Source: a virus. Taken from it: a stretch of DNA of 51,663 nucleotides. Positions 1 through 51,663 of the stretch are shown one piece after another (within the stretch, counting starts at the first letter, position 1; each line of letters begins with the position of its first letter). A program made the translations under genes and the position numbers. The notes below the pieces were generated by a model. It ran no database searches and was not told the origin of the DNA. It saw nothing but the letters and a program-made list of their open reading frames with translations. Where the stretch lies: IMG/VR virus record IMGVR_UViG_3300045988_097328. One strand, 5' to 3'.

Positions 1-119
1 ACGACTTGCGGGGCTGCTGTTCGCGTCGAAAAACAATTCCGCGATATGCGCAAAGTCGTGCGTGTCCATCAAAACGTTCTTGTTTTCGTAAAGGGCGACC
101 CTCGTAAAATCAAAAAAGG
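1..119. repeat. terminal direct repeat; bases 1-119 are identical to 51545-51663 (circular contig overlap or terminal redundancy)
   Basis: read directly: acgacttgcggggctgctgttcgcg...cgtaaaatcaaaaaagg is present at both ends. Confidence 0.95.
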
Positions 120-180
120 AGAATACGATTTTGACTTTGCAAGAAACGACGACGCAGAAACAAGTGAAGCTACACAATAA
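1..180 (+). CDS. C-terminal end of the ParB-domain DNA methyltransferase that starts at 50375 (ORF wraps the contig junction)
   Basis: position 1 equals 51545 and is codon phase 1 of the ORF open to 51663; reads ...VRVHQNVLVFVKGDPRK... with TAA at 178-180. Confidence 0.85.
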   Translation, partial: TTCGAAVRVEKQFRDMRKVVRVHQNVLVFVKGDPRKIKKGEYDFDFARNDDAETSEATQ

Positions 181-195
181 TCGAGGTATCCGCCC

Positions 196-951
196 ATGAA
201 GAAAGAGCCTGACGTTGACCTCGACATCCCGGAAATCCACTTCCCCGACACAATCGAGATTGACGACGACATAGACTTCTCCGTCGCCGACTTTTCCATT
301 GTAGACGAGGAAGAGCAGACGCGCATCATAAAGCCCAAGATGGCAAAGTCGGCAATCTACAACAAGGCCGATTTCCAGTATGCCCGCGACCTTGCCTCCA
401 AAATCAGCCTTGAGAAAAACACGCGGACAACCTGCATAGTCCCCGGCAATTTCATCTTTGGCGACCTGCCGGAAGCCCTTGTGATGTATCGCGGCATCGA
501 CCTCAAAACAATCTACTGCTCAACATTGTCGCTATCAGAAAACAACGTGGACAGCTTCAAGAATCTGCTGCTTTTCCGCAACGTGGAGAAAATCAATCTG
601 ATGCTATCCGGCTACTTCTACAGCCACTACAAAACGGATTTAATTCCGTACTTGTACGAAGAGCTGGACATCGACAACAAATTGCAAGTCGCTTTCACAA
701 ACACGCACATGAAAATCCTGCTGATGGAAACGCACAGGGGGAATCATTATGTGTTGACGGGAAGCGCGAATTTGCGGAGCGCATCCTGCTTGGAGCAGTT
801 CGACTTCGAGGAGAACGAGGAGCTTTTCAACTTCTACCGGGAAGCGTTCGACAATCTAATCGACAAGTATAAAACAATCGATTACACGAAACCTAAAATA
901 GTAAGGGGGAATAAAGCATGGCAAGCGGTTCTGGCAAAGGGCGAAAATTAA
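196..951 (+). CDS. PLD-superfamily (single HKD motif) Nuc-like nuclease/phosphodiesterase with an acidic N-terminus
   Basis: 251-aa ORF; HMKILLMETHRGNHYVLTGSANL fits HxK(x4)(D/E)...GSxN. Confidence 0.6.
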   Translation: MKKEPDVDLDIPEIHFPDTIEIDDDIDFSVADFSIVDEEEQTRIIKPKMAKSAIYNKADFQYARDLASKISLEKNTRTTCIVPGNFIFGDLPEALVMYRGIDLKTIYCSTLSLSENNVDSFKNLLLFRNVEKINLMLSGYFYSHYKTDLIPYLYEELDIDNKLQVAFTNTHMKILLMETHRGNHYVLTGSANLRSASCLEQFDFEENEELFNFYREAFDNLIDKYKTIDYTKPKIVRGNKAWQAVLAKGEN

Positions 952-1064
952 CGCTGAAAGGCTCATCGTCCGCAAAGGGCAGACGCAGAAAATACAGTTC
1001 GCGGTTCAAACTCAACCGCGTAACGGGCGAAATCACGAACGAAAAGCGCAGCACGAGGGCTTAA
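918..1064 (+). CDS. small very basic ORF (48 aa) overlapping the end of the PLD gene
   Basis: below the 60-aa track cutoff; AAGGGGGA 7 nt upstream of ATG 918; MASGSGKGRKLTLKG...; TAA 1062-1064. Confidence 0.3.
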   Translation: MASGSGKGRKLTLKGSSSAKGRRRKYSSRFKLNRVTGEITNEKRSTRA

Positions 1065-1086
1065 GCAATCAGGGAGGCGATAATGC

Positions 1087-1728
1087 ATGGAGTTCTCGCG
1101 TCTTTACGAGAATCTTTCCAAGTGGTTCCCTTCTCCATCCGAATGTGCAGGAGCGTATGACATCCCGGTTATCGCGCCAACAAGTGAACCAGACGTGATG
1201 GAGTGGATTCCATTCAACGACCTGTCCAAGCCTTTTAAGGCGACGCAGGGCATACATATGTTCGTGGACGACTACCGCATGAAGCGTCTATGGGCGCAAC
1301 CAGACAGGTATCTTGCGATTTTGGAGCTTGCCGGGTGCGTCGCATCGCCGGACTTCTCCATCTATCAGGACACGCCCGAAGCGCTGAACATATATTGCCA
1401 CTACATGAAGCACTGGCTTGCGGCTTATTGGCAATCATACGGCATCAAGGTAATCCCTACAATCTGCTGGGGAAGCAAAAAGACGTTCAGTTGGTGTTTT
1501 GACGGAGAGCCGACGAACGCACCGGTAATCGTTTCATCCGTCGGAACGCAAAAAAATCCAGAAAGCGCAAAAGCATTTTTGGATGGGTACAACACGATGC
1601 TGGAGCGACTATCACCAACTATAATTCTGCTTTACGGGAAAAAGCCGAAAGAATGCACGGGTAATATCGTAGAAATCGCGCCATTCTACGACAGCGTTGT
1701 CAGGAGGAGAAAAAATGTTTCAGTTTAG
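1087..1728 (+). CDS. DUF4417-like protein
   Basis: 213 aa; GIHMFVDDYRMKRLWAQPDRYL...SPDFSIYQDTP...YGIKVIPTICWG matches my memory of DUF4417. Confidence 0.55.
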   Translation: MEFSRLYENLSKWFPSPSECAGAYDIPVIAPTSEPDVMEWIPFNDLSKPFKATQGIHMFVDDYRMKRLWAQPDRYLAILELAGCVASPDFSIYQDTPEALNIYCHYMKHWLAAYWQSYGIKVIPTICWGSKKTFSWCFDGEPTNAPVIVSSVGTQKNPESAKAFLDGYNTMLERLSPTIILLYGKKPKECTGNIVEIAPFYDSVVRRRKNVSV

Positions 1729-1879
1729 GTTGCAAGCGTGGGGGGGGGAGAGGCGGCAGCCTTTCGGCGAAAAACACTTCTTCCACATATGTTTCCGGTG
1801 GTAAAGTCGCAACCGTCGAATACTACAACCCAAATAACGGCTCACGCATCGAAAAAATCCGGACATTCGCCAACAATGA
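1715..1879 (+). CDS. small ORF (54 aa) carrying the only strong RBS in this interval; possibly the true 5' part of the next gene
   Basis: AGGAGGAG 5-6 nt before ATG 1715; below the track cutoff; ends TGA 1877-1879; overlaps the stop of the DUF4417 gene. Confidence 0.4.
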
Positions 1880-1886
1880 CGGGTTT

Positions 1887-2267
1887 GTGAAAGACTTGGA
1901 AGTGTTTACAACATCAAATCTGGCTAAAAAACAATATGACGTGGTTGTACCACTTCGTATTTTGACCTGGAGAGAAGAGACTCCGTATCTTGGAAGCAGT
2001 AAGGAAGGTTTTACGCTGGGTAGAAAAACAGGGAGGTCGGAAACAGCTCATATCGGCATCAATGTCAACACGCCGAAGGGTGTATCTGAAAAGCAAGAGG
2101 CAGATGCCAAAAAGGCTGCAATAAGAATGATGCAACGAAGCGCCGAGCATTTCGTCAACGGTGTTGCATACAGGCAAACGACGCTTGAAAATCTTGGAGA
2201 AGTGTTCAAGAAGCAGCCTGCACTCTCTGCGATGCAGACGTTAGAATTAAATAGTAAAATCAGGTAA
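1887..2267 (+). CDS. hypothetical protein (126 aa from GTG 1887; frame is open back to about 1731, with an in-frame ATG at 1788)
   Basis: track ORF; no convincing RBS before 1887 or 1788. Confidence 0.45.
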   Translation: MKDLEVFTTSNLAKKQYDVVVPLRILTWREETPYLGSSKEGFTLGRKTGRSETAHIGINVNTPKGVSEKQEADAKKAAIRMMQRSAEHFVNGVAYRQTTLENLGEVFKKQPALSAMQTLELNSKIR

Positions 2268-2282
2268 TCAGGCGGTGAGTAA

Positions 2283-2690
2283 ATGCCAACGGAACAGGAA
2301 ACAAAACAGTATCCGCACGGGAAACATCCTAACAGCCTTGCGAATCTCAAAAAGGGAAAGCGCTTCGGGACTGGCGAGGGAAATACGCTGAACGCGCGAG
2401 ACGAAAACAAAAAGTCCGTCGCAGTTCGGAACGGCAACAAGACATTGCGTGAATTTGCGATTGACTTTGCAGATAAGCCGATGAAAAACGGAATAACATT
2501 CAAGGAAGCGTACATCATGCGCCTTGCAAAAATGGCTGCCGATGGTAACCTTGCCGCTATGCAGTTTTTCGCAAAACTCATCGGGGAAGACCCCGGCGAC
2601 ACCGTGACCGTCAAAACGCCGCAGTTGTCCGAGGACGCGAAAGCCGACATTGACAAGCTGCTGAAAGAGACGCGGGGAGAAGTAAAATGA
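2283..2690 (+). CDS. terS: terminase small subunit candidate
   Basis: 135 aa directly upstream of and overlapping TerL (ATGA overlap); basic N-terminus HPNSLANLKKGKRFG. Confidence 0.55.
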   Translation: MPTEQETKQYPHGKHPNSLANLKKGKRFGTGEGNTLNARDENKKSVAVRNGNKTLREFAIDFADKPMKNGITFKEAYIMRLAKMAADGNLAAMQFFAKLIGEDPGDTVTVKTPQLSEDAKADIDKLLKETRGEVK

Positions 2691-3958
2691 CGACGCTGAC
2701 GCGGGATGAAGTGTGGAACATCTGGCGATACCATCCCGCCGCCGTCGGAAGAATGTGCGGATTCCGTGACTTAACAGACGACCTTCACGGACGCTGGATG
2801 CAGCACATCATCTTCGGAGCAGAGGATTACACGCTTCAAGCGCACCGCTTATCCTACAAATCTTCCTGCCTTTCCGTTGCGCTTGCAATGTGGTGCGTTC
2901 TAAATCACGGCAAAAACGCGATTTTCATGCGCAAGACCGACAGCGACGTTGTGGAGAGCATTGCGCAAGCGAAAAAGGTATTCGCGAACGAAGCTTTTTG
3001 CTACATGGCGCAAATCCTCATGCAGCAGGATGTTCAACTGCTGAAATCAGGCGGAAACTGTATGACGGTGAGCGTGTACGATTCGCCGCGTGGCGCTGAC
3101 CAGCTAATCGGCATCGGCTGCGGTTCTTCCATGACGGGCAAGCACGCTGATTTGATTGTTTGCGACGACGTGGTAAACCTCAACGACCGCATCAGCCGGG
3201 CAGAACGAGAGCGCACCAAGGGCGTTATACAGGAGCTGCGAAACATCGTCACCCGCGACGGGCGAATCGTCTTCATCGGCACACCGTGGCACATCGAGGA
3301 CGCGTTCACGCTGGTTGCGCCGCCGGAGAAGCACGACTGCTACACGACCGGGTTGATTGTGCCGGAGAAGCTGGAAGAACTGCGGAAATCAATGTCGCCG
3401 TCTCTGTTTGCCGCGAACTACGAGTTGCGCCACATTGCCGCCGAAAATGCGCTGTTCGACACGCCGCCGACGTTCACGCCGGAAGCGGAAAAGCTGCGGG
3501 ACGGCATCGCGCACGTTGATGCTGCCTATGGCGGCGAGGACTACACCGCGCTGACGTGCGCCAAGAGGGACGGCGACACGCTGTACTTGTACGGGCGCTT
3601 GTGGCGCAAGCACGTTGACACGCTGATGGACGCACTGCAATCGGAGACGGAGCGCCTAATGTGCGCCCCGATTTACTGTGAGACAAACGGCGACAAGGGT
3701 TATTTGGCGCGGGAATTGCGCCGCCGCAATATGGCAGTACGCGCATACCCGGAGAAAATGAACAAGTACCTAAAAATCAGCACATACCTCAAAAAATGGT
3801 GGGGAAATATCGTGTTTTTGGAAGGCACAGACAGGGATTATATCGCGCAGATTATGGACTACACCGAGGACGCGGAGCATGACGACGCGCCGGACAGCGC
3901 CGCGTGCTGCTGCCGGATTCTCGACAGGAGCGGCGCGAGCTTATATGTTGGGGGGTGA
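2687..3958 (+). CDS. terL: terminase large subunit
   Basis: 423 aa; ATPase Walker-B-like HADLIVCDDVVN, nuclease region FIGTPWH...; lies between TerS and portal. Confidence 0.9.
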   Translation: MTTLTRDEVWNIWRYHPAAVGRMCGFRDLTDDLHGRWMQHIIFGAEDYTLQAHRLSYKSSCLSVALAMWCVLNHGKNAIFMRKTDSDVVESIAQAKKVFANEAFCYMAQILMQQDVQLLKSGGNCMTVSVYDSPRGADQLIGIGCGSSMTGKHADLIVCDDVVNLNDRISRAERERTKGVIQELRNIVTRDGRIVFIGTPWHIEDAFTLVAPPEKHDCYTTGLIVPEKLEELRKSMSPSLFAANYELRHIAAENALFDTPPTFTPEAEKLRDGIAHVDAAYGGEDYTALTCAKRDGDTLYLYGRLWRKHVDTLMDALQSETERLMCAPIYCETNGDKGYLARELRRRNMAVRAYPEKMNKYLKISTYLKKWWGNIVFLEGTDRDYIAQIMDYTEDAEHDDAPDSAACCCRILDRSGASLYVGG

Positions 3959-3963
3959 TACAG

Positions 3964-5436
3964 ATGTTCACAAAAATCACGTGGCAGGACTGGCAGAACG
4001 AGCCGGATAAAGCAAAGGCAACGCTGGCGGTTATTGGTGCATACAAACGCAGCGAGGACTTTAACAAGGCGGGAATCGCGCAACGATACTACGAGGCGCG
4101 GAACGACACCGTTTCCGCGAAAGTCGTGCTGCGAGCCACAACGTCGGAGACGGAGCAGACCACCGCCGACGGGAAAAAGGTCAAAAAGAAGGGGACGGCG
4201 ACGGAAGCAGTCCCCGGACAGCGCATTTACAGCGACTTTTTCCGCCGCTTTACCATGCAACAGGCGAATTATCTGCTTGGAAACGGCGTTGAGCTGGAAG
4301 ACGACGCAATGAAGGGCAAGTTAGGAATCGGGTTCGACACGACGCTTGCGAAAATCGGACTGTATGCGCTGGTGCATGGCGTTTGCTGGGGCTATTGGAA
4401 TCTCGACCACGTTGAGATTCTGCGAGCGTACACGGACAAAAATAGCGGGTTCGTGGCGCTGCTGGACGAGCTGACGGGCGAACCGATGGTTGGGGTGCAG
4501 TTCTGGCAGATTGGCGACGACAAGCCGCTGATGGCGCGTGTTTTTGAGCCGGACGGCGTGACGGTCTACAAAACGCGCGAAAATGCCTCTGATTTGGAGG
4601 TTGCGCAGGAAAAACGCGCCTACAAACGGACGTATGCGAGGGACATCACAGGCGAGCGCCTTGTGTCCGAGGAGAATTATAGTGCACTGCCGATTGTGCC
4701 GCTATACGCCAACGACAAGAAGCAGACGGAGCTGACGCTGGCGATTCGCTCAAAAATAGACATGTACGACATCGTTCTTTCCGACTTTGGAAACAATCTG
4801 GAAAAGGCGAACGATGTTTACTGGGTGCTTAATAACTTCGGGGGCAACTTCGACGAGGTTGCGCTGATGCTGGAACAGATTCACCGACTGAAAGCAATCG
4901 CGAACATTTCGGACGGTACGTCATCCAGCACGGTAACGCCGGAGACGTTTGAAGTGCCGTATGCCGCGCGTCAAACCGCGCTGGAACTGCTGGAACGGCA
5001 GCTATACCGCGATTATATGGCGCTGGATGTGTCGGAGCTGACGGGCGGAAGCCTAACGAACGTTGCAATTCGGGCAAGCATGGCGAATCTGGACTTGAAG
5101 GCGAACGCCTACGAATGGCAGTGCTTTGATTTCGTGCAGAAACTGCTTCGGATTCTGGGCATCGAGACCGAAACAATCCGCTTCAAGCGTCAGACGATTG
5201 CCAACGAGAGCGAAATTATCCAGAACATCTACACCGCGCAGGGCGATTTGGACAAGGAGACGCGATTGAAGCTGAACCCGATGATTCTGTCGGAGGAAAT
5301 CGACGACATCATGAAGCGTGGGGAGGAAGAATCGCTCCTTGGCATCCGCATGGCGCAACAGGCGATGCAGAAGACAGACGAGGAGGAAGAAGATGCTGTA
5401 TCTGATGGTGATTCTTCAAGTGCTGGCGGCAAATAA
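3964..5436 (+). CDS. portal protein (SPP1 gp6-like)
   Basis: internal ATG 3964 of track ORF 3904-5436, 6 nt after the TerL stop, GGGGGTG RBS; about 490 aa with an acidic C-terminus; synteny. Confidence 0.85.
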   Translation: MFTKITWQDWQNEPDKAKATLAVIGAYKRSEDFNKAGIAQRYYEARNDTVSAKVVLRATTSETEQTTADGKKVKKKGTATEAVPGQRIYSDFFRRFTMQQANYLLGNGVELEDDAMKGKLGIGFDTTLAKIGLYALVHGVCWGYWNLDHVEILRAYTDKNSGFVALLDELTGEPMVGVQFWQIGDDKPLMARVFEPDGVTVYKTRENASDLEVAQEKRAYKRTYARDITGERLVSEENYSALPIVPLYANDKKQTELTLAIRSKIDMYDIVLSDFGNNLEKANDVYWVLNNFGGNFDEVALMLEQIHRLKAIANISDGTSSSTVTPETFEVPYAARQTALELLERQLYRDYMALDVSELTGGSLTNVAIRASMANLDLKANAYEWQCFDFVQKLLRILGIETETIRFKRQTIANESEIIQNIYTAQGDLDKETRLKLNPMILSEEIDDIMKRGEEESLLGIRMAQQAMQKTDEEEEDAVSDGDSSSAGGK

Positions 5437-5548
5437 CGTCATCGTTCCGGACTGGCTTTTGTGCATCGGCTGGTGGCTGGTGGCGGTTCGACTTATCTTG
5501 CGCGTCCTGATTGCATTTTTTGATGTTGGGGAGACGGGCAAGCCGTGA
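5393..5548 (+). CDS. small hydrophobic protein (51 aa) overlapping the portal 3' end
   Basis: GAGGAGGAAGAAG then ATG 5393; MLYLMVILQVLAANNVIVPDWLLCIGWWLVAV... Confidence 0.3.
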   Translation: MLYLMVILQVLAANNVIVPDWLLCIGWWLVAVRLILRVLIAFFDVGETGKP

Positions 5549-6459
5549 CGGACGTGGAGCGCAACGACTTGCGCGAAGCCGCACTGCAAATGCGCATAAA
5601 GGCGATGTACCAAGAGGCGCTTGATATCGCCACGGAGCGCCTGAAAGACTTCTTGCGGAAAAAGCAACAAGTGGACGATGGCAAGATAAAGCCGCCCGCG
5701 TACTACGACACGCCGGAAAAGGTAGAGCGGTGGAAAGCGGGTTTTGTCCGCGAACTCATCCGCCAATATCGCGTGGAAGAAGTCATCATGGAGGAAATCT
5801 GCAAGGCAGGGAAACGGGCAACCGACGACATCCGGAACACGATGGGCGACGTGTACGCCGACAGCTTGGGAGAGGCGCAAACCGTCATTGAGGCGCAAGC
5901 AGACCGCGCGGGTATCAAGGTGTCATTCGCGCAGCCAAACAAACGAGAAATCAAGGCGATTTTCGCCGCGAACGAGACAGCGTTCACAAAGCTGGCGTAC
6001 AAGAATCTGGGGCAGAACACCGAAATTCGCCACAAGCTGCAAAACGCGCTGGCGCTTTCGTCCACGCTGGGCGAGGACAGGAAGAAACTGATGAACCGCA
6101 TCAGCGACATCACAGGACAGAGCGAGTGGCAAGCGCGGAGAGTAGCGCAGACGGAACGGACGCGTTCACAGAGCCAAGCGAGTTATGCCGCATCGCAGGA
6201 AGCAGCAGACCAAGGCGTGACGGTCTACAATAAATGGTTTTGCCGCTTCCAGAATAGCCGTGAGGCGCATATGGCACGGCACGGCAAGATGGCGAAGCAG
6301 GGCGAGTGCTTCCCGAACAGCAACATCCGCTTTCCTGGCGACCCGAACGGAAGCGCAGCGGAAACAATCAATTGCTACTGCATGATTATGCCGAAAGTCA
6401 TCCTGTCCACCGAGTATGTAGACGCAGATGGAAACATCCGAAAGAAGGGAAAGGAATGA
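5545..6459 (+). CDS. head morphogenesis protein (Mu F / SPP1 gp7 family)
   Basis: 304 aa; ...WQARRVAQTERTRSQS... plus a C-terminal Cys/His-containing region; follows the portal. Confidence 0.8.
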   Translation: MTDVERNDLREAALQMRIKAMYQEALDIATERLKDFLRKKQQVDDGKIKPPAYYDTPEKVERWKAGFVRELIRQYRVEEVIMEEICKAGKRATDDIRNTMGDVYADSLGEAQTVIEAQADRAGIKVSFAQPNKREIKAIFAANETAFTKLAYKNLGQNTEIRHKLQNALALSSTLGEDRKKLMNRISDITGQSEWQARRVAQTERTRSQSQASYAASQEAADQGVTVYNKWFCRFQNSREAHMARHGKMAKQGECFPNSNIRFPGDPNGSAAETINCYCMIMPKVILSTEYVDADGNIRKKGKE

Positions 6460-6875
6460 GCGGCTTTGTAGACCACACGCCGGAAATCAATCAAAAGCTG
6501 GAACAGGCAATGTTTGTCGGGCTTTTGGCGGTTGCACAAGAATCCGTCGGCATGGTGCGCGAGAAGATGGTGACAGGCTATGAGCATAAGGTCTACGACA
6601 CTGGCAATCTGGCGAGAAGCATCACCGCCGACATCGACCCCGACAACAACGAAGTAACCATCGGCACAAACGTCGAGTACGCGCATTATGTACACGATGG
6701 GCACGCGGGACACGCCGTTTTCTTTCCCAAGCTGGGCGACAAAGGCGAGTTTCGCGTCATGCCGGGAGGGTACACACCAGGCAGACCGTTCATGACGGAC
6801 ACGTTCGCAGATTCCGCAAACGCGGAACGCCTTGTGGACATCATGGCGGATGTAATCAAACAAAACATGGACTAA
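6456..6875 (+). CDS. HK97 gp10-like structural protein
   Basis: ATG 6456 overlaps the previous stop (ATGA); YDTGNLARSITADI...VTIGTNVEYAHYVHDG resembles gp10-family motifs. Confidence 0.5.
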   Translation: MSGFVDHTPEINQKLEQAMFVGLLAVAQESVGMVREKMVTGYEHKVYDTGNLARSITADIDPDNNEVTIGTNVEYAHYVHDGHAGHAVFFPKLGDKGEFRVMPGGYTPGRPFMTDTFADSANAERLVDIMADVIKQNMD

Positions 6876-7007
6876 TAACAGCAACATCAGCGCATGGCAA
6901 AGAACCGCCGTGCGCTGTTTGCATATAAGCGGAAAGGCAAAGCACCGCATTTCCGCAAACAATCAAAGGCGCAAAGCACCGCGCCCCGAAGCAAAGGAGA
7001 TTGAATC

Positions 7008-7604
7008 ATGAACATCCTCACCCGGAAAAACCTGAAAGCCCTGAATGTGCCTGATGAAGCGATTGACGCGATTGTGGAAGCCCACAGCGACGCAATCAAC
7101 GACATCAAGGCGGAGCGCGACAAGTACGCGGAACAGGCGAAGCAGATTGCAGCGCTGACCACGGAGCGCGACACGCTCAAGCAGCAGCTTGCCGACGCGC
7201 AGAAGAGCGGCGGCGACGCGCAGAAGATTCAGGAGGCGTTCGATGCCTACAAGCAGCAAGTGGAAACGGAAAAGAAAACCGCGACGCTGACAACCGCCGC
7301 AAGAAAGCTGCTGACCAGCAAAGGGATGCAAGAGAAACTTGCAGACCTTGTGATGGCAAAGCGCGGACTGGACGGAATCGAACTCGACGACAAGGGCGCA
7401 ATCAAGGACGGCGACAAGCTGATTGACGCGCTCAAGGGCGAGTATGGCGACCTTTTCTCCACGCAGCAGCAGCAGGGTACACCTACCACAACCCCGCCGA
7501 GCGGCGGCAATGCCACGCACGGCAGCGGACGCGCCGCAGCACTGGCGGCGAAGTACGCGCAAGATATGTATGGCGCAGTTGCGCCGGAAGGAGCAAACAA
7601 ATGA
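7008..7604 (+). CDS. scaffolding protein
   Basis: 198 aa, coiled-coil rich (AERDKYAEQAKQIAALTTERDTLKQQL), immediately upstream of capsid genes. Confidence 0.7.
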   Translation: MNILTRKNLKALNVPDEAIDAIVEAHSDAINDIKAERDKYAEQAKQIAALTTERDTLKQQLADAQKSGGDAQKIQEAFDAYKQQVETEKKTATLTTAARKLLTSKGMQEKLADLVMAKRGLDGIELDDKGAIKDGDKLIDALKGEYGDLFSTQQQQGTPTTTPPSGGNATHGSGRAAALAAKYAQDMYGAVAPEGANK

Positions 7605-7960
7605 GTTTTACCAGCAAGGCAACCGGGACTGTTTACCAGCCCGGTTATTTTCTTGAAAACGCGGAAGACGCAATCCGCGAAACCAAGCAGATTAAGCAGT
7701 CGGACGCTACAACCGCCGAAAACGGCGCGAAGTACGTCAAGATGGGGACTGTTTACCCCGCGAATGACGGCACTGCCGTCGGCATCGTGTACGAGGACGT
7801 GGACGTTACAAGCGGCGATATGCCCGGCAGCGTCGTGACGCGCGGCACGGTTTACGAGAGCCGTCTCCCCGTCGCAATCAACAGCACCGCCAAGAGCGCG
7901 CTGACGGCAAAGGGCTTCTACTTCATCGCCGCCGAAGCCGCGACGGTTCGCCCGTACTGA
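7601..7960 (+). CDS. hypothetical head protein (in the position of a decoration or head-fibre protein)
   Basis: 119 aa, ATGA overlap with the scaffold gene, lies between scaffold and major capsid. Confidence 0.5.
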   Translation: MSFTSKATGTVYQPGYFLENAEDAIRETKQIKQSDATTAENGAKYVKMGTVYPANDGTAVGIVYEDVDVTSGDMPGSVVTRGTVYESRLPVAINSTAKSALTAKGFYFIAAEAATVRPY

Positions 7961-7975
7961 CGAAAGGAGAATACT

Positions 7976-9334
7976 ATGCAGATTCCGTCTTTTGAGAACA
8001 ATATTTTCGGTCTTATCCCCAAGGAGGAGTGGCTGGACGTTGGCTTTAACGTCACTCGTCCGAACGACCCGGTTGATGCGCTGTTTCCCGACGAATACAG
8101 TGAAAATCTCGTGGCTAAGTGGCAGGAGATTGCCAACCAGTACCAGCTTCCCGTGATGGCTGACTTCCACAGCTTCGACAGCCGGACGAACATCGCCACC
8201 CGCATCCCAGTCGATACGCACAGCATTGAAAAGGGACTGATTAAGGTAAAGATTAACCAGTCCGAGCGTATGCGTGCGCTGCTACGTTCCGGCGTGCAGA
8301 ATGACGCTATGTATGACTACGTTATCCGAGACGGCATCACGCTTGCCGACCAAGTTGTTACGCGAACCAAGGTTGCGAAGAACGAGGTTCTGGCGACTGG
8401 CAAGATGACCATCAAGGAAAACAACCTCGACCTGACCATCGACTACGGCGTGAAGCCGGAACAGACGGAGTTCACGTTCGATTTCAGCGAGGACGCGGAC
8501 ATCCCGGCACAGATTCAGTTCGTGGTGGATACCGCGCTGGACGCTGGCACGACGCTGGACACCATCGTAACGAGCCGCAAGGTTATCAACAAGATTCGCG
8601 CAAACAGCGCAATCCAGAAGCGCATCAACGGCACGTTGAGCGAGGGCGCATATGTAAGTAACGCCGCGCTGAATACGTTCTTCTCCACGGAGTACGGCAT
8701 CAACCGCGTTATCACTAACGATTTGCAGTACGCCATTGATGGCGGCATCGGCGCGGACGGGCGACCGATTCGCACCACGAAGCGCTATTTCCCGCAGGAC
8801 AAGATGACGTTCATTGGAACGGGCAACGCCATGACGCGCATCGGCGCGGGCTTGTGGGGACAGACCCCGGAAGAAACGGTCAATACTGCCAACACGGGTC
8901 TCAACGTCAACCAGTCCGGTCAGCACCGCTATGTGATGGTGTCGCAGTGGGTGGAGAACGACCCCGTTGTTCTTTGGACGCGGGCATCCGGCTTGTTCAT
9001 GCCCGTTATCTTCAATCCGCAGAGCATCTGGATTGCAACCATCACGGACGCGGCGACAGGTCAGTTGACGGTTTCTTCCGCCGCTGGCACGGGCAAGGGC
9101 AACACGAAGCTGACTGTCAGCCCCGCGAAGGAATCCAGCTCCAACCTGTACAAGGTGAAAGCTGGTACGACCGCGCCGACTGCGACCTATGGACAGAATG
9201 TGCGCACTTGGAGTAACTGGGACGGCACGTCTGACCTTGCCATTGCTACCGGGCAGAAGGTGACGGTTGCGGAATGCACCAGCGACTACCGCGTGATTCG
9301 CTCCGGCAGCGCGACGGTGACGGCAGCGACCTAA
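7976..9334 (+). CDS. major capsid protein with a roughly 90-aa C-terminal beta-rich (Ig-like?) extension
   Basis: 452 aa, strong RBS (AAAGGAGA); position after scaffold; N-terminal 350 aa resemble the phage capsid E-like family by memory. Confidence 0.8.
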   Translation: MQIPSFENNIFGLIPKEEWLDVGFNVTRPNDPVDALFPDEYSENLVAKWQEIANQYQLPVMADFHSFDSRTNIATRIPVDTHSIEKGLIKVKINQSERMRALLRSGVQNDAMYDYVIRDGITLADQVVTRTKVAKNEVLATGKMTIKENNLDLTIDYGVKPEQTEFTFDFSEDADIPAQIQFVVDTALDAGTTLDTIVTSRKVINKIRANSAIQKRINGTLSEGAYVSNAALNTFFSTEYGINRVITNDLQYAIDGGIGADGRPIRTTKRYFPQDKMTFIGTGNAMTRIGAGLWGQTPEETVNTANTGLNVNQSGQHRYVMVSQWVENDPVVLWTRASGLFMPVIFNPQSIWIATITDAATGQLTVSSAAGTGKGNTKLTVSPAKESSSNLYKVKAGTTAPTATYGQNVRTWSNWDGTSDLAIATGQKVTVAECTSDYRVIRSGSATVTAAT

Positions 9335-9350
9335 TAATGGAGGTGGAAAC

Positions 9351-9779
9351 ATGGCTGTGACGCTGGAAATGGCAATGCGCGAGTGTAACAACTTTTTTGA
9401 GCGCTGCAAGTACACGGGGGAGATTCGCATCGCGGGCGGTAAAATCGTCCCTGATGTGGGTTCTCCCTATGTGTACATCAGCGGCAGCGCGCGGAACGAC
9501 GGCGTTCACAGCCTTGTTTCTAGCGCAATGGAGGACGCGGACGGGGAGGAAACTTTCGACGGCACGTTGTGGTTTCTGTACCCGCCGCGCCCGTTTATCG
9601 AGATTGCAAAAGAATGCGCGGAGTACGAGACGAAAAACCCGACGGGGGCTTATACGTCGGAATCGTTCGGGCATTACAGCTATTCGAGGGCGACTGGCAG
9701 CAATGGCGTTGTGACGTGGCAAGCGGCATTCGCGGACAAGCTGCGACCGTATAGGCACATGTATACGGAGGTGGGCTGA
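9351..9779 (+). CDS. hypothetical head-tail connector region protein
   Basis: 142 aa, GGAGGTGG RBS, first gene after the capsid. Confidence 0.55.
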   Translation: MAVTLEMAMRECNNFFERCKYTGEIRIAGGKIVPDVGSPYVYISGSARNDGVHSLVSSAMEDADGEETFDGTLWFLYPPRPFIEIAKECAEYETKNPTGAYTSESFGHYSYSRATGSNGVVTWQAAFADKLRPYRHMYTEVG

Positions 9780-10120
9780 TGGCGTGGACTGATTTTCTGG
9801 ATGACGCTTGCATCGTCGACAAGCGCACGGAATCCGACGGCATGGGCGGCATCGTTGTCACATGGACAGATGGCGCGCCGTTCCGCGCTGGATTCATCCG
9901 CAACAGCAGCACGGAAGCCCGGATTGCATACCAGAACGGAATCCGCGAACTCTTCACCATCGTGTTTTCCGATATGCTGGAACTGCTTCCGAACGACCGC
10001 GTGAAGCGGATTTCCGACGGCAAGGTCTTCCGCATCACGTCCGACGCGCGGGATATGACAACGCCGGAGCAGAGCGATATGCACTTCCGCGAGGCGGACG
10101 CGGAGGTGGTGACTGCGTGA
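9779..10120 (+). CDS. head-closure / head-tail adaptor candidate
   Basis: 113 aa, start overlaps the previous stop; synteny only. Confidence 0.5.
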   Translation: MAWTDFLDDACIVDKRTESDGMGGIVVTWTDGAPFRAGFIRNSSTEARIAYQNGIRELFTIVFSDMLELLPNDRVKRISDGKVFRITSDARDMTTPEQSDMHFREADAEVVTA

Positions 10121-10515
10121 TTGACTTGCAGCGGAAACTATACAAGTTTTGGAGCAGCTTCACCTACGAGGGCAAGCCAATCCCTGCATACGTCGAGGAT
10201 GCAGTGCCGGAGGAAGCGTCTTTTCCCTATTTCGCGTTTCAAGTGCAAGAGGGGGACGCCTTCGGAAAATCTACAATGATTTGCACGCTGTGCTGTCAGG
10301 CGGAAAACGGCAGCAACGTAAACTTGCAGCGTGCGGCAATCCTTGACGAGGTTCGCCGCGCTATTCCGCCGGAGGGAACTGCAATCTATTGCGACGATGG
10401 CTTTATCACCCTGTACCGCAATAATAGCAACTTTTTCCGCCTCGAAGTGGACACGACGCTCAAAAGCGTCTGCTATGGGCGGATTTACTATGAAATCGTG
10501 ACTTACTACACCTAA
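10117..10515 (+). CDS. neck or tail-completion protein candidate
   Basis: GTG 10117 overlaps stop 10118-10120 (GTGA); internal part of track ORF 9808-10515; synteny. Confidence 0.5.
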   Translation: MIDLQRKLYKFWSSFTYEGKPIPAYVEDAVPEEASFPYFAFQVQEGDAFGKSTMICTLCCQAENGSNVNLQRAAILDEVRRAIPPEGTAIYCDDGFITLYRNNSNFFRLEVDTTLKSVCYGRIYYEIVTYYT

Positions 10516-10529
10516 CAGGAGGTAACAAA

Positions 10530-11135
10530 ATGACGACTGGGCTTCGGGCAAGTACATTTGAGAATCTGCAGCTCAATGCCGGGATGTTTCTCGCCAATTT
10601 TGACTATTCCACCGCCACGGACGCGGCGACGCTGGGCGCGCTGCTGAAAACGGAGCGCGAAAAGACAAGCGGCTCTGCGCTGATTGGCGCAACGCGCGGC
10701 GGCGGCACGTTCGTCTGCACGCCCAACACGCGCAGCATCGAAGCGGACGGCAAGCGCGAGGAATGGAAAGGCAGCAGCGTCAACGATGGCTGGACTATCA
10801 AGCTGACGACTACCCTGCTGGAAATCAACGCCACCAACCTTAAGCGTTCTTTCGGCACTGCCGACGTGACGGACACGGAGAAGAAGCACACAATCAAGAT
10901 TCGCACCGACATTAAGGATGCGGATTATATTGATAGCCTTGTCTGGGTGGGCGACACCTCGAAGGGCTATGTGCTGATTGCCATCAAAAACGCGCTGAAC
11001 ACGGCGGGCGCAACGCTGACGTGGACGGACAAGGGCGAGGGCACTATTCCGGTGGAGTTTACCGCGCATCAGGACGGGCTGGAAACCGACGGATATGCCC
11101 CTTGCGAGGTTATTTTCTTCGACCCCGCCGCTTAA
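10530..11135 (+). CDS. major tail protein
   Basis: 201 aa, AGGAGGT RBS; precedes the chaperone pair and tape measure. Confidence 0.75.
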   Translation: MTTGLRASTFENLQLNAGMFLANFDYSTATDAATLGALLKTEREKTSGSALIGATRGGGTFVCTPNTRSIEADGKREEWKGSSVNDGWTIKLTTTLLEINATNLKRSFGTADVTDTEKKHTIKIRTDIKDADYIDSLVWVGDTSKGYVLIAIKNALNTAGATLTWTDKGEGTIPVEFTAHQDGLETDGYAPCEVIFFDPAA

Positions 11136-11141
11136 TAACAC

Positions 11142-11165
11142 GCGGCAGGGTTCGCGCCCTGCCGC
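11142..11165 (+). terminator. stem-loop after the major tail gene (attenuator or weak terminator)
   Basis: GCGGCAGGG-ttcgcg-CCCTGCCGC, then only a short T tract. Confidence 0.4.
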
Positions 11166-11194
11166 ACTTTCGTGAATTTTGAGGAGGAAAACGC

Positions 11195-11521
11195 ATGAAT
11201 ACCGCAACCGCATTTGAGCAGATGGCGAACGCCATTCCGTACATCGATAAGCTGGTAAACAGCAAGGAAATGAAAGCCTTTGTTGAAGAAAAGAGCAAGG
11301 GCGACGTTGTCGGGCGCGACATCCTGATGAAGATGCTGCCGATTTTGTACGCCAAGCATCCGAAGGAAACGATGGGGATTCTCGGCGCGATGCACGGCAA
11401 GACGGCGGAGGAAGTCGCAGAAATGGACTTCACGGAAACCGCCGCCATGATGGACAAGGACACGCTCGATTCGCTGTTTGCTTTTTTTACCTTTGCGCTT
11501 CGTCTGGGGTGCATCATGTAA
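11195..11521 (+). CDS. tail assembly chaperone (G-like, 108 aa)
   Basis: position between major tail and tape measure; overlapped by a -1 frame ORF. Confidence 0.75.
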   Translation: MNTATAFEQMANAIPYIDKLVNSKEMKAFVEEKSKGDVVGRDILMKMLPILYAKHPKETMGILGAMHGKTAEEVAEMDFTETAAMMDKDTLDSLFAFFTFALRLGCIM

Positions 11522-11808
11522 TCCCTGTGCTGTACAAGTACCGCCCGCAAAACGTTCACGCGCTGGGGGTGCTTCTGGCGCACGAAACGCAGGAGGAAGC
11601 AAAACGTTGCTACATGGCTAATATGGCATGGATGACGGTGCTCGCTATTTCGTCGTTCGGCGGCGCGAATCTGGAAATCCCGTCATACAGCGACGTTTTC
11701 GGCGAAGAGAAGCACGAAACAAAGCAAAAAACAGCAGAGGAAATCTGCGACGACATTATAAACGGACTAATGGCGAAGGGAGGTGCAGAAGATGGCGGAA
11801 GCATTTGA
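11195..11808 (+). CDS. tail assembly chaperone frameshift product (GT-like, about 204 aa) made by a -1 slip at 11482-11488
   Basis: heptamer T_TTT_TTT lies in the 0 frame (GCT TTT TTT ACC); the -1 frame is open from 11488 to 11808. Confidence 0.65.
11482..11488 (+). promoter_or_regulatory. -1 programmed ribosomal frameshift slippery heptamer
   Basis: TTTTTTT positioned as X_XXY_YYZ relative to the chaperone frame. Confidence 0.65.
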
Positions 11809-12509
11809 GTTGTACGCAAGTTTTAAGATTGATACAAGCGGATACACACAGGAACTGAATAAAATCCGGCAGGAAATGGAGCAGTTTCAGCAGGAACTTA
11901 ACAGCCTTGCTATTCATCCGACGTTTGACGGCGGACGTTTTCGGACGGAATTGCAGCAAGCGAAGCAGCAGTCCACGCAGGCGACGGAAGAAATCAAGCG
12001 TTTGCAGCAGCAAATCCAGTCTTTGCAGCAAGCCGCAGACGGCGGCGGTTCTGGCGATTCGGGCGGCGGTGTGCTGAGCGGATTTTTGAGCCGCCTTGAT
12101 GTGATTGGCGATATTGCAAGCGGGCAGTTCCTTGCTAACATGGCAGTGAACGGCATAAACAGCATTATCGACGGCATCACGGGTTCGATTGACGAATCAA
12201 TCGGACTTGCGTCCGACCTTGTGGAGACGCAGAACGTTGTGGACGTGACGTTTGAAGATTCCGCGTCCACCATCAACAAGTGGGCGCAGGAGGCGCTGAA
12301 CGCCTACGGCATCACGGAAACCAAGGCGAAACAGTATTCGTCTACACTGGGCGCTATGCTGAAATCCATGGGCATTGCCGATGACCAAGTTCTCCAAATG
12401 TCAATGGATATGGCGGGTCTGGCGGCGGATATGGCGTCATTCTACAACCTCGACCACGATACGGCATTTGAGAAAATCCGCTCCGGCATCTCCGGGGAAA
12501 CAGAACCGT
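11792..12509 (+). CDS. tail tape-measure protein, exon 1
   Basis: GGGAGGTG 6 nt before ATG 11792; ends in the conserved ...SGISGETEP(L) motif; the ORF then runs into intron sequence (stop 12524-12526). Confidence 0.8.
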
Positions 12510-12777
12510 TGATTTTAGCGGCTTAACGGAGGAATCCGTTTTGAAACTGCTGGTGAACGCAAGCAAAAGCGGTGTGCATGAAAATGCGCTAACGGTAAAA
12601 CTCTAAACTTGCCAATAGCAAGCACGACAATACCGTGCCAAGCCGTCACTGACGGAAGGTGTAACGACTAATTGTAGCGTCGGGATTAGCACGACGCGAA
12701 GTGCCAGCCGCCCCCCCGAAAGGGCGAAGAGATAGTCTAATCCCCTACAAAATATCGGGAAACCGAGGGTATAAATG
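12510..12777 (+). ncRNA. group I self-splicing intron, ORF-less (268 nt)
   Basis: hand-traced P1/P10 guide pairings, P2-P9 helices, J8/7-P7 AAGAGAUAGUC, terminal G at 12777; splicing restores the tape-measure frame. Confidence 0.8.
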
Positions 12778-15368
12778 TAAAATCTTTGGGCATCAATATG
12801 TCCGTTGCGAACCTGAACGCCTTTGCCCTCGAAAAGGGCATGAATAAGGCGTTTGATAAAATGTCGCAGGCGGAACAGGCGACGCTGCGCTATCAGTATC
12901 TTCTGGAAGCCACGAAGGACGCGCAGGGTGACTTTGCGCGAACCGGGGACAGCTTTTCAAACGAAATGCGCAAGCTGCAAACGAACCTTGACCGCATCAA
13001 GACGGAGTTCGGCAAGGGGCTGCTGGGCGTTGTAACGCCCGCGATTTCGCTGCTCAACAACGTGCTGTCGGATAAATCGTACCAGCAAACGGCAATCGAG
13101 AAAATCTATTCCGAGCGGGACGAATCACTGTTTGACGCAGAAGTGGCATACCAGCGTTCGCTCACAATCGTTGATTCCATGCGGAGTATAGAGGATGAGA
13201 GCGGCGACGCAGTAAAATCCACGGAGGAATGGCGCGCCGCGCTGGAGGCCTTGAAAGACGTTATGCCGGGGTTGTCACAGTACGTCGACCTTACAACGGA
13301 TGCAATCATCGGCAACGATGAAGCCATACAGAATTACGTTGACACATTGCATGGAGTAACGAAATACAACAGCTACGAACAAGCGGAATCCGATGCGCAG
13401 AAAAGATATGATGATTTGCAGACGCAAATCGCGGAGAAAGAAGCGGATATTGCCAAAAGGGAATTGCTCATTCAAAGCAGCGACGAACTACAAAAACTAT
13501 ACGACAAGCGCGTAGAAGACGCATGGCGCACATACGCACAACGATATGGCTACGAGCCTGACTACCAAACGGCTCGTAATATGCCAGCAAGCGATGTGAG
13601 AAGTTATGGCTATGCTGTTGGCAAGGAAAATCCGTATAGCAATGTGTTAGGACTTGCATCAGGACTTAACGCTGAGCAGGTTTACTATTTCGACCTTTTC
13701 CGCAACGCACAGACAGCCGCGAAAGACCCGCTTGCACAAGAAAAAGCGGAGCTTGAAAGCGAAAAGGAAGAACTTGCAGAGCTTGTTCCGCAAGCCGAAG
13801 CAGCAGCAGTCGCACTGGACGATGTAAAGAAAAGCCGGGAGGAATATGTAAATAGCCCAGAAGGGCGCAAGGCAAAACTAAATTCCGACTTCAAAGCCGC
13901 CGTTGACGCAGAGAAGAAAGCCCTCGAAGACCTTAAGACCGCGCTGAAAGACGTGGACACCTACCGCGCGGACACGCTGAAAAAGGCGCAGGAATCCTAC
14001 AAGGGCGTTGCGTCGGGCATGGGCTACATGGTAACGCACACGCAGGAGGAAATGAAGAAGCTCCTCGATACCGATTACAGCAAGGAAAACGTGCTTAGTT
14101 GGTACGGGACGAATGCGGATGCGCTACACGCCTACAATGATGCTTTGCAGCAAGCCGAAGCGGCTGGCGTTGACGTTGGTATCTTGTCAGGGCTTACTAC
14201 ATACTCCCGCGACAACGATGCGTACCTTTCGCGTCTGCTGAACCTAACGCCAGAAGAAATCAAGCAGCTAAATGCAGACTACCAGCGCGCCCGCGACGAA
14301 GAAAACGCGATGGCGGAAACCAAAACGCGGTATACGCTGGCAAACGATGAGACGTATCAGGCGATGCTGGAAACCGTGAAAAAGTCGCTCGAAGCGTTTG
14401 AGCAAAAGGACGAAATCGCGGCATACATGGCGGAAAATAACAACTCGTTATTAGCTGGCATTGACAAGATGCGCAAGACGCTGGAAGAGGAAATCCCCGG
14501 CATAAACGCGCTTCTCGAACAGTTGGGGTTCAAGCAGATTGATTATAAAATAAAAGATAAACCGTGGGTTCATGACTATGGTGGGGCGCGTGCTGGCTAT
14601 GCTGACCTGTTCGCCGACGTTGCAAAAGATAAAAACGCCTTCAATAAAGACGAAGCAAAAGCGCTACATGCGATAAAGGCACGAGCGCGAAGCGGCTATG
14701 CGGACATGATTGAAGATGGGCTAATGCCCGACGACATCAAAGCCCGCGCGCAGCGGTGGAATCGGCTTGTCGAGATGAAAACGCAGGAAATGAACGACAT
14801 CGTTGACATTTTGGAACAGCGCATGGAGGAAAACCAGCGTCAGCGGGAAGCCGAAGAAGCGGAGCAGTGGAACAATCGAGCAACAAAAGATATGCCGCCA
14901 CTATATATGATGGACACGATTATTGCCAACGCAGCGCACCCTAAATTTGTGCCGAATACATACATCGGCGCACCTTCGAGCGAACAGCAAGAAAAAACAA
15001 CGGGCGGCAATGTTTTCTCCGCCATCGAAAGCGCCATTGACGCAGCAAAAGAAATCGAAAGTAGAACGATACAGGAAGATTTTGTAACGCAGTCTATTTT
15101 CAATGCGCTTGGAGAAATGATGGAGAACTACAAGGAAAGCCTAAGAAACAACAGCGCACCCAACATTTTTAGCAATAGCGACGGCGTTCTTTTTGTGCAA
15201 GTAACAAACCCGGGCGAAATTGCGAACGCGGTTTCCGGGCTTCCGCCAACAACCATCAATAACACATTCAGCGTGGACGGCAAAACCGTCGCAACGGCGG
15301 TTGCGCCCATTGTCAACAAGATAATCGGCAGGGGCATCCGTGGAAATCTGATGGAGGTGGCGCGATAA
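12778..15368 (+). CDS. tail tape-measure protein, exon 2
   Basis: frame continues (L)KSLGINMSVANLNAF...; long coiled-coil protein; exons 1 and 2 together give 1102 aa. Confidence 0.8.
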
Positions 15369-16133
15369 ATGGTAACACGATACCGCGCGTGGATGGGTGA
15401 GGAAGCGCTGGAAGACCTCGACCCGTCCATTATCATCATCGACATTTCGGAGGACGCGCCGAAGGAAGCCGTGACGACCGAAGCACGCCCCGGCGGGGGG
15501 CTGTACCTCACCGGGCAGCTTCGGCAGTCCATCACGGTAACAATCGCCGTTGAGATTCACGACGCAAACACAATCCACAGGCAGCTTGTCCTCGGTAAAA
15601 TCATGCGCTGGGGCAGCGGTGGACAGTACCTGCGCACGTCATACCGCCCGGGACAGCGGTTGTACATCGACAGCATCGAGGCGGCGAGTGTTTCCGCGCT
15701 CAAGTGGACGGATACGCTGGAAATCAAGCTGACGGCATACCAGCGCCCGTGGTGGGAGGAAGCAACTGTTTCCAAAATGGAAACAGTTGAAGCAAGCAAA
15801 AGTGGCATCCTGACGGTTTACAATCGCGGGGACGTGGCGTGTCCGCTTGAAGCGGTTTTTGTGGCAATCGACCCGCTGACAAACGTTGCAATCAGTTGCG
15901 GAAGCGAAAAAATCGTGCTGACGAATATCAGCGTGAAAACGGGCGAGGAAATCCGCATAATACACGACGATAACGGCATCCAGCAAATCACGGCGGCAGG
16001 GCAATCCGCGATGGGCAACCGAAACGGACAATCTGCCGACGAAATCACGCTAAAGCCCGGAATCAACAAGGTGTCGTTCAGCGGCGACGGGCTTTTGTCG
16101 CTGACGGTCACGGCGAGGGGGCGGAAATATTAA
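15369..16133 (+). CDS. distal tail protein (Dit-like)
   Basis: 254 aa directly after the tape measure; synteny. Confidence 0.65.
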   Translation: MVTRYRAWMGEEALEDLDPSIIIIDISEDAPKEAVTTEARPGGGLYLTGQLRQSITVTIAVEIHDANTIHRQLVLGKIMRWGSGGQYLRTSYRPGQRLYIDSIEAASVSALKWTDTLEIKLTAYQRPWWEEATVSKMETVEASKSGILTVYNRGDVACPLEAVFVAIDPLTNVAISCGSEKIVLTNISVKTGEEIRIIHDDNGIQQITAAGQSAMGNRNGQSADEITLKPGINKVSFSGDGLLSLTVTARGRKY

Positions 16134-16209
16134 CTACAAAGCATATGGCACACCGCAGGAAGTAACCCTAACGTCCAAAATAAAATGCCGTCTTGAGGTA
16201 AACCCTGAT

Positions 16210-17664
16210 GTGGAAAATCCCACTGGTTGGCAGATGGAGGTCGGCTATCCAACAATCGGGAGGACAAAGGTCACTTTTCCGGTTGTTCTTCCAGCCGACG
16301 CAGTAATCACCTCCGCACGAGTACACGCAGATTTTCAGCGCGACCTTTGGGGCAATCAACAAAAGCAGGACGTAAACGACGTCCATGTTGACGAGGCTGG
16401 ATTTTCGTCCATCACGCTTCCAGACGGAGCAAGTACAACATCGTTTGTTGCAATACTCTCTTTCCAAATGTGGAAAAAGATTTACACAGACAGCGACGAA
16501 CGAACGTTTAACGTAGACGTCCGCGACATCTACATCACAATCGACTATGTTTCCGGCATCATCCCCGACCCAGACGCAAGCAAAGCATACACAAACAACG
16601 TTCGTTTGCCGCGTCTGCTGGACAAAAATCTGCGAGAAATCAAGCGCTTGCGCCCGTCTTCGCTGTCTCTATCGCTAACAATCGACGACATTTCCACCGC
16701 AAGCATGACGCTTGTGGACGGCACATGGATGGACGCAACGCAGTTTGTGGAGCTGTACCACATCGGCGGCAGCGTCGGCATCTTCCGATTGCGCTCGGAC
16801 ACGCAGACTTATAGAAATTACGCGACGCAGGAAGTAAACCTTGACCACGCCATTTCCACGCTGATGGACGGGCTTCTGCCGGAGCAGCTCAAAATAGGCA
16901 GTGCATCCGTTGACGCGGTTGATGTGCTGGCACAGCTTCTCACCTACCAGCCGGAAACGCGCTGGCAGATGGGAACGTGCGAATTATCGCAACACCTCAC
17001 ATACGACTTTGACGCGGGAACGAACATCTGGACAGCAATCAACAACGTCAAGAACTTGTCGCCCGCAGAAATGATGTGGCAGTACGACTTTTCCACCCAT
17101 CCGTGGACGCTCAACCTCGTTAATATGCCAAATACCGTCTCCTGCGAAGCACGTTTTAATGGCGCGCTAACCAGCGCAACTGTCAGCACCGACCGCGATG
17201 ACCTTGTGACCCGTATGTACGCATACGGCAAAAACGGCATCACCGTTGGCACGGTAAACGATGGCAAGGACTACATCGACGCGGACACCATCGAAGAGTG
17301 GGGCATCGTGTGCGGCAAGTACTCGGATAACAGCATCACGGACAAGGAGACGCTGCTGGAAAACGCAAAGAAGGAACTGGCGAAAAAGAAAACCCCGCCA
17401 ATTTCCATCGACGTTTCACTTGTGGAGCTTTCCGCCATCACGGGATTACCCTACGACCATTTCCGGCTGGGGAGCATCTGCCGGGTTGCAATGCCTAAAT
17501 TCGGGCGCTGCTATGATGAGCGCATCCTGACACTTAACGCGGATAACGTGCTGCTTGAGCCACAAAAGGTACAAGTCACCATGTCGACGGAGGGCAAGAG
17601 CGTCAGCGGCATCATCGAGGCGCTGGGCGGCAAGAGTGGACTTATTTCCGCCGGAACGGAATAA
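16210..17664 (+). CDS. tail-associated (Tal-like) baseplate hub / prophage tail endopeptidase-family protein
   Basis: 484 aa after Dit; GTG start is the first start after an in-frame stop at 16165. Confidence 0.6.
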   Translation: MENPTGWQMEVGYPTIGRTKVTFPVVLPADAVITSARVHADFQRDLWGNQQKQDVNDVHVDEAGFSSITLPDGASTTSFVAILSFQMWKKIYTDSDERTFNVDVRDIYITIDYVSGIIPDPDASKAYTNNVRLPRLLDKNLREIKRLRPSSLSLSLTIDDISTASMTLVDGTWMDATQFVELYHIGGSVGIFRLRSDTQTYRNYATQEVNLDHAISTLMDGLLPEQLKIGSASVDAVDVLAQLLTYQPETRWQMGTCELSQHLTYDFDAGTNIWTAINNVKNLSPAEMMWQYDFSTHPWTLNLVNMPNTVSCEARFNGALTSATVSTDRDDLVTRMYAYGKNGITVGTVNDGKDYIDADTIEEWGIVCGKYSDNSITDKETLLENAKKELAKKKTPPISIDVSLVELSAITGLPYDHFRLGSICRVAMPKFGRCYDERILTLNADNVLLEPQKVQVTMSTEGKSVSGIIEALGGKSGLISAGTE

Positions 17665-17673
17665 GGAGGACGC

Positions 17674-18636
17674 ATGAATGAGTTAAATTATACTTGCAAC
17701 TTGTCTGCCGGGTTGCGGATGACACCGCTCAAAGCGGCGCTCGTGCAAGGCGAGGCGAACGCTCACACGCTGAAAATCGCGTTTGAGAAGGATGGCGCGC
17801 CGTACAGCATGGATTCGGGCGCAACGATTGTTGGCAGCTTTATCAGGCTGGATAGCGTCGCAAGCACAGACGATAACCCGACGATTCTTCTCCAAGGTGC
17901 AGTCAGCGACGGTGTGGCATCCGTGACGCTTTCCGCTGCTTGCTATGCTGTTGTTGGGCGCTTCCGCCTGATGGTCACGGCGACGGTCGGCGAGGACACG
18001 ACGGCTATCTTGTGGCTTGAGGGTCGCGTCGCGGCAGGAGCAACCGGGACGGTGTACGACCCGGATAACGTCATCCCCGACATCACAACGGTGCTGGCAA
18101 AGGTGGAAGACTGCAAAAACGCAGCGGCAAGCGCGAATGCAGCGGCAGAAAGCGCAACATCCGCAGCGCAGCAGTTCCTGGGGAAGTACATTACGGATGA
18201 GGAAAAATTGTTGCTGCTGGAACTGCTGCAAATGTGTGCATATCGCTCCAACACCGCCGCGCAAAATTATAGCAAACTATACGCAGCGTGGAAGGACGAT
18301 GTATCAGCGCTTGAGGCACAGCGCCCGCAAATCATCAGCGTTGAGGCGGACAAAACGACAATCGCCGTCGGCGAGAGCGTGACATTCACGGTGACGCAGA
18401 AGAACGCGGCATCAATCCGTTTCCTTGTGGACGGCACAGTAAACGAACGAATCTATGACGTTCAGCAGGAAACGATAACGTTCACAAAGCAGTTTCAATT
18501 TACCGGGAGCGGAACGCGGATTGTTGCATTCCAGGCGGTTGACGCGAGCAGCAACGTCGGGCTGGAATCGGATAGTATCATCATCACAATTAAGGAGGCG
18601 GCACAAAATGGCGTGGAATCTAATCCGCAGGAATAA
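17674..18636 (+). CDS. baseplate or tail-fibre protein (BppU-N-like?) with a C-terminal Ig-like domain
   Basis: 320 aa; central Ala-rich coiled coil; C-terminal VTFTVTQKN...IVAFQAVDASSN beta-sandwich-like segment. Confidence 0.5.
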   Translation: MNELNYTCNLSAGLRMTPLKAALVQGEANAHTLKIAFEKDGAPYSMDSGATIVGSFIRLDSVASTDDNPTILLQGAVSDGVASVTLSAACYAVVGRFRLMVTATVGEDTTAILWLEGRVAAGATGTVYDPDNVIPDITTVLAKVEDCKNAAASANAAAESATSAAQQFLGKYITDEEKLLLLELLQMCAYRSNTAAQNYSKLYAAWKDDVSALEAQRPQIISVEADKTTIAVGESVTFTVTQKNAASIRFLVDGTVNERIYDVQQETITFTKQFQFTGSGTRIVAFQAVDASSNVGLESDSIIITIKEAAQNGVESNPQE

Positions 18637-18823
18637 CGGCGAGACTATCCACACGGACTATGTTGAGTGGATGTTGGATAGCGCCGCCGACATCTCCAAT
18701 GGCACAGAGCCGGGGAAGTCCGGAAGCATCGGCAGTCTGGCGTACACCGCCGGTTTTGGGTCGATGTGGCAGAAGAACGCGCAGGGCGCGTGGGTGAAGC
18801 TGGGAGGTGGCACGAATGGTTGA
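18608..18823 (+). CDS. small tail-module protein (71 aa)
   Basis: AGGAGG then ATG 18608; overlaps both neighbouring genes. Confidence 0.5.
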   Translation: MAWNLIRRNNGETIHTDYVEWMLDSAADISNGTEPGKSGSIGSLAYTAGFGSMWQKNAQGAWVKLGGGTNG

Positions 18824-19784
18824 CGCAAGCACGATTGGTGTGATTCAGGCGCTTTACGGCACAGGCGCAAACGGTGGGATTCCAACGGCGCTGGTGACGG
18901 ACAAGACGCTGACGCTGGAGAACCGCGCGGCGGACGCAAAGGCTGCTGGCGACGCTATCCGCGCGGTTGCGAATACCGCCAACACGCTTTCCGCGCGCGC
19001 GAATGTTTTATCTGGCAGTGTGTCCGGCTCGTCGATTACTGCGACGGATTCTTTCGCCGCGCCTTTTGTCGGGCTGCGTGTCTGCGGCAAAAGCACGCAG
19101 GACGGCACGCCGCTCCCGACTGCGCCCGTGCCGATTGTCAGCGCGGGCGACGGCGGAACGGTGGTGGTCACGGTGTCGGACGGCGCGAATGAATCGCAGA
19201 CGCTGACACTGCAAACGCCGAACGCACTGCCGGGCATCCCGGTTTCCTCCGGCGGGAACTACACGGACGAGAACGGTCAGCAGTGGGTCTGCGATGAGGT
19301 GGACTTGGCGCGCGGGGTGCGCGTGCAGCGCATCACCAAAATCAAGGTGACGTCTTCGCTCAACTGGCAGACGTCCGGACAAAAGGTTGATAGATACTTT
19401 GCTTGGTTCGCTGGCACTTCTGCGACAAATGTTCTTTGTACGCACTTTTCCACCACCGTAGGTTCGGAAGTTGTCGGCGGTGCTATCGCCAATCAAAACA
19501 ACCTCATCGGCTTTGCATACGCACAAAAAGGCGCATCAACATTTGATGAGTTCAAAGCATTCCTCGACGCGAACGAGGTATATGTTTGGGCATCGCTTGC
19601 AACTCCCGTCGAAACCGCCCTTTCCGCTGCTGAAATTGCCGCGTACAAGGCGCTGACCACCTACGCCCCGACGACCAGCATCAGCGTTACTGATGGCGCT
19701 GGCGCAGAAATGAAGTATCAGCGTGACGTAAACATTGTAATCAAAAATCTTGAGGATGCGATTGCATCCATGACGCAAAATTAA
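18816..19784 (+). CDS. tail fibre / receptor-binding protein candidate
   Basis: GGGAGGTG 6 nt before ATG 18816; 322 aa; last large gene of the tail module. Confidence 0.5.
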   Translation: MVDASTIGVIQALYGTGANGGIPTALVTDKTLTLENRAADAKAAGDAIRAVANTANTLSARANVLSGSVSGSSITATDSFAAPFVGLRVCGKSTQDGTPLPTAPVPIVSAGDGGTVVVTVSDGANESQTLTLQTPNALPGIPVSSGGNYTDENGQQWVCDEVDLARGVRVQRITKIKVTSSLNWQTSGQKVDRYFAWFAGTSATNVLCTHFSTTVGSEVVGGAIANQNNLIGFAYAQKGASTFDEFKAFLDANEVYVWASLATPVETALSAAEIAAYKALTTYAPTTSISVTDGAGAEMKYQRDVNIVIKNLEDAIASMTQN

Positions 19785-19796
19785 GGGGGTATCTTT

Positions 19797-20018
19797 ATGG
19801 CAATCAATAGTAAGGCACGGCACGACCTGACGCTGCGCGCGATTAAGCGCGAGATTTCCGCTGGACGCGATGTGGCGTTTTGGCTCGATAAGGCGTACAC
19901 GCACCTCGACAACGGGCTGCTGACGGAGGACGACATCGCGGAAATTGAGAAGCTGGCGCAGGCGTACTATGATTCGCTGGACGCGGCGGAAAATAAGGAA
20001 GACGCGGCAACAATCTAA
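19797..20018 (+). CDS. small protein between the tail fibre and lysis genes (XkdX-like position)
   Basis: 73 aa, GGGGGT RBS. Confidence 0.5.
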   Translation: MAINSKARHDLTLRAIKREISAGRDVAFWLDKAYTHLDNGLLTEDDIAEIEKLAQAYYDSLDAAENKEDAATI

Positions 20019-20073
20019 GTTGCAATTGGTAGCAAGTTAGTTGCAAGTTAGTACCAAGTTAGTACCAAGTTTG
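20019..20073 (+). repeat. five tandem 11-nt units, consensus T(A/T)(G/C)CAAGTTAG
   Basis: gttgcaattgg tagcaagttag ttgcaagttag taccaagttag taccaagtttg, running into the endolysin RBS. Confidence 0.85.
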
Positions 20074-20086
20074 AGGAGGTGTCATC

Positions 20087-20866
20087 ATGCCCAAAATCGC
20101 AGTATCCGCCATTCTGGGCGACTTCCAGCGGATGCTTTCCGAGCACTGGAAGTATACGGCTGGTGCAGCGGAGGCGGGGAACGTTGACTGCTCCGGCGCG
20201 TTTGTCTGGTCATACCGTCAGCACGGACAGAGCATCTACCACGGCAGCAACCGCATTGCGCGGACGGAAATTGTTGAGCTTGTCCCAATCTCCGCCGCAA
20301 AGCCCGGAATGGCAGTTTTTAAGTGCCGGAATCCGGGTGATTCGCGGTATGCCTTGCCGTCAGGCTACAAGCAGGGCGGCAAATACTACAACGGCGACTT
20401 GAGGGACTTTTACCACATCGGGCTGATGGGTGAGGACGGCAAGATTCTTAATGCGCAGAGCAGCGCAACGGGCTTCGTCGCTTCACCCGTCAAGTCGTGG
20501 ACGTGTGCAGGATACCTCAAGAAAGTCGATTACAAGGAGGAAAAGCAAGTGGAAGATTCTTATACCGCCGGGGTTTCCTACGTTGGGCGGGTTTATGCCA
20601 CGAGCGGCAGCACGGTCAATCTTCGCGCCGAGCCGAGCAAATCCGCAAAGGTGCTTGAAAAGGTCAAAATCGGCACTTCCGTCAACGTCATCGGGAATAG
20701 TGGCGGTTGGCTGCACATCGAGACGGAGACGAATCAGGGCTACATGATGGAGGATTTTGTCGATGTGGGTATTTCCAAAACGGAAACACCCACGGTCTCT
20801 GAGCTTGCGGAACGCATCGAAAAGCTGGAGGAACGCGTCACAGCACTGGAAGGCGGGGTAGGTTGA
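20087..20866 (+). CDS. endolysin: NlpC/P60-type cysteine peptidase with a C-terminal SH3 domain
   Basis: NVDCSGAF catalytic-Cys context, downstream His; VNLRAEPSKSAKVLEKVKIGTSVNVIGNSGGWLHIE is SH3_3-like. Confidence 0.8.
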   Translation: MPKIAVSAILGDFQRMLSEHWKYTAGAAEAGNVDCSGAFVWSYRQHGQSIYHGSNRIARTEIVELVPISAAKPGMAVFKCRNPGDSRYALPSGYKQGGKYYNGDLRDFYHIGLMGEDGKILNAQSSATGFVASPVKSWTCAGYLKKVDYKEEKQVEDSYTAGVSYVGRVYATSGSTVNLRAEPSKSAKVLEKVKIGTSVNVIGNSGGWLHIETETNQGYMMEDFVDVGISKTETPTVSELAERIEKLEERVTALEGGVG

Positions 20867-20867
20867 G

Positions 20868-21242
20868 ATGGAGAACATCACCGCCGATAAACTGATTCTG
20901 GCGCTGGGCGTGATTCTCGTTCTGCTGGGAGCATACAATACATTTTACACCGCGCGAAAAAATGTGAGGGACGAACGCAAGCGACAGGAGCAGCCAACAA
21001 ACACGCTTGCATCCAGCGTCGCTGACATCAATCGCAAGCTGGACACAGACAAGCGCCGCCTCGATGGGCACGAAGAGCGCATCGGCGGCTTACGTGACGG
21101 ACTGATGGTAACGTGCGCCGGAGTACAAGCACTTTTGGAGCATGAGTTACACAACGGCAACGCCGACGAAATGACGGCGGCAAGCAGGGGAATTGATAAT
21201 TGGTTGAGGGACAATGCCATAAAGGGAGGAAATGCAAAATGA
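20868..21242 (+). CDS. membrane-anchored coiled-coil protein of the lysis cassette (holin accessory, BhlA-like?)
   Basis: 124 aa, N-terminal TM segment LILALGVILVLLGAY. Confidence 0.45.
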   Translation: MENITADKLILALGVILVLLGAYNTFYTARKNVRDERKRQEQPTNTLASSVADINRKLDTDKRRLDGHEERIGGLRDGLMVTCAGVQALLEHELHNGNADEMTAASRGIDNWLRDNAIKGGNAK

Positions 21243-21460
21243 GTGAGAATTTGAAGCGCAAACTGACAAGCCGCAAGTTCTGGGCGGCAGTTGTATCCTT
21301 TGTAACCATGCTGATTATGGCGTTCGGCGTGGCGGATGAAACCGCAACACAGGTCGGCAGCATCATCATGGCGGGTGCTACGGTCATCGCCTACATCATC
21401 GGCGAGGGAATGACGGACGCGGCGGCAGTCGCGGAGGGCAAGGATAAACCGAAGGAGTAA
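21239..21460 (+). CDS. holin
   Basis: GGAGGA RBS, ATG 21239 (ATGA overlap); 73 aa with SRKFWAAVVSFVTMLIMAF and a second TM, charged C-terminus. Confidence 0.7.
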   Translation: MSENLKRKLTSRKFWAAVVSFVTMLIMAFGVADETATQVGSIIMAGATVIAYIIGEGMTDAAAVAEGKDKPKE

Positions 21461-21463
21461 CGC

Positions 21464-21715
21464 ATGAGCCGCGAAGTCGTATGGACAAAAGCGGTTGTAG
21501 ATGCTTTTGTGGATGAAGCCTGTTTGTCCGAGGAAGAAGAACTGATTATCAGGTCGAGGGCGAAGGGCTGGACACGCACAAAGCAATCAATGCAGTACAA
21601 TATGAGCATTCGCAAGATTGACTATATTATACATACGCTGAAAAACAAGTACGACGAAGCGCAGAAATACTCCGAGATTTTACCCAAGCGGAATACAAAG
21701 AAAGCCGGGACGTAA
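21464..21715 (+). CDS. small HTH protein (sigma region-4/LuxR-like)
   Basis: 83 aa; LSEEEELIIRSRAKGWTRTKQSMQYNMSIRKIDYIIHTL. Confidence 0.45.
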   Translation: MSREVVWTKAVVDAFVDEACLSEEEELIIRSRAKGWTRTKQSMQYNMSIRKIDYIIHTLKNKYDEAQKYSEILPKRNTKKAGT

Positions 21716-21731
21716 TGTCCCGGTCTTTTTT
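21704..21731 (+). terminator. rho-independent terminator ending the late operon
   Basis: GCCGGGAC-gtaat-GTCCCGGT followed by CTTTTTTG. Confidence 0.85.
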
Positions 21732-21751
21732 GTGTTCTATTCGATTTTGTA

Positions 21752-21780
21752 TTGACAAAACAGGTTGACGATGGTATAAT
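21752..21780 (+). promoter_or_regulatory. perfect sigma-70 promoter TTGACA-N17-TATAAT
   Basis: TTGACA 21752-21757, TATAAT 21775-21780; palindrome CAATCGttCGATTG at the predicted start site. Confidence 0.75.
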
Positions 21781-21786
21781 ACAATC

Positions 21787-21885
21787 GTTCGATTGCAAAT
21801 GCGGTCGTGGATTAAAAAGCTAAGATGAGCATTTCTGTGCTCAACGGGGGAAGGCATCGGCAGTAGTCGATGCCTTTTTCTTTTT
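21787..21885 (+). ncRNA. candidate small RNA of about 100 nt (promoter-to-terminator unit with no ORF)
   Basis: between the promoter at 21752 and terminator GGCATCG-gcagtagt-CGATGCC plus TTTTTCTTTTT (21853-21885); antisense to the 3' end of the minus gene 21841-22197. Confidence 0.5.
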
Positions 21886-22197
21886 CCGGCATTTCTGGAT
21901 TCGTTTAGCGTTTTCGCTGTACGGGGCAAGGCAATATCCGCCTTTTGTATATGGAAGATGGGAAAGGATGGTATCCGGCGTTACACCAAATTTCCGCGCT
22001 GCATCTTCAAGGCTGTCCCCTGCGGCAATGGCGGCAGCTATGGCGGCATCGTAATCGCTCAAAATGCCGTTGTCGATGAGGATGCGCCGCACACGGTATT
22101 CGGACAAGCCCAATTCGCGGGCAACCTGCTTTCTGGAATGCGTCTGGTTGTACAAGCCGATGACGCAAGCAATGTCTTTCTGAGTAAGTGGCTGCAA
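21841..22197 (-). CDS. DNA-binding protein with two HTH-like segments
   Basis: 118 aa; SRKQVARELGLSEYRVRRIL and LEDAARKFGVTPDTILSHL. Confidence 0.55.
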   Translation of the reverse strand: MQPLTQKDIACVIGLYNQTHSRKQVARELGLSEYRVRRILIDNGILSDYDAAIAAAIAAGDSLEDAARKFGVTPDTILSHLPYTKGGYCLAPYSENAKRIQKCRKKKKASTTADAFPR

Positions 22198-22212
22198 ATT
22201 GATTTTTCTCCT

Positions 22213-22644
22213 TTACGCAAGAAATATTTTCTCGTTTGTCCTTTTTTCTTCGGCTTCAAGGTCGATTGGACAGACTTTCTGCAAAGTTCCACCGGGAGAC
22301 AGACGAAGACCATCGAAGCGGATGCGCCCGGAGAACAGCCCTGCGACCGTCTCCTTTTGCGCTTCTGTCGCCGTGTAGGTTTCCGGCGTTTCCGCCGTGT
22401 GCAAATAGTTGTTTGCGTAGCCGCTCCAATTCCACGAGCGGAACACAATTTCGCCGGATTTGCAAATAGCAATTTCGAGCGTCAGCGGAATGCCCGCCGT
22501 CTCCCACGGTGCAATCCTACAAATAAGAGAATCGGGCGGGTCGTCGTCCCTTTGGCGGTCAAGGTCGATAACATACTCGTCGCCGGGGAAATAATAATCC
22601 TTGTCAACCAGATAGGTTTTGTCTTTCTTGATGCTAATTTTCAT
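22213..22644 (-). CDS. hypothetical protein (143 aa)
   Basis: AAAGGAG 7 nt before ATG 22644 (internal to track ORF 22213-22758). Confidence 0.55.
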   Translation of the reverse strand: MKISIKKDKTYLVDKDYYFPGDEYVIDLDRQRDDDPPDSLICRIAPWETAGIPLTLEIAICKSGEIVFRSWNWSGYANNYLHTAETPETYTATEAQKETVAGLFSGRIRFDGLRLSPGGTLQKVCPIDLEAEEKRTNEKIFLA

Positions 22645-22806
22645 TTTTTTGCTCCTTTTGCTCATTTGATTGTTTCGATGCTTTCCATTCGTCCATATAG
22701 CGAGCATAATTCTATCTTGTTCTCGGTTGCAACACACTGCGTAATACCGGTTTTTCACCTTTCCTGCCGGGGTTATACCGCCCCGCCCGGTATCGTCTCG
22801 TTGCCG

Positions 22807-23088
22807 TTAGTCGCCGATGATGGTCAGCATCCGCGTGTGGTGACTGCCGTTTGCAACCCAGCGCAAAGCTGGCTTGTCGTTGACGGAGGTCAGCACCTCA
22901 GACAGCAGATAATCTTGACCATCAAGGTTGAGGATGGGTTCGTCCACGACGTTTGCACCGGAAACGTTAGGGATGATGACACGGACGGTATCGCAGATGT
23001 TGGTAGCTTGGGCGAGGGTGTAGACGGTTTGCTTTTCGTGGGCAAGCAGCCCGTAGTTTGCGTAGATGGTCATCTCAACATTCTTCAT
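22807..23088 (-). CDS. hypothetical protein (93 aa), first gene of cassette A
   Basis: start fixed by the conserved leader ...GAAAGAGGTAAGAATT-ATG. Confidence 0.6.
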   Translation of the reverse strand: MKNVEMTIYANYGLLAHEKQTVYTLAQATNICDTVRVIIPNVSGANVVDEPILNLDGQDYLLSEVLTSVNDKPALRWVANGSHHTRMLTIIGD

Positions 23089-23174
23089 AATTCTTACCTC
23101 TTTCTGTCGGGTGCTTTTATTTTGTACCGCCCCTTGACATAATTTATTATAGCACAAGTTGCACAACTTGTCAA
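23089..23174 (-). promoter_or_regulatory. promoter-leader cassette A: TTGACA-N17-TATAAT with spacer palindrome and conserved 5' leader
   Basis: -35 at 23169-23174, -10 at 23146-23151 (minus strand); ACAAGTTG-CA-CAACTTGT at 23154-23171; leader GTCAAGGGGCGGTACAAAATAAAAGCACCCGACAGAAAGAGGTAA. Confidence 0.8.
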
Positions 23175-23181
23175 CACTTTT

Positions 23182-23355
23182 TCAAGATTTTTCGCAAGTT
23201 TTTTGCGTTCTTTCCGAAAGCCACTGCGATAGGGCAAGGCGGACAACCGCCGAATCACTTAGCCCAATTCGCTGCCCAATCGCCTTAATTTGCTCATTCT
23301 GCTCGTGCGTCACAATGACGTTCTTAACAATCCGATTTCCATCTTTTTTTAACAT
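23182..23355 (-). CDS. ribbon-helix-helix (CopG/Arc-like) DNA-binding protein, last gene of cassette B operon
   Basis: 57 aa from ATG 23355 (GGAGG 6 nt upstream); VIVTHEQNEQIKAIGQRIGLSDSAVVRLAL. Confidence 0.6.
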   Translation of the reverse strand: MLKKDGNRIVKNVIVTHEQNEQIKAIGQRIGLSDSAVVRLALSQWLSERTQKTCEKS

Positions 23356-23368
23356 TTTCATCCTCCTA

Positions 23369-23449
23369 TCAGTTAAGCAGATTATCAATTGCCATTGCGC
23401 GCGCTACGATTGGCGCAATGTCAACGCTGACGCGCCCTGCGTTCTTCAT
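23369..23449 (-). CDS. micro-ORF (26 aa) with a strong RBS
   Basis: AAAGGAG 7 nt before ATG 23449; MKNAGRVSVDIAPIVARAMAIDNLLN; stop 23369-23371. Confidence 0.3.
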   Translation of the reverse strand: MKNAGRVSVDIAPIVARAMAIDNLLN

Positions 23450-23481
23450 TGTGCTGCTCCTTTCATCGCCTAAAATGATTT

Positions 23482-23532
23482 CGCCGCGTTGCGGCGGCGG
23501 ATTTTTGTGCGGTCCGCCGCCGCAACGCGGCG
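23482..23532 (-). terminator. 20-bp perfect hairpin immediately after the stop of gene 23535-24173
   Basis: CGCCGCGTTGCGGCGGCGGA / TCCGCCGCCGCAACGCGGCG with an 11-nt loop; only a moderate U tract on the minus strand. Confidence 0.5.
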
Positions 23533-23534
23533 GG

Positions 23535-24173
23535 TCAGGCTTCCTTGCGCTGGTAGAGCTTAAAACTACGTCCCCGCGCCTTGATTTCGTAGCATTCCAG
23601 CTCCGTCGCTGGAATCAGGGACGAAAGCGTAACCTTATTCAGGCGGCTGACGCTTTGAACCTCATCAAGGCGGCACGTTTTCATGCGCGGCTGGTTGCGC
23701 AGCCAGCGAATGACGCCAACTTTTGCGCACGCGGGAAGTTCACGGCGGCGACTGACCTGCCGCATCTGCTGCCGCTTTTGCCGCTTCTCTTGTGCAGCCT
23801 TTGCCGTCGCTTCGTCGCCGAACACCCGTGCCCCGTACAGGGAATGCTTGTCAACAGGATAGAAGCAGGTTTCCTTGATGGTTTCAAATGTGCAGTTGTT
23901 GATGATTTCGCGCTCCACGGAGTCTTTTGCGCGCGGGAGTGAGCGCTGACCTACGCTCAGAACATAGAACTCATAGCGCTCACGTTTCGTGGTGTAAATC
24001 CGCACGCGCAAAAGGTCATTTTCTTTGCGCAAATCAACGCAGGCAATTTCTCCGGAGTATTGCCTGCCGCAGAGGTCGCTCCGGCTTCCAGTGTTGATTT
24101 GGTAGCCATGCGAAAGGAACTCCGCGACCGTCTCCGTAAAGGCGCGGTCGATGTCCTGCTGCTTGTAAATCAT
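23535..24173 (-). CDS. hypothetical protein (212 aa)
   Basis: GGAGG 6 nt before ATG 24173 (internal to track ORF 23535-24311). Confidence 0.6.
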   Translation of the reverse strand: MIYKQQDIDRAFTETVAEFLSHGYQINTGSRSDLCGRQYSGEIACVDLRKENDLLRVRIYTTKRERYEFYVLSVGQRSLPRAKDSVEREIINNCTFETIKETCFYPVDKHSLYGARVFGDEATAKAAQEKRQKRQQMRQVSRRRELPACAKVGVIRWLRNQPRMKTCRLDEVQSVSRLNKVTLSSLIPATELECYEIKARGRSFKLYQRKEA

Positions 24174-24235
24174 ATAATCCTCCATTCTGCCGGGCGTGCC
24201 CGGACTTGATTTACAAACCATGCGCCGAACTTGTC

Positions 24236-24712
24236 TTAGCGGGCTGTAAGCGTATCGATGATGTCCCTCGCCTCGGTGGCGGTTGAGACGACATAGGCAG
24301 CATATAGCCACTTATACGGAAACTTGTCAAGGTTTTGGCGAATAAATTCCGCTATGGTCACACCTGCTTTTTCCGCCGCCGCCGCAATCGCGGCTTGCTT
24401 GTCGGGGTCGTCGCGGGTAGCGATAGCATCCGCGACTGTCTTTTCGTGCTGCGCAACAAATTTCGCACGCAGGTCTGTTGCGTATTCGACTTGTTTTTCG
24501 CTCACGCCGTGAATGGTCGGAAGGCTTAATGCCGCCGCCGCTTCGCGCTGCTGCTTGCGCTGCTGCTTGCGGTAGCAGTCGGCGCAAAGAAGGGGATGAG
24601 CTTCCGCCCATTCCTTTTTGCTGTCCGCGTCCCGGCGATTGAAGCCGTCAATGCGGCGTTCAACGGTAGCGCCGCAATCAGGGCATTTGTAGGTGGCAAT
24701 TGCTTTTGCCAT
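24236..24712 (-). CDS. zinc-ribbon protein (158 aa), first gene of cassette B
   Basis: start set by the conserved leader; CPDCG...CADC. Confidence 0.6.
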   Translation of the reverse strand: MAKAIATYKCPDCGATVERRIDGFNRRDADSKKEWAEAHPLLCADCYRKQQRKQQREAAAALSLPTIHGVSEKQVEYATDLRAKFVAQHEKTVADAIATRDDPDKQAAIAAAAEKAGVTIAEFIRQNLDKFPYKWLYAAYVVSTATEARDIIDTLTAR

Positions 24713-24797
24713 GGTCATTACCTCTTTCCGTCCGGGGCTCTGTTTTGTACCGCCCCTTGACACTATGTATTATATCACAGGTTGCACAACTTGTCAA
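24713..24797 (-). promoter_or_regulatory. promoter-leader cassette B: TTGACA-N17-TATAAT with spacer palindrome and conserved leader
   Basis: -35 at 24792-24797, -10 at 24769-24774 (minus strand); ACAGGTTG-CA-CAACTTGT at 24777-24794. Confidence 0.8.
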
Positions 24798-24903
24798 CAC
24801 TTTTCCAGGATTTTTCGCAAGTTTTTTTGCAACTTTCTCGCGTTTTGTTTGCACTCCACAACCGTCCGAATCGCCTATACTATAATCAGTAGGAGGTGGT
24901 GCG

Positions 24904-25281
24904 GTGTATATCCACTACAACCCTAATCCGCGCGGCTTGCGCGTCGGAGATTGCGCTGTCCGCGCAGCATCCAAGGCAGCAGGAGAGACGTGGGGAAGCA
25001 CCTATGCAGCGCTCTGTGCGCTGGGCTATGACTGCGGAGATATGCCAAACGCCAACCACGTTTGGGGACGGTACTTGCATGAGCGCGGATTCTCGCGCCA
25101 CGCCCTGCCGGATACTTGTCCAATCTGCTATACTGTCGCGGATTTCTGCCGTGACCATCCGCGCGGTGTCTACGTCCTCGGTATCGGCGACCACGTTGTG
25201 TGCTCCATTGATGGCGATTGGTACGACGCATGGGACAGCGGCGCGGAAATACCAGCGTACTATTGGGAGAGGGAGGATTGA
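24904..25281 (+). CDS. hypothetical protein with a possible Cys/His (papain-like?) motif pair
   Basis: AGGAGGTGG then GTG 24904; YNPNPRGLRVGDCAVRA...GDHVVCSIDGDWYDAWD. Confidence 0.55.
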   Translation: MYIHYNPNPRGLRVGDCAVRAASKAAGETWGSTYAALCALGYDCGDMPNANHVWGRYLHERGFSRHALPDTCPICYTVADFCRDHPRGVYVLGIGDHVVCSIDGDWYDAWDSGAEIPAYYWERED

Positions 25282-25284
25282 TGT

Positions 25285-25725
25285 ATGGCGTATGGTTATC
25301 CACAATATTATCCACAGATTCCGTACTATAACGCGCAGCAGACGGCAATGCCAGACCAACTTGCGCAACTTCGAGCCGCACAGCAGCCGATGATGCAGCA
25401 GCCAGCGCAGCCATCAAGCAACGGACTGATTTGGGTGCAGGGTGAAGCCGGGGCGAAGAGCTACCTTGTCGCCAACGGTTCGAGCGTGCTGCTGATGGAC
25501 AGCGAGAAACAGACGTTTTACATCAAGTCAGCGGACGCGGCAGGAATGCCGTCTATGCGCACGTTTGACTACACGGAGCGAAACGCATCCGTAAAGCCAT
25601 CCAGCAGCGCGCAGGACGCGCCGGAGTATGTAACGCGGGAAGAACTTAACACACTGACGAAACGCCTTGAAGCGCTGGAAGGGCGCAAGAAGAAGGGGGT
25701 AACGCAGGATGAACCCACTGTTTAA
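25285..25725 (+). CDS. hypothetical protein with a Q/P/Y-rich N-terminus
   Basis: 146 aa; MAYGYPQYYPQIPYYNAQQ... Confidence 0.55.
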   Translation: MAYGYPQYYPQIPYYNAQQTAMPDQLAQLRAAQQPMMQQPAQPSSNGLIWVQGEAGAKSYLVANGSSVLLMDSEKQTFYIKSADAAGMPSMRTFDYTERNASVKPSSSAQDAPEYVTREELNTLTKRLEALEGRKKKGVTQDEPTV

Positions 25726-25927
25726 TGCACTTGGCGGCGGGCAGATGCCCGGAGCGCTGGGAAATTTTCAGCAGATGATGCAGCAGTTTCAGCAGTTCCG
25801 CGCGACGTTTCAAGGCGACCCGGAGCAGGAGGTGCGCAAGCTGATTGCATCCGGCAAAATCTCGCAAAGCCAGCTTAACCAGCTGCAACAGGCGGCGCAA
25901 ATGTTTCAATCGTTCCTCGGTTCTTAA
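25709..25927 (+). CDS. hypothetical Q-rich small protein
   Basis: 72 aa; NFQQMMQQFQQFRATFQGDPEQEV. Confidence 0.5.
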   Translation: MNPLFNALGGGQMPGALGNFQQMMQQFQQFRATFQGDPEQEVRKLIASGKISQSQLNQLQQAAQMFQSFLGS

Positions 25928-25991
25928 CTTTGGCTATATTTGTTGCGCAACAATTTAGCATATACTTCAAAATTCCGAAAGGAGAAAAAAA

Positions 25992-26744
25992 ATGAGCATG
26001 ACTTCGGAACTCTCCGCGTCTGACGTGGCTCTGCTTTCCGGGCGGAACAGCAACCAGAACGGCGACGGCTTCTTCGGTGGCAATGGCGCATACTGGATTA
26101 TCATCCTTTTCCTCTTCGTCTTCTGCGGGTGGGGCAATAATGGATGGGGTGGCTTTGGCAATCGCAACGGTGGACAGGGTTCTGTCATGGACGGTTACGT
26201 CCTCACCTCCGACTTCGCCAATATCGAGCGAAAAATCGACAACGTGAACAGCGGCTTGTGTGATGGATTCTACGCACAGGCACAGCTCACAAACGGCGTA
26301 CAGATGCAGATGGCTAACGGCTTCGCTCAGGCAGAACTCTCTCGCGCCAATCAGCAGACCGCGCTGATGCAGCAGCTTAACGCGATGCAGGCACAGGCGG
26401 CGGATTGCTGCTGCAAAACGCAGACGGCGATTCAGGGCGTGAACTACAACCTTGCCACTCAGGCTTGCGACACTCGCAACACCATTCAGAGCGGCGTTCG
26501 CGACATTTTGGACAACGCCAACGCTAACGCCCGAGCGGTGATTGACGCACTGACGGCACAGCGCATCGAGGCGAAGGACGAGAAGATTGCGGCGCAGAAT
26601 CAGCAGATTTTCGGCTTGCAGCTCGCCGCGTCTCAGGCAGCACAGAACCAGTATCTTGTGAATACGATTCGTCCTTGCCCTGTTCCGGCGTACACGGTAG
26701 CCAATCCGTTCTGCTGCAATCAGGCGCAGTATTGCGCTGGTTAA
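25992..26744 (+). CDS. membrane-anchored Gly-rich / coiled-coil / Cys-cluster protein
   Basis: 250 aa; TM segment AYWIIILFLFVFCGWG, GWGGFGNRNGG, DCCCKTQ, C-terminal PCPVPAY...PFCCNQAQYCAG. Confidence 0.6.
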   Translation: MSMTSELSASDVALLSGRNSNQNGDGFFGGNGAYWIIILFLFVFCGWGNNGWGGFGNRNGGQGSVMDGYVLTSDFANIERKIDNVNSGLCDGFYAQAQLTNGVQMQMANGFAQAELSRANQQTALMQQLNAMQAQAADCCCKTQTAIQGVNYNLATQACDTRNTIQSGVRDILDNANANARAVIDALTAQRIEAKDEKIAAQNQQIFGLQLAASQAAQNQYLVNTIRPCPVPAYTVANPFCCNQAQYCAG

Positions 26745-26848
26745 GCTCCAAACAGCTTCCTGCCTGTGCAGGATGAGCCGATAACGGCAACTGAAAAAGC
26801 GGCGGGGCGTTGATTGATTCGCGCCCTGCCGCTGAAAGGAGAAAAATC

Positions 26849-27274
26849 ATGGCTGAATATACTGCGGCGGCGGCGCAAACCGTCGCCAATGGCAACAACG
26901 TCCTTTTTACTGCAACGCCCGTCTGCGCCACGCGGTGCATCGTCCATCGTGAGGGGTCTGGAATCGTAACGCTGCGGGGCATCACCAACGGACAGTGCCG
27001 CGCGCGTTTTCGCGTAAACTTTGGCGGCAATATCGCCATTCCGACGGGCGGCACTGCTGGTGCTATCTCTGTTGCGCTTGCAATCGCAGGGGAGGCGCTT
27101 CCGGCTTCTACCGCCATCGTCACCCCTGCTGCGGCGGCGCAGTACCAGAACGTCAGCATTGATACCTTTGTTGATGTTCCGGCGGGGTGCTGCACGACCA
27201 TCAGCGTCAAAAATACCGCTGGCGTGGATATTGACGTGCAGAACGCCAACCTGATTGTCACGCGGGTTGCGTGA
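26849..27274 (+). CDS. TNF/C1q-like (BclA C-terminal-domain-like) beta-jelly-roll protein candidate
   Basis: GAAAGGAG RBS, ATG 26849; 141 aa, Ala/Gly/Thr-rich beta pattern; family assignment from memory only. Confidence 0.4.
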   Translation: MAEYTAAAAQTVANGNNVLFTATPVCATRCIVHREGSGIVTLRGITNGQCRARFRVNFGGNIAIPTGGTAGAISVALAIAGEALPASTAIVTPAAAAQYQNVSIDTFVDVPAGCCTTISVKNTAGVDIDVQNANLIVTRVA

Positions 27275-27290
27275 GGAAAGGAGAAACGCA

Positions 27291-27668
27291 ATGAAATATC
27301 TTCACGAACTTAAAGAAAAACTCTGCGAAGAGCTGCAAGAGATTGCGGAAAAGCAGGATATGTCGGCGGGCGACCTCGAAGCCGTTCACAAGCTGACAGA
27401 CACCATCAAAAATATCGACAAGATTGAGATGCTGGAAGCGGACGGGTATAGCAATAACGGCGGCGACTGGGAAGCGCGCGGAAGCTATGACGGTATGTAT
27501 CGCGATGACCGATACAGCCGCCGTGGGCGCGATATGCGCGGACGGTACAGCCGCCACGACGGCACGGACAAGCGCCTGATGGACGAGTTGGAAGAGCTGA
27601 TGCGCACCATCGAGCCGGGGAAGCGTGACGTGATTCGGCGGGCGCTTGAAGAACTAAAAGAAGCATAA
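27291..27668 (+). CDS. hypothetical helical protein with an R/D/Y-rich centre
   Basis: GAAAGGAG RBS, ATG 27291; 125 aa. Confidence 0.55.
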   Translation: MKYLHELKEKLCEELQEIAEKQDMSAGDLEAVHKLTDTIKNIDKIEMLEADGYSNNGGDWEARGSYDGMYRDDRYSRRGRDMRGRYSRHDGTDKRLMDELEELMRTIEPGKRDVIRRALEELKEA

Positions 27669-27686
27669 CGGAAAGGGGCTGGCTGC

Positions 27687-28049
27687 GTGGTTACGCTGAC
27701 GTGGATTGATGGGCAGATTGAGAAGGCAATCGAAGAAGGCAACAATCCGCAGAACATCCGCGATTTGGCGGCGCTGATTACAGTGCGTGAGTACCTCGTC
27801 ACGCGGTCAGCCCCGAAAGCCGATGCACAGAGTGTGCAGGAATCCGCCGATGACAAGAAGCGCCGGGATGCGGTTGTCCTCATGACGCATAGCGCGGACT
27901 TGGACACCGTACCGACAATCCAGCAAGTGGAGACAGCGCTGCAATCCATCAGCGTCAACACGCCGGAGGAACGAAAGCGTGTACAGGATGCGAAGAAGTG
28001 GGCGCAGATTATCTCGCAGAAAACGCTTGACAAAAAATCCCCTCCATGA
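27687..28049 (+). CDS. hypothetical protein (120 aa)
   Basis: GTG start; last gene before the terminator. Confidence 0.5.
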   Translation: MVTLTWIDGQIEKAIEEGNNPQNIRDLAALITVREYLVTRSAPKADAQSVQESADDKKRRDAVVLMTHSADLDTVPTIQQVETALQSISVNTPEERKRVQDAKKWAQIISQKTLDKKSPP

Positions 28050-28071
28050 ATGCAACACGGAGGGGATTTTT
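28034..28071 (+). terminator. rho-independent terminator
   Basis: AAAATCCCCTCC-13 nt-GGAGGGGATTTT followed by T. Confidence 0.8.
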
Positions 28072-28281
28072 GACCCCCGTTTTGACTACTTTGCACGACG
28101 GAAAGAGGGTCAAAATTGCGAATCTGGGGATTTCGTATTTCGGATGATTGTGCTACAATCAAGCATTATCAATGGATTGCAGCGGGTGCAAAAATGCAGT
28201 CATAAAAACATCAGTTCCTTTTTGAGGAGAATTAAAAAATCCGCAATCAGTTGAAAGCACAAGGTTTCTGTGCTGTGCGCA

Positions 28282-29352
28282 TCAATTTTGACTACCATTT
28301 TGACTACTTGCCCTCCTCGCAAGCACATTTTCCACTTTCTTAACAGCGCTTTCCTCCTTCTTTGCTGTGAGGTGTGCGTAAATCCTCATTATCATTTCCT
28401 CGTTTGCGTGCCCCATCCATTTTACAGCAGTTTTAATGTCAACGTCCGCATCATATAGCATTGTTGCGAACGTATGTCTACAATCGTGCTGACGTATCGC
28501 AACTTTCTTCCGCGCAACCGATGACAAAAAGCTCAAATATCTGCGCCATTCCACATCCACGTCGTTTATTGACATTTTTTTGCCATCTTTTGGCGTAAAA
28601 ATATTACCGTGCTTGCCTGTTAGTGCCTTCCTCAGTGGCAGGAACAGGGGAACATCACGGATTCCTGCTTTTGTTTTTGGCTGGACGATAACACACGAGG
28701 AATGTTCGGCGCGCAGAGAGTGCCGAACGTGAATTACGCCATTTTCAAAATCAACGTCCTTGTCAATGTCGAGTGCAAGCGCTTCACCACGCCGCAACCC
28801 TGCATAGAGCATCACCATAGCAAACAGTCCCATCGGATTTTCTTTGTATGTATCTTCGATTATCTGCACTTCCCAATCTTCAAGGTTGCGGTGCGTTCCA
28901 ACTTCGCCTTTCGCCGGCTTGATGTTTTCGCATGGATTTTTTGTTACAATTCCATCACCTAACGCGGCGCGGAAAACCGCTCGTACCGTCATTGCTACTT
29001 TTTTTCGTGTCGCATCCCCACGATTAGCAAAAGCGTTATATAGCCGTTGTATGTCCGACGGCGTAATTAGTCGCATCTCAACTTTTGGCAAGATTGACGC
29101 TATCTTGTTAAGCCTTGCCACATAGTCATCATACACTTTCGCCGTCACCTCGCTCTTGTACGTCGGCAGCCACTCCGCCGCGTACTCCGCGAACGTGTAC
29201 TTTTCCCGTGGTTTCCTGCCGTATTTTTCCTGCTTCTTGTACTCTTCGCGGGCTGCAAGGGCTTCGGACTGCGTTCGCCCGTAGAAGGAAAACCCCTTAT
29301 ATTTACAAACGTAACGCCCATCTGGGCGCTTTTTTAGTGTCTGGCGTGGCAA
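28282..29352 (-). CDS. int: tyrosine recombinase / phage integrase
   Basis: LRRGEALAL (R), HDCRHTF (HxxR), GHANEEMIMRIYAHL (H..Y); start chosen at TTG 29352 (AAAGGAG 8 nt upstream); in-frame ATGs at 29403 and 29460 are alternatives. Confidence 0.85.
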   Translation of the reverse strand: MPRQTLKKRPDGRYVCKYKGFSFYGRTQSEALAAREEYKKQEKYGRKPREKYTFAEYAAEWLPTYKSEVTAKVYDDYVARLNKIASILPKVEMRLITPSDIQRLYNAFANRGDATRKKVAMTVRAVFRAALGDGIVTKNPCENIKPAKGEVGTHRNLEDWEVQIIEDTYKENPMGLFAMVMLYAGLRRGEALALDIDKDVDFENGVIHVRHSLRAEHSSCVIVQPKTKAGIRDVPLFLPLRKALTGKHGNIFTPKDGKKMSINDVDVEWRRYLSFLSSVARKKVAIRQHDCRHTFATMLYDADVDIKTAVKWMGHANEEMIMRIYAHLTAKKEESAVKKVENVLARRASSQNGSQN

Positions 29353-29528
29353 GTATATCACTCCTTTTCTCTCATTGTGCCGCAAAACGCAGCAAAGTGC
29401 CATCGTAAATTGTGAACAAATTGAAAACATTTCGCAAACGCACGGGAAATTTTTAGTCATATTCCGCGGCGCGTCAGCATATGGTATTGCGGTTGACGGT
29501 AAAAAAATACGCGACTGGAGAGGAAAAT

Positions 29529-29657
29529 ATGCCTGTTTTTGATAAAAAGTTTGTTGTTAAAACGCTCGTCGAGAAGGTGAAGGAACTGCCGGATGACCTG
29601 CAAGCGGAATTTTTTTCGTGGCTGGAAAAGAAAATATCTGCAAAGAAAACGTTATGA
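29529..29657 (+). CDS. small ORF (42 aa) divergent from int
   Basis: GGAGAGGAAAAT then ATG 29529; below the track cutoff; no recognisable motif. Confidence 0.3.
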   Translation: MPVFDKKFVVKTLVEKVKELPDDLQAEFFSWLEKKISAKKTL

Positions 29658-29870
29658 ATATATAAACAATACGGACTGCGGAGAGCATCGAATCCGAAAG
29701 CAAGTAAAAAAAAATTAAGCAAGTAAGAAGCAATCCGTGGGAAATAACGGAAAAAAATTAGCTTCATTATTATTTCCATCCAGATTCGTGATTCCGCCGT
29801 TCTATCAATTTGCAACAATTCTACTTGGTAGTATTGTGATGTTCTTGAATGGTTAATTTTGGGATGCGAA

Positions 29871-29975
29871 AGTAAGGGAAGGTCAAACTCCGCTTGTGAA
29901 AGTCAGGGAAAGTCAGGGAAAGTCAGGGAAGCAGGTACAGAATAGCAAAAGTAAAAGTCAGAGAAGGTCAGAAAC
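29871..29975 (+). repeat. cluster of AGTCAGGGAA-type 10-mers (3 perfect tandem copies at 29901-29930 plus degenerate copies)
   Basis: agtcagggaa x3; flanking AGTAAGGGAAGGTCAAA (29871) and AGTCAGAGAAGGTCAGA (29956). Confidence 0.85.
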
Positions 29976-30060
29976 TCGAAGGAATGTGACGGACATCAGC
30001 GAATAAAAAGTGTCTGAAACGTAGTAATTGCAAGGTTTTGCGCCACTTTTGCGAACATGC

Positions 30061-30189
30061 TGCATTAGCACAAAAAATATGCTATTCATTGCTTAGCTCG
30101 AAAAATACGCTATTCGTTGCTTAGCATAAAAAAAGTGCTTAGCATATTTTTTGTGCTATTCAGCAAATAGCACATTTTTTTTGCTTAGC
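30061..30189 (+). repeat. array of GCTTAGC palindromes separated by A/T tracts
   Basis: GCTTAGC at 30091, 30119, 30137 and 30183; GCTATTC(A/G)TTGCTTAGC duplicated at 30081 and 30109; hairpin GTGCTATT/AATAGCAC at 30153-30173. Confidence 0.85.
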
Positions 30190-30254
30190 TATAAAAAAAG
30201 AAAACAAGAAAAGAAAAAACGCTGACGCGCTGTGGCAGTGGCTGTCTTTTTTTT

Positions 30255-30358
30255 ACAAACGAACGTTATTCCTTCGCGCGCGACATAGTATTCGGGCGAT
30301 GATTTGCCGGCGTCGGCAAAATGTTCGTTTGTTTCCTCTCGCGCGCGCGACATAGTAT
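30255..30358 (+). repeat. nested inverted and direct repeats
   Basis: ACAAACGAAC (30255-30264) / GTTCGTTTGT (30323-30332); TCGCGCGCGACATAGTAT (30274-30291) repeated at 30339-30358; hairpin TTTGCCG-gcgt-CGGCAAA at 30303-30320. Confidence 0.85.
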
Positions 30359-30360
30359 AT

Positions 30361-30448
30361 TATATATCCATACTTGTGTGTAATATATATATATTATATA
30401 TCATACAGTGTAATATAAGCTTCTATACAGTACAAGTATGGATATATA
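30361..30448 (+). repeat. 17-bp perfect inverted repeat in nearly pure AT DNA
   Basis: TATATATCCATACTTGT (30361-30377) / ACAAGTATGGATATATA (30432-30448), 54-nt spacer. Confidence 0.9.
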
Positions 30449-30461
30449 AAAAATATATAAT

Positions 30462-30637
30462 AAAAGACCACTACTACCACCACAAGAACACATACTCGAC
30501 AGAGTGGGGTAGGGGGATAATAGGGGGTATAGAGTAATAGGGGGTATGGGGGAAGAGAGAAAAGGGGGGAAGAAGCGGGAGGGGAGAGGGACGGGCGGTG
30601 GTTTTGTGGTGGTGGCAGCGGCGGTGGTCTTTTTTTT
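30462..30637 (+). other. long imperfect hairpin enclosing a run of G3-G6 tracts and ending in T8
   Basis: arm AAAAGACCACTACTACCACCACAAG (30462-30486) pairs, with G.U pairs and a bulge, to 30603-30633; at least 10 G tracts in 30506-30598; T8 at 30630-30637. Confidence 0.7.
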
Positions 30638-30780
30638 ATCCAGCACCTTTCTGCGCATCCGCAGCATGGTCGTCTTCGCGGCTTCGCGAAATTGATAGTC
30701 ACGGGGCAGACCATTTTCGTGGTGTCGCGCAAATGGTTCTCACTGCCATTTTTGCCCAACAAAAAAATTAGCAGGGGTGC

Positions 30781-30809
30781 TTGACAAGCGGGGCAATCTG
30801 GCATATAAT
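30781..30809 (+). promoter_or_regulatory. perfect sigma-70 promoter with no downstream ORF
   Basis: TTGACA 30781-30786, N17, TATAAT 30804-30809; points into the antisense of the decayed repressor gene. Confidence 0.7.
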
Positions 30810-30946
30810 CATGGCATCTTGCTTCTCCGCTCTGCTCCTCTGCTGATTCTCCTGCTTGTCCTCACGCGCTTGCCGCTCTCAGGCGTTCGTGGATGTGCGG
30901 TTCTTTCTCGCCGGTTCTCATGTTCCCGACATTCGCGCCGGGGACA

Positions 30947-31253
30947 TCACGGTTCGCCCTTTTTAGCATCTCCCTTGTCCGCCATGCGCTTTAAGCTATG
31001 TTCCTTGCGCTCCTGCCGCATCCGACGTTCTGCTTTCGCGGTTAGGTACTCAACGTAGTCCATCGCCTCGCGCACAACGTCATCCGGCGCACCCATCAGC
31101 TTGGCGATAATCGCCTCGCAGGTTGCGTCGAGAATCGGGCGGTCAGACGTTCCTTGCGGGTTGTCGGACAGTCCGCAAAGGTAGTCGGTGGTCACGCCGT
31201 AGTATTCAGCGATTTTTTTTGCGCAATTCTACAAGACGTTCCGACAAAACCAT
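30947..31253 (-). pseudogene. decayed CI-like XRE repressor (HTH core deleted, frame broken at an A8 run)
   Basis: ATG 31253 gives MVLSERLVELRKKNR*; the next frame continues KKIAEYYGVTTDYLCGLSDNP... to 30947; helices 2-3 of the HTH are missing. Confidence 0.6.
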
Positions 31254-31286
31254 ATATTTACACCACACTTTTTTTCTTTCACCCTC

Positions 31287-31315
31287 TTGACAAATAGAAC
31301 TGAAAGAAATATAAT
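31287..31315 (+). promoter_or_regulatory. perfect sigma-70 promoter for the 31358 gene
   Basis: TTGACA 31287-31292, N17, TATAAT 31310-31315. Confidence 0.75.
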
Positions 31316-31357
31316 ACAGACGTGAAATAAAATTATTTTGACATATGGAGGGGCACG

Positions 31358-31558
31358 ATGGCTAACCGCTTGCGTGAGTTTCGCAAGAATCAGGGCATGA
31401 CGCAAATGCAGATTGCAGACGTGCTCAGATGTCAGCAGACCCTTGTATCTCAGTATGAGAGGGGTGTACATACACCGTCACTGCATAACGCTATCCGCCT
31501 TGCCCGTGCGCTTGGCACGACGGTCGAAGAACTCTTCGGGGGCGAGGTCGATGGCTGA
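31358..31558 (+). CDS. XRE-family HTH regulator (Cro-like)
   Basis: 66 aa; GMTQMQIADVLRCQQTLVSQYERG. Confidence 0.8.
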   Translation: MANRLREFRKNQGMTQMQIADVLRCQQTLVSQYERGVHTPSLHNAIRLARALGTTVEELFGGEVDG

Positions 31559-32090
31559 GAAGCTGCGGCATTTTCTCCACGTCGCCGGGGTGCAAGGAAT
31601 CAGCGTCGCCGCGCTGTCCGAAAAGTCGGGTATCTCGAAGCCGACTATTTACCGATACGCCAACGGACAGGGAAGTCCAACTGTTGACGCGATGAAGCGC
31701 ATTGCGAAAGCCCTCGGATGCACAGTCAGAGAGGCGTTTCCTGAGGTTTACAGCGAGAAGGTGGACGTGCCGACAGTCAACATCACGGACACGCAGCCTA
31801 TCAGCACGGCAAAGCTGGCGATGCAGTACGGCATGTCAACACGCGAGTTTAATCAGGCGCTGTTCCGCGCTGGCATCCAGATACAGCGCTCCGATGGCAC
31901 TTGGGTGGTCGCCGGGAACTATGCCGATATGGCGACTTACAAGCCCGTTAAAACGGAGAAAGGCACTGTGCGACTGTTCGCAATGTGGACGCTGACGGCG
32001 CGAAAGGTGATTCAGTCCTTGCTGGAGGAGCAAGGGATAGTTCCGACGGACGGCGTGAACGTGGGGTCATCGGAGCGCCCGACAAGATAG
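31551..32090 (+). CDS. HTH protein with a KilA-C/ANT-like C-terminal domain (antirepressor-like)
   Basis: ATG 31551 overlaps the previous stop; ISVAALSEKSGISKPTIYRYANG; C-terminal similarity from memory. Confidence 0.5.
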   Translation: MAEKLRHFLHVAGVQGISVAALSEKSGISKPTIYRYANGQGSPTVDAMKRIAKALGCTVREAFPEVYSEKVDVPTVNITDTQPISTAKLAMQYGMSTREFNQALFRAGIQIQRSDGTWVVAGNYADMATYKPVKTEKGTVRLFAMWTLTARKVIQSLLEEQGIVPTDGVNVGSSERPTR

Positions 32091-32275
32091 TCGAGCGACA
32101 CGCCGTAGAAGTCGGCAATGCGGACAAGTGCCGAAAGCGTCGGTTCGCTGCATCCAGACTTGTAAAGCTGGTACGCGCGAACAGTAATCCCTGCTGCCTC
32201 TGCAATCTGCGCATTGCGATAGTCAAAAAACGTCTGCAAGTCGCAGAGACGAGAGCGAAAGTCAGACAAAAACAA
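32012..32275 (-). CDS. XRE-family HTH repressor
   Basis: 87 aa; AQIAEAAGITVRAYQLYKSG...IADFYGVSLDYLVGRSDDP; 3' end overlaps the convergent gene by 79 nt. Confidence 0.75.
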   Translation of the reverse strand: MFLSDFRSRLCDLQTFFDYRNAQIAEAAGITVRAYQLYKSGCSEPTLSALVRIADFYGVSLDYLVGRSDDPTFTPSVGTIPCSSSKD

Positions 32276-32296
32276 TCACCAACTTTCAGAAATCGC

Positions 32297-32325
32297 TTGA
32301 CGTGAAGAATAATTCGTGCTATAAT
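32297..32325 (+). promoter_or_regulatory. near-consensus promoter TTGACG-N17-TATAAT
   Basis: direct repeats TGAAGAATA at 32303 and 32331 flank the -10. Confidence 0.7.
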
Positions 32326-32358
32326 GAGCATGAAGAATACTTCATGGAAGGAGTGGAG

Positions 32359-32550
32359 ATGCAGAATGTTCAGCTTGTCAATGCGCGGAAAGCCTCGAAT
32401 ATGACGCAAGTCGAGGTTGCAAGCCGCTGCGGGGTTACAGTTCGCGCATATCAGCACTACGAAGCAGGACAGCAAACCCCCAGCGTTACGACAGCGATTC
32501 GCATTGCCGACGCGCTGGGGGTGGAAGACATCAGGGCGCTGTTTTGCTAA
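32359..32550 (+). CDS. XRE-family HTH regulator (Cro-like)
   Basis: AAGGAG 5 nt before ATG 32359; 63 aa; NMTQVEVASRCGVTVRAYQHYEAG. Confidence 0.75.
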   Translation: MQNVQLVNARKASNMTQVEVASRCGVTVRAYQHYEAGQQTPSVTTAIRIADALGVEDIRALFC

Positions 32551-32556
32551 CGGGTA

Positions 32557-33333
32557 TCACTTGCTAAGATACAAGCAAGTCATATCTTGTCCGGGCTGAC
32601 AGGAGGCGTAGAAAAACAGATTGCCATCGTCATCGAGGAAAACGAGCGAGTAGTTCAATGTGTCGAAGTCGGCAAGTTGGGAGAAGTCGTCGAGGTAATC
32701 TTGCGTCAAAGTTACCTTCGCTGCTTTGCCCTTGTAACCGGCGAACATATCGGCAACATACGCGCCGTTCATCTTCACCATGTAAGCCTTATCCTTCTTG
32801 CTGTAATAATAGCCGACGTAGCCGTCCTTCTTTCCGTACACTTCGACGACTTTTGCGAGGAAATCGGCATCCGCGCCCCAAGAGACGTAAACGTTAGAAT
32901 CAGCGTCAATCGGAACGTCAAAATCCTCATGGACGGTTTCGCCGCTCTTGTTGCTGAACTCACAGTATACGTCGCCGGTAAAGTCGCTCTTTGTGCAGAA
33001 GCTCAGCTTGAGATAATAGCCACTTGCCCAATGGCTCACAGTCTCAGCAGCAGTTTCAAAAATGCGCGTGTAGGAATCAACCATGGAAGCGTATTCCGCA
33101 ACGTCGCACGTCTTGAGCGTCGAGAATACCGGGTGGTAGCATTTAACCTCTATGCACTTTTCCGCCGTATCAGCGGAAAGCGAATAGTAATAGCCATCAT
33201 CCGAATGGTCGCCGAACGGAGACATTTGCAGAAAGCGAATGACGAAAGCTTCGTCATCGGTCAGCGCCAGCGCGGGGACGCAGGAAGCCATCAGGCAGCA
33301 GAGAACCAGCAGGACGGAAACAAACTTCTTCAT
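32557..33333 (-). CDS. secreted protein or lipoprotein (superinfection-exclusion candidate)
   Basis: 258 aa; signal peptide MKKFVSVLLVLCCLMASC with a lipobox-like MASC. Confidence 0.6.
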   Translation of the reverse strand: MKKFVSVLLVLCCLMASCVPALALTDDEAFVIRFLQMSPFGDHSDDGYYYSLSADTAEKCIEVKCYHPVFSTLKTCDVAEYASMVDSYTRIFETAAETVSHWASGYYLKLSFCTKSDFTGDVYCEFSNKSGETVHEDFDVPIDADSNVYVSWGADADFLAKVVEVYGKKDGYVGYYYSKKDKAYMVKMNGAYVADMFAGYKGKAAKVTLTQDYLDDFSQLADFDTLNYSLVFLDDDGNLFFYASCQPGQDMTCLYLSK

Positions 33334-33369
33334 CGTGATACCCCTTTCGTGTATCAGAGCAAACGGCAG

Positions 33370-33675
33370 TTAGAACCTCGAATCAAAGAAATGCAGAAGC
33401 GAATCAAAAGTTTCGAGCAATAAGCGAAAGCGACCTGACCGATACCGTTCCATCTCTTCCAGAGCGTGACGGTTTAACTGCGGTACATAGTCCGGCGGAT
33501 GTGCTTCAATGTCTGCGGGGCATAGCGGTTGCTCCAAGAAGCCAGATGAACGCAACCGCGCAATCTGTTCCGCCGAAAGTTGTTTGCCGCGCTGAAAGTC
33601 ACGGCAGAGACGATATTCTGATTCAAGCAAGGCATACTCACCTCCATTCCTGCATAGGATATGACTGCATAGCAA
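33370..33675 (-). CDS. hypothetical protein (101 aa) abutting the RHH gene
   Basis: track ORF; start adjacent to the stop of the RHH gene. Confidence 0.45.
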   Translation of the reverse strand: MLCSHILCRNGGEYALLESEYRLCRDFQRGKQLSAEQIARLRSSGFLEQPLCPADIEAHPPDYVPQLNRHALEEMERYRSGRFRLLLETFDSLLHFFDSRF

Positions 33676-33876
33676 TCATTCCTGATTTTGAGGGAGGACG
33701 ATTTCGCCGTGCTTGTCCTCATAGTCCGCGATATGCTGACGCATTAGCATCTCCAATTCGCGGTTGACGGTTCGCAGGTTCTTTTGCGCAACCACGCGGA
33801 ACTTGTCAAGCGTCTGCTTGTCGGTGCGGAGCGTAAACTTCGGGAGGTCGGACGGCAAGGGAATCACCACCTTCAA
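33676..33876 (-). CDS. ribbon-helix-helix (Arc-like) protein
   Basis: 66 aa (TTG start); FTLRTDKQTLDKFRVVAQKNLRTVNRELEMLM. Confidence 0.6.
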   Translation of the reverse strand: MKVVIPLPSDLPKFTLRTDKQTLDKFRVVAQKNLRTVNRELEMLMRQHIADYEDKHGEIVLPQNQE

Positions 33877-33896
33877 AAAAAATTTCGGTCAGCACC

Positions 33897-33925
33897 TTGA
33901 CAGCAAGGTGACGGCACTATATAAT
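33897..33925 (+). promoter_or_regulatory. perfect sigma-70 promoter with direct-repeat operators
   Basis: TTGACA 33897-33902, N17, TATAAT 33920-33925; GGTGACGGCAC at 33907-33917 and 33934-33944. Confidence 0.75.
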
Positions 33926-33945
33926 AAAAGAGAGGTGACGGCACA

Positions 33946-34092
33946 ATGACGGCAGACAGCAGGAAAGTCACACTGCGAATGGGCGCGGGGCTTCATCGCA
34001 AGCTGCAAGTCCTTGCAGAGCGCGAAAACCGAAGCGTCAACCAGCAGATGATTCACATCATCCAGCACGCCATTGATGGGAGCGAGAAGTAG
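33946..34092 (+). CDS. ribbon-helix-helix (CopG-like) protein, 48 aa
   Basis: below the track cutoff; AGAGAGGTGA RBS; KVTLRMGAGLHRKLQVLAERENRSVNQQMIHIIQHAI. Confidence 0.6.
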   Translation: MTADSRKVTLRMGAGLHRKLQVLAERENRSVNQQMIHIIQHAIDGSEK

Positions 34093-34269
34093 TCTGGGCG
34101 ACACAGGCGGACGCGAAAAAGGCTTTGCGCGGAAGCAACGTCTAATTCGCACAAAAACGCCCTCAGGAGCGCTTGCACGTCCAGACTGGTATTTCCTCAC
34201 CTGATGGGCTGGAAGCGATCAGAACGCCGTTTTTGTCCTTGTAGAGTGTGTGTCCAGCGCAAACGCGCA

Positions 34270-34581
34270 TCAGGAGCGCGATGTGATGAACTCGATGTAC
34301 TTCATCACATCCGCACGCTGGAGCGCGGAAAGAGACTTCACCTGTTCTGTCAGCGGGTCGAAGTCGGGCGGCGAGAACGCGTTCTCATCACGTCCAACGA
34401 GTGTATCAAGAGAAACGCCGAGGACATCCGCGATTGCGATAAGCCGCGTCGGAACGGGGTTGCTTCTTCCAGATTCATAGTTCTGGATTGTAATCTCTGC
34501 GACATTGGCGCGTTCTGCAAGCTGTTGCTGGCTCAGCCCGTTCGAGAGCCGAAGCGCAAGCAGAATTTCCGGGAACGGCAC
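34270..34581 (-). CDS. XRE-family HTH repressor paralogue
   Basis: 103 aa; GLSQQQLAERANVAEITIQNYESG; C-terminal ...QRADVMKYIEFI. Confidence 0.75.
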   Translation of the reverse strand: MPFPEILLALRLSNGLSQQQLAERANVAEITIQNYESGRSNPVPTRLIAIADVLGVSLDTLVGRDENAFSPPDFDPLTEQVKSLSALQRADVMKYIEFITSRS

Positions 34582-34592
34582 GGTGCATCACC

Positions 34593-34919
34593 TCACTTGT
34601 GCGGGTTCGCCCGGACGTATCGAGCGTACCGCATGACTTCTTCCCGGTCTGACGGAGCAAGCGCGGAAATCTCCAAGTAGAGCGTGTCCGTTTCTTTGGG
34701 AGACGGCGCACCGTCACTGCCGGAAAGATAGTCAACCGTTACGCCGAGCAAGTCCGCCATCTTGCAAAGAAGCTCGACACTTGGCGAACGATTTGCCTTT
34801 TGGAGCATCGACAACGCACCGGGAGTGATGCCGCAGGAATCAGCAAACGCCGCGTTTGTAATGCCAGCTTCTTTACACAGATTAGTCAGTCGAGAAGCAA
34901 AAATTTCGCGTGAAAACAT
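34593..34919 (-). CDS. XRE-family HTH repressor (CI-like), divergent from the 35007 gene
   Basis: 108 aa; ITNAAFADSCGITPGALSMLQKA; C-terminal ...DREEVMRYARYV. Confidence 0.75.
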   Translation of the reverse strand: MFSREIFASRLTNLCKEAGITNAAFADSCGITPGALSMLQKANRSPSVELLCKMADLLGVTVDYLSGSDGAPSPKETDTLYLEISALAPSDREEVMRYARYVRANPHK

Positions 34920-34929
34920 GGTTTACCCC

Positions 34930-34958
34930 TTGACATTCACGCAAAGTGAATGTATAAT
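34930..34958 (+). promoter_or_regulatory. perfect sigma-70 promoter with a spacer palindrome (early rightward promoter)
   Basis: TTGACA 34930-34935, N17, TATAAT 34953-34958; CATTCAC-gcaaa-GTGAATG at 34934-34952. Confidence 0.8.
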
Positions 34959-35006
34959 GTTATCAGAGGTAAGTCAAGAAATTACCTCAAGCAAGAAGGG
35001 AGAGCA

Positions 35007-35198
35007 ATGTACAGGCAACTGAAACGGATGCGCGAAGCAAACGGTTGGTCGCGCGAGAACGTTGCGCAGCGTGTCGGTGTGAATGTACCAATGCTGTGCA
35101 TGATTGAGACTGGGAAGCGTGACCCGTCCTACAAAGTGTTGGTAGCGCTGGAGGACGTATTTCACACTTCCCACCGAGACCTATTACGAGAGGAGTGA
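35007..35198 (+). CDS. XRE-family HTH regulator (Cro-like)
   Basis: AAGGGAGAG RBS, ATG 35007; 63 aa. Confidence 0.75.
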   Translation: MYRQLKRMREANGWSRENVAQRVGVNVPMLCMIETGKRDPSYKVLVALEDVFHTSHRDLLREE

Positions 35199-35205
35199 CA
35201 CGGAG

Positions 35206-35349
35206 ATGCCACACGCAGACCCGGCAGGATTCGTCCTTTTGGGCTTGAGCATCGCACTCATCGCCGCGCTATGGCTGATTAACGAGGTAGCAACCTACAT
35301 CAGCGTAGACCGCGAGGGACGACGCGAAAACAGAATCCTGCACAAGTAG
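35206..35349 (+). CDS. small membrane peptide (47 aa)
   Basis: below the track cutoff; GFVLLGLSIALIAALWLI; weak RBS. Confidence 0.3.
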   Translation: MPHADPAGFVLLGLSIALIAALWLINEVATYISVDREGRRENRILHK

Positions 35350-35460
35350 TCTATCACGGGGAAGGGTGGAAAATCAAACACCCCCTCCCGAAGAAGAAAG
35401 AAAATCAATTTTTTTTAGCGGAAAACTTGACCGCTGGGCAAGTCAAGGAAAGGAGAAACG

Positions 35461-35643
35461 TTGGTAAACATTAGAAACCTTGCAGAAAGCAGGGGGTTGA
35501 AGATGGCGGACATTGCGCGAATCACGGGGATTTCGGAATCAATGCTTTCGCGGATTGCGAATGGTGAACGCAACGTTACGCCGAAAGTTGCAAAAAGCAT
35601 TGCGCCGACTTTGGGCGTGGACTGGTGGACACTTATCGACTGA
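35461..35643 (+). CDS. XRE-family HTH protein
   Basis: AAGGAG then TTG 35461; KMADIARITGISESMLSRIANG. Confidence 0.7.
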   Translation: MVNIRNLAESRGLKMADIARITGISESMLSRIANGERNVTPKVAKSIAPTLGVDWWTLID

Positions 35644-35680
35644 TAGCGCAAAAAGCGCAAAGATAGAAAGGGGTATCACA

Positions 35681-35929
35681 ATGGAAAAGGATTCTATCAA
35701 GTTGCAAATTGCAAACCAGCGCGGTTGCGTATCGCGCGGGGACGCGAACAAGACGATTTTCGCCATTCGTCAGAGCGCGCGGAAGCTGAAAGCCATGACG
35801 CGCGACGAGTTCGCGAGGCTGGGGGGCTGGGACGATATCAACAAAGCATACGGCGCGTATGAAGCCGTGATGGAAGCCCTGCTGTTGGCGGTTGAGTACG
35901 AAATGGACAAGACGGCGGTAGCCGTCTAA
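35681..35929 (+). CDS. hypothetical protein (82 aa)
   Basis: AAAGGGG RBS, ATG 35681. Confidence 0.55.
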   Translation: MEKDSIKLQIANQRGCVSRGDANKTIFAIRQSARKLKAMTRDEFARLGGWDDINKAYGAYEAVMEALLLAVEYEMDKTAVAV

Positions 35930-35942
35930 GGGGGGGAAGAAA

Positions 35943-36266
35943 ATGCAAATCCTGAATCTTGAGAAAATCGTGCCGGACGAGGAAGCCAGGAAAGAACTCT
36001 TTGAGCAGCACATGATGGAAACCACGCTGCGGCTTAATGCGCCGCGCATCATCCGCGAACTCGACAACGCTTGCGACAGCAAGCGCACCGCCGACCACAT
36101 TTGGAAGATTATCTGGATGGACGTACGGAGCGGGAAGGTGAAGGACTACGGAGCCTTTCAGAAGGTTTTCCCCGGCGAATTTGATGCCTACGTTGTCTAC
36201 GGAGACATCATGAATAAGCTGCTTGAAGAAATCAGCGACAAGATGGGGGCGCTTTGGAATGACTGA
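35943..36266 (+). CDS. hypothetical protein (107 aa)
   Basis: GGGGGGAAGAAA then ATG. Confidence 0.55.
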   Translation: MQILNLEKIVPDEEARKELFEQHMMETTLRLNAPRIIRELDNACDSKRTADHIWKIIWMDVRSGKVKDYGAFQKVFPGEFDAYVVYGDIMNKLLEEISDKMGALWND

Positions 36267-36606
36267 CTTCCAGCGAGCAACCGGGATAACGATGCAGCCG
36301 GAGGAAGGAGAAGGCTTGCGGTGGTGTCCCATCGACGCGGTAATTGTCAAGCAGATTCGCAACCATCTGGGCGACAGCGCCGCAATGCGCATCGTCTACG
36401 ACGCCGTCTGCAACATGGCGGGCATTAACACGCCGGACGACATCACCAAGCTGACGTTCGAGCGGGCGTATAGCCGCGCACTGTCCGAGACGGGGCGGTA
36501 TCAGGCGGGGGAAATTGACGCACAGGGCAATTTCATCGCGGAGGTAATCGCGACGGCTTTCGCCCTTGCGCCTACTAATATTGTAGCAGATAGGGGGGCT
36601 AAGTAA
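36259..36606 (+). CDS. hypothetical protein (115 aa)
   Basis: ATG 36259 overlaps the previous gene end. Confidence 0.55.
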   Translation: MTDFQRATGITMQPEEGEGLRWCPIDAVIVKQIRNHLGDSAAMRIVYDAVCNMAGINTPDDITKLTFERAYSRALSETGRYQAGEIDAQGNFIAEVIATAFALAPTNIVADRGAK

Positions 36607-37059
36607 ATGCCGGAATTTCGCGGTTATGAGCTGCGAACCGCCAGAGAGCAAGCAGGGCTGCGCTTGTGGCAGGTGGCGCAGGAAATCCACACGTCGGAAT
36701 CGTGCATCCGCCGCTGGGAAGGAGACGAAGCAGAGCCGTCGCCAGAAGTCATCGACCAGATTGAGGAGCTGTACAAATGCCCTATGCTGTGGCATCGCTG
36801 GATGCTGTCACACAGTGACAGTTATCGGCGGCATTACAGCCCGATTAGCGACACGACGACGATGGGGAGCGTCCTGCGAAATCGGTACGCAATCGAGGAC
36901 ATTCTGCGATTGCAGGAAGCCATTGAGCGCGACGTGAGCGACGACGGGAAAATCGACAACCTGATGAACAGCGACAAGTATGTCGAGTTAATCAAAAAGG
37001 CGGTTGCTTGCCTCTCTGACACGCTTGCGCGAATCGAGAAAAGGAGTGGCGCGAAATGA
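36607..37059 (+). CDS. HTH (XRE-like N-terminus) protein
   Basis: 150 aa; AGLRLWQVAQEIHTSESCIRRWEG. Confidence 0.6.
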   Translation: MPEFRGYELRTAREQAGLRLWQVAQEIHTSESCIRRWEGDEAEPSPEVIDQIEELYKCPMLWHRWMLSHSDSYRRHYSPISDTTTMGSVLRNRYAIEDILRLQEAIERDVSDDGKIDNLMNSDKYVELIKKAVACLSDTLARIEKRSGAK

Positions 37060-37340
37060 CGCAGTACCTCAACACCGAGCGCGTCGCCGAAATTCTCTGC
37101 ATCAGCAAGGAGAGCGCCCGGAAATTCATGCGCGAAATGCCGCACATCTGCATCGGCGGAAAGGCGCACGAAACCATCCGCGTAACGGTCAGCGACTTTG
37201 AGCAGGAGATGGAGCGGCGCAAGCGTTACCCGACGCAGGAGCAGGAGAACGAGGTCATTCGCCAGCGGAAGAAGCGCAATGACCTTGTGGCGCGCGGACT
37301 GATGAACCCTGACGGCACAATTGCCCGGAGACGGGCATAA
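37056..37340 (+). CDS. excisionase/MerR-type HTH DNA-binding protein
   Basis: 94 aa; LNTERVAEILCISKESARKFM. Confidence 0.5.
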   Translation: MTQYLNTERVAEILCISKESARKFMREMPHICIGGKAHETIRVTVSDFEQEMERRKRYPTQEQENEVIRQRKKRNDLVARGLMNPDGTIARRRA

Positions 37341-37450
37341 AAAAAGCGCCCGTGACGCGGGTACAAAGCGCATCACGAGCAGACAGAAAGGGTAATGTGG
37401 CGGTTAAGCCACTGCCATTCTACCACAAAAACGAAAGGAAGTCAACATAT

Positions 37451-37966
37451 ATGGAGCAGTTTATCAACGAAATCGAGGAAAACGAACAGGAAGACCGCGC
37501 GGGTTTTGTCATCGACAACGACCAGAAGGCGGACTGGGCGGTTCGCCGCATCGCAGAGCTGGAAGCCGACACGCAGAAATGGAAGGACTACTACAAGGCA
37601 CAGAGTGAGCGCGTGGCGCAGTCCAACCAGCAGAGCATTGACTACTTCACCGCGCTGCTGGAAAGCTACTTCGACACCGTTCCGCACAAGGCGACGAAGA
37701 CCAGCGAGAAGTACAAGCTGCCGAGCGGCGTTCTGGTTCGCAAGACGCAAGCGCCGGAGTACGAGCGCGACGATGCGCAGATTATCGCGTGGTGCGCAGA
37801 GAATGCGCCGTCCTGCGTGGAGAACGTGCCGAAGCTGAAATGGACGGCGCTGAAAGGGCTGCTTGTAGAAAACAACGGACAGGCGATTGATGAAATTACG
37901 GGCGAAGTCGTTCCCGGCATCAAAATCATCCCGCGCGACCCGGTTTTCGCGGTGCAGAAGGGGTGA
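37451..37966 (+). CDS. Mu Gam-like host-nuclease inhibitor candidate
   Basis: 171 aa from ATG 37451; N-terminal coiled coil plus KYKLPSGVLVRKTQ pattern, from memory. Confidence 0.5.
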   Translation: MEQFINEIEENEQEDRAGFVIDNDQKADWAVRRIAELEADTQKWKDYYKAQSERVAQSNQQSIDYFTALLESYFDTVPHKATKTSEKYKLPSGVLVRKTQAPEYERDDAQIIAWCAENAPSCVENVPKLKWTALKGLLVENNGQAIDEITGEVVPGIKIIPRDPVFAVQKG

Positions 37967-37971
37967 GGCGA

Positions 37972-38169
37972 ATGGCGAGACGCTGCTGCTTATGTGGGGC
38001 ATATCTGGATAGCGGAGAGTGCTGCGACTGCGGATGCAGCCAAACGGACGAAGTGCCGCGAGGGTGCAGGAAGCCCGTGCGAAGGGTTGATGAAGCCAGC
38101 CGCACGGGAGAGGATTGGCGCTGGGAGAAGTACATAAACGAGCAGTATCAGCGATGGTACGAGTGCTGA
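37972..38169 (+). CDS. small Cys-rich (zinc-finger-like) protein
   Basis: CCLCGAYLDSGECCDCGC. Confidence 0.45.
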   Translation: MARRCCLCGAYLDSGECCDCGCSQTDEVPRGCRKPVRRVDEASRTGEDWRWEKYINEQYQRWYEC

Positions 38170-38183
38170 CAGGAGGAACGAGC

Positions 38184-38864
38184 ATGGAAAACGGGCAGAT
38201 TTACGCCGCAATTAGCGCGGCGATGGCGGACATCGGGGCAATCAGCAAGGACAAATACAGCAAAGAGATAGGCTATAAATTTCGTGGCATCGACGATGTC
38301 ATGAACGCACTAAAGCCAGTGCTAACCAAAAACAAGATTTTCACCGTTCCGCAGGTGTTGGAGCAAACACGCGAAGAGAGGGTAACGGTGAAGGGTGTAA
38401 AGCTGCGGTACAGTCTGCTGAAAATCGCGTTCCGCTTCTACACCACCGACGGTAGCTTTGTCGAGGCGGTAACGCTGGGCGAGGGCATGGACAGCGGCGA
38501 CAAGGCAAGCAATAAGGCGATGGCAATTGCCTATAAGTACGCGCTGTTCCAGGTGTTCTGCATCCCGACCGAGGAAATGACCGACCCGGACGGTGAAAGC
38601 TACGAGACAAAGCACGAGCCGCCGAAGAAGCCGGAGCAGCCGAAGCCGCAGAGCAAGCCGGCAGAGAACCCGGCAGAAACGCCGACGAACTACATCATGC
38701 GCGAATGCAGCAACATCGGCATGGATATGCAGGAGTTGGGCAGAGTTCGCGCCGCGCTTGTGGAAGAAAACATCGTCCGCAACATCCCGACGAAAGAGAT
38801 GACGATGGCGGACGCAAAGGCGCTGATGGACGCGGTGAAAGCTAATTTCCGGGAGGCGTCATGA
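38184..38864 (+). CDS. erf: ERF-family single-strand annealing protein
   Basis: AGGAGGAA RBS; ...IGYKFRGIDDVMNALKPVL...SNKAMAIAYKYALFQVF... Confidence 0.7.
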   Translation: MENGQIYAAISAAMADIGAISKDKYSKEIGYKFRGIDDVMNALKPVLTKNKIFTVPQVLEQTREERVTVKGVKLRYSLLKIAFRFYTTDGSFVEAVTLGEGMDSGDKASNKAMAIAYKYALFQVFCIPTEEMTDPDGESYETKHEPPKKPEQPKPQSKPAENPAETPTNYIMRECSNIGMDMQELGRVRAALVEENIVRNIPTKEMTMADAKALMDAVKANFREAS

Positions 38865-39217
38865 TGAATAGGGCAGAACGCAGGAAAGCGGCGCGGGACA
38901 TGACCCACGCCACGCAGAGCATCATGAGGGCGCGGGGAGGCTACGAACGCGAGTATGAGCGCGGAGCGAAGGACGCGGAACGCCACGCAATCAAGATGAT
39001 TTTCGCCGGAATGTGCCTTGCGATGAAAGAGGAGTTCGGGTTTGGCGCACAGCGGATTCATCGGATGCTGACGGCGACGCAAAAGTATCTGCAACCCGGC
39101 GCGTACTTCACAACGGCAGAATTGATTGATGAGGTGTTGGAGAAGACGGGCATCAGGCTGGATTTCGATGACCCGTTTGACATGGTGGAGCGAATTGAGA
39201 AAGGGGAAAGGCAATGA
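38861..39217 (+). CDS. hypothetical protein (118 aa)
   Basis: ATGA overlap with erf. Confidence 0.55.
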   Translation: MMNRAERRKAARDMTHATQSIMRARGGYEREYERGAKDAERHAIKMIFAGMCLAMKEEFGFGAQRIHRMLTATQKYLQPGAYFTTAELIDEVLEKTGIRLDFDDPFDMVERIEKGERQ

Positions 39218-39786
39218 ATGTAGTCAGCAACGTGGAAATCATGGGGCTTGCGTCGAGCGTAAAGGCAAGCCGCTATCCGATGGCAACCGACACGGAGAAT
39301 TGCAGCGCGGAAGTCACAGAGCGGACGATGGCGCTTGCAAACTGCCAGACGGGGAGCGGACACGACCAGTTTTTGACGGGAATCGTCGTGCAGTTTGACC
39401 TCACGTTCACCGTCAAGGCGTGGGTGGAAGCGGAACGGTATCATTTTCTGGACTTCGTTTCGAGCCAGTCCACAATGCACCGAATTATGAGCATGGACAT
39501 CGACAAGCAATGTATCGACTATGTGCGCCGGGAAACAATCGAGCTTGTGGAGAAGCTGATTGCGGAGTACAAGGAAGCCCCCACGCCGGAACGGTATCTT
39601 GCAGTCCTCTACAACGTGCCTGTTGGCTTGCGGCTGACGGCGCGGATGACAACCAACTACCGGCAGCTTAAAACCATCTACCAGCAGCGTGGAAACCACC
39701 GTCTGCCGGAATGGAGGGCGTTCTGCGCATGGATTGAGACGCTGCCGAGGGCGGAATTTATCACAGGGAGAGCAAAGGAGGTATAA
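39214..39786 (+). CDS. divergent ThyX-like (flavin-dependent thymidylate synthase fold) protein
   Basis: 190 aa; ERYHFLDFVSSQSTMHR in place of the RHR..S...SxR signature; C-terminal NYRQLKTIYQQRGNHRLPEWR. Confidence 0.4.
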   Translation: MNVVSNVEIMGLASSVKASRYPMATDTENCSAEVTERTMALANCQTGSGHDQFLTGIVVQFDLTFTVKAWVEAERYHFLDFVSSQSTMHRIMSMDIDKQCIDYVRRETIELVEKLIAEYKEAPTPERYLAVLYNVPVGLRLTARMTTNYRQLKTIYQQRGNHRLPEWRAFCAWIETLPRAEFITGRAKEV

Positions 39787-39790
39787 AGGC

Positions 39791-40282
39791 GTGAACGAAG
39801 AGGCAAAGGCAGCAAGGCGTGAATACTACCGTGCGTATTACAGAACGCATAAACAAGAGCTGCAAAAACACAAGGAACGCTATTGGGAGAAATATGTCCA
39901 ACGCGCAAAGCAGACGAAAACAACCAAAGATGGAGACCGAACGCATTGCCCATATTGCGGAGCAAGCCTCAAAGAAGAGCCGAATCGCCTATTGTCTATT
40001 GAAGAAATAAAGGATTCGGATGATAAAATCATATGGATTGAAATGGCTTATATAGATGGACGAAAAATACCATATCTCAGAAAAGGGCTGCTGTACACGG
40101 TAAGAGACTATGGAGTAATAGAGATTTTGAGCGAATCTGTTAAAGTCGGCGGTTATATAGCGGATATAATACGATTAGATACGAGACTTAACAATCTGAC
40201 GTGGCGTTGTTGGTTACGCAAGCCAACAGATGAAGAGAGAGAAGCAATGCTGTGGGAGGAGGAAAGCAACAATGCCGACTAA
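39791..40282 (+). CDS. zinc-ribbon protein with C-terminal WRCW domain (paralogue 1)
   Basis: AAGGAGG then GTG 39791; HCPYCGASL; PNRLLSIEEI...TWRCWLRKPTDEEREAMLWEE. Confidence 0.6.
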   Translation: MNEEAKAARREYYRAYYRTHKQELQKHKERYWEKYVQRAKQTKTTKDGDRTHCPYCGASLKEEPNRLLSIEEIKDSDDKIIWIEMAYIDGRKIPYLRKGLLYTVRDYGVIEILSESVKVGGYIADIIRLDTRLNNLTWRCWLRKPTDEEREAMLWEEESNNAD

Positions 40283-40544
40283 GCAGCGAAACCGCGTTCT
40301 GACGTTTGCCGAAGCAATCACGCAGAACCAAAAGACGGCGCGTGTTTGGGTGGAACTGCGCTACAATATTCCAATCTGCGCGTATTTCCTCGTGCGCACA
40401 AACAAAACGTGCCGAGTGATTCCGTACAATCTTGGTATTGGCAGCTTCGTCGTCGGAGAAGAGGACTACGGCACAAAGTGGCGGTGCTGGGAAAAAGAGC
40501 CGACACGAGAAGAAACCAAACGCGAGCCGTGGAGTGCGCCATGA
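40272..40544 (+). CDS. WRCW-domain protein (paralogue 2)
   Basis: GGAGGAGG RBS; NRVLTFAEAI...KWRCWEKEPTREETKREPW. Confidence 0.6.
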   Translation: MPTKQRNRVLTFAEAITQNQKTARVWVELRYNIPICAYFLVRTNKTCRVIPYNLGIGSFVVGEEDYGTKWRCWEKEPTREETKREPWSAP

Positions 40545-41254
40545 TTGCGACAGTCGGCAAAGTCATCGAGAAACCGGGCAGCCTGACAATCCAGACTGCC
40601 CGCCCCGATGCGGAAAACCTATCCGATACAGTCACCGTGCTATGGCAGGATTGCCGCACGATTAGTCCAGAGCAACGACGTAAGGCGTGGGCGCTGATTG
40701 GCGAGATAGCCGCCGCGACGGGATACCTCGGACAGGGGGACAAAAGCGACCTCAACACAATGCTCAAGGCGGAGTTTCTGCGAGCGCGAATTGATAAGCT
40801 ACAAGCGGAGGCAATCAAGGCATTCAGCCTGTCCGACGTGGATATGACAACCGCACGGCTCTATATTGATTGGCTTGTTGAGTTCTGCGTGGTAAACGAC
40901 ATCCAAACAAAACAGCCGCTTGTGGAGTACGCGGAGGACATTGGCGCGTATATCTATGCTTGCGTGATGCACAAGCAATGCGCCGTCTGCGGACGCAGAC
41001 CGTCAGAACTCCATCACTGGGAGCGCGTCGGAATGGGCGCAGACCGAACGGAAATCAATCATATCGGGCTGACTTGCGAACCGCTTTGCCGGGTACATCA
41101 CACGGAGTGCCACACGATGGCACAGGCGGAGTTCGACGAGAAGTACCACATTCAGCCCGTTAAAATCGACGAAAAAATAGCTAAGCTGTATAAGCTTGGG
41201 AGGAAAAGCAATGAACAAGCTGACAATCATCGGAAATCTGACGCGCGACGTTGA
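40541..41254 (+). CDS. phage Zn/His-Cys (HNH-like, DUF968-like) protein
   Basis: ATGA overlap; CAVCGRRPSELHHWERVGMG...CEPLCRVHHTECH. Confidence 0.5.
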   Translation: MIATVGKVIEKPGSLTIQTARPDAENLSDTVTVLWQDCRTISPEQRRKAWALIGEIAAATGYLGQGDKSDLNTMLKAEFLRARIDKLQAEAIKAFSLSDVDMTTARLYIDWLVEFCVVNDIQTKQPLVEYAEDIGAYIYACVMHKQCAVCGRRPSELHHWERVGMGADRTEINHIGLTCEPLCRVHHTECHTMAQAEFDEKYHIQPVKIDEKIAKLYKLGRKSNEQADNHRKSDARR

Positions 41255-41612
41255 GTTGCGCACAACGCAGAGCGGCAAGAGCGTCGCCAATTTCACGGTT
41301 GCGGTCAATCGCCGCGCGAAACCGGGCGAAAAGGCGGAAGCAGACTTTTTTCGGGTATCTGTCTGGGATAAGCAAGCGGAAACGTGCCAAAAGTATCTTG
41401 CCAAGGGACGCAAGGTGTGTGTGATTGGCAGCGTCAGCGTCAGCACATACAACGCCAACGACGGAAGCACACGCGCGACGCTGGAAGTTTTCGCGCAGGA
41501 TGTTGAGTTTTTGGACAGCGCGAAACAGGATGCACCGCAGACAGCGCACGAGGCGGCTCAACCGCCCGCGCCGCAGTACACCCCGGTATACAACGAGGAT
41601 TTGCCGTTCTAA
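41211..41612 (+). CDS. ssb: single-stranded DNA-binding protein
   Basis: MNKLTIIGNLTRDVELR...FFRVSVWDKQAE...; acidic tip EDLPF. Confidence 0.9.
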   Translation: MNKLTIIGNLTRDVELRTTQSGKSVANFTVAVNRRAKPGEKAEADFFRVSVWDKQAETCQKYLAKGRKVCVIGSVSVSTYNANDGSTRATLEVFAQDVEFLDSAKQDAPQTAHEAAQPPAPQYTPVYNEDLPF

Positions 41613-41634
41613 CGGCGGCTGATTGAGGTAGCAA

Positions 41635-42393
41635 ATGGCGAAGGTAAAGTATGTGCCGATACCGCTCGATATGGCTGACGACATCGAAGAACTGTCCGAC
41701 GAGGAAATCGGGCTTGTTGTCAGGGCGTACCTGCAATATGGAAGGAGCGGAGAAACGGCTGAAATGCCGCGTACAATCAAGTACCTTTATAACGCACTTG
41801 TCCGTGAACTGGACAGAGCGAGCGAGGGATATGAGAAAAAAGTTGCGGCTGGCAAATCAGGTGGGCGTGGTCGCCCAAAGAAAGAACTGCCCGAAGAAAT
41901 CCAGCAGCCAGAACAGGCACAGCTCAACCCCAAACAAGAGCAGAAACCAGAAGTGCACACCCCTGCACCCTTCATCAGCGACGAAGCAGCCGCAGAAATC
42001 CAGCAAGGCACAAACGAGGTGCTGGACGAAGCGAAACGGCAAGGATTCCCCGACACGACGGCGACGATGGAGACGCTCAACCAGCTTGTAGCAGACAACA
42101 GCGCGGAAGAAGTGCTGGAATGCGTGAAAATCGCCGGAGAATCTGGGAAGCCTAACATCCGATACCTCAAGGGTGTAATCAATGGACGCGCGAAAGAGAA
42201 ACAGGAGAAAGAGCGACGAGAGCAAGCGCGGATTGAGGCGGAAAAGCACCCGATAAGGTTTATCAACAGCACGGATGAAATTGAAGTACACGAACCGCCG
42301 AAAGTCAAACAAAGAGATGTATTTATGAATAGCGTTGGGTATCCAGAGGTACGGACGAAGTTGGAAGAAATAGCGAGAAAATGGAGTAGTTAA
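41635..42393 (+). CDS. DnaD-like replisome organiser / replication initiation protein
   Basis: 252 aa upstream of DnaB; C-terminal ...NIRYLKGVINGRAKE typical of DnaD-domain proteins. Confidence 0.6.
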   Translation: MAKVKYVPIPLDMADDIEELSDEEIGLVVRAYLQYGRSGETAEMPRTIKYLYNALVRELDRASEGYEKKVAAGKSGGRGRPKKELPEEIQQPEQAQLNPKQEQKPEVHTPAPFISDEAAAEIQQGTNEVLDEAKRQGFPDTTATMETLNQLVADNSAEEVLECVKIAGESGKPNIRYLKGVINGRAKEKQEKERREQARIEAEKHPIRFINSTDEIEVHEPPKVKQRDVFMNSVGYPEVRTKLEEIARKWSS

Positions 42394-42395
42394 AG

Positions 42396-43703
42396 ATGGA
42401 CGCATACATCAATGAGGACGCGGAAAAGAGCCTGATTGGACTTGCAATGCAAGACGCAATCGTGGCGCAAGAGGTTGCCGCACTGCCTGATGCACTCTTT
42501 GGCTTAAAGCAGATGCAAGCCTGTCAGCGCGGAATCATGCGACTTGTGAAGCAGGGGAAACAAGTTGACCTTGTGACGCTGGATGCAGAAGTGCAATGCG
42601 ACTTCCAAGATACCGCCCTCTTGATGCAATGCGTACAAATGGGCATTTCGCCCGTCATGTCGCGGCAGTACATAGCGATTTTGGCGGAGTGCGCGAAACG
42701 CCGCGAACTGGCGACGCTGGCGCGAAAAATCCTGCAAGATGTAGGAAATCCGGGCGTGTCGGTTGCAGCGCTGCAAGCGGATTGCGCAGCGGCGGCACAG
42801 TCGTCAACCGCTATCAACGACGGGGTGACGATGCACGAAGCGTCGCTCATGCTTGCGAATTCTTTCGACAAGAAGGATGGCGTAACTTGCGGAATCGCAG
42901 ACCTTGACGTGATGCTGGGCGGTTTCAAGCCGGGACAGCTAATCTATATCGGCGCACGTCCCGGCGTTGGCAAAACGTCACTTGCTATCTGCATGGCGAA
43001 GTACGTTGCGGAACACGGTGGCGGTGTGCTGCTCGTGTCGCTGGAGATGAACCCGGTGGAGATTGCAGCGCGATTCATGGCGAACGAATCAGGCGTAGAC
43101 TTGCAGAAAATCTCCACAGGCAAGATGGAATTAGAGGATTTCGCGCAGATTTCGCCCTGCTATCAGGCGCTTGCAGATTTACCAGTCACAATCGAAGAAA
43201 GAGCGGTCACGCCCTTGCAAATCCGCAACGCGGCAGCAAAAATGAAGGCAAGCAAGCAGGGGTTGAGCCTGATTGTAGTTGACTACATCCAGCTCATGCG
43301 AGCCGATGAGAAGTGCGGAAACCGCACGGAGGAAGTCACGCAAATCAGCCGCGAATTGAAGCTGATGGCGATGGATTTTGGCGTTCCGCTGCTGTGCATG
43401 ACGCAGTTCAACCGCGAAAGCGAGAAGGGGTTTGGCAAGTCGGCAAAAAGCGAGCCGGATATGTCACAAGCGCGAGACAGCGGCGCGATTGAGCAGGACG
43501 CGAACGTGTTTCTCATCCTGCACGAGCCGGAAGAGCCGCAGGACGAGAACAGCGACAGATGGCAGATGTACCACAATTGTCAAGCGAACGGTTTGACGTG
43601 GCAGACGTGCCGAATCAGGAAGAACAGAAACGGCGCAACGGGGCTTGTTCATCTTGGCTTCGACAAGCCGCATATGCGATATACTTGCCTAAAAAAGGAA
43701 TAG
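42396..43703 (+). CDS. dnaB: replicative DNA helicase DnaB
   Basis: 435 aa; Walker A GARPGVGKTS, Walker B LIVVDYIQLM, QLNRE-type motif TQFNRESE. Confidence 0.9.
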   Translation: MDAYINEDAEKSLIGLAMQDAIVAQEVAALPDALFGLKQMQACQRGIMRLVKQGKQVDLVTLDAEVQCDFQDTALLMQCVQMGISPVMSRQYIAILAECAKRRELATLARKILQDVGNPGVSVAALQADCAAAAQSSTAINDGVTMHEASLMLANSFDKKDGVTCGIADLDVMLGGFKPGQLIYIGARPGVGKTSLAICMAKYVAEHGGGVLLVSLEMNPVEIAARFMANESGVDLQKISTGKMELEDFAQISPCYQALADLPVTIEERAVTPLQIRNAAAKMKASKQGLSLIVVDYIQLMRADEKCGNRTEEVTQISRELKLMAMDFGVPLLCMTQFNRESEKGFGKSAKSEPDMSQARDSGAIEQDANVFLILHEPEEPQDENSDRWQMYHNCQANGLTWQTCRIRKNRNGATGLVHLGFDKPHMRYTCLKKE

Positions 43704-43716
43704 GAGGATGGAAGTC

Positions 43717-44061
43717 ATGCACAAAATCATCATTTTGGAAAGCGAACAGTTTGGAAACATCCGAGTGTTCGTCGAAGAGGGAGGACCAAGACTGTGGTTT
43801 GTGACGATTGACATTTGTCGAGCGCTGGACATCGACCCAACAGCGACGCGCCGCCTTGATAAGGACGAAAGAGTTACAGTGCGTTTAACGCATACCAGCT
43901 CGGACGGAACGTTCCAAGAACGCAAATTGGCTTGCGTCAGCGAAAGCGGTCTGTATGCTCTCGTTCTCGGTAGCAGCAAGCCCGAAGCAAAAACCTTTAA
44001 GAGCTGGATTACGCAAGAGGTCTCTGCTATATCAAAAAGTTTAGGATGGGAGCGGGCGTAA
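43717..44061 (+). CDS. Bro-N domain protein (antirepressor-like)
   Basis: FGNIRVFVEEGGPRLWFVTIDICRALDI...SESGLYALVLGSSKPEAKTFKSWI. Confidence 0.7.
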   Translation: MHKIIILESEQFGNIRVFVEEGGPRLWFVTIDICRALDIDPTATRRLDKDERVTVRLTHTSSDGTFQERKLACVSESGLYALVLGSSKPEAKTFKSWITQEVSAISKSLGWERA

Positions 44062-44255
44062 TGCGAGTAAAACCAAAACCTTGCCCGAATTGCGGGGGCA
44101 AGTACGTAGAAATGTGTTGTAAATTCTTCGACGGTAACGGTTTTGAGGTAAGATGCTTGGACTGTGGCTATATCGGTGAGTTCGGGAAAACAAGAGCCGC
44201 AGCCGTGAGAGCGTGGAATAACGACGAAAGGAGAAAGAAGAATGCAGGATTATAA
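44061..44255 (+). CDS. lar: Lar-family restriction-alleviation-like zinc-ribbon protein
   Basis: 64 aa; KPKPCPNCGG...RCLDCGY...AAAVRAWNN. Confidence 0.55.
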   Translation: MRVKPKPCPNCGGKYVEMCCKFFDGNGFEVRCLDCGYIGEFGKTRAAAVRAWNNDERRKKNAGL

Positions 44256-44421
44256 ACTGAAACCGTGCCCGTTCTGCGGGGGACGAAAAATCGAACTGGT
44301 AGAACCTGAGTATTTTTTCGGCAGTTGGTTTTGCGAATGCGCTACGTGTAGACAAGCCATTGCAGCAGGAAAAACGGCAGAGGAAGAACAAAAAAAGAAT
44401 GGAGGGGACGGAAATGAGTGA
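44242..44421 (+). CDS. second Lar-like zinc-ribbon protein (59 aa)
   Basis: below the track cutoff; GGAG RBS; KLKPCPFCGGRKIE...CECATC. Confidence 0.5.
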   Translation: MQDYKLKPCPFCGGRKIELVEPEYFFGSWFCECATCRQAIAAGKTAEEEQKKNGGDGNE

Positions 44422-44860
44422 GAAAAAGCCGATGCCGAAATGCCCGTACTGCGGATGGGAAATGCAACATCATTTTGATTATCCAATGAAGTATTGCGAT
44501 GTGCAGTTTTATTGTAAACACTGCAATGCAATGTCTCCGAGTGCAAGAGGCTGTCAGACAAGCACGGAAAGTGTCGAAAAGGCATTAGAAGAAGCCTATG
44601 AGAAGGCTATGAAACGGTATGAAGAGCCTAACCGGGTGCTGACGCTGGAAGAATTGCAAACGTATATCGGTTACGCTTGGTATGAAGGAGACCATAAGTG
44701 GTATCACAGCAGCTTTGACTACCCGGTCTGGATTCAAGATGGCAGGTACAACTACGAAGGAGATTTGTACGATATACCTGATGTGGAAGGACGCTTCTGG
44801 CTGCGGAAGCCGACGAAGGCAGAATTGGACGCGAAAAGGGAGGACGAAGATGAAAGATAA
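44414..44860 (+). CDS. zinc-ribbon protein with WRCW-type domain (paralogue 3)
   Basis: GGAGGGGA RBS; CPYCGW...CKHCNA; PNRVLTLEEL...GRFWLRKPTKAELD. Confidence 0.6.
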   Translation: MSEKKPMPKCPYCGWEMQHHFDYPMKYCDVQFYCKHCNAMSPSARGCQTSTESVEKALEEAYEKAMKRYEEPNRVLTLEELQTYIGYAWYEGDHKWYHSSFDYPVWIQDGRYNYEGDLYDIPDVEGRFWLRKPTKAELDAKREDEDER

Positions 44861-45128
44861 CAAAAACCGGGTACTGACACTTGCGGAATTGGCAATCAGC
44901 GCAGAAACGCTCGTATGGATTGAAGATAACAACGGGGACGACGAGCCGTGCGTCCGTGCGCGAATGTTAACGTACTGGGAACCTAAAAGCCATCGCATAT
45001 ATTTCGACGGCGGACGCACATGGTACGCCGATTATACATACGGCGAGACGTGGCGCTGCTGGTTGAGGAATCCGACGGAGCAGCAGATGAGGGACACGCC
45101 GTGGGAGGAAAGCAAAAATGAAGTATGA
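44850..45128 (+). CDS. WRCW-domain protein (paralogue 4)
   Basis: GGGAGGA RBS; NRVLTLAELA...TWRCWLRNPTEQQMRDTPWEE. Confidence 0.6.
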   Translation: MKDNKNRVLTLAELAISAETLVWIEDNNGDDEPCVRARMLTYWEPKSHRIYFDGGRTWYADYTYGETWRCWLRNPTEQQMRDTPWEESKNEV

Positions 45129-45897
45129 GTTCACTGGCGAAGTGAAATACATCGGCCGTAAGATATTGCATCGAATCCGCGCAGTGCGAGACATCCCGGA
45201 ATACGAGATTAAAAGCGGCGACATGGGAGGATGGCTCGAAACAGAGAAAAATCTTTCACATAACGGCTCAGCGTGGGTGACGGATTCTGCGGTGGTGATG
45301 GACGCGGCGTTCGTGACGGGAGATGCGCGTGTGATGGATTCTGCGTTGGTGATGGGAAATGCGCGTGTGATGGGCGCGGCGCGGGTGATGGACGAGGCGT
45401 TCGTGACGGGAGATGCGCGTGTGACGGATTCTGCGCGGGTGACGGGTTTGTCGCTGGTGGCTGGAAATGCGTTGGTGATGGAAAATGCGCGTGTGATGGA
45501 TTCTGCGCGGGTGACGGGTTTGCCGCTGGTGGCTGGAAATGCGTTGGTGATGGAAAATGCGCGTGTAATGGGCGTGGCGCGGGTGACGGGCGCAGCGTGC
45601 GTAAGGGGCGCAGCGTGCGTAAGGGGCGCAGCGTGGGTGACGGGAAATGCGCATATAATGAACTCGGCTGATTACATCACCATCAATACAATCAAAAACT
45701 GTGACGATACAACCACCTTTTATCGCGGCGCAGATGGGGGAATATATGTCGCCTGCGGACGCTTCAGCGGCTCAATTGACGACTTCGCCGCAAAAGTCAA
45801 GCAAGTCCATGCCGGGACAAAGCACGAAAGGACGTACCTGTTGGCAATCGAACTGGCAAAGGCGCAGATTGCGACGGAGGAGGAAAATGATGGCTGA
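45118..45897 (+). CDS. beta-helix-like repeat protein (hexapeptide/bactofilin-like A-R-V-x-G/D periodicity)
   Basis: 259 aa; GDARVMDSALVMGNARVMGAARVMDEAFVTGDARV... Confidence 0.6.
   Translation: MKYEFTGEVKYIGRKILHRIRAVRDIPEYEIKSGDMGGWLETEKNLSHNGSAWVTDSAVVMDAAFVTGDARVMDSALVMGNARVMGAARVMDEAFVTGDARVTDSARVTGLSLVAGNALVMENARVMDSARVTGLPLVAGNALVMENARVMGVARVTGAACVRGAACVRGAAWVTGNAHIMNSADYITINTIKNCDDTTTFYRGADGGIYVACGRFSGSIDDFAAKVKQVHAGTKHERTYLLAIELAKAQIATEEENDG
45415..45558 (+). repeat. two tandem 72-nt (24-codon) units inside the repeat-protein gene
   Basis: 45415-45486 versus 45487-45558 differ at about 3 positions; additional 18-nt repeats at 45589-45640. Confidence 0.85.
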
Positions 45898-46195
45898 CCG
45901 AAAAATCACGGCTATGCACCGAGTATACGGGCAAGACGATGCGCATAAGTGCGCGGATTGCTTGAACCTCTGCATCTATGTAACGTCGAGCCATACGCAA
46001 TATAAGTGCATGGCGTACGGAGCGAGCGCTTCCGCGGCGACTGACTGGGCGAAGCGCTGGACAGCTTGTGGATTGCACGGAAAAACGCTTGCGATTGACC
46101 ATGTGCCGCTCATGAAGCGCCTAAAACCTGCGAGGCGGCAGGAAGAGCCGCTTGATGGGCAGATGACATTCTTGGCAACGGAGGATGGAAGCTGA
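45887..46195 (+). CDS. hypothetical Cys-containing protein
   Basis: GGAGGAGG RBS, ATG 45887 or 45890. Confidence 0.5.
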   Translation: MMADRKITAMHRVYGQDDAHKCADCLNLCIYVTSSHTQYKCMAYGASASAATDWAKRWTACGLHGKTLAIDHVPLMKRLKPARRQEEPLDGQMTFLATEDGS

Positions 46196-46383
46196 TGAAA
46201 ACTGTGACGCTGCCCGCGGCGGTGATTTTCGGCACGATGATTGGTCTGGGGCTGACGGGCTTCCTGCTGGCGAAGGAAACGCGCCCGTGGTACATTTACA
46301 TTCTGCTGGCGCTCGTCAACTGTATCATTTCGATTCTTGTGTACGCCGGAACGGATACGCTTGCCGCGTGGTTATGGGGATGA
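46195..46383 (+). CDS. small membrane protein (2 TM)
   Basis: 62 aa; AAVIFGTMIGLGLTGFLL and YIYILLALVNCIISILVY. Confidence 0.5.
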   Translation: MKTVTLPAAVIFGTMIGLGLTGFLLAKETRPWYIYILLALVNCIISILVYAGTDTLAAWLWG

Positions 46384-46459
46384 CAATGACGGTTATCGGT
46401 CTGCTGTGTCTGCTGGCGGCTACGGTGTGCGTGGCTTGCGCATTTATCAACAAGGAGTG

Positions 46460-46804
46460 ATGATGGTTGTGAAAGAATTGCAAGATGAAATTGTAACGGT
46501 TGTGTTCTCCGAGCTTCTCCGAGCGCAAAAAGAGCATGGAGAAACGTTCAACTCCATGCCGGAGGCGTTCTCCGTCATCTGGGAGGAAATCGAGGAAGCG
46601 AATGAAGAGATGCAGCGCGTTCGGCAAAAGGCGAATGACGTGTGGCTGGCAAATCGACGGGACGATGCAGACGCGTTTCGGATGTGCGCGAGCAAAACAG
46701 CGGCGGCAGCTACACTGCTGGCTTGCGAAGCTGTGCAGGTTGCCGCTATGTGCATCAAGGCGCAGAAAGGAGGTGCAGCATGGTCGAAAAGCAAGATTGG
46801 CTGA
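46460..46804 (+). CDS. hypothetical helical protein (MazG-like pyrophosphohydrolase?)
   Basis: AAGGAG RBS; ...EHGETFNSMPEAFSVIWEEIEEANEE...; weak resemblance only. Confidence 0.35.
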   Translation: MMVVKELQDEIVTVVFSELLRAQKEHGETFNSMPEAFSVIWEEIEEANEEMQRVRQKANDVWLANRRDDADAFRMCASKTAAAATLLACEAVQVAAMCIKAQKGGAAWSKSKIG

Positions 46805-46938
46805 ACGCATTGACAATCTGCCCGGTTTGTAACGCAGTAATGAAACGATACACTACGATTGATGTGCAAGGAGGCGCATGGGTAAAATGTACAAATCCAA
46901 AGTGCGGACTACACGGCGTTCTATTTATGCCGATATAA
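46780..46938 (+). CDS. small zinc-ribbon protein (52 aa)
   Basis: AAAGGAGGTG RBS; CPVCN...CTNPKCG. Confidence 0.45.
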   Translation: MVEKQDWLNALTICPVCNAVMKRYTTIDVQGGAWVKCTNPKCGLHGVLFMPI

Positions 46939-47297
46939 TCCCGACGGAGGATGAAGAGCAGGAAGCCCTTTTCCGCTGGGCAGATGCTCAAAGCGCAACG
47001 AAGCCGTGGCTGAAAGGGATGTTCGCCATCCCGAACGGCGGTTATCGCGCCAAAGCAACCGCCGCAAGAATGAAGCGAACCGGGACGCGTGCAGGAGTGC
47101 CGGACATCTTCCTGCCTGTCTCCAACGGGCGCGAACACGGGCTTTTCATCGAGATGAAGCGGCGCAAGGGCGGGACGGTATCGTCATCGCAGAAGGTGCG
47201 CATGAAGATGCTGACTGCCGAGGGTTACCGTTGCGTTGTGGCAAAGGGCTGCCAAGAAGCGATTGACGCAATTATGCAATACATGGACGGAGAGTGA
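46878..47297 (+). CDS. VRR-NUC domain nuclease
   Basis: GVPDIFLPVSNGREHGLFIEMKRRKGGTVSSSQ (PD-ExK core). Confidence 0.7.
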   Translation: MGKMYKSKVRTTRRSIYADIIPTEDEEQEALFRWADAQSATKPWLKGMFAIPNGGYRAKATAARMKRTGTRAGVPDIFLPVSNGREHGLFIEMKRRKGGTVSSSQKVRMKMLTAEGYRCVVAKGCQEAIDAIMQYMDGE

Positions 47298-47301
47298 GAC
47301 A

Positions 47302-47583
47302 ATGGTGGACACAGACGAAATCCGTTACTCCTTTTGGCTTGAGAAAGAGCTGGAAAAGAACGTCAAGCGGCTTGCAGGGAACGTTTCGCGCGGATGCAAA
47401 AGCCGCCACGATGCCTACAAAGTCAGGGCGACGCAGGACGCAATCAGGCGGCTAAACGGCGAGAAGGAGGCAAACGGAGCAATCGAGAAGGTACAAGATA
47501 TGCTGTACACGGAGCTAATGAGCGGACAGATTCGCCCTGCGCTGTATACAGCTATCGTTAAGGCGTTTGAAGGGGTAAAATAA
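47302..47583 (+). CDS. hypothetical protein (93 aa)
   Basis: GGAGAG RBS. Confidence 0.55.
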   Translation: MVDTDEIRYSFWLEKELEKNVKRLAGNVSRGCKSRHDAYKVRATQDAIRRLNGEKEANGAIEKVQDMLYTELMSGQIRPALYTAIVKAFEGVK

Positions 47584-47610
47584 TCGTTGGGCGGTTTGCG
47601 GGAGGGGAAA

Positions 47611-48006
47611 ATGGTTGACTTAAAGCGGATGCGGTATCTCATCAGGCGGTATCCTATGGCTTGCTTGCGAGCAGAACAGGCGCGAATCCGGGCGCAGAAG
47701 CTGACGCGGACAATCAGCGACGCGCCGCGCGGGGGCGGAAGTATGAACAGCACGGAGGAAGGGCTGCTGTATCGCATCGAGGCACTGGAACGCAAGAAAG
47801 CAATCTGGGACGAGTTGTGCAGGATGCGCGAAGAGCTTGCGCCGCTGGTGGATGCGCTGGAAAGTCCGCTGGAAGTGCAGTGCATGAGAATGCGGTATCT
47901 GGAGGGAAGGAGCGTCCGGGAAATCAGCTACAATCTGGCGTATTCCGAGCAGCATGTTTTTCGCGTGATTGGTAACGCGGAGCGGAAAATCCAGAGCGCG
48001 GAATAA
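47611..48006 (+). CDS. sigma-70 region-4-like late transcription regulator (ArpU/RinA/DUF1492-like)
   Basis: GGGAGGGG RBS; ...VQCMRMRYLEGRSVREISYNLAYSEQHVFRVIGNAERKI. Confidence 0.5.
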   Translation: MVDLKRMRYLIRRYPMACLRAEQARIRAQKLTRTISDAPRGGGSMNSTEEGLLYRIEALERKKAIWDELCRMREELAPLVDALESPLEVQCMRMRYLEGRSVREISYNLAYSEQHVFRVIGNAERKIQSAE

Positions 48007-48011
48007 GGTGG

Positions 48012-48040
48012 TCGCGCATCGAAAGGTGCGCGATTTTCTT
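48012..48040 (+). terminator. rho-independent terminator ending the early/replication operon
   Basis: TCGCGCA-tcgaaagg-TGCGCGA then TTTTCTT. Confidence 0.8.
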
Positions 48041-48073
48041 TGCAAAAAATCTCAAAAAAATGTGATTTACCCC

Positions 48074-48160
48074 TTGACATATACGACAGTATATGTTATA
48101 ATAATTAGTGTCAAGGGGGCGGTACAAAATAAAGCACCCAGACAGAAAGAGGTAACGATT
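48074..48160 (+). promoter_or_regulatory. promoter-leader cassette C: TTGACA-N17-TATAAT with spacer palindrome and conserved leader
   Basis: TTGACA 48074-48079, TATAAT 48097-48102; ACATATAC-gaca-GTATATGT at 48077-48096; leader GTCAAGGGGGCGGTACAAAATAAAGCACCCAGACAGAAAGAGGTAA. Confidence 0.8.
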
Positions 48161-48547
48161 ATGGGCTTTTTGAATAATATGTTTGGCGACTTGGGCATCC
48201 ATCGCATTTCTAATAACTACTTCTCGATGAGCCATATAAACGAGGACGGGACGAAAATCATTGTCCGTGTCGATAGGGGACAGGTGTTCAAGACAAAGTA
48301 CGGTTACGGATTGATTCTCGACCAAAATCATGTTCAGTTTTTGAAGTCATGGGCGGTCAACGATAACTGGTACGGAATGTATATCATGCTGGATAAGCAG
48401 TATTTTACCCCGAAAGAATGGGGTGAGTTCGAGGACTATCCGGTAGAAAAAGAAAATCTTGACTTTGAAACATGGGTAAAAACTGCAAAAGAACAGGAGA
48501 ATATGGCAAAGAAAGACCGCATAAATTTTCAAGTTTACTGGCGTTAA
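48161..48547 (+). CDS. hypothetical protein (128 aa), first gene of cassette C
   Basis: start set by the conserved leader. Confidence 0.6.
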   Translation: MGFLNNMFGDLGIHRISNNYFSMSHINEDGTKIIVRVDRGQVFKTKYGYGLILDQNHVQFLKSWAVNDNWYGMYIMLDKQYFTPKEWGEFEDYPVEKENLDFETWVKTAKEQENMAKKDRINFQVYWR

Positions 48548-48574
48548 GTAAAAGAAATGGGAGGAGTAAAGCAT

Positions 48575-49399
48575 ATGATTGATACCCAAAAGGCGCGAAA
48601 AGCACTGACGGAAAATGAAACAACCGTCATAAATTACCTAAACAAGCACGGCATTGATGGCGAATTGACCGTGCAGACCTGCACACGGACGAAGTTCACC
48701 ATTCGGCGCAGCGACGGCGAAGAAATCACGTTCAACCTTCCTGCGCGTCTCTATCGCGCTGGTTATCCAAACATCAATTCTTATCTCGCGACAGTCCGAG
48801 ACCTCATCCAGCCGCCGAAGAGGCGCGAGCCAAACGAAGTTTCCGAGGAAGAAATCGCGCGATACATGCCGGGAAAATGGTCGCCGGACTACATTGCCGC
48901 TATTATCGCCTATGTTAAGCGAGTAAAAAAAGTCGGTATGATACTGTACATCGTGTCGGAGTACGACATCGAGGCGCAGTCATGTTTTCGCGGTTCTCAT
49001 GAAGACTTACTTCGCCTCGACAAATTCGACGGCTACGACCGTGCAGAAGAAAGTGGGCATCCTCTGCTGGTTACGGAGGACAAGGAAAAGGCAGAAAAAC
49101 TTTTTGCCGGAAAAACATCAGGCTTCTACGGGCACGGAGGAATCGCATATAAGCATGGATTCTTTTACGGCGAATATCAAGTCAATGCGCCGGAAGATGA
49201 AGATGACACCATGCCGGAAATCGAATGTGTTGGTTCGTCGGACGCGCCAGTTGAAATCAACGTGTACCGCCGCGACAATGACGCGGATTGGGATGAAGAG
49301 GGCGAAGTCGTTGCAACCTTCTCCACCTACGCGGAAGCCTTCGCAGAACGCGATTTGTCCGCAACCTGTGACAGGGACAGCGAATACTACGTCCAATAA
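48575..49399 (+). CDS. hypothetical acidic protein (274 aa)
   Basis: GGGAGGAG 8 nt before ATG 48575. Confidence 0.6.
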   Translation: MIDTQKARKALTENETTVINYLNKHGIDGELTVQTCTRTKFTIRRSDGEEITFNLPARLYRAGYPNINSYLATVRDLIQPPKRREPNEVSEEEIARYMPGKWSPDYIAAIIAYVKRVKKVGMILYIVSEYDIEAQSCFRGSHEDLLRLDKFDGYDRAEESGHPLLVTEDKEKAEKLFAGKTSGFYGHGGIAYKHGFFYGEYQVNAPEDEDDTMPEIECVGSSDAPVEINVYRRDNDADWDEEGEVVATFSTYAEAFAERDLSATCDRDSEYYVQ

Positions 49400-49413
49400 G
49401 AAGAGGATACAAA

Positions 49414-49632
49414 ATGCGTAAAGAGTATTACCAAGGCGACGTGTCAGTCCGAGCGATGCGGAAGTATCGCGAAAAAGAAGGAATCAAGACGGTGCGCTTC
49501 GACGTTCGCGCTGGGAGCAAAGAGGCGCTGGAAGAAGAAGCAAAGCGCCGTGGTCTTTCGGTGGCGCAGCTAATCGTTGATTCCGTAAACGCCTATGTCG
49601 GGCGTGAGATAATTGCAAACAAAAAACAATAA
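49414..49632 (+). CDS. ribbon-helix-helix-like DNA-binding protein, last gene of cassette C
   Basis: 72 aa; VRFDVRAGSKEALEEEAKRRGLSVAQLIVDSVNAYV. Confidence 0.5.
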   Translation: MRKEYYQGDVSVRAMRKYREKEGIKTVRFDVRAGSKEALEEEAKRRGLSVAQLIVDSVNAYVGREIIANKKQ

Positions 49633-49639
49633 TAGAATG

Positions 49640-49667
49640 GGCGCATCCAATGGGGGTGCGCCTTTTT
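49640..49667 (+). terminator. rho-independent terminator
   Basis: GGCGCA-11 nt-TGCGCC then TTTTT. Confidence 0.75.
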
Positions 49668-49726
49668 CGTTGCGAAAAAAGTTTGCAAAAATCGCAGAAA
49701 AAATGTGATTTACCCCTTGACATATA

Positions 49727-49803
49727 CGGCAGTATATGCTATAATAATAGTGTCAGGAGGGCGGTACAAAAAATAAAGCCCCCGACAGAAAGAGGTAATG
49801 ATT
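49727..49803 (+). promoter_or_regulatory. promoter-leader cassette D: TTGACA-N17-TATAAT with spacer palindrome and conserved leader
   Basis: TTGACA 49727-49732, TATAAT 49750-49755; ACATATAC-ggca-GTATATGC; leader GTCAGGAGGGCGGTACAAAAAATAAAGCCCCCGACAGAAAGAGGTAA. Confidence 0.8.
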
Positions 49804-50007
49804 ATGAAGACCATCAAGCTGAGCACCAAGGCGCTGGAAACCCTCAACCGCATCGGTGACTATCCCACCCGAAATTGGATTTACGTCCGTGATTATTATA
49901 CTGGCAAGTACAAGCGCATCTCGAAAGCAGTGTTTGATGACCCGGCGACGGTTTGCTTTAAGATGCAGACCGAGTGGGAATACATCAAAGTCAAAGCGAT
50001 AAAGTAA
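49804..50007 (+). CDS. hypothetical protein (67 aa), cassette D
   Basis: start set by the conserved leader. Confidence 0.55.
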   Translation: MKTIKLSTKALETLNRIGDYPTRNWIYVRDYYTGKYKRISKAVFDDPATVCFKMQTEWEYIKVKAIK

Positions 50008-50042
50008 GACTTGTTCACACAATCCCGCCTAATCGCAACAAA

Positions 50043-50079
50043 ATGCCGCCTGAGAGCCGCCGGAGCAATCAGGCGGCAT
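50043..50079 (+). other. 11-bp stem-loop after cassette D (no U tract)
   Basis: ATGCCGCCTGA-15 nt-TCAGGCGGCAT; a third copy of AGGCGGCAT at 50120-50128. Confidence 0.4.
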
Positions 50080-50374
50080 AATTATGAGCAAAAACAAGCA
50101 AGCCGTTAGAACGCGAAATAGGCGGCATTTCTGGCAATGACAAAGAAACAAAAACATATAGAAATAAAAAAATGAGAGTTATGAGAGTAATTTCCGTGCT
50201 ATAATGTAAAATGTAAAAGCAGCAAAAAAGACGTGAGCAGTGATGCAAGCGCCTTTTTTGTTGGAAGAGGCGACTATGGAAGTGCCGCTCTTACCTCTTC
50301 GGCGGCGGGAGTTATGCGCGAGTGCGCTTTGTTGCGTTGGTGGGGACGCGACGGAAGAAGAGGAGGGAAAACCA

Positions 50375-51663
50375 TTGCTTGAATGGAACGGCATCAAAAT
50401 CGTCGAAACGGATTGTATGCTGCCGGTTGACCGCGTAAAACCCTACGCGAGAAACGCAAAGCGGCATCCGCAGGAGCAAATCGACGAAATCAAGGCAAGC
50501 ATCAAGCGGTTCGGCATGGACGACCCCATCGGCATCTGGGGCAAGGAAAACCTGATTGTCGAGGGTCACGGGCGGCTGGAAGCGTGCAAGCAGCTCGGCA
50601 TCCCGACAGTGCCGTGCATCAGGCTCGACCACCTTACGAAGGAAGAGCGCAAGGCGTACACTCTGGCGCACAACAAAACCAACATGGACAGCGGCTGGGA
50701 CTTTACGGCGCTTGACCAAGAGCTGGCGGAAATCGTTAATATTGACATGAGCGAATTCGGCTTCGGAGCCTCCCTTCCTGAAGAAGAAATCTGGCAAGCA
50801 AACGAAAACAGCATATCATTGACTGACAAATATACATTCGCGCCATTTTCTGTCCTTGATGGCAGGAGTGGAGAATGGCAGAAACGGAAAAATCAATGGC
50901 ATTCCGTTATTGGCGACAGCAGGGAAGGACGAGCTGATTCGCTAATTGGCAGTCTCGGTTCTCTTGCAAAGGCGCAAGGGCATAAATACAGCGGGACAAG
51001 TGAGTTTGACCCGGTTCTCTGCGAGATTTTGGTAAAATGGTTCTGCCCCCCCAATGGGAAAATCGTTGACCCGTTTGCTGGCGGAAACGTTCGCGGCGTA
51101 ATTTCCGCAATCCTCGGCAACGAGTATCACGGAGTAGATATTCGCCCGGAGCAGATTGCAGAAAATGAATCGTCTCTACAAAAAATCCGTGCAGATTACG
51201 CACAAGCGCCGAAGTGGCATTGCGGCGACAGCGCGAATATTGACGCGATGCTCGAAAAAGAAGCACCGTTTGATTTTTTGTTGATGTGTCCGCCGTATGG
51301 AGACTTAGAAAAGTACAGCGACAATCCAAAAGACCTATCAACGATGAAGTACGAGGATTTCATCGCTGCGTATAGAGACATAATCGAAAAGACGGCAGCG
51401 CTTCTTTCGGAAAACGCGTTTTGCGCCGTAGTTGTATCCGACATACGCGACAGAAAGGGAATGTATCGCGGATTCACTTCTGAAACAATCAAGGCATTTG
51501 CAGACTGCAACGTAAAACTATATAACGATATGGTAAAACTAGACACGACTTGCGGGGCTGCTGTTCGCGTCGAAAAACAATTCCGCGATATGCGCAAAGT
51601 CGTGCGTGTCCATCAAAACGTTCTTGTTTTCGTAAAGGGCGACCCTCGTAAAATCAAAAAAGG
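50375..51663 (+). CDS. ParB-like nuclease domain fused to a SAM-dependent DNA methyltransferase (continues at 1-180; 449 aa from TTG 50375)
   Basis: ORF absent from the track because it runs off the window; GAGGAGGG 7 nt before TTG 50375 (in-frame ATG at 50276 is an alternative); ParB box KPYARNAKRHP...LIVEGHGRLEA; motif I VDPFAGGNVRG; motif IV LLMCPPYGD. Confidence 0.8.
   Translation, partial: MLEWNGIKIVETDCMLPVDRVKPYARNAKRHPQEQIDEIKASIKRFGMDDPIGIWGKENLIVEGHGRLEACKQLGIPTVPCIRLDHLTKEERKAYTLAHNKTNMDSGWDFTALDQELAEIVNIDMSEFGFGASLPEEEIWQANENSISLTDKYTFAPFSVLDGRSGEWQKRKNQWHSVIGDSREGRADSLIGSLGSLAKAQGHKYSGTSEFDPVLCEILVKWFCPPNGKIVDPFAGGNVRGVISAILGNEYHGVDIRPEQIAENESSLQKIRADYAQAPKWHCGDSANIDAMLEKEAPFDFLLMCPPYGDLEKYSDNPKDLSTMKYEDFIAAYRDIIEKTAALLSENAFCAVVVSDIRDRKGMYRGFTSETIKAFADCNVKLYNDMVKLDTTCGAAVRVEKQFRDMRKVVRVHQNVLVFVKGDPRKIKK
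51545..51663. repeat. second copy of the terminal direct repeat
   Basis: identical to 1-119. Confidence 0.95.

Follow-up and report, generated by a model that had tools for sequence, protein, structure and literature searches.

A candidate RHH-like repressor and exchangeable operator types in two accessory cassettes of a phage genome

Two rightward cassettes of accessory genes, C and D, appear to form an autorepressed two-promoter regulon, in which the RHH-like protein C3, encoded by the last gene of cassette C, would repress both cassette promoters, P_C and P_D, and the minus-strand cassettes A and B would make up a second regulon with an orthogonal pair of RHH protein and operator. From sequence comparison, we put the probability of this reading at roughly 0.75. 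The DNA analyzed (hereafter, the window) is a stretch of 51,663 nucleotides from IMG/VR record IMGVR_UViG_3300045988_097328, in which cassettes C and D lie between the regulatory operon and the methyltransferase and packaging genes. Switches of this kind are already known, as in Reg576, Aca14, and Arc; the existence of several interchangeable versions, suggested by the comparison of related phages, would be the new part.

The anatomy of the cassettes is directly observed. A sequence scan of the window identified P_C (48074-48102, plus strand) and P_D (49717-49745, plus strand) as perfect TTGACA-17-TGnTATAAT promoters, identical to each other, with a -35 box TTGACA, a 17-nt spacer, and a TG-extended -10 box TATAAT (12/12 consensus matches for P_C). 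In both, the -35/-10 spacer is occupied by a type I palindrome, ACATATAC-N4-GTATATG, which provides the putative operators ACATATAC-GACA-GTATATGT of P_C (48077-48096, plus strand) and ACATATAC-GGCA-GTATATGC of P_D (49720-49739, plus strand); at P_C, the palindrome takes in the ACA of the -35 box at one edge and the TG of the extended -10 at the other. The original prediction had the first of these palindromes at exactly this place, as a pattern search confirmed, and was right that the second fills the spacer of P_D, but its position, given as 49730-49749, was 10 nt off. The promoter-plus-palindrome pattern has two matches in the window versus 0.00 expected from 100 shuffles, and no good third copy of the type I palindrome occurs anywhere in the window, even with up to 3 mismatches allowed. 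On the minus strand, P_A (23146-23174) and P_B (24769-24797), both recognized by sequence pattern, carry a type II palindrome, ACAAGTTG-YR-CAACTTGT (operator ACAAGTTGTGCAACTTGT at P_A), that differs in sequence from the C/D palindrome, as had been stated. Within the window, each operator type is confined to its own two promoters (type I at C/D, type II at A/B). Two other identities considered for the palindromes, integron-like attC sites and partition (ParG/omega) sites, were dropped because neither a recombinase nor ParA is encoded next to them and the palindromes sit exactly in promoter spacers.

Each promoter is part of a scaffold of ~130 nt, consisting of an A-rich upstream part, the promoter, and a leader, that is common to P_C, P_D, and the minus-strand P_A and P_B. 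In an alignment of the four scaffolds, the A-rich part spans 48039-48073 at P_C (plus strand; TTTGCAAAAAATCTCAAAAAAATGTGATTTACCCC, with direct-repeat families D5 and D6) and 49682-49716 at P_D (plus strand, also with direct repeats). A terminator-like hairpin with a T run (48010-48035, plus strand) ends the upstream regulatory operon and insulates cassette C; in most relatives, this sequence is likewise found ahead of the first cassette. A second such hairpin with a T run, conserved in relatives, closes cassette C at 49639-49668 (hairpin 49639-49663, plus strand), where a terminator had been expected.

The open reading frames of the two cassettes (128, 274, 72, and 67 aa) are as originally described, all on the plus strand. 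Besides C3, they encode C1, a 128-aa cargo protein (48161-48547); C2, a 274-aa two-domain cargo protein (48575-49399); and D1, a 67-aa basic cargo protein (49804-50007). C1 is found behind type I promoters in only four further loci. C2 is indeed acidic (pI 4.7, net charge -19), with an acidic C-terminal domain and all of the net charge within residues 108-274; 10 relatives turned up when 1.84 billion representatives were searched exhaustively with HMMER. Its predicted structure (pLDDT 84) has no match in a fold search of the PDB, the sole match being one uncharacterized phage protein. D1 has four relatives, each annotated as hypothetical. No family was recognized for C1, C2, or D1 in Pfam or PHROGs, and PADLOC gave no match for any cassette protein.

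Turnover of the cargo is plainly observed in related phages. The cargo, most of it without annotation, is hypervariable: the fetched loci contain ~25 cargo families, shuffled among at least 15 architectures. In most relatives, an ArdC-N-like gene sits 3' of the D1 homologue in cassette D, and its product matches PF08401 (26.8 bits versus a cutoff of 22.6) and phrog_7245, which is a domain match and not a validated inhibitor. The window has lost this gene and retains only a 3'-end remnant (50008-50040, plus strand), recognized by alignment to a relative (L053). The proposal that the cassettes carry anti-defence cargo thus finds a hint in the relatives and none in the window itself; neither the window cargo nor that of the relatives associates the cassettes with a validated anti-CRISPR or anti-defence gene.

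The candidate repressor C3 is a basic 72-aa protein (49414-49632, plus strand), encoded inside the operon it would regulate. Sequence tests of its kinship are all sub-threshold and all point toward RHH, in agreement with the earlier description of C3 as RHH-like. C3 matches Pfam RHH_1 with E = 0.006 (16.9 bits versus a cutoff of 20.5), and NikA-like and RHH_5 more weakly; in PHROGs, it matches a transcriptional regulator (2.6e-4) and an Arc-like repressor (0.009); and the best PDB match of its profile is VapB26, an RHH antitoxin, at a sub-threshold E = 0.024. Similarly, a type III variant of C3, found in relatives, aligns to RHH_1 positions 2-39 with E = 0.014. The predicted secondary structure comprises a β-strand at residues 25-32 (KTVRFDVR) and helices at 36-46 and 50-63, and the sequence shows an R-R-G-L-S turn and alternating V27/F29/V31. 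In the monomer model, helices 36-46 and 50-71 have pLDDT values of 70-82 and the strand region is poor (below 50 to 55), which may be what is expected of one chain of an obligate dimer. The helix pair superposes at 0.7-1.0 Å on VapB, AvtR, and CopG, with Foldseek E-values >3. Close relatives of C3 are rare, only 18 in 5.8 billion clusters, all unnamed.

The antitoxins among these matches raise the question of whether cassette C might be a module for abortive infection or a type II toxin-antitoxin system, with C3 as its autoregulating RHH antitoxin. MazE7 is, like VapB26, among the best PDB matches of the C3 profile, and RHH antitoxins autoregulate through promoter palindromes. We nevertheless regard this explanation as very improbable: the same RHH protein stands behind more than 10 unrelated cargo sets, so that there is no fixed adjacent toxin; C3 ends nine residues past helix B, leaving almost no tail as a toxin-binding extension; a second, separate cassette carries the same operator; and the cargo has no toxin or defence family match in Pfam, PHROGs, or PADLOC.

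The counterpart of C3 in the A/B regulon is B4, a 57-aa RHH-like protein (23182-23355, minus strand) proposed as the repressor of P_A and P_B. B4 has weak profile matches to PHROG repressors, and the best matches of its own profile are the RHH proteins ORF56 (E = 0.053) and CopG. A B4-like RHH protein, F72, encoded on contig L012, passes the Pfam RHH_3 cutoff (21.9 bits versus 21.6). No homology between the C3 and B4 profiles is detectable (hhalign probability 0.6%), and the two are therefore treated as separate lineages. Since A/B use an unrelated RHH protein and a different palindrome, the two regulons would be orthogonal.

Comparative evidence for C3 and B4 as the cognate repressors comes from 104 IMG/VR stretches of related phage contigs, in a comparison with more than 50 related phages. 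In these relatives, four palindrome types occur in the promoter-leader scaffold, and a fifth is found at one neighboring promoter, in L012, behind which lies the gene for F72. Of the consensus promoters with a leader in the fetched loci, 117/117 carry one of the four. The β-strand variant of the RHH protein agrees with the palindrome type at the promoters on either side in 55 contigs and departs from it in three, with the limit that most contigs share one IMG/VR sample identifier and are near relatives of each other, and these counts therefore do not represent independent events. Type I palindromes go with strand KTVRFDVRA (31 contigs, from a set retrieved in part by a search pattern in which the operator arms were fixed), type II with IVKNVIVT (13 contigs), type III with QKITIEVQA (five contigs), and type IV with KCII[VL]T (six contigs). 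Where the sets were retrieved without reference to the operator, the operator arms are nearly invariant and the centre is variable. The three discordant contigs (L003, L042, and L059) may have arisen by genuine recombination, which would leave promoters unrepressed, or through chimeric assembly at the repeated scaffold. The types at the A/B locus and at the C/D locus assort independently. Observed as it is in the relatives, this covariation supports the earlier proposal of two parallel regulons, each probably with a pair of promoters that share one palindrome type and answer to an RHH repressor of their own.

The pairing also persists where the intervening cargo is nearly identical between types. 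For instance, L039 (type I) and L082 (type III) have cargo that is 93-100% identical and are set apart only by operator 1, the codons in the middle of the RHH gene, and operator 2. Between type I and type III RHH proteins, 8/9 strand positions differ versus 14/63 elsewhere (Fisher p = 2e-4), and the alternating hydrophobic residues of the strand are retained. The two divergent type IV proteins have N12C in common relative to type II.

It is quite unlikely, in our judgment, that the palindromes are bound by another factor (e.g., the double-HTH protein A3, the main repressor, or a host protein) or by nothing, and that the match with the RHH protein reflects linkage only. The end of the RHH gene lies 86-94 nt from the next promoter of the same type, and that pair is therefore tightly linked; the close kinship of the contigs and the three discordant cases likewise fit such an explanation. 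Yet the upstream promoter matches too, across 0.3-1.3 kb of cargo shuffled in at least 15 architectures, identical cargo can stand between a matched pair of either type I or type III, and the differences cluster in the DNA-reading strand. Homologues of A3 occur with types II, IV, and others and do not track the type.

The part of the scaffold that does not vary with type is the leader of ~58 nt, common to cassettes A, B, C, and D, as the four-scaffold alignment bears out, and conserved across all four operator types and both RHH lineages. In cassette C (48103-48160, plus strand), a predicted 5' hairpin, UGUC..GGGGC-loop-GC(A)CCC..GACA, is followed directly by the Shine-Dalgarno sequence AAAGAGG; in cassette D (49746-49803, plus strand), the predicted hairpin has a free energy of -13.8 kcal/mol and a z of -2.7. 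A 5' hairpin ending at the Shine-Dalgarno sequence is predicted in 4/4 leader copies of the window. Among relatives, no compensatory changes were found and several changes break the stem; the hairpin is, therefore, not claimed as a structure. An Rfam search returned nothing at the gathering score, with one chance-level tmRNA fragment overlapping the terminator.

Such conservation might mean that the leader is the main control point, with the 5' UTR targeted, as by Aca2/Aca1, either by the RHH proteins themselves or by a shared RNA-binding factor. The hairpin predictions in the window agree with this, and control at the RNA level has been reported for Aca proteins (bioRxiv 10.64898/2026.07.27.740549). 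Control at the leader is nonetheless unlikely, given the disrupted stems and the missing Rfam match, and a leader that stays invariant with RHH type cannot explain type specificity; it may merely stabilize the mRNA or help translation.

If C3 is instead the repressor of P_C and P_D, the regulon might work as follows. Consensus sigma-A-type host promoters would need no phage activator, and the cassettes should therefore fire once the DNA is inside a cell. Cassette C would yield its variable cargo, C1 and C2, together with C3 from the last gene. On accumulating, C3 would bind the 20-bp spacer palindrome as a dimer or dimer of dimers and block RNA polymerase at its own promoter, P_C, and in trans at P_D, with the outcome of a burst of cargo expression followed by a low, autoregulated level. 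The A/B regulon would follow the same scheme with B4 and the type II palindrome. During evolution, operator core and RHH β-strand would be replaced jointly as a matched specificity pair, with the promoter-leader scaffold otherwise conserved and the cargo freely exchanged. Binding, repression, timing, and stoichiometry, as well as a cargo role in entry or anti-defence, are what we infer for C3 and its regulon from this arrangement.

The same repressor wiring could also serve prophage-expressed morons for lysogenic conversion or superinfection exclusion, held by the RHH protein at a steady low level with no entry burst. We consider this possible without being probable. The source phage is temperate and gut-type, with a probable Bacillota-type host; it has a tyrosine integrase gene (28282-29460) and a divergent repressor/early-promoter region at ~34900, and a related prophage lies within the 170-kb contig ERZ27242284:k141_4633. 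With an integrase present, the anatomy fits steady prophage expression as well as an entry burst. The early-promoter palindrome has no copy at the cassette promoters, and the main repressor therefore probably does not silence them. The cassettes also look like morons: each has its own promoter and is bounded by a terminator, their presence is variable, they are located between modules, and they show cargo turnover and deletion remnants. On the other side, the only annotated cargo in relatives is the ArdC-N-like anti-restriction domain, a plasmid entry function, and expression under the characterized analogues, Reg576 and the Aca proteins, is transient and coincides with entry. The moron and entry-burst readings are not mutually exclusive.

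The DNA of positions 47900-50400 has no match in 50,697 deposited phage genomes, and the closest cultured phages are Enterococcus and Lactococcus siphophages with a large terminase 48% identical and nothing else shared. The leader pattern is absent from 185,579 species-representative genomes, in which relatives of the integrase are at most 31% identical and uninformative on the host; no database record was found for the exact integrase sequence.

Among known systems, Arc of P22 immI is an RHH repressor made from the promoter Pant that it shuts off, after a brief early burst. Its operator consists of two subsites inside the promoter. Arc is encoded first and has a single fixed cargo gene, ant, under its control, and the region has divergent promoters, Pant/Pmnt, and a second RHH protein, Mnt. 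The likeness to the proposed role of C3 lies in the shut-off of its own promoter by an RHH protein through an operator within the promoter; unlike the C/D scaffold, P22 immI has no shared leader or multi-cassette scaffold, and Arc and Mnt have no sequence relationship to C3. The size and cooperativity of the Arc operator are mentioned in the study of Reg576 (PMC6294495).

Reg576, from the Bacillus pumilus conjugative plasmid p576, is an RHH repressor that autoregulates and represses several strong sigma-A promoters with a conserved upstream sequence (Val-Calvo et al. 2018, PMC6294495). The genes it regulates are expressed transiently after entry ('zygotic induction') (PMC6294495), and conservation within the regulon is limited to the regulator and an ArdC gene, the remaining cargo being variable (PMC6294495; pLS20-family survey PMC8708921). 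RHH autorepression, several promoters with a common sequence, variable cargo, ArdC, and a Firmicute host are features in which C/D would resemble it. In contrast, the Reg576 operators are direct repeats (TTATCCC twice) flanking the promoter, whereas C/D have a single palindrome inside the spacer; the element is a plasmid rather than a phage; and Reg576 is described with one specificity, whereas the phages here are proposed to have five or more specificities that can replace one another, with each genome carrying two orthogonal regulons. One RHH protein with several similar promoters, including its own, is found in the window at the level of anatomy and covariation, and homology to Reg576 was not found in searches of the PDB with the C3 and B4 profiles, in which Reg576 is not among the matches at E ≤ 10.

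Similarly, Aca14, accession WP_005725436.1, is a small RHH regulator that represses its own operon and a neighboring candidate anti-defence operon (bioRxiv 10.64898/2026.07.27.740549). Compared by description, Aca14 and C3 are alike in an RHH protein encoded in the controlled operon and an inverted repeat in that operon's promoter, both of which are present in cassette C. The Aca14 repeat, however, overlaps the -10 box, in Proteobacteria and beside known acr genes, whereas C/D have no known acr gene; exchange of operator type is not described for Aca14 and is seen in the C/D scaffold. In T4-type phages, repeated promoter-stem-loop modules (PeSL) flank hypervariable ORFan genes (Arbiol et al. 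2010, PMC2839356; PMC4122927). PeSL and phage morons resemble the C/D scaffold in having repeated regulatory modules that are likely recombination sites for cargo shuffling, but PeSL have no operator or dedicated repressor, and each C/D scaffold carries a repressor-specific palindrome.

What might favor several specificities in one scaffold? Tentatively, and with odds well below even, the operator/RHH pairs could be immunity types for accessory genes: when a related phage enters a cell whose resident prophage makes a type I RHH protein, the type I cassettes of the newcomer would be silenced and its entry functions thereby blocked. If true, selection would act for the joint replacement of operator core and RHH β-strand, and there would be at least five orthogonal pairs, a balanced polymorphism in one conserved scaffold, and two independent pairs per genome. 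Were specificity switching driven by such cross-repression, the idea of heteroimmunity would extend from the lysis-lysogeny switch to accessory regulons. The phage group would then be a natural library of orthogonal repressor-promoter pairs. Its matched operator-core/β-strand pairs in a constant background resemble a natural mutagenesis of RHH DNA reading, could supply compact orthogonal repressor-promoter parts, and might make an RHH recognition code readable (e.g., T26/R28/D30/R32 versus K/T/E/Q, or N, C, or K at B4 position 12). The scaffold is also a handle for gene discovery in uncultured gut-type Bacillota phages, the genes behind it being candidate early, entry, or anti-defence genes.

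An unrelated low-GC phage group, fetched by DNA pattern alone, also has an operon behind the promoter that encodes an RHH-like protein, and is kept only as an independent replicate of the architecture. Convergent recognition between K-T-V-R-F of C3 and K-Y-V-R-F of this group was considered and dropped: V and F face the protein core in the CopG register, so that only K and R could inform on it, and BLASTP shows no similarity. As a separate observation, the protein P0017, for which no contig placement was obtained, looks like a hybrid of natural origin: its strand is of type I and its C-terminal half of type III.

Cassettes C and D are read rightward from two perfect TG-extended consensus promoters, P_C (48074-48102, plus strand) and P_D (49717-49745, plus strand), each with a type I palindrome in its spacer, and this joint promoter-palindrome pattern occurs twice in the window versus 0.00 expected. 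The original prediction had the first palindrome right (48077-48096, plus strand), but placed the second 10 nt too high; its position is 49720-49739. Downstream, on the same strand, lie the ORFs C1 (48161-48547), C2 (48575-49399), C3 (49414-49632, the 72-aa candidate ribbon-helix-helix, or RHH, repressor), and D1 (49804-50007), as well as terminator-like hairpins at 48010-48035 and 49639-49663. C2 is acidic (pI 4.7, net charge -19), with residues 108-274 carrying all of that charge. About 130 nt, consisting of an A-rich upstream stretch, the promoter, and a ~58-nt leader, are common to C/D and the minus-strand promoters of cassettes A and B (23174-23146 and 24797-24769), which have the palindrome ACAAGTTG-YR-CAACTTGT instead of the C/D type; within the window, each type is confined to its own two promoters. 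Window coordinates and pattern counts bear out the promoters, ORFs, hairpins, acidic C2, and common scaffold described earlier.

We searched IMG/VR stretches and found the exact C/D promoter-operator pattern in 65 and the leader pattern in 78, together 104 loci, mostly from 25-55 kb contigs. Every leader-bearing consensus promoter in these loci (117/117) has one of four palindromes, i.e., type I, ACATATAC-N4-GTATATG; type II, ACAAGTTGYRCAACTTGT; type III, ACATATTGCCGGGAATATG; and type IV, ACAAGGTATATAYCTTGT. All four run from the ACA of the -35 box to the TG of the extended -10. The outer CATAT/ATATG is common to types I and III and the outer ACAAG/CTTGT to types II and IV, and differences within each pair are limited to the inner ~8 bp. 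In the sets fetched via the leader alone, the operator arms are almost invariant and the center is variable; the arms of the type I set were partly fixed by the search pattern, so we give no weight to their conservation. In an unrelated low-GC phage group (L002, L005, L009, L013, L014, L016, L032, L044, L045, L061, and L063), the same half-sites make up a perfect 18-bp palindrome, TTGACATATACGTACGTATATGCTATAAT; downstream of it are one or two very small hydrophobic ORFs and an RHH-like protein of 63 aa (strand TKYVRFPLDL; best Pfam match ParG, E = 0.014).

The RHH variant tracks the operator type. C3 homologues form two classes, both retaining the first 14 residues and helix B but with different predicted strands: IKTVRFDVRA pairs with type I promoters and MQKITIEVQA with type III. 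Similarly, among homologues of B4, the 57-aa candidate repressor of cassettes A and B, the strand IVKNVIVT pairs with type II and KCIIVT or KCIILT with type IV. The two type IV forms are ~60% identical (22 differences in 53 aligned residues), and both are N12C relative to type II. Counted per contig where both flanking promoters are known, 55 pairings are concordant (31, 13, 5, and 6 for types I, II, III, and IV) and 3 are not. Of the latter, L003 and L042 have type III proteins adjoining type I promoters, and in L059 a type I protein follows a type III promoter; two of these three contigs hold two type III protein copies beside type I promoters. The mismatch reflects either genuine recombination or chimeric assembly at the repeated scaffold. 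A further B4-like protein in L012 (strand KVDMKIILD, scoring above the Pfam RHH_3 cutoff) lies downstream of a fifth palindrome, ACATTGTG-GG-CACAATG, and the type I promoter of this contig drives one cargo gene with no regulator of its own at the locus.

Simple linkage of regulator and operator could produce such a pairing. However, cargo of at least 15 different architectures places the RHH gene anywhere from 312 to 1339 nt from the promoter, and the types match nonetheless. Types at the A/B and C/D loci assort independently of each other, with 11 contigs combining I and II, 5 combining I and IV, and 1 combining II and III. A type I contig, L039, and a type III contig, L082, share the same three cargo genes at 93-100% identity. 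Only three patches are less alike (57-73%), namely the first and second promoter/operator and, between them, the central codons of the RHH gene. Between type I and type III proteins, 8/9 strand positions differ versus 14/63 elsewhere (Fisher p = 2e-4). Hydrophobic residues persist at every other position (V/F/V in type I, I/I/V in type III), and each position in between is changed, with T, R, D, R in type I replaced by K, T, E, Q in type III; on the CopG register, these intervening residues would face the bases. Judged from these comparisons, the RHH/operator match is more than linkage. The cassettes are real, and the covariation across related phages supports their interpretation as two parallel regulons, each with its own palindrome and RHH protein. 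One C3 homologue, P0017, combines a type I strand with a type III C-terminal half, a natural hybrid.

The sequence tests of C3 as a putative RHH protein are sub-threshold yet consistent: Pfam RHH_1 at E = 0.006, a PHROG transcriptional regulator at 2.6e-4, a PHROG Arc-like repressor at 0.009, and VapB26, the best PDB profile match, at E = 0.024. Overall, the monomer model is weak (pLDDT 55), yet two helices in it are confident; they give local superpositions on VapB, AvtR, and CopG that are not statistically significant. In the B4 lineage, two RHH proteins, ORF56 and CopG, are the best PDB matches, and one relative scores above a Pfam cutoff. No relationship between the C3 and B4 lineages was detectable, and C3 has only 18 close relatives, none named, in 5.8 billion clusters.

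A consensus promoter with an optimal 17-nt spacer and a palindrome over both hexamer edges fits repression by occlusion, not activation. Most likely, host RNA polymerase would fire both P_C and P_D at entry, and accumulating C3 would then shut off P_C by autoregulation and P_D in trans; B4 would likewise shut off P_B and P_A. For this circuit, the anatomy and the covariation are observed directly, and from them we infer binding, stoichiometry, and timing. As the phage is temperate, the circuit could equally well give steady low expression in lysogens. The phage encodes a tyrosine integrase (28282-29460, minus strand), and its large terminase has 48% identity with that of temperate siphophages of Enterococcus and Lactococcus.

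The regulatory logic of the C/D regulon is already established in known systems. In phage P22, Arc turns off Pant. Reg576 of the Bacillus plasmid p576 is an RHH repressor of four strong promoters with a common upstream sequence, among them the ardC promoter and its own, and expression from them is transient after entry (PMC6294495; PMC8708921). Aca14, also an RHH regulator, represses its own and a neighboring anti-defense operon via an inverted repeat at the -10 (bioRxiv 10.64898/2026.07.27.740549), and the PeSLs of T4-type phages are repeated promoter cassettes around ORFan genes (PMC2839356). Unlike all four, the operator here is one palindrome within the spacer, each genome appears to carry two orthogonal regulons on one scaffold, and operator core and reading strand are swapped as matched pairs, of which at least five versions occur among near-identical phages. 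We class C3 neither as an Aca protein nor as a homologue of Reg576, as no validated anti-defense gene accompanies it and Reg576 is absent from its PDB profile matches at E <= 10. The main value of the system lies in a handle for discovering early or anti-defense genes in uncultured Bacillota phages, and in a natural set of putatively orthogonal RHH-operator pairs.

In all four leader copies of the window, a 5' hairpin ending at the Shine-Dalgarno is predicted (z -1.1 to -2.7). Among 74 distinct leaders, the stem has no compensatory and several disruptive changes, and conservation is higher in the loop GGUACAAAA; Rfam gave no match. Being invariant across operator types, the leader cannot carry type specificity, and it could be an mRNA stabilizer, a translation signal, or a site for a common factor.

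Pfam, PHROGs, and PADLOC gave no match to C1, C2, or D1. A set of 1.84 billion representatives contains 10 relatives of C2, which has a confident predicted fold (pLDDT 84), resembled by no solved structure and by only one uncharacterized phage protein; the four relatives of D1 are all hypothetical. The cassettes of related phages hold ~25 cargo families, nearly all unannotated. The exception is a 102-aa protein whose gene is the second of cassette D in most relatives, 3' of the D1 homologue. It scores above the Pfam cutoff for the N-terminal domain of ArdC, an anti-restriction factor, and also matches an anti-restriction family in PHROGs. The window retains ~30 nt of the 3' end of this gene (50008-50040), the remainder being deleted. 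Similarly, a 26-codon minus-strand ORF (23449-23369), corresponding to about the first 20 and the last 6 residues of a 437-aa cargo protein at the same place in relatives, looks like an in-frame deletion remnant. Just upstream of it lie B2 and, after B2, a 19-bp-stem hairpin (~23480-23538) that may lessen read-through into the B4 repressor gene.

Bases 1-119 recur unchanged at 51545-51663, so the window represents a phage genome of 51,544 bp, circular or circularly permuted, with the methyltransferase ORF (start 50276) spanning the junction. No deposited phage matched the C/D region at the DNA level. The non-coding stretch 50020-50380 keeps 92-95% identity in at least 30 relatives despite different methyltransferase genes downstream. 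Its features are a strong hairpin lacking a U run (50043-50079, z -3.9); TGCTATAAT at 50197-50205, which resembles an extended -10 promoter; and, just 5' of the ATG at 50276, an A-run/U-run hairpin of terminator-like form (50220-50263). The stretch could represent a small RNA or serve to attenuate the methyltransferase.

Perfect or near-perfect TTGACA-N17-TATAAT promoters number 10 in the window versus 0.13 expected, half of them (5/10) with a spacer palindrome. The early rightward promoter (34930-34958, plus strand), adjoining a leftward repressor-like gene, has the same design as the cassettes, with the spacer palindrome CATTCAC-N5-GTGAATG, and shares an upstream GTTTACCCC with cassettes C and D. 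The matching promoter of one relative has CATCAAC-N5-GTTGATG, which suggests heteroimmune variants at the main switch too. A perfect consensus promoter without a palindrome (21752-21780, plus strand) is directed rightward against the 3' end of cassette A, which runs leftward and converges with it, and may yield an antisense transcript or transcriptional interference; relatives have a similar promoter-like site at the matching position (e.g., L012 at 7881). Within ORF 45118-45897, at least 14 tandem 18-nt units (45252-45665) encode part of a 259-aa hexapeptide-repeat protein with ARVMD/ARVTG-type repeats. Two short ORFs at 44046-44421 contain the zinc-ribbon motifs KPCPNCGG and KPCPFCGG, typical of Lar-type restriction-alleviation proteins, and a gene in the corresponding region of a related contig, L105, matches Pfam Lar_restr_allev.
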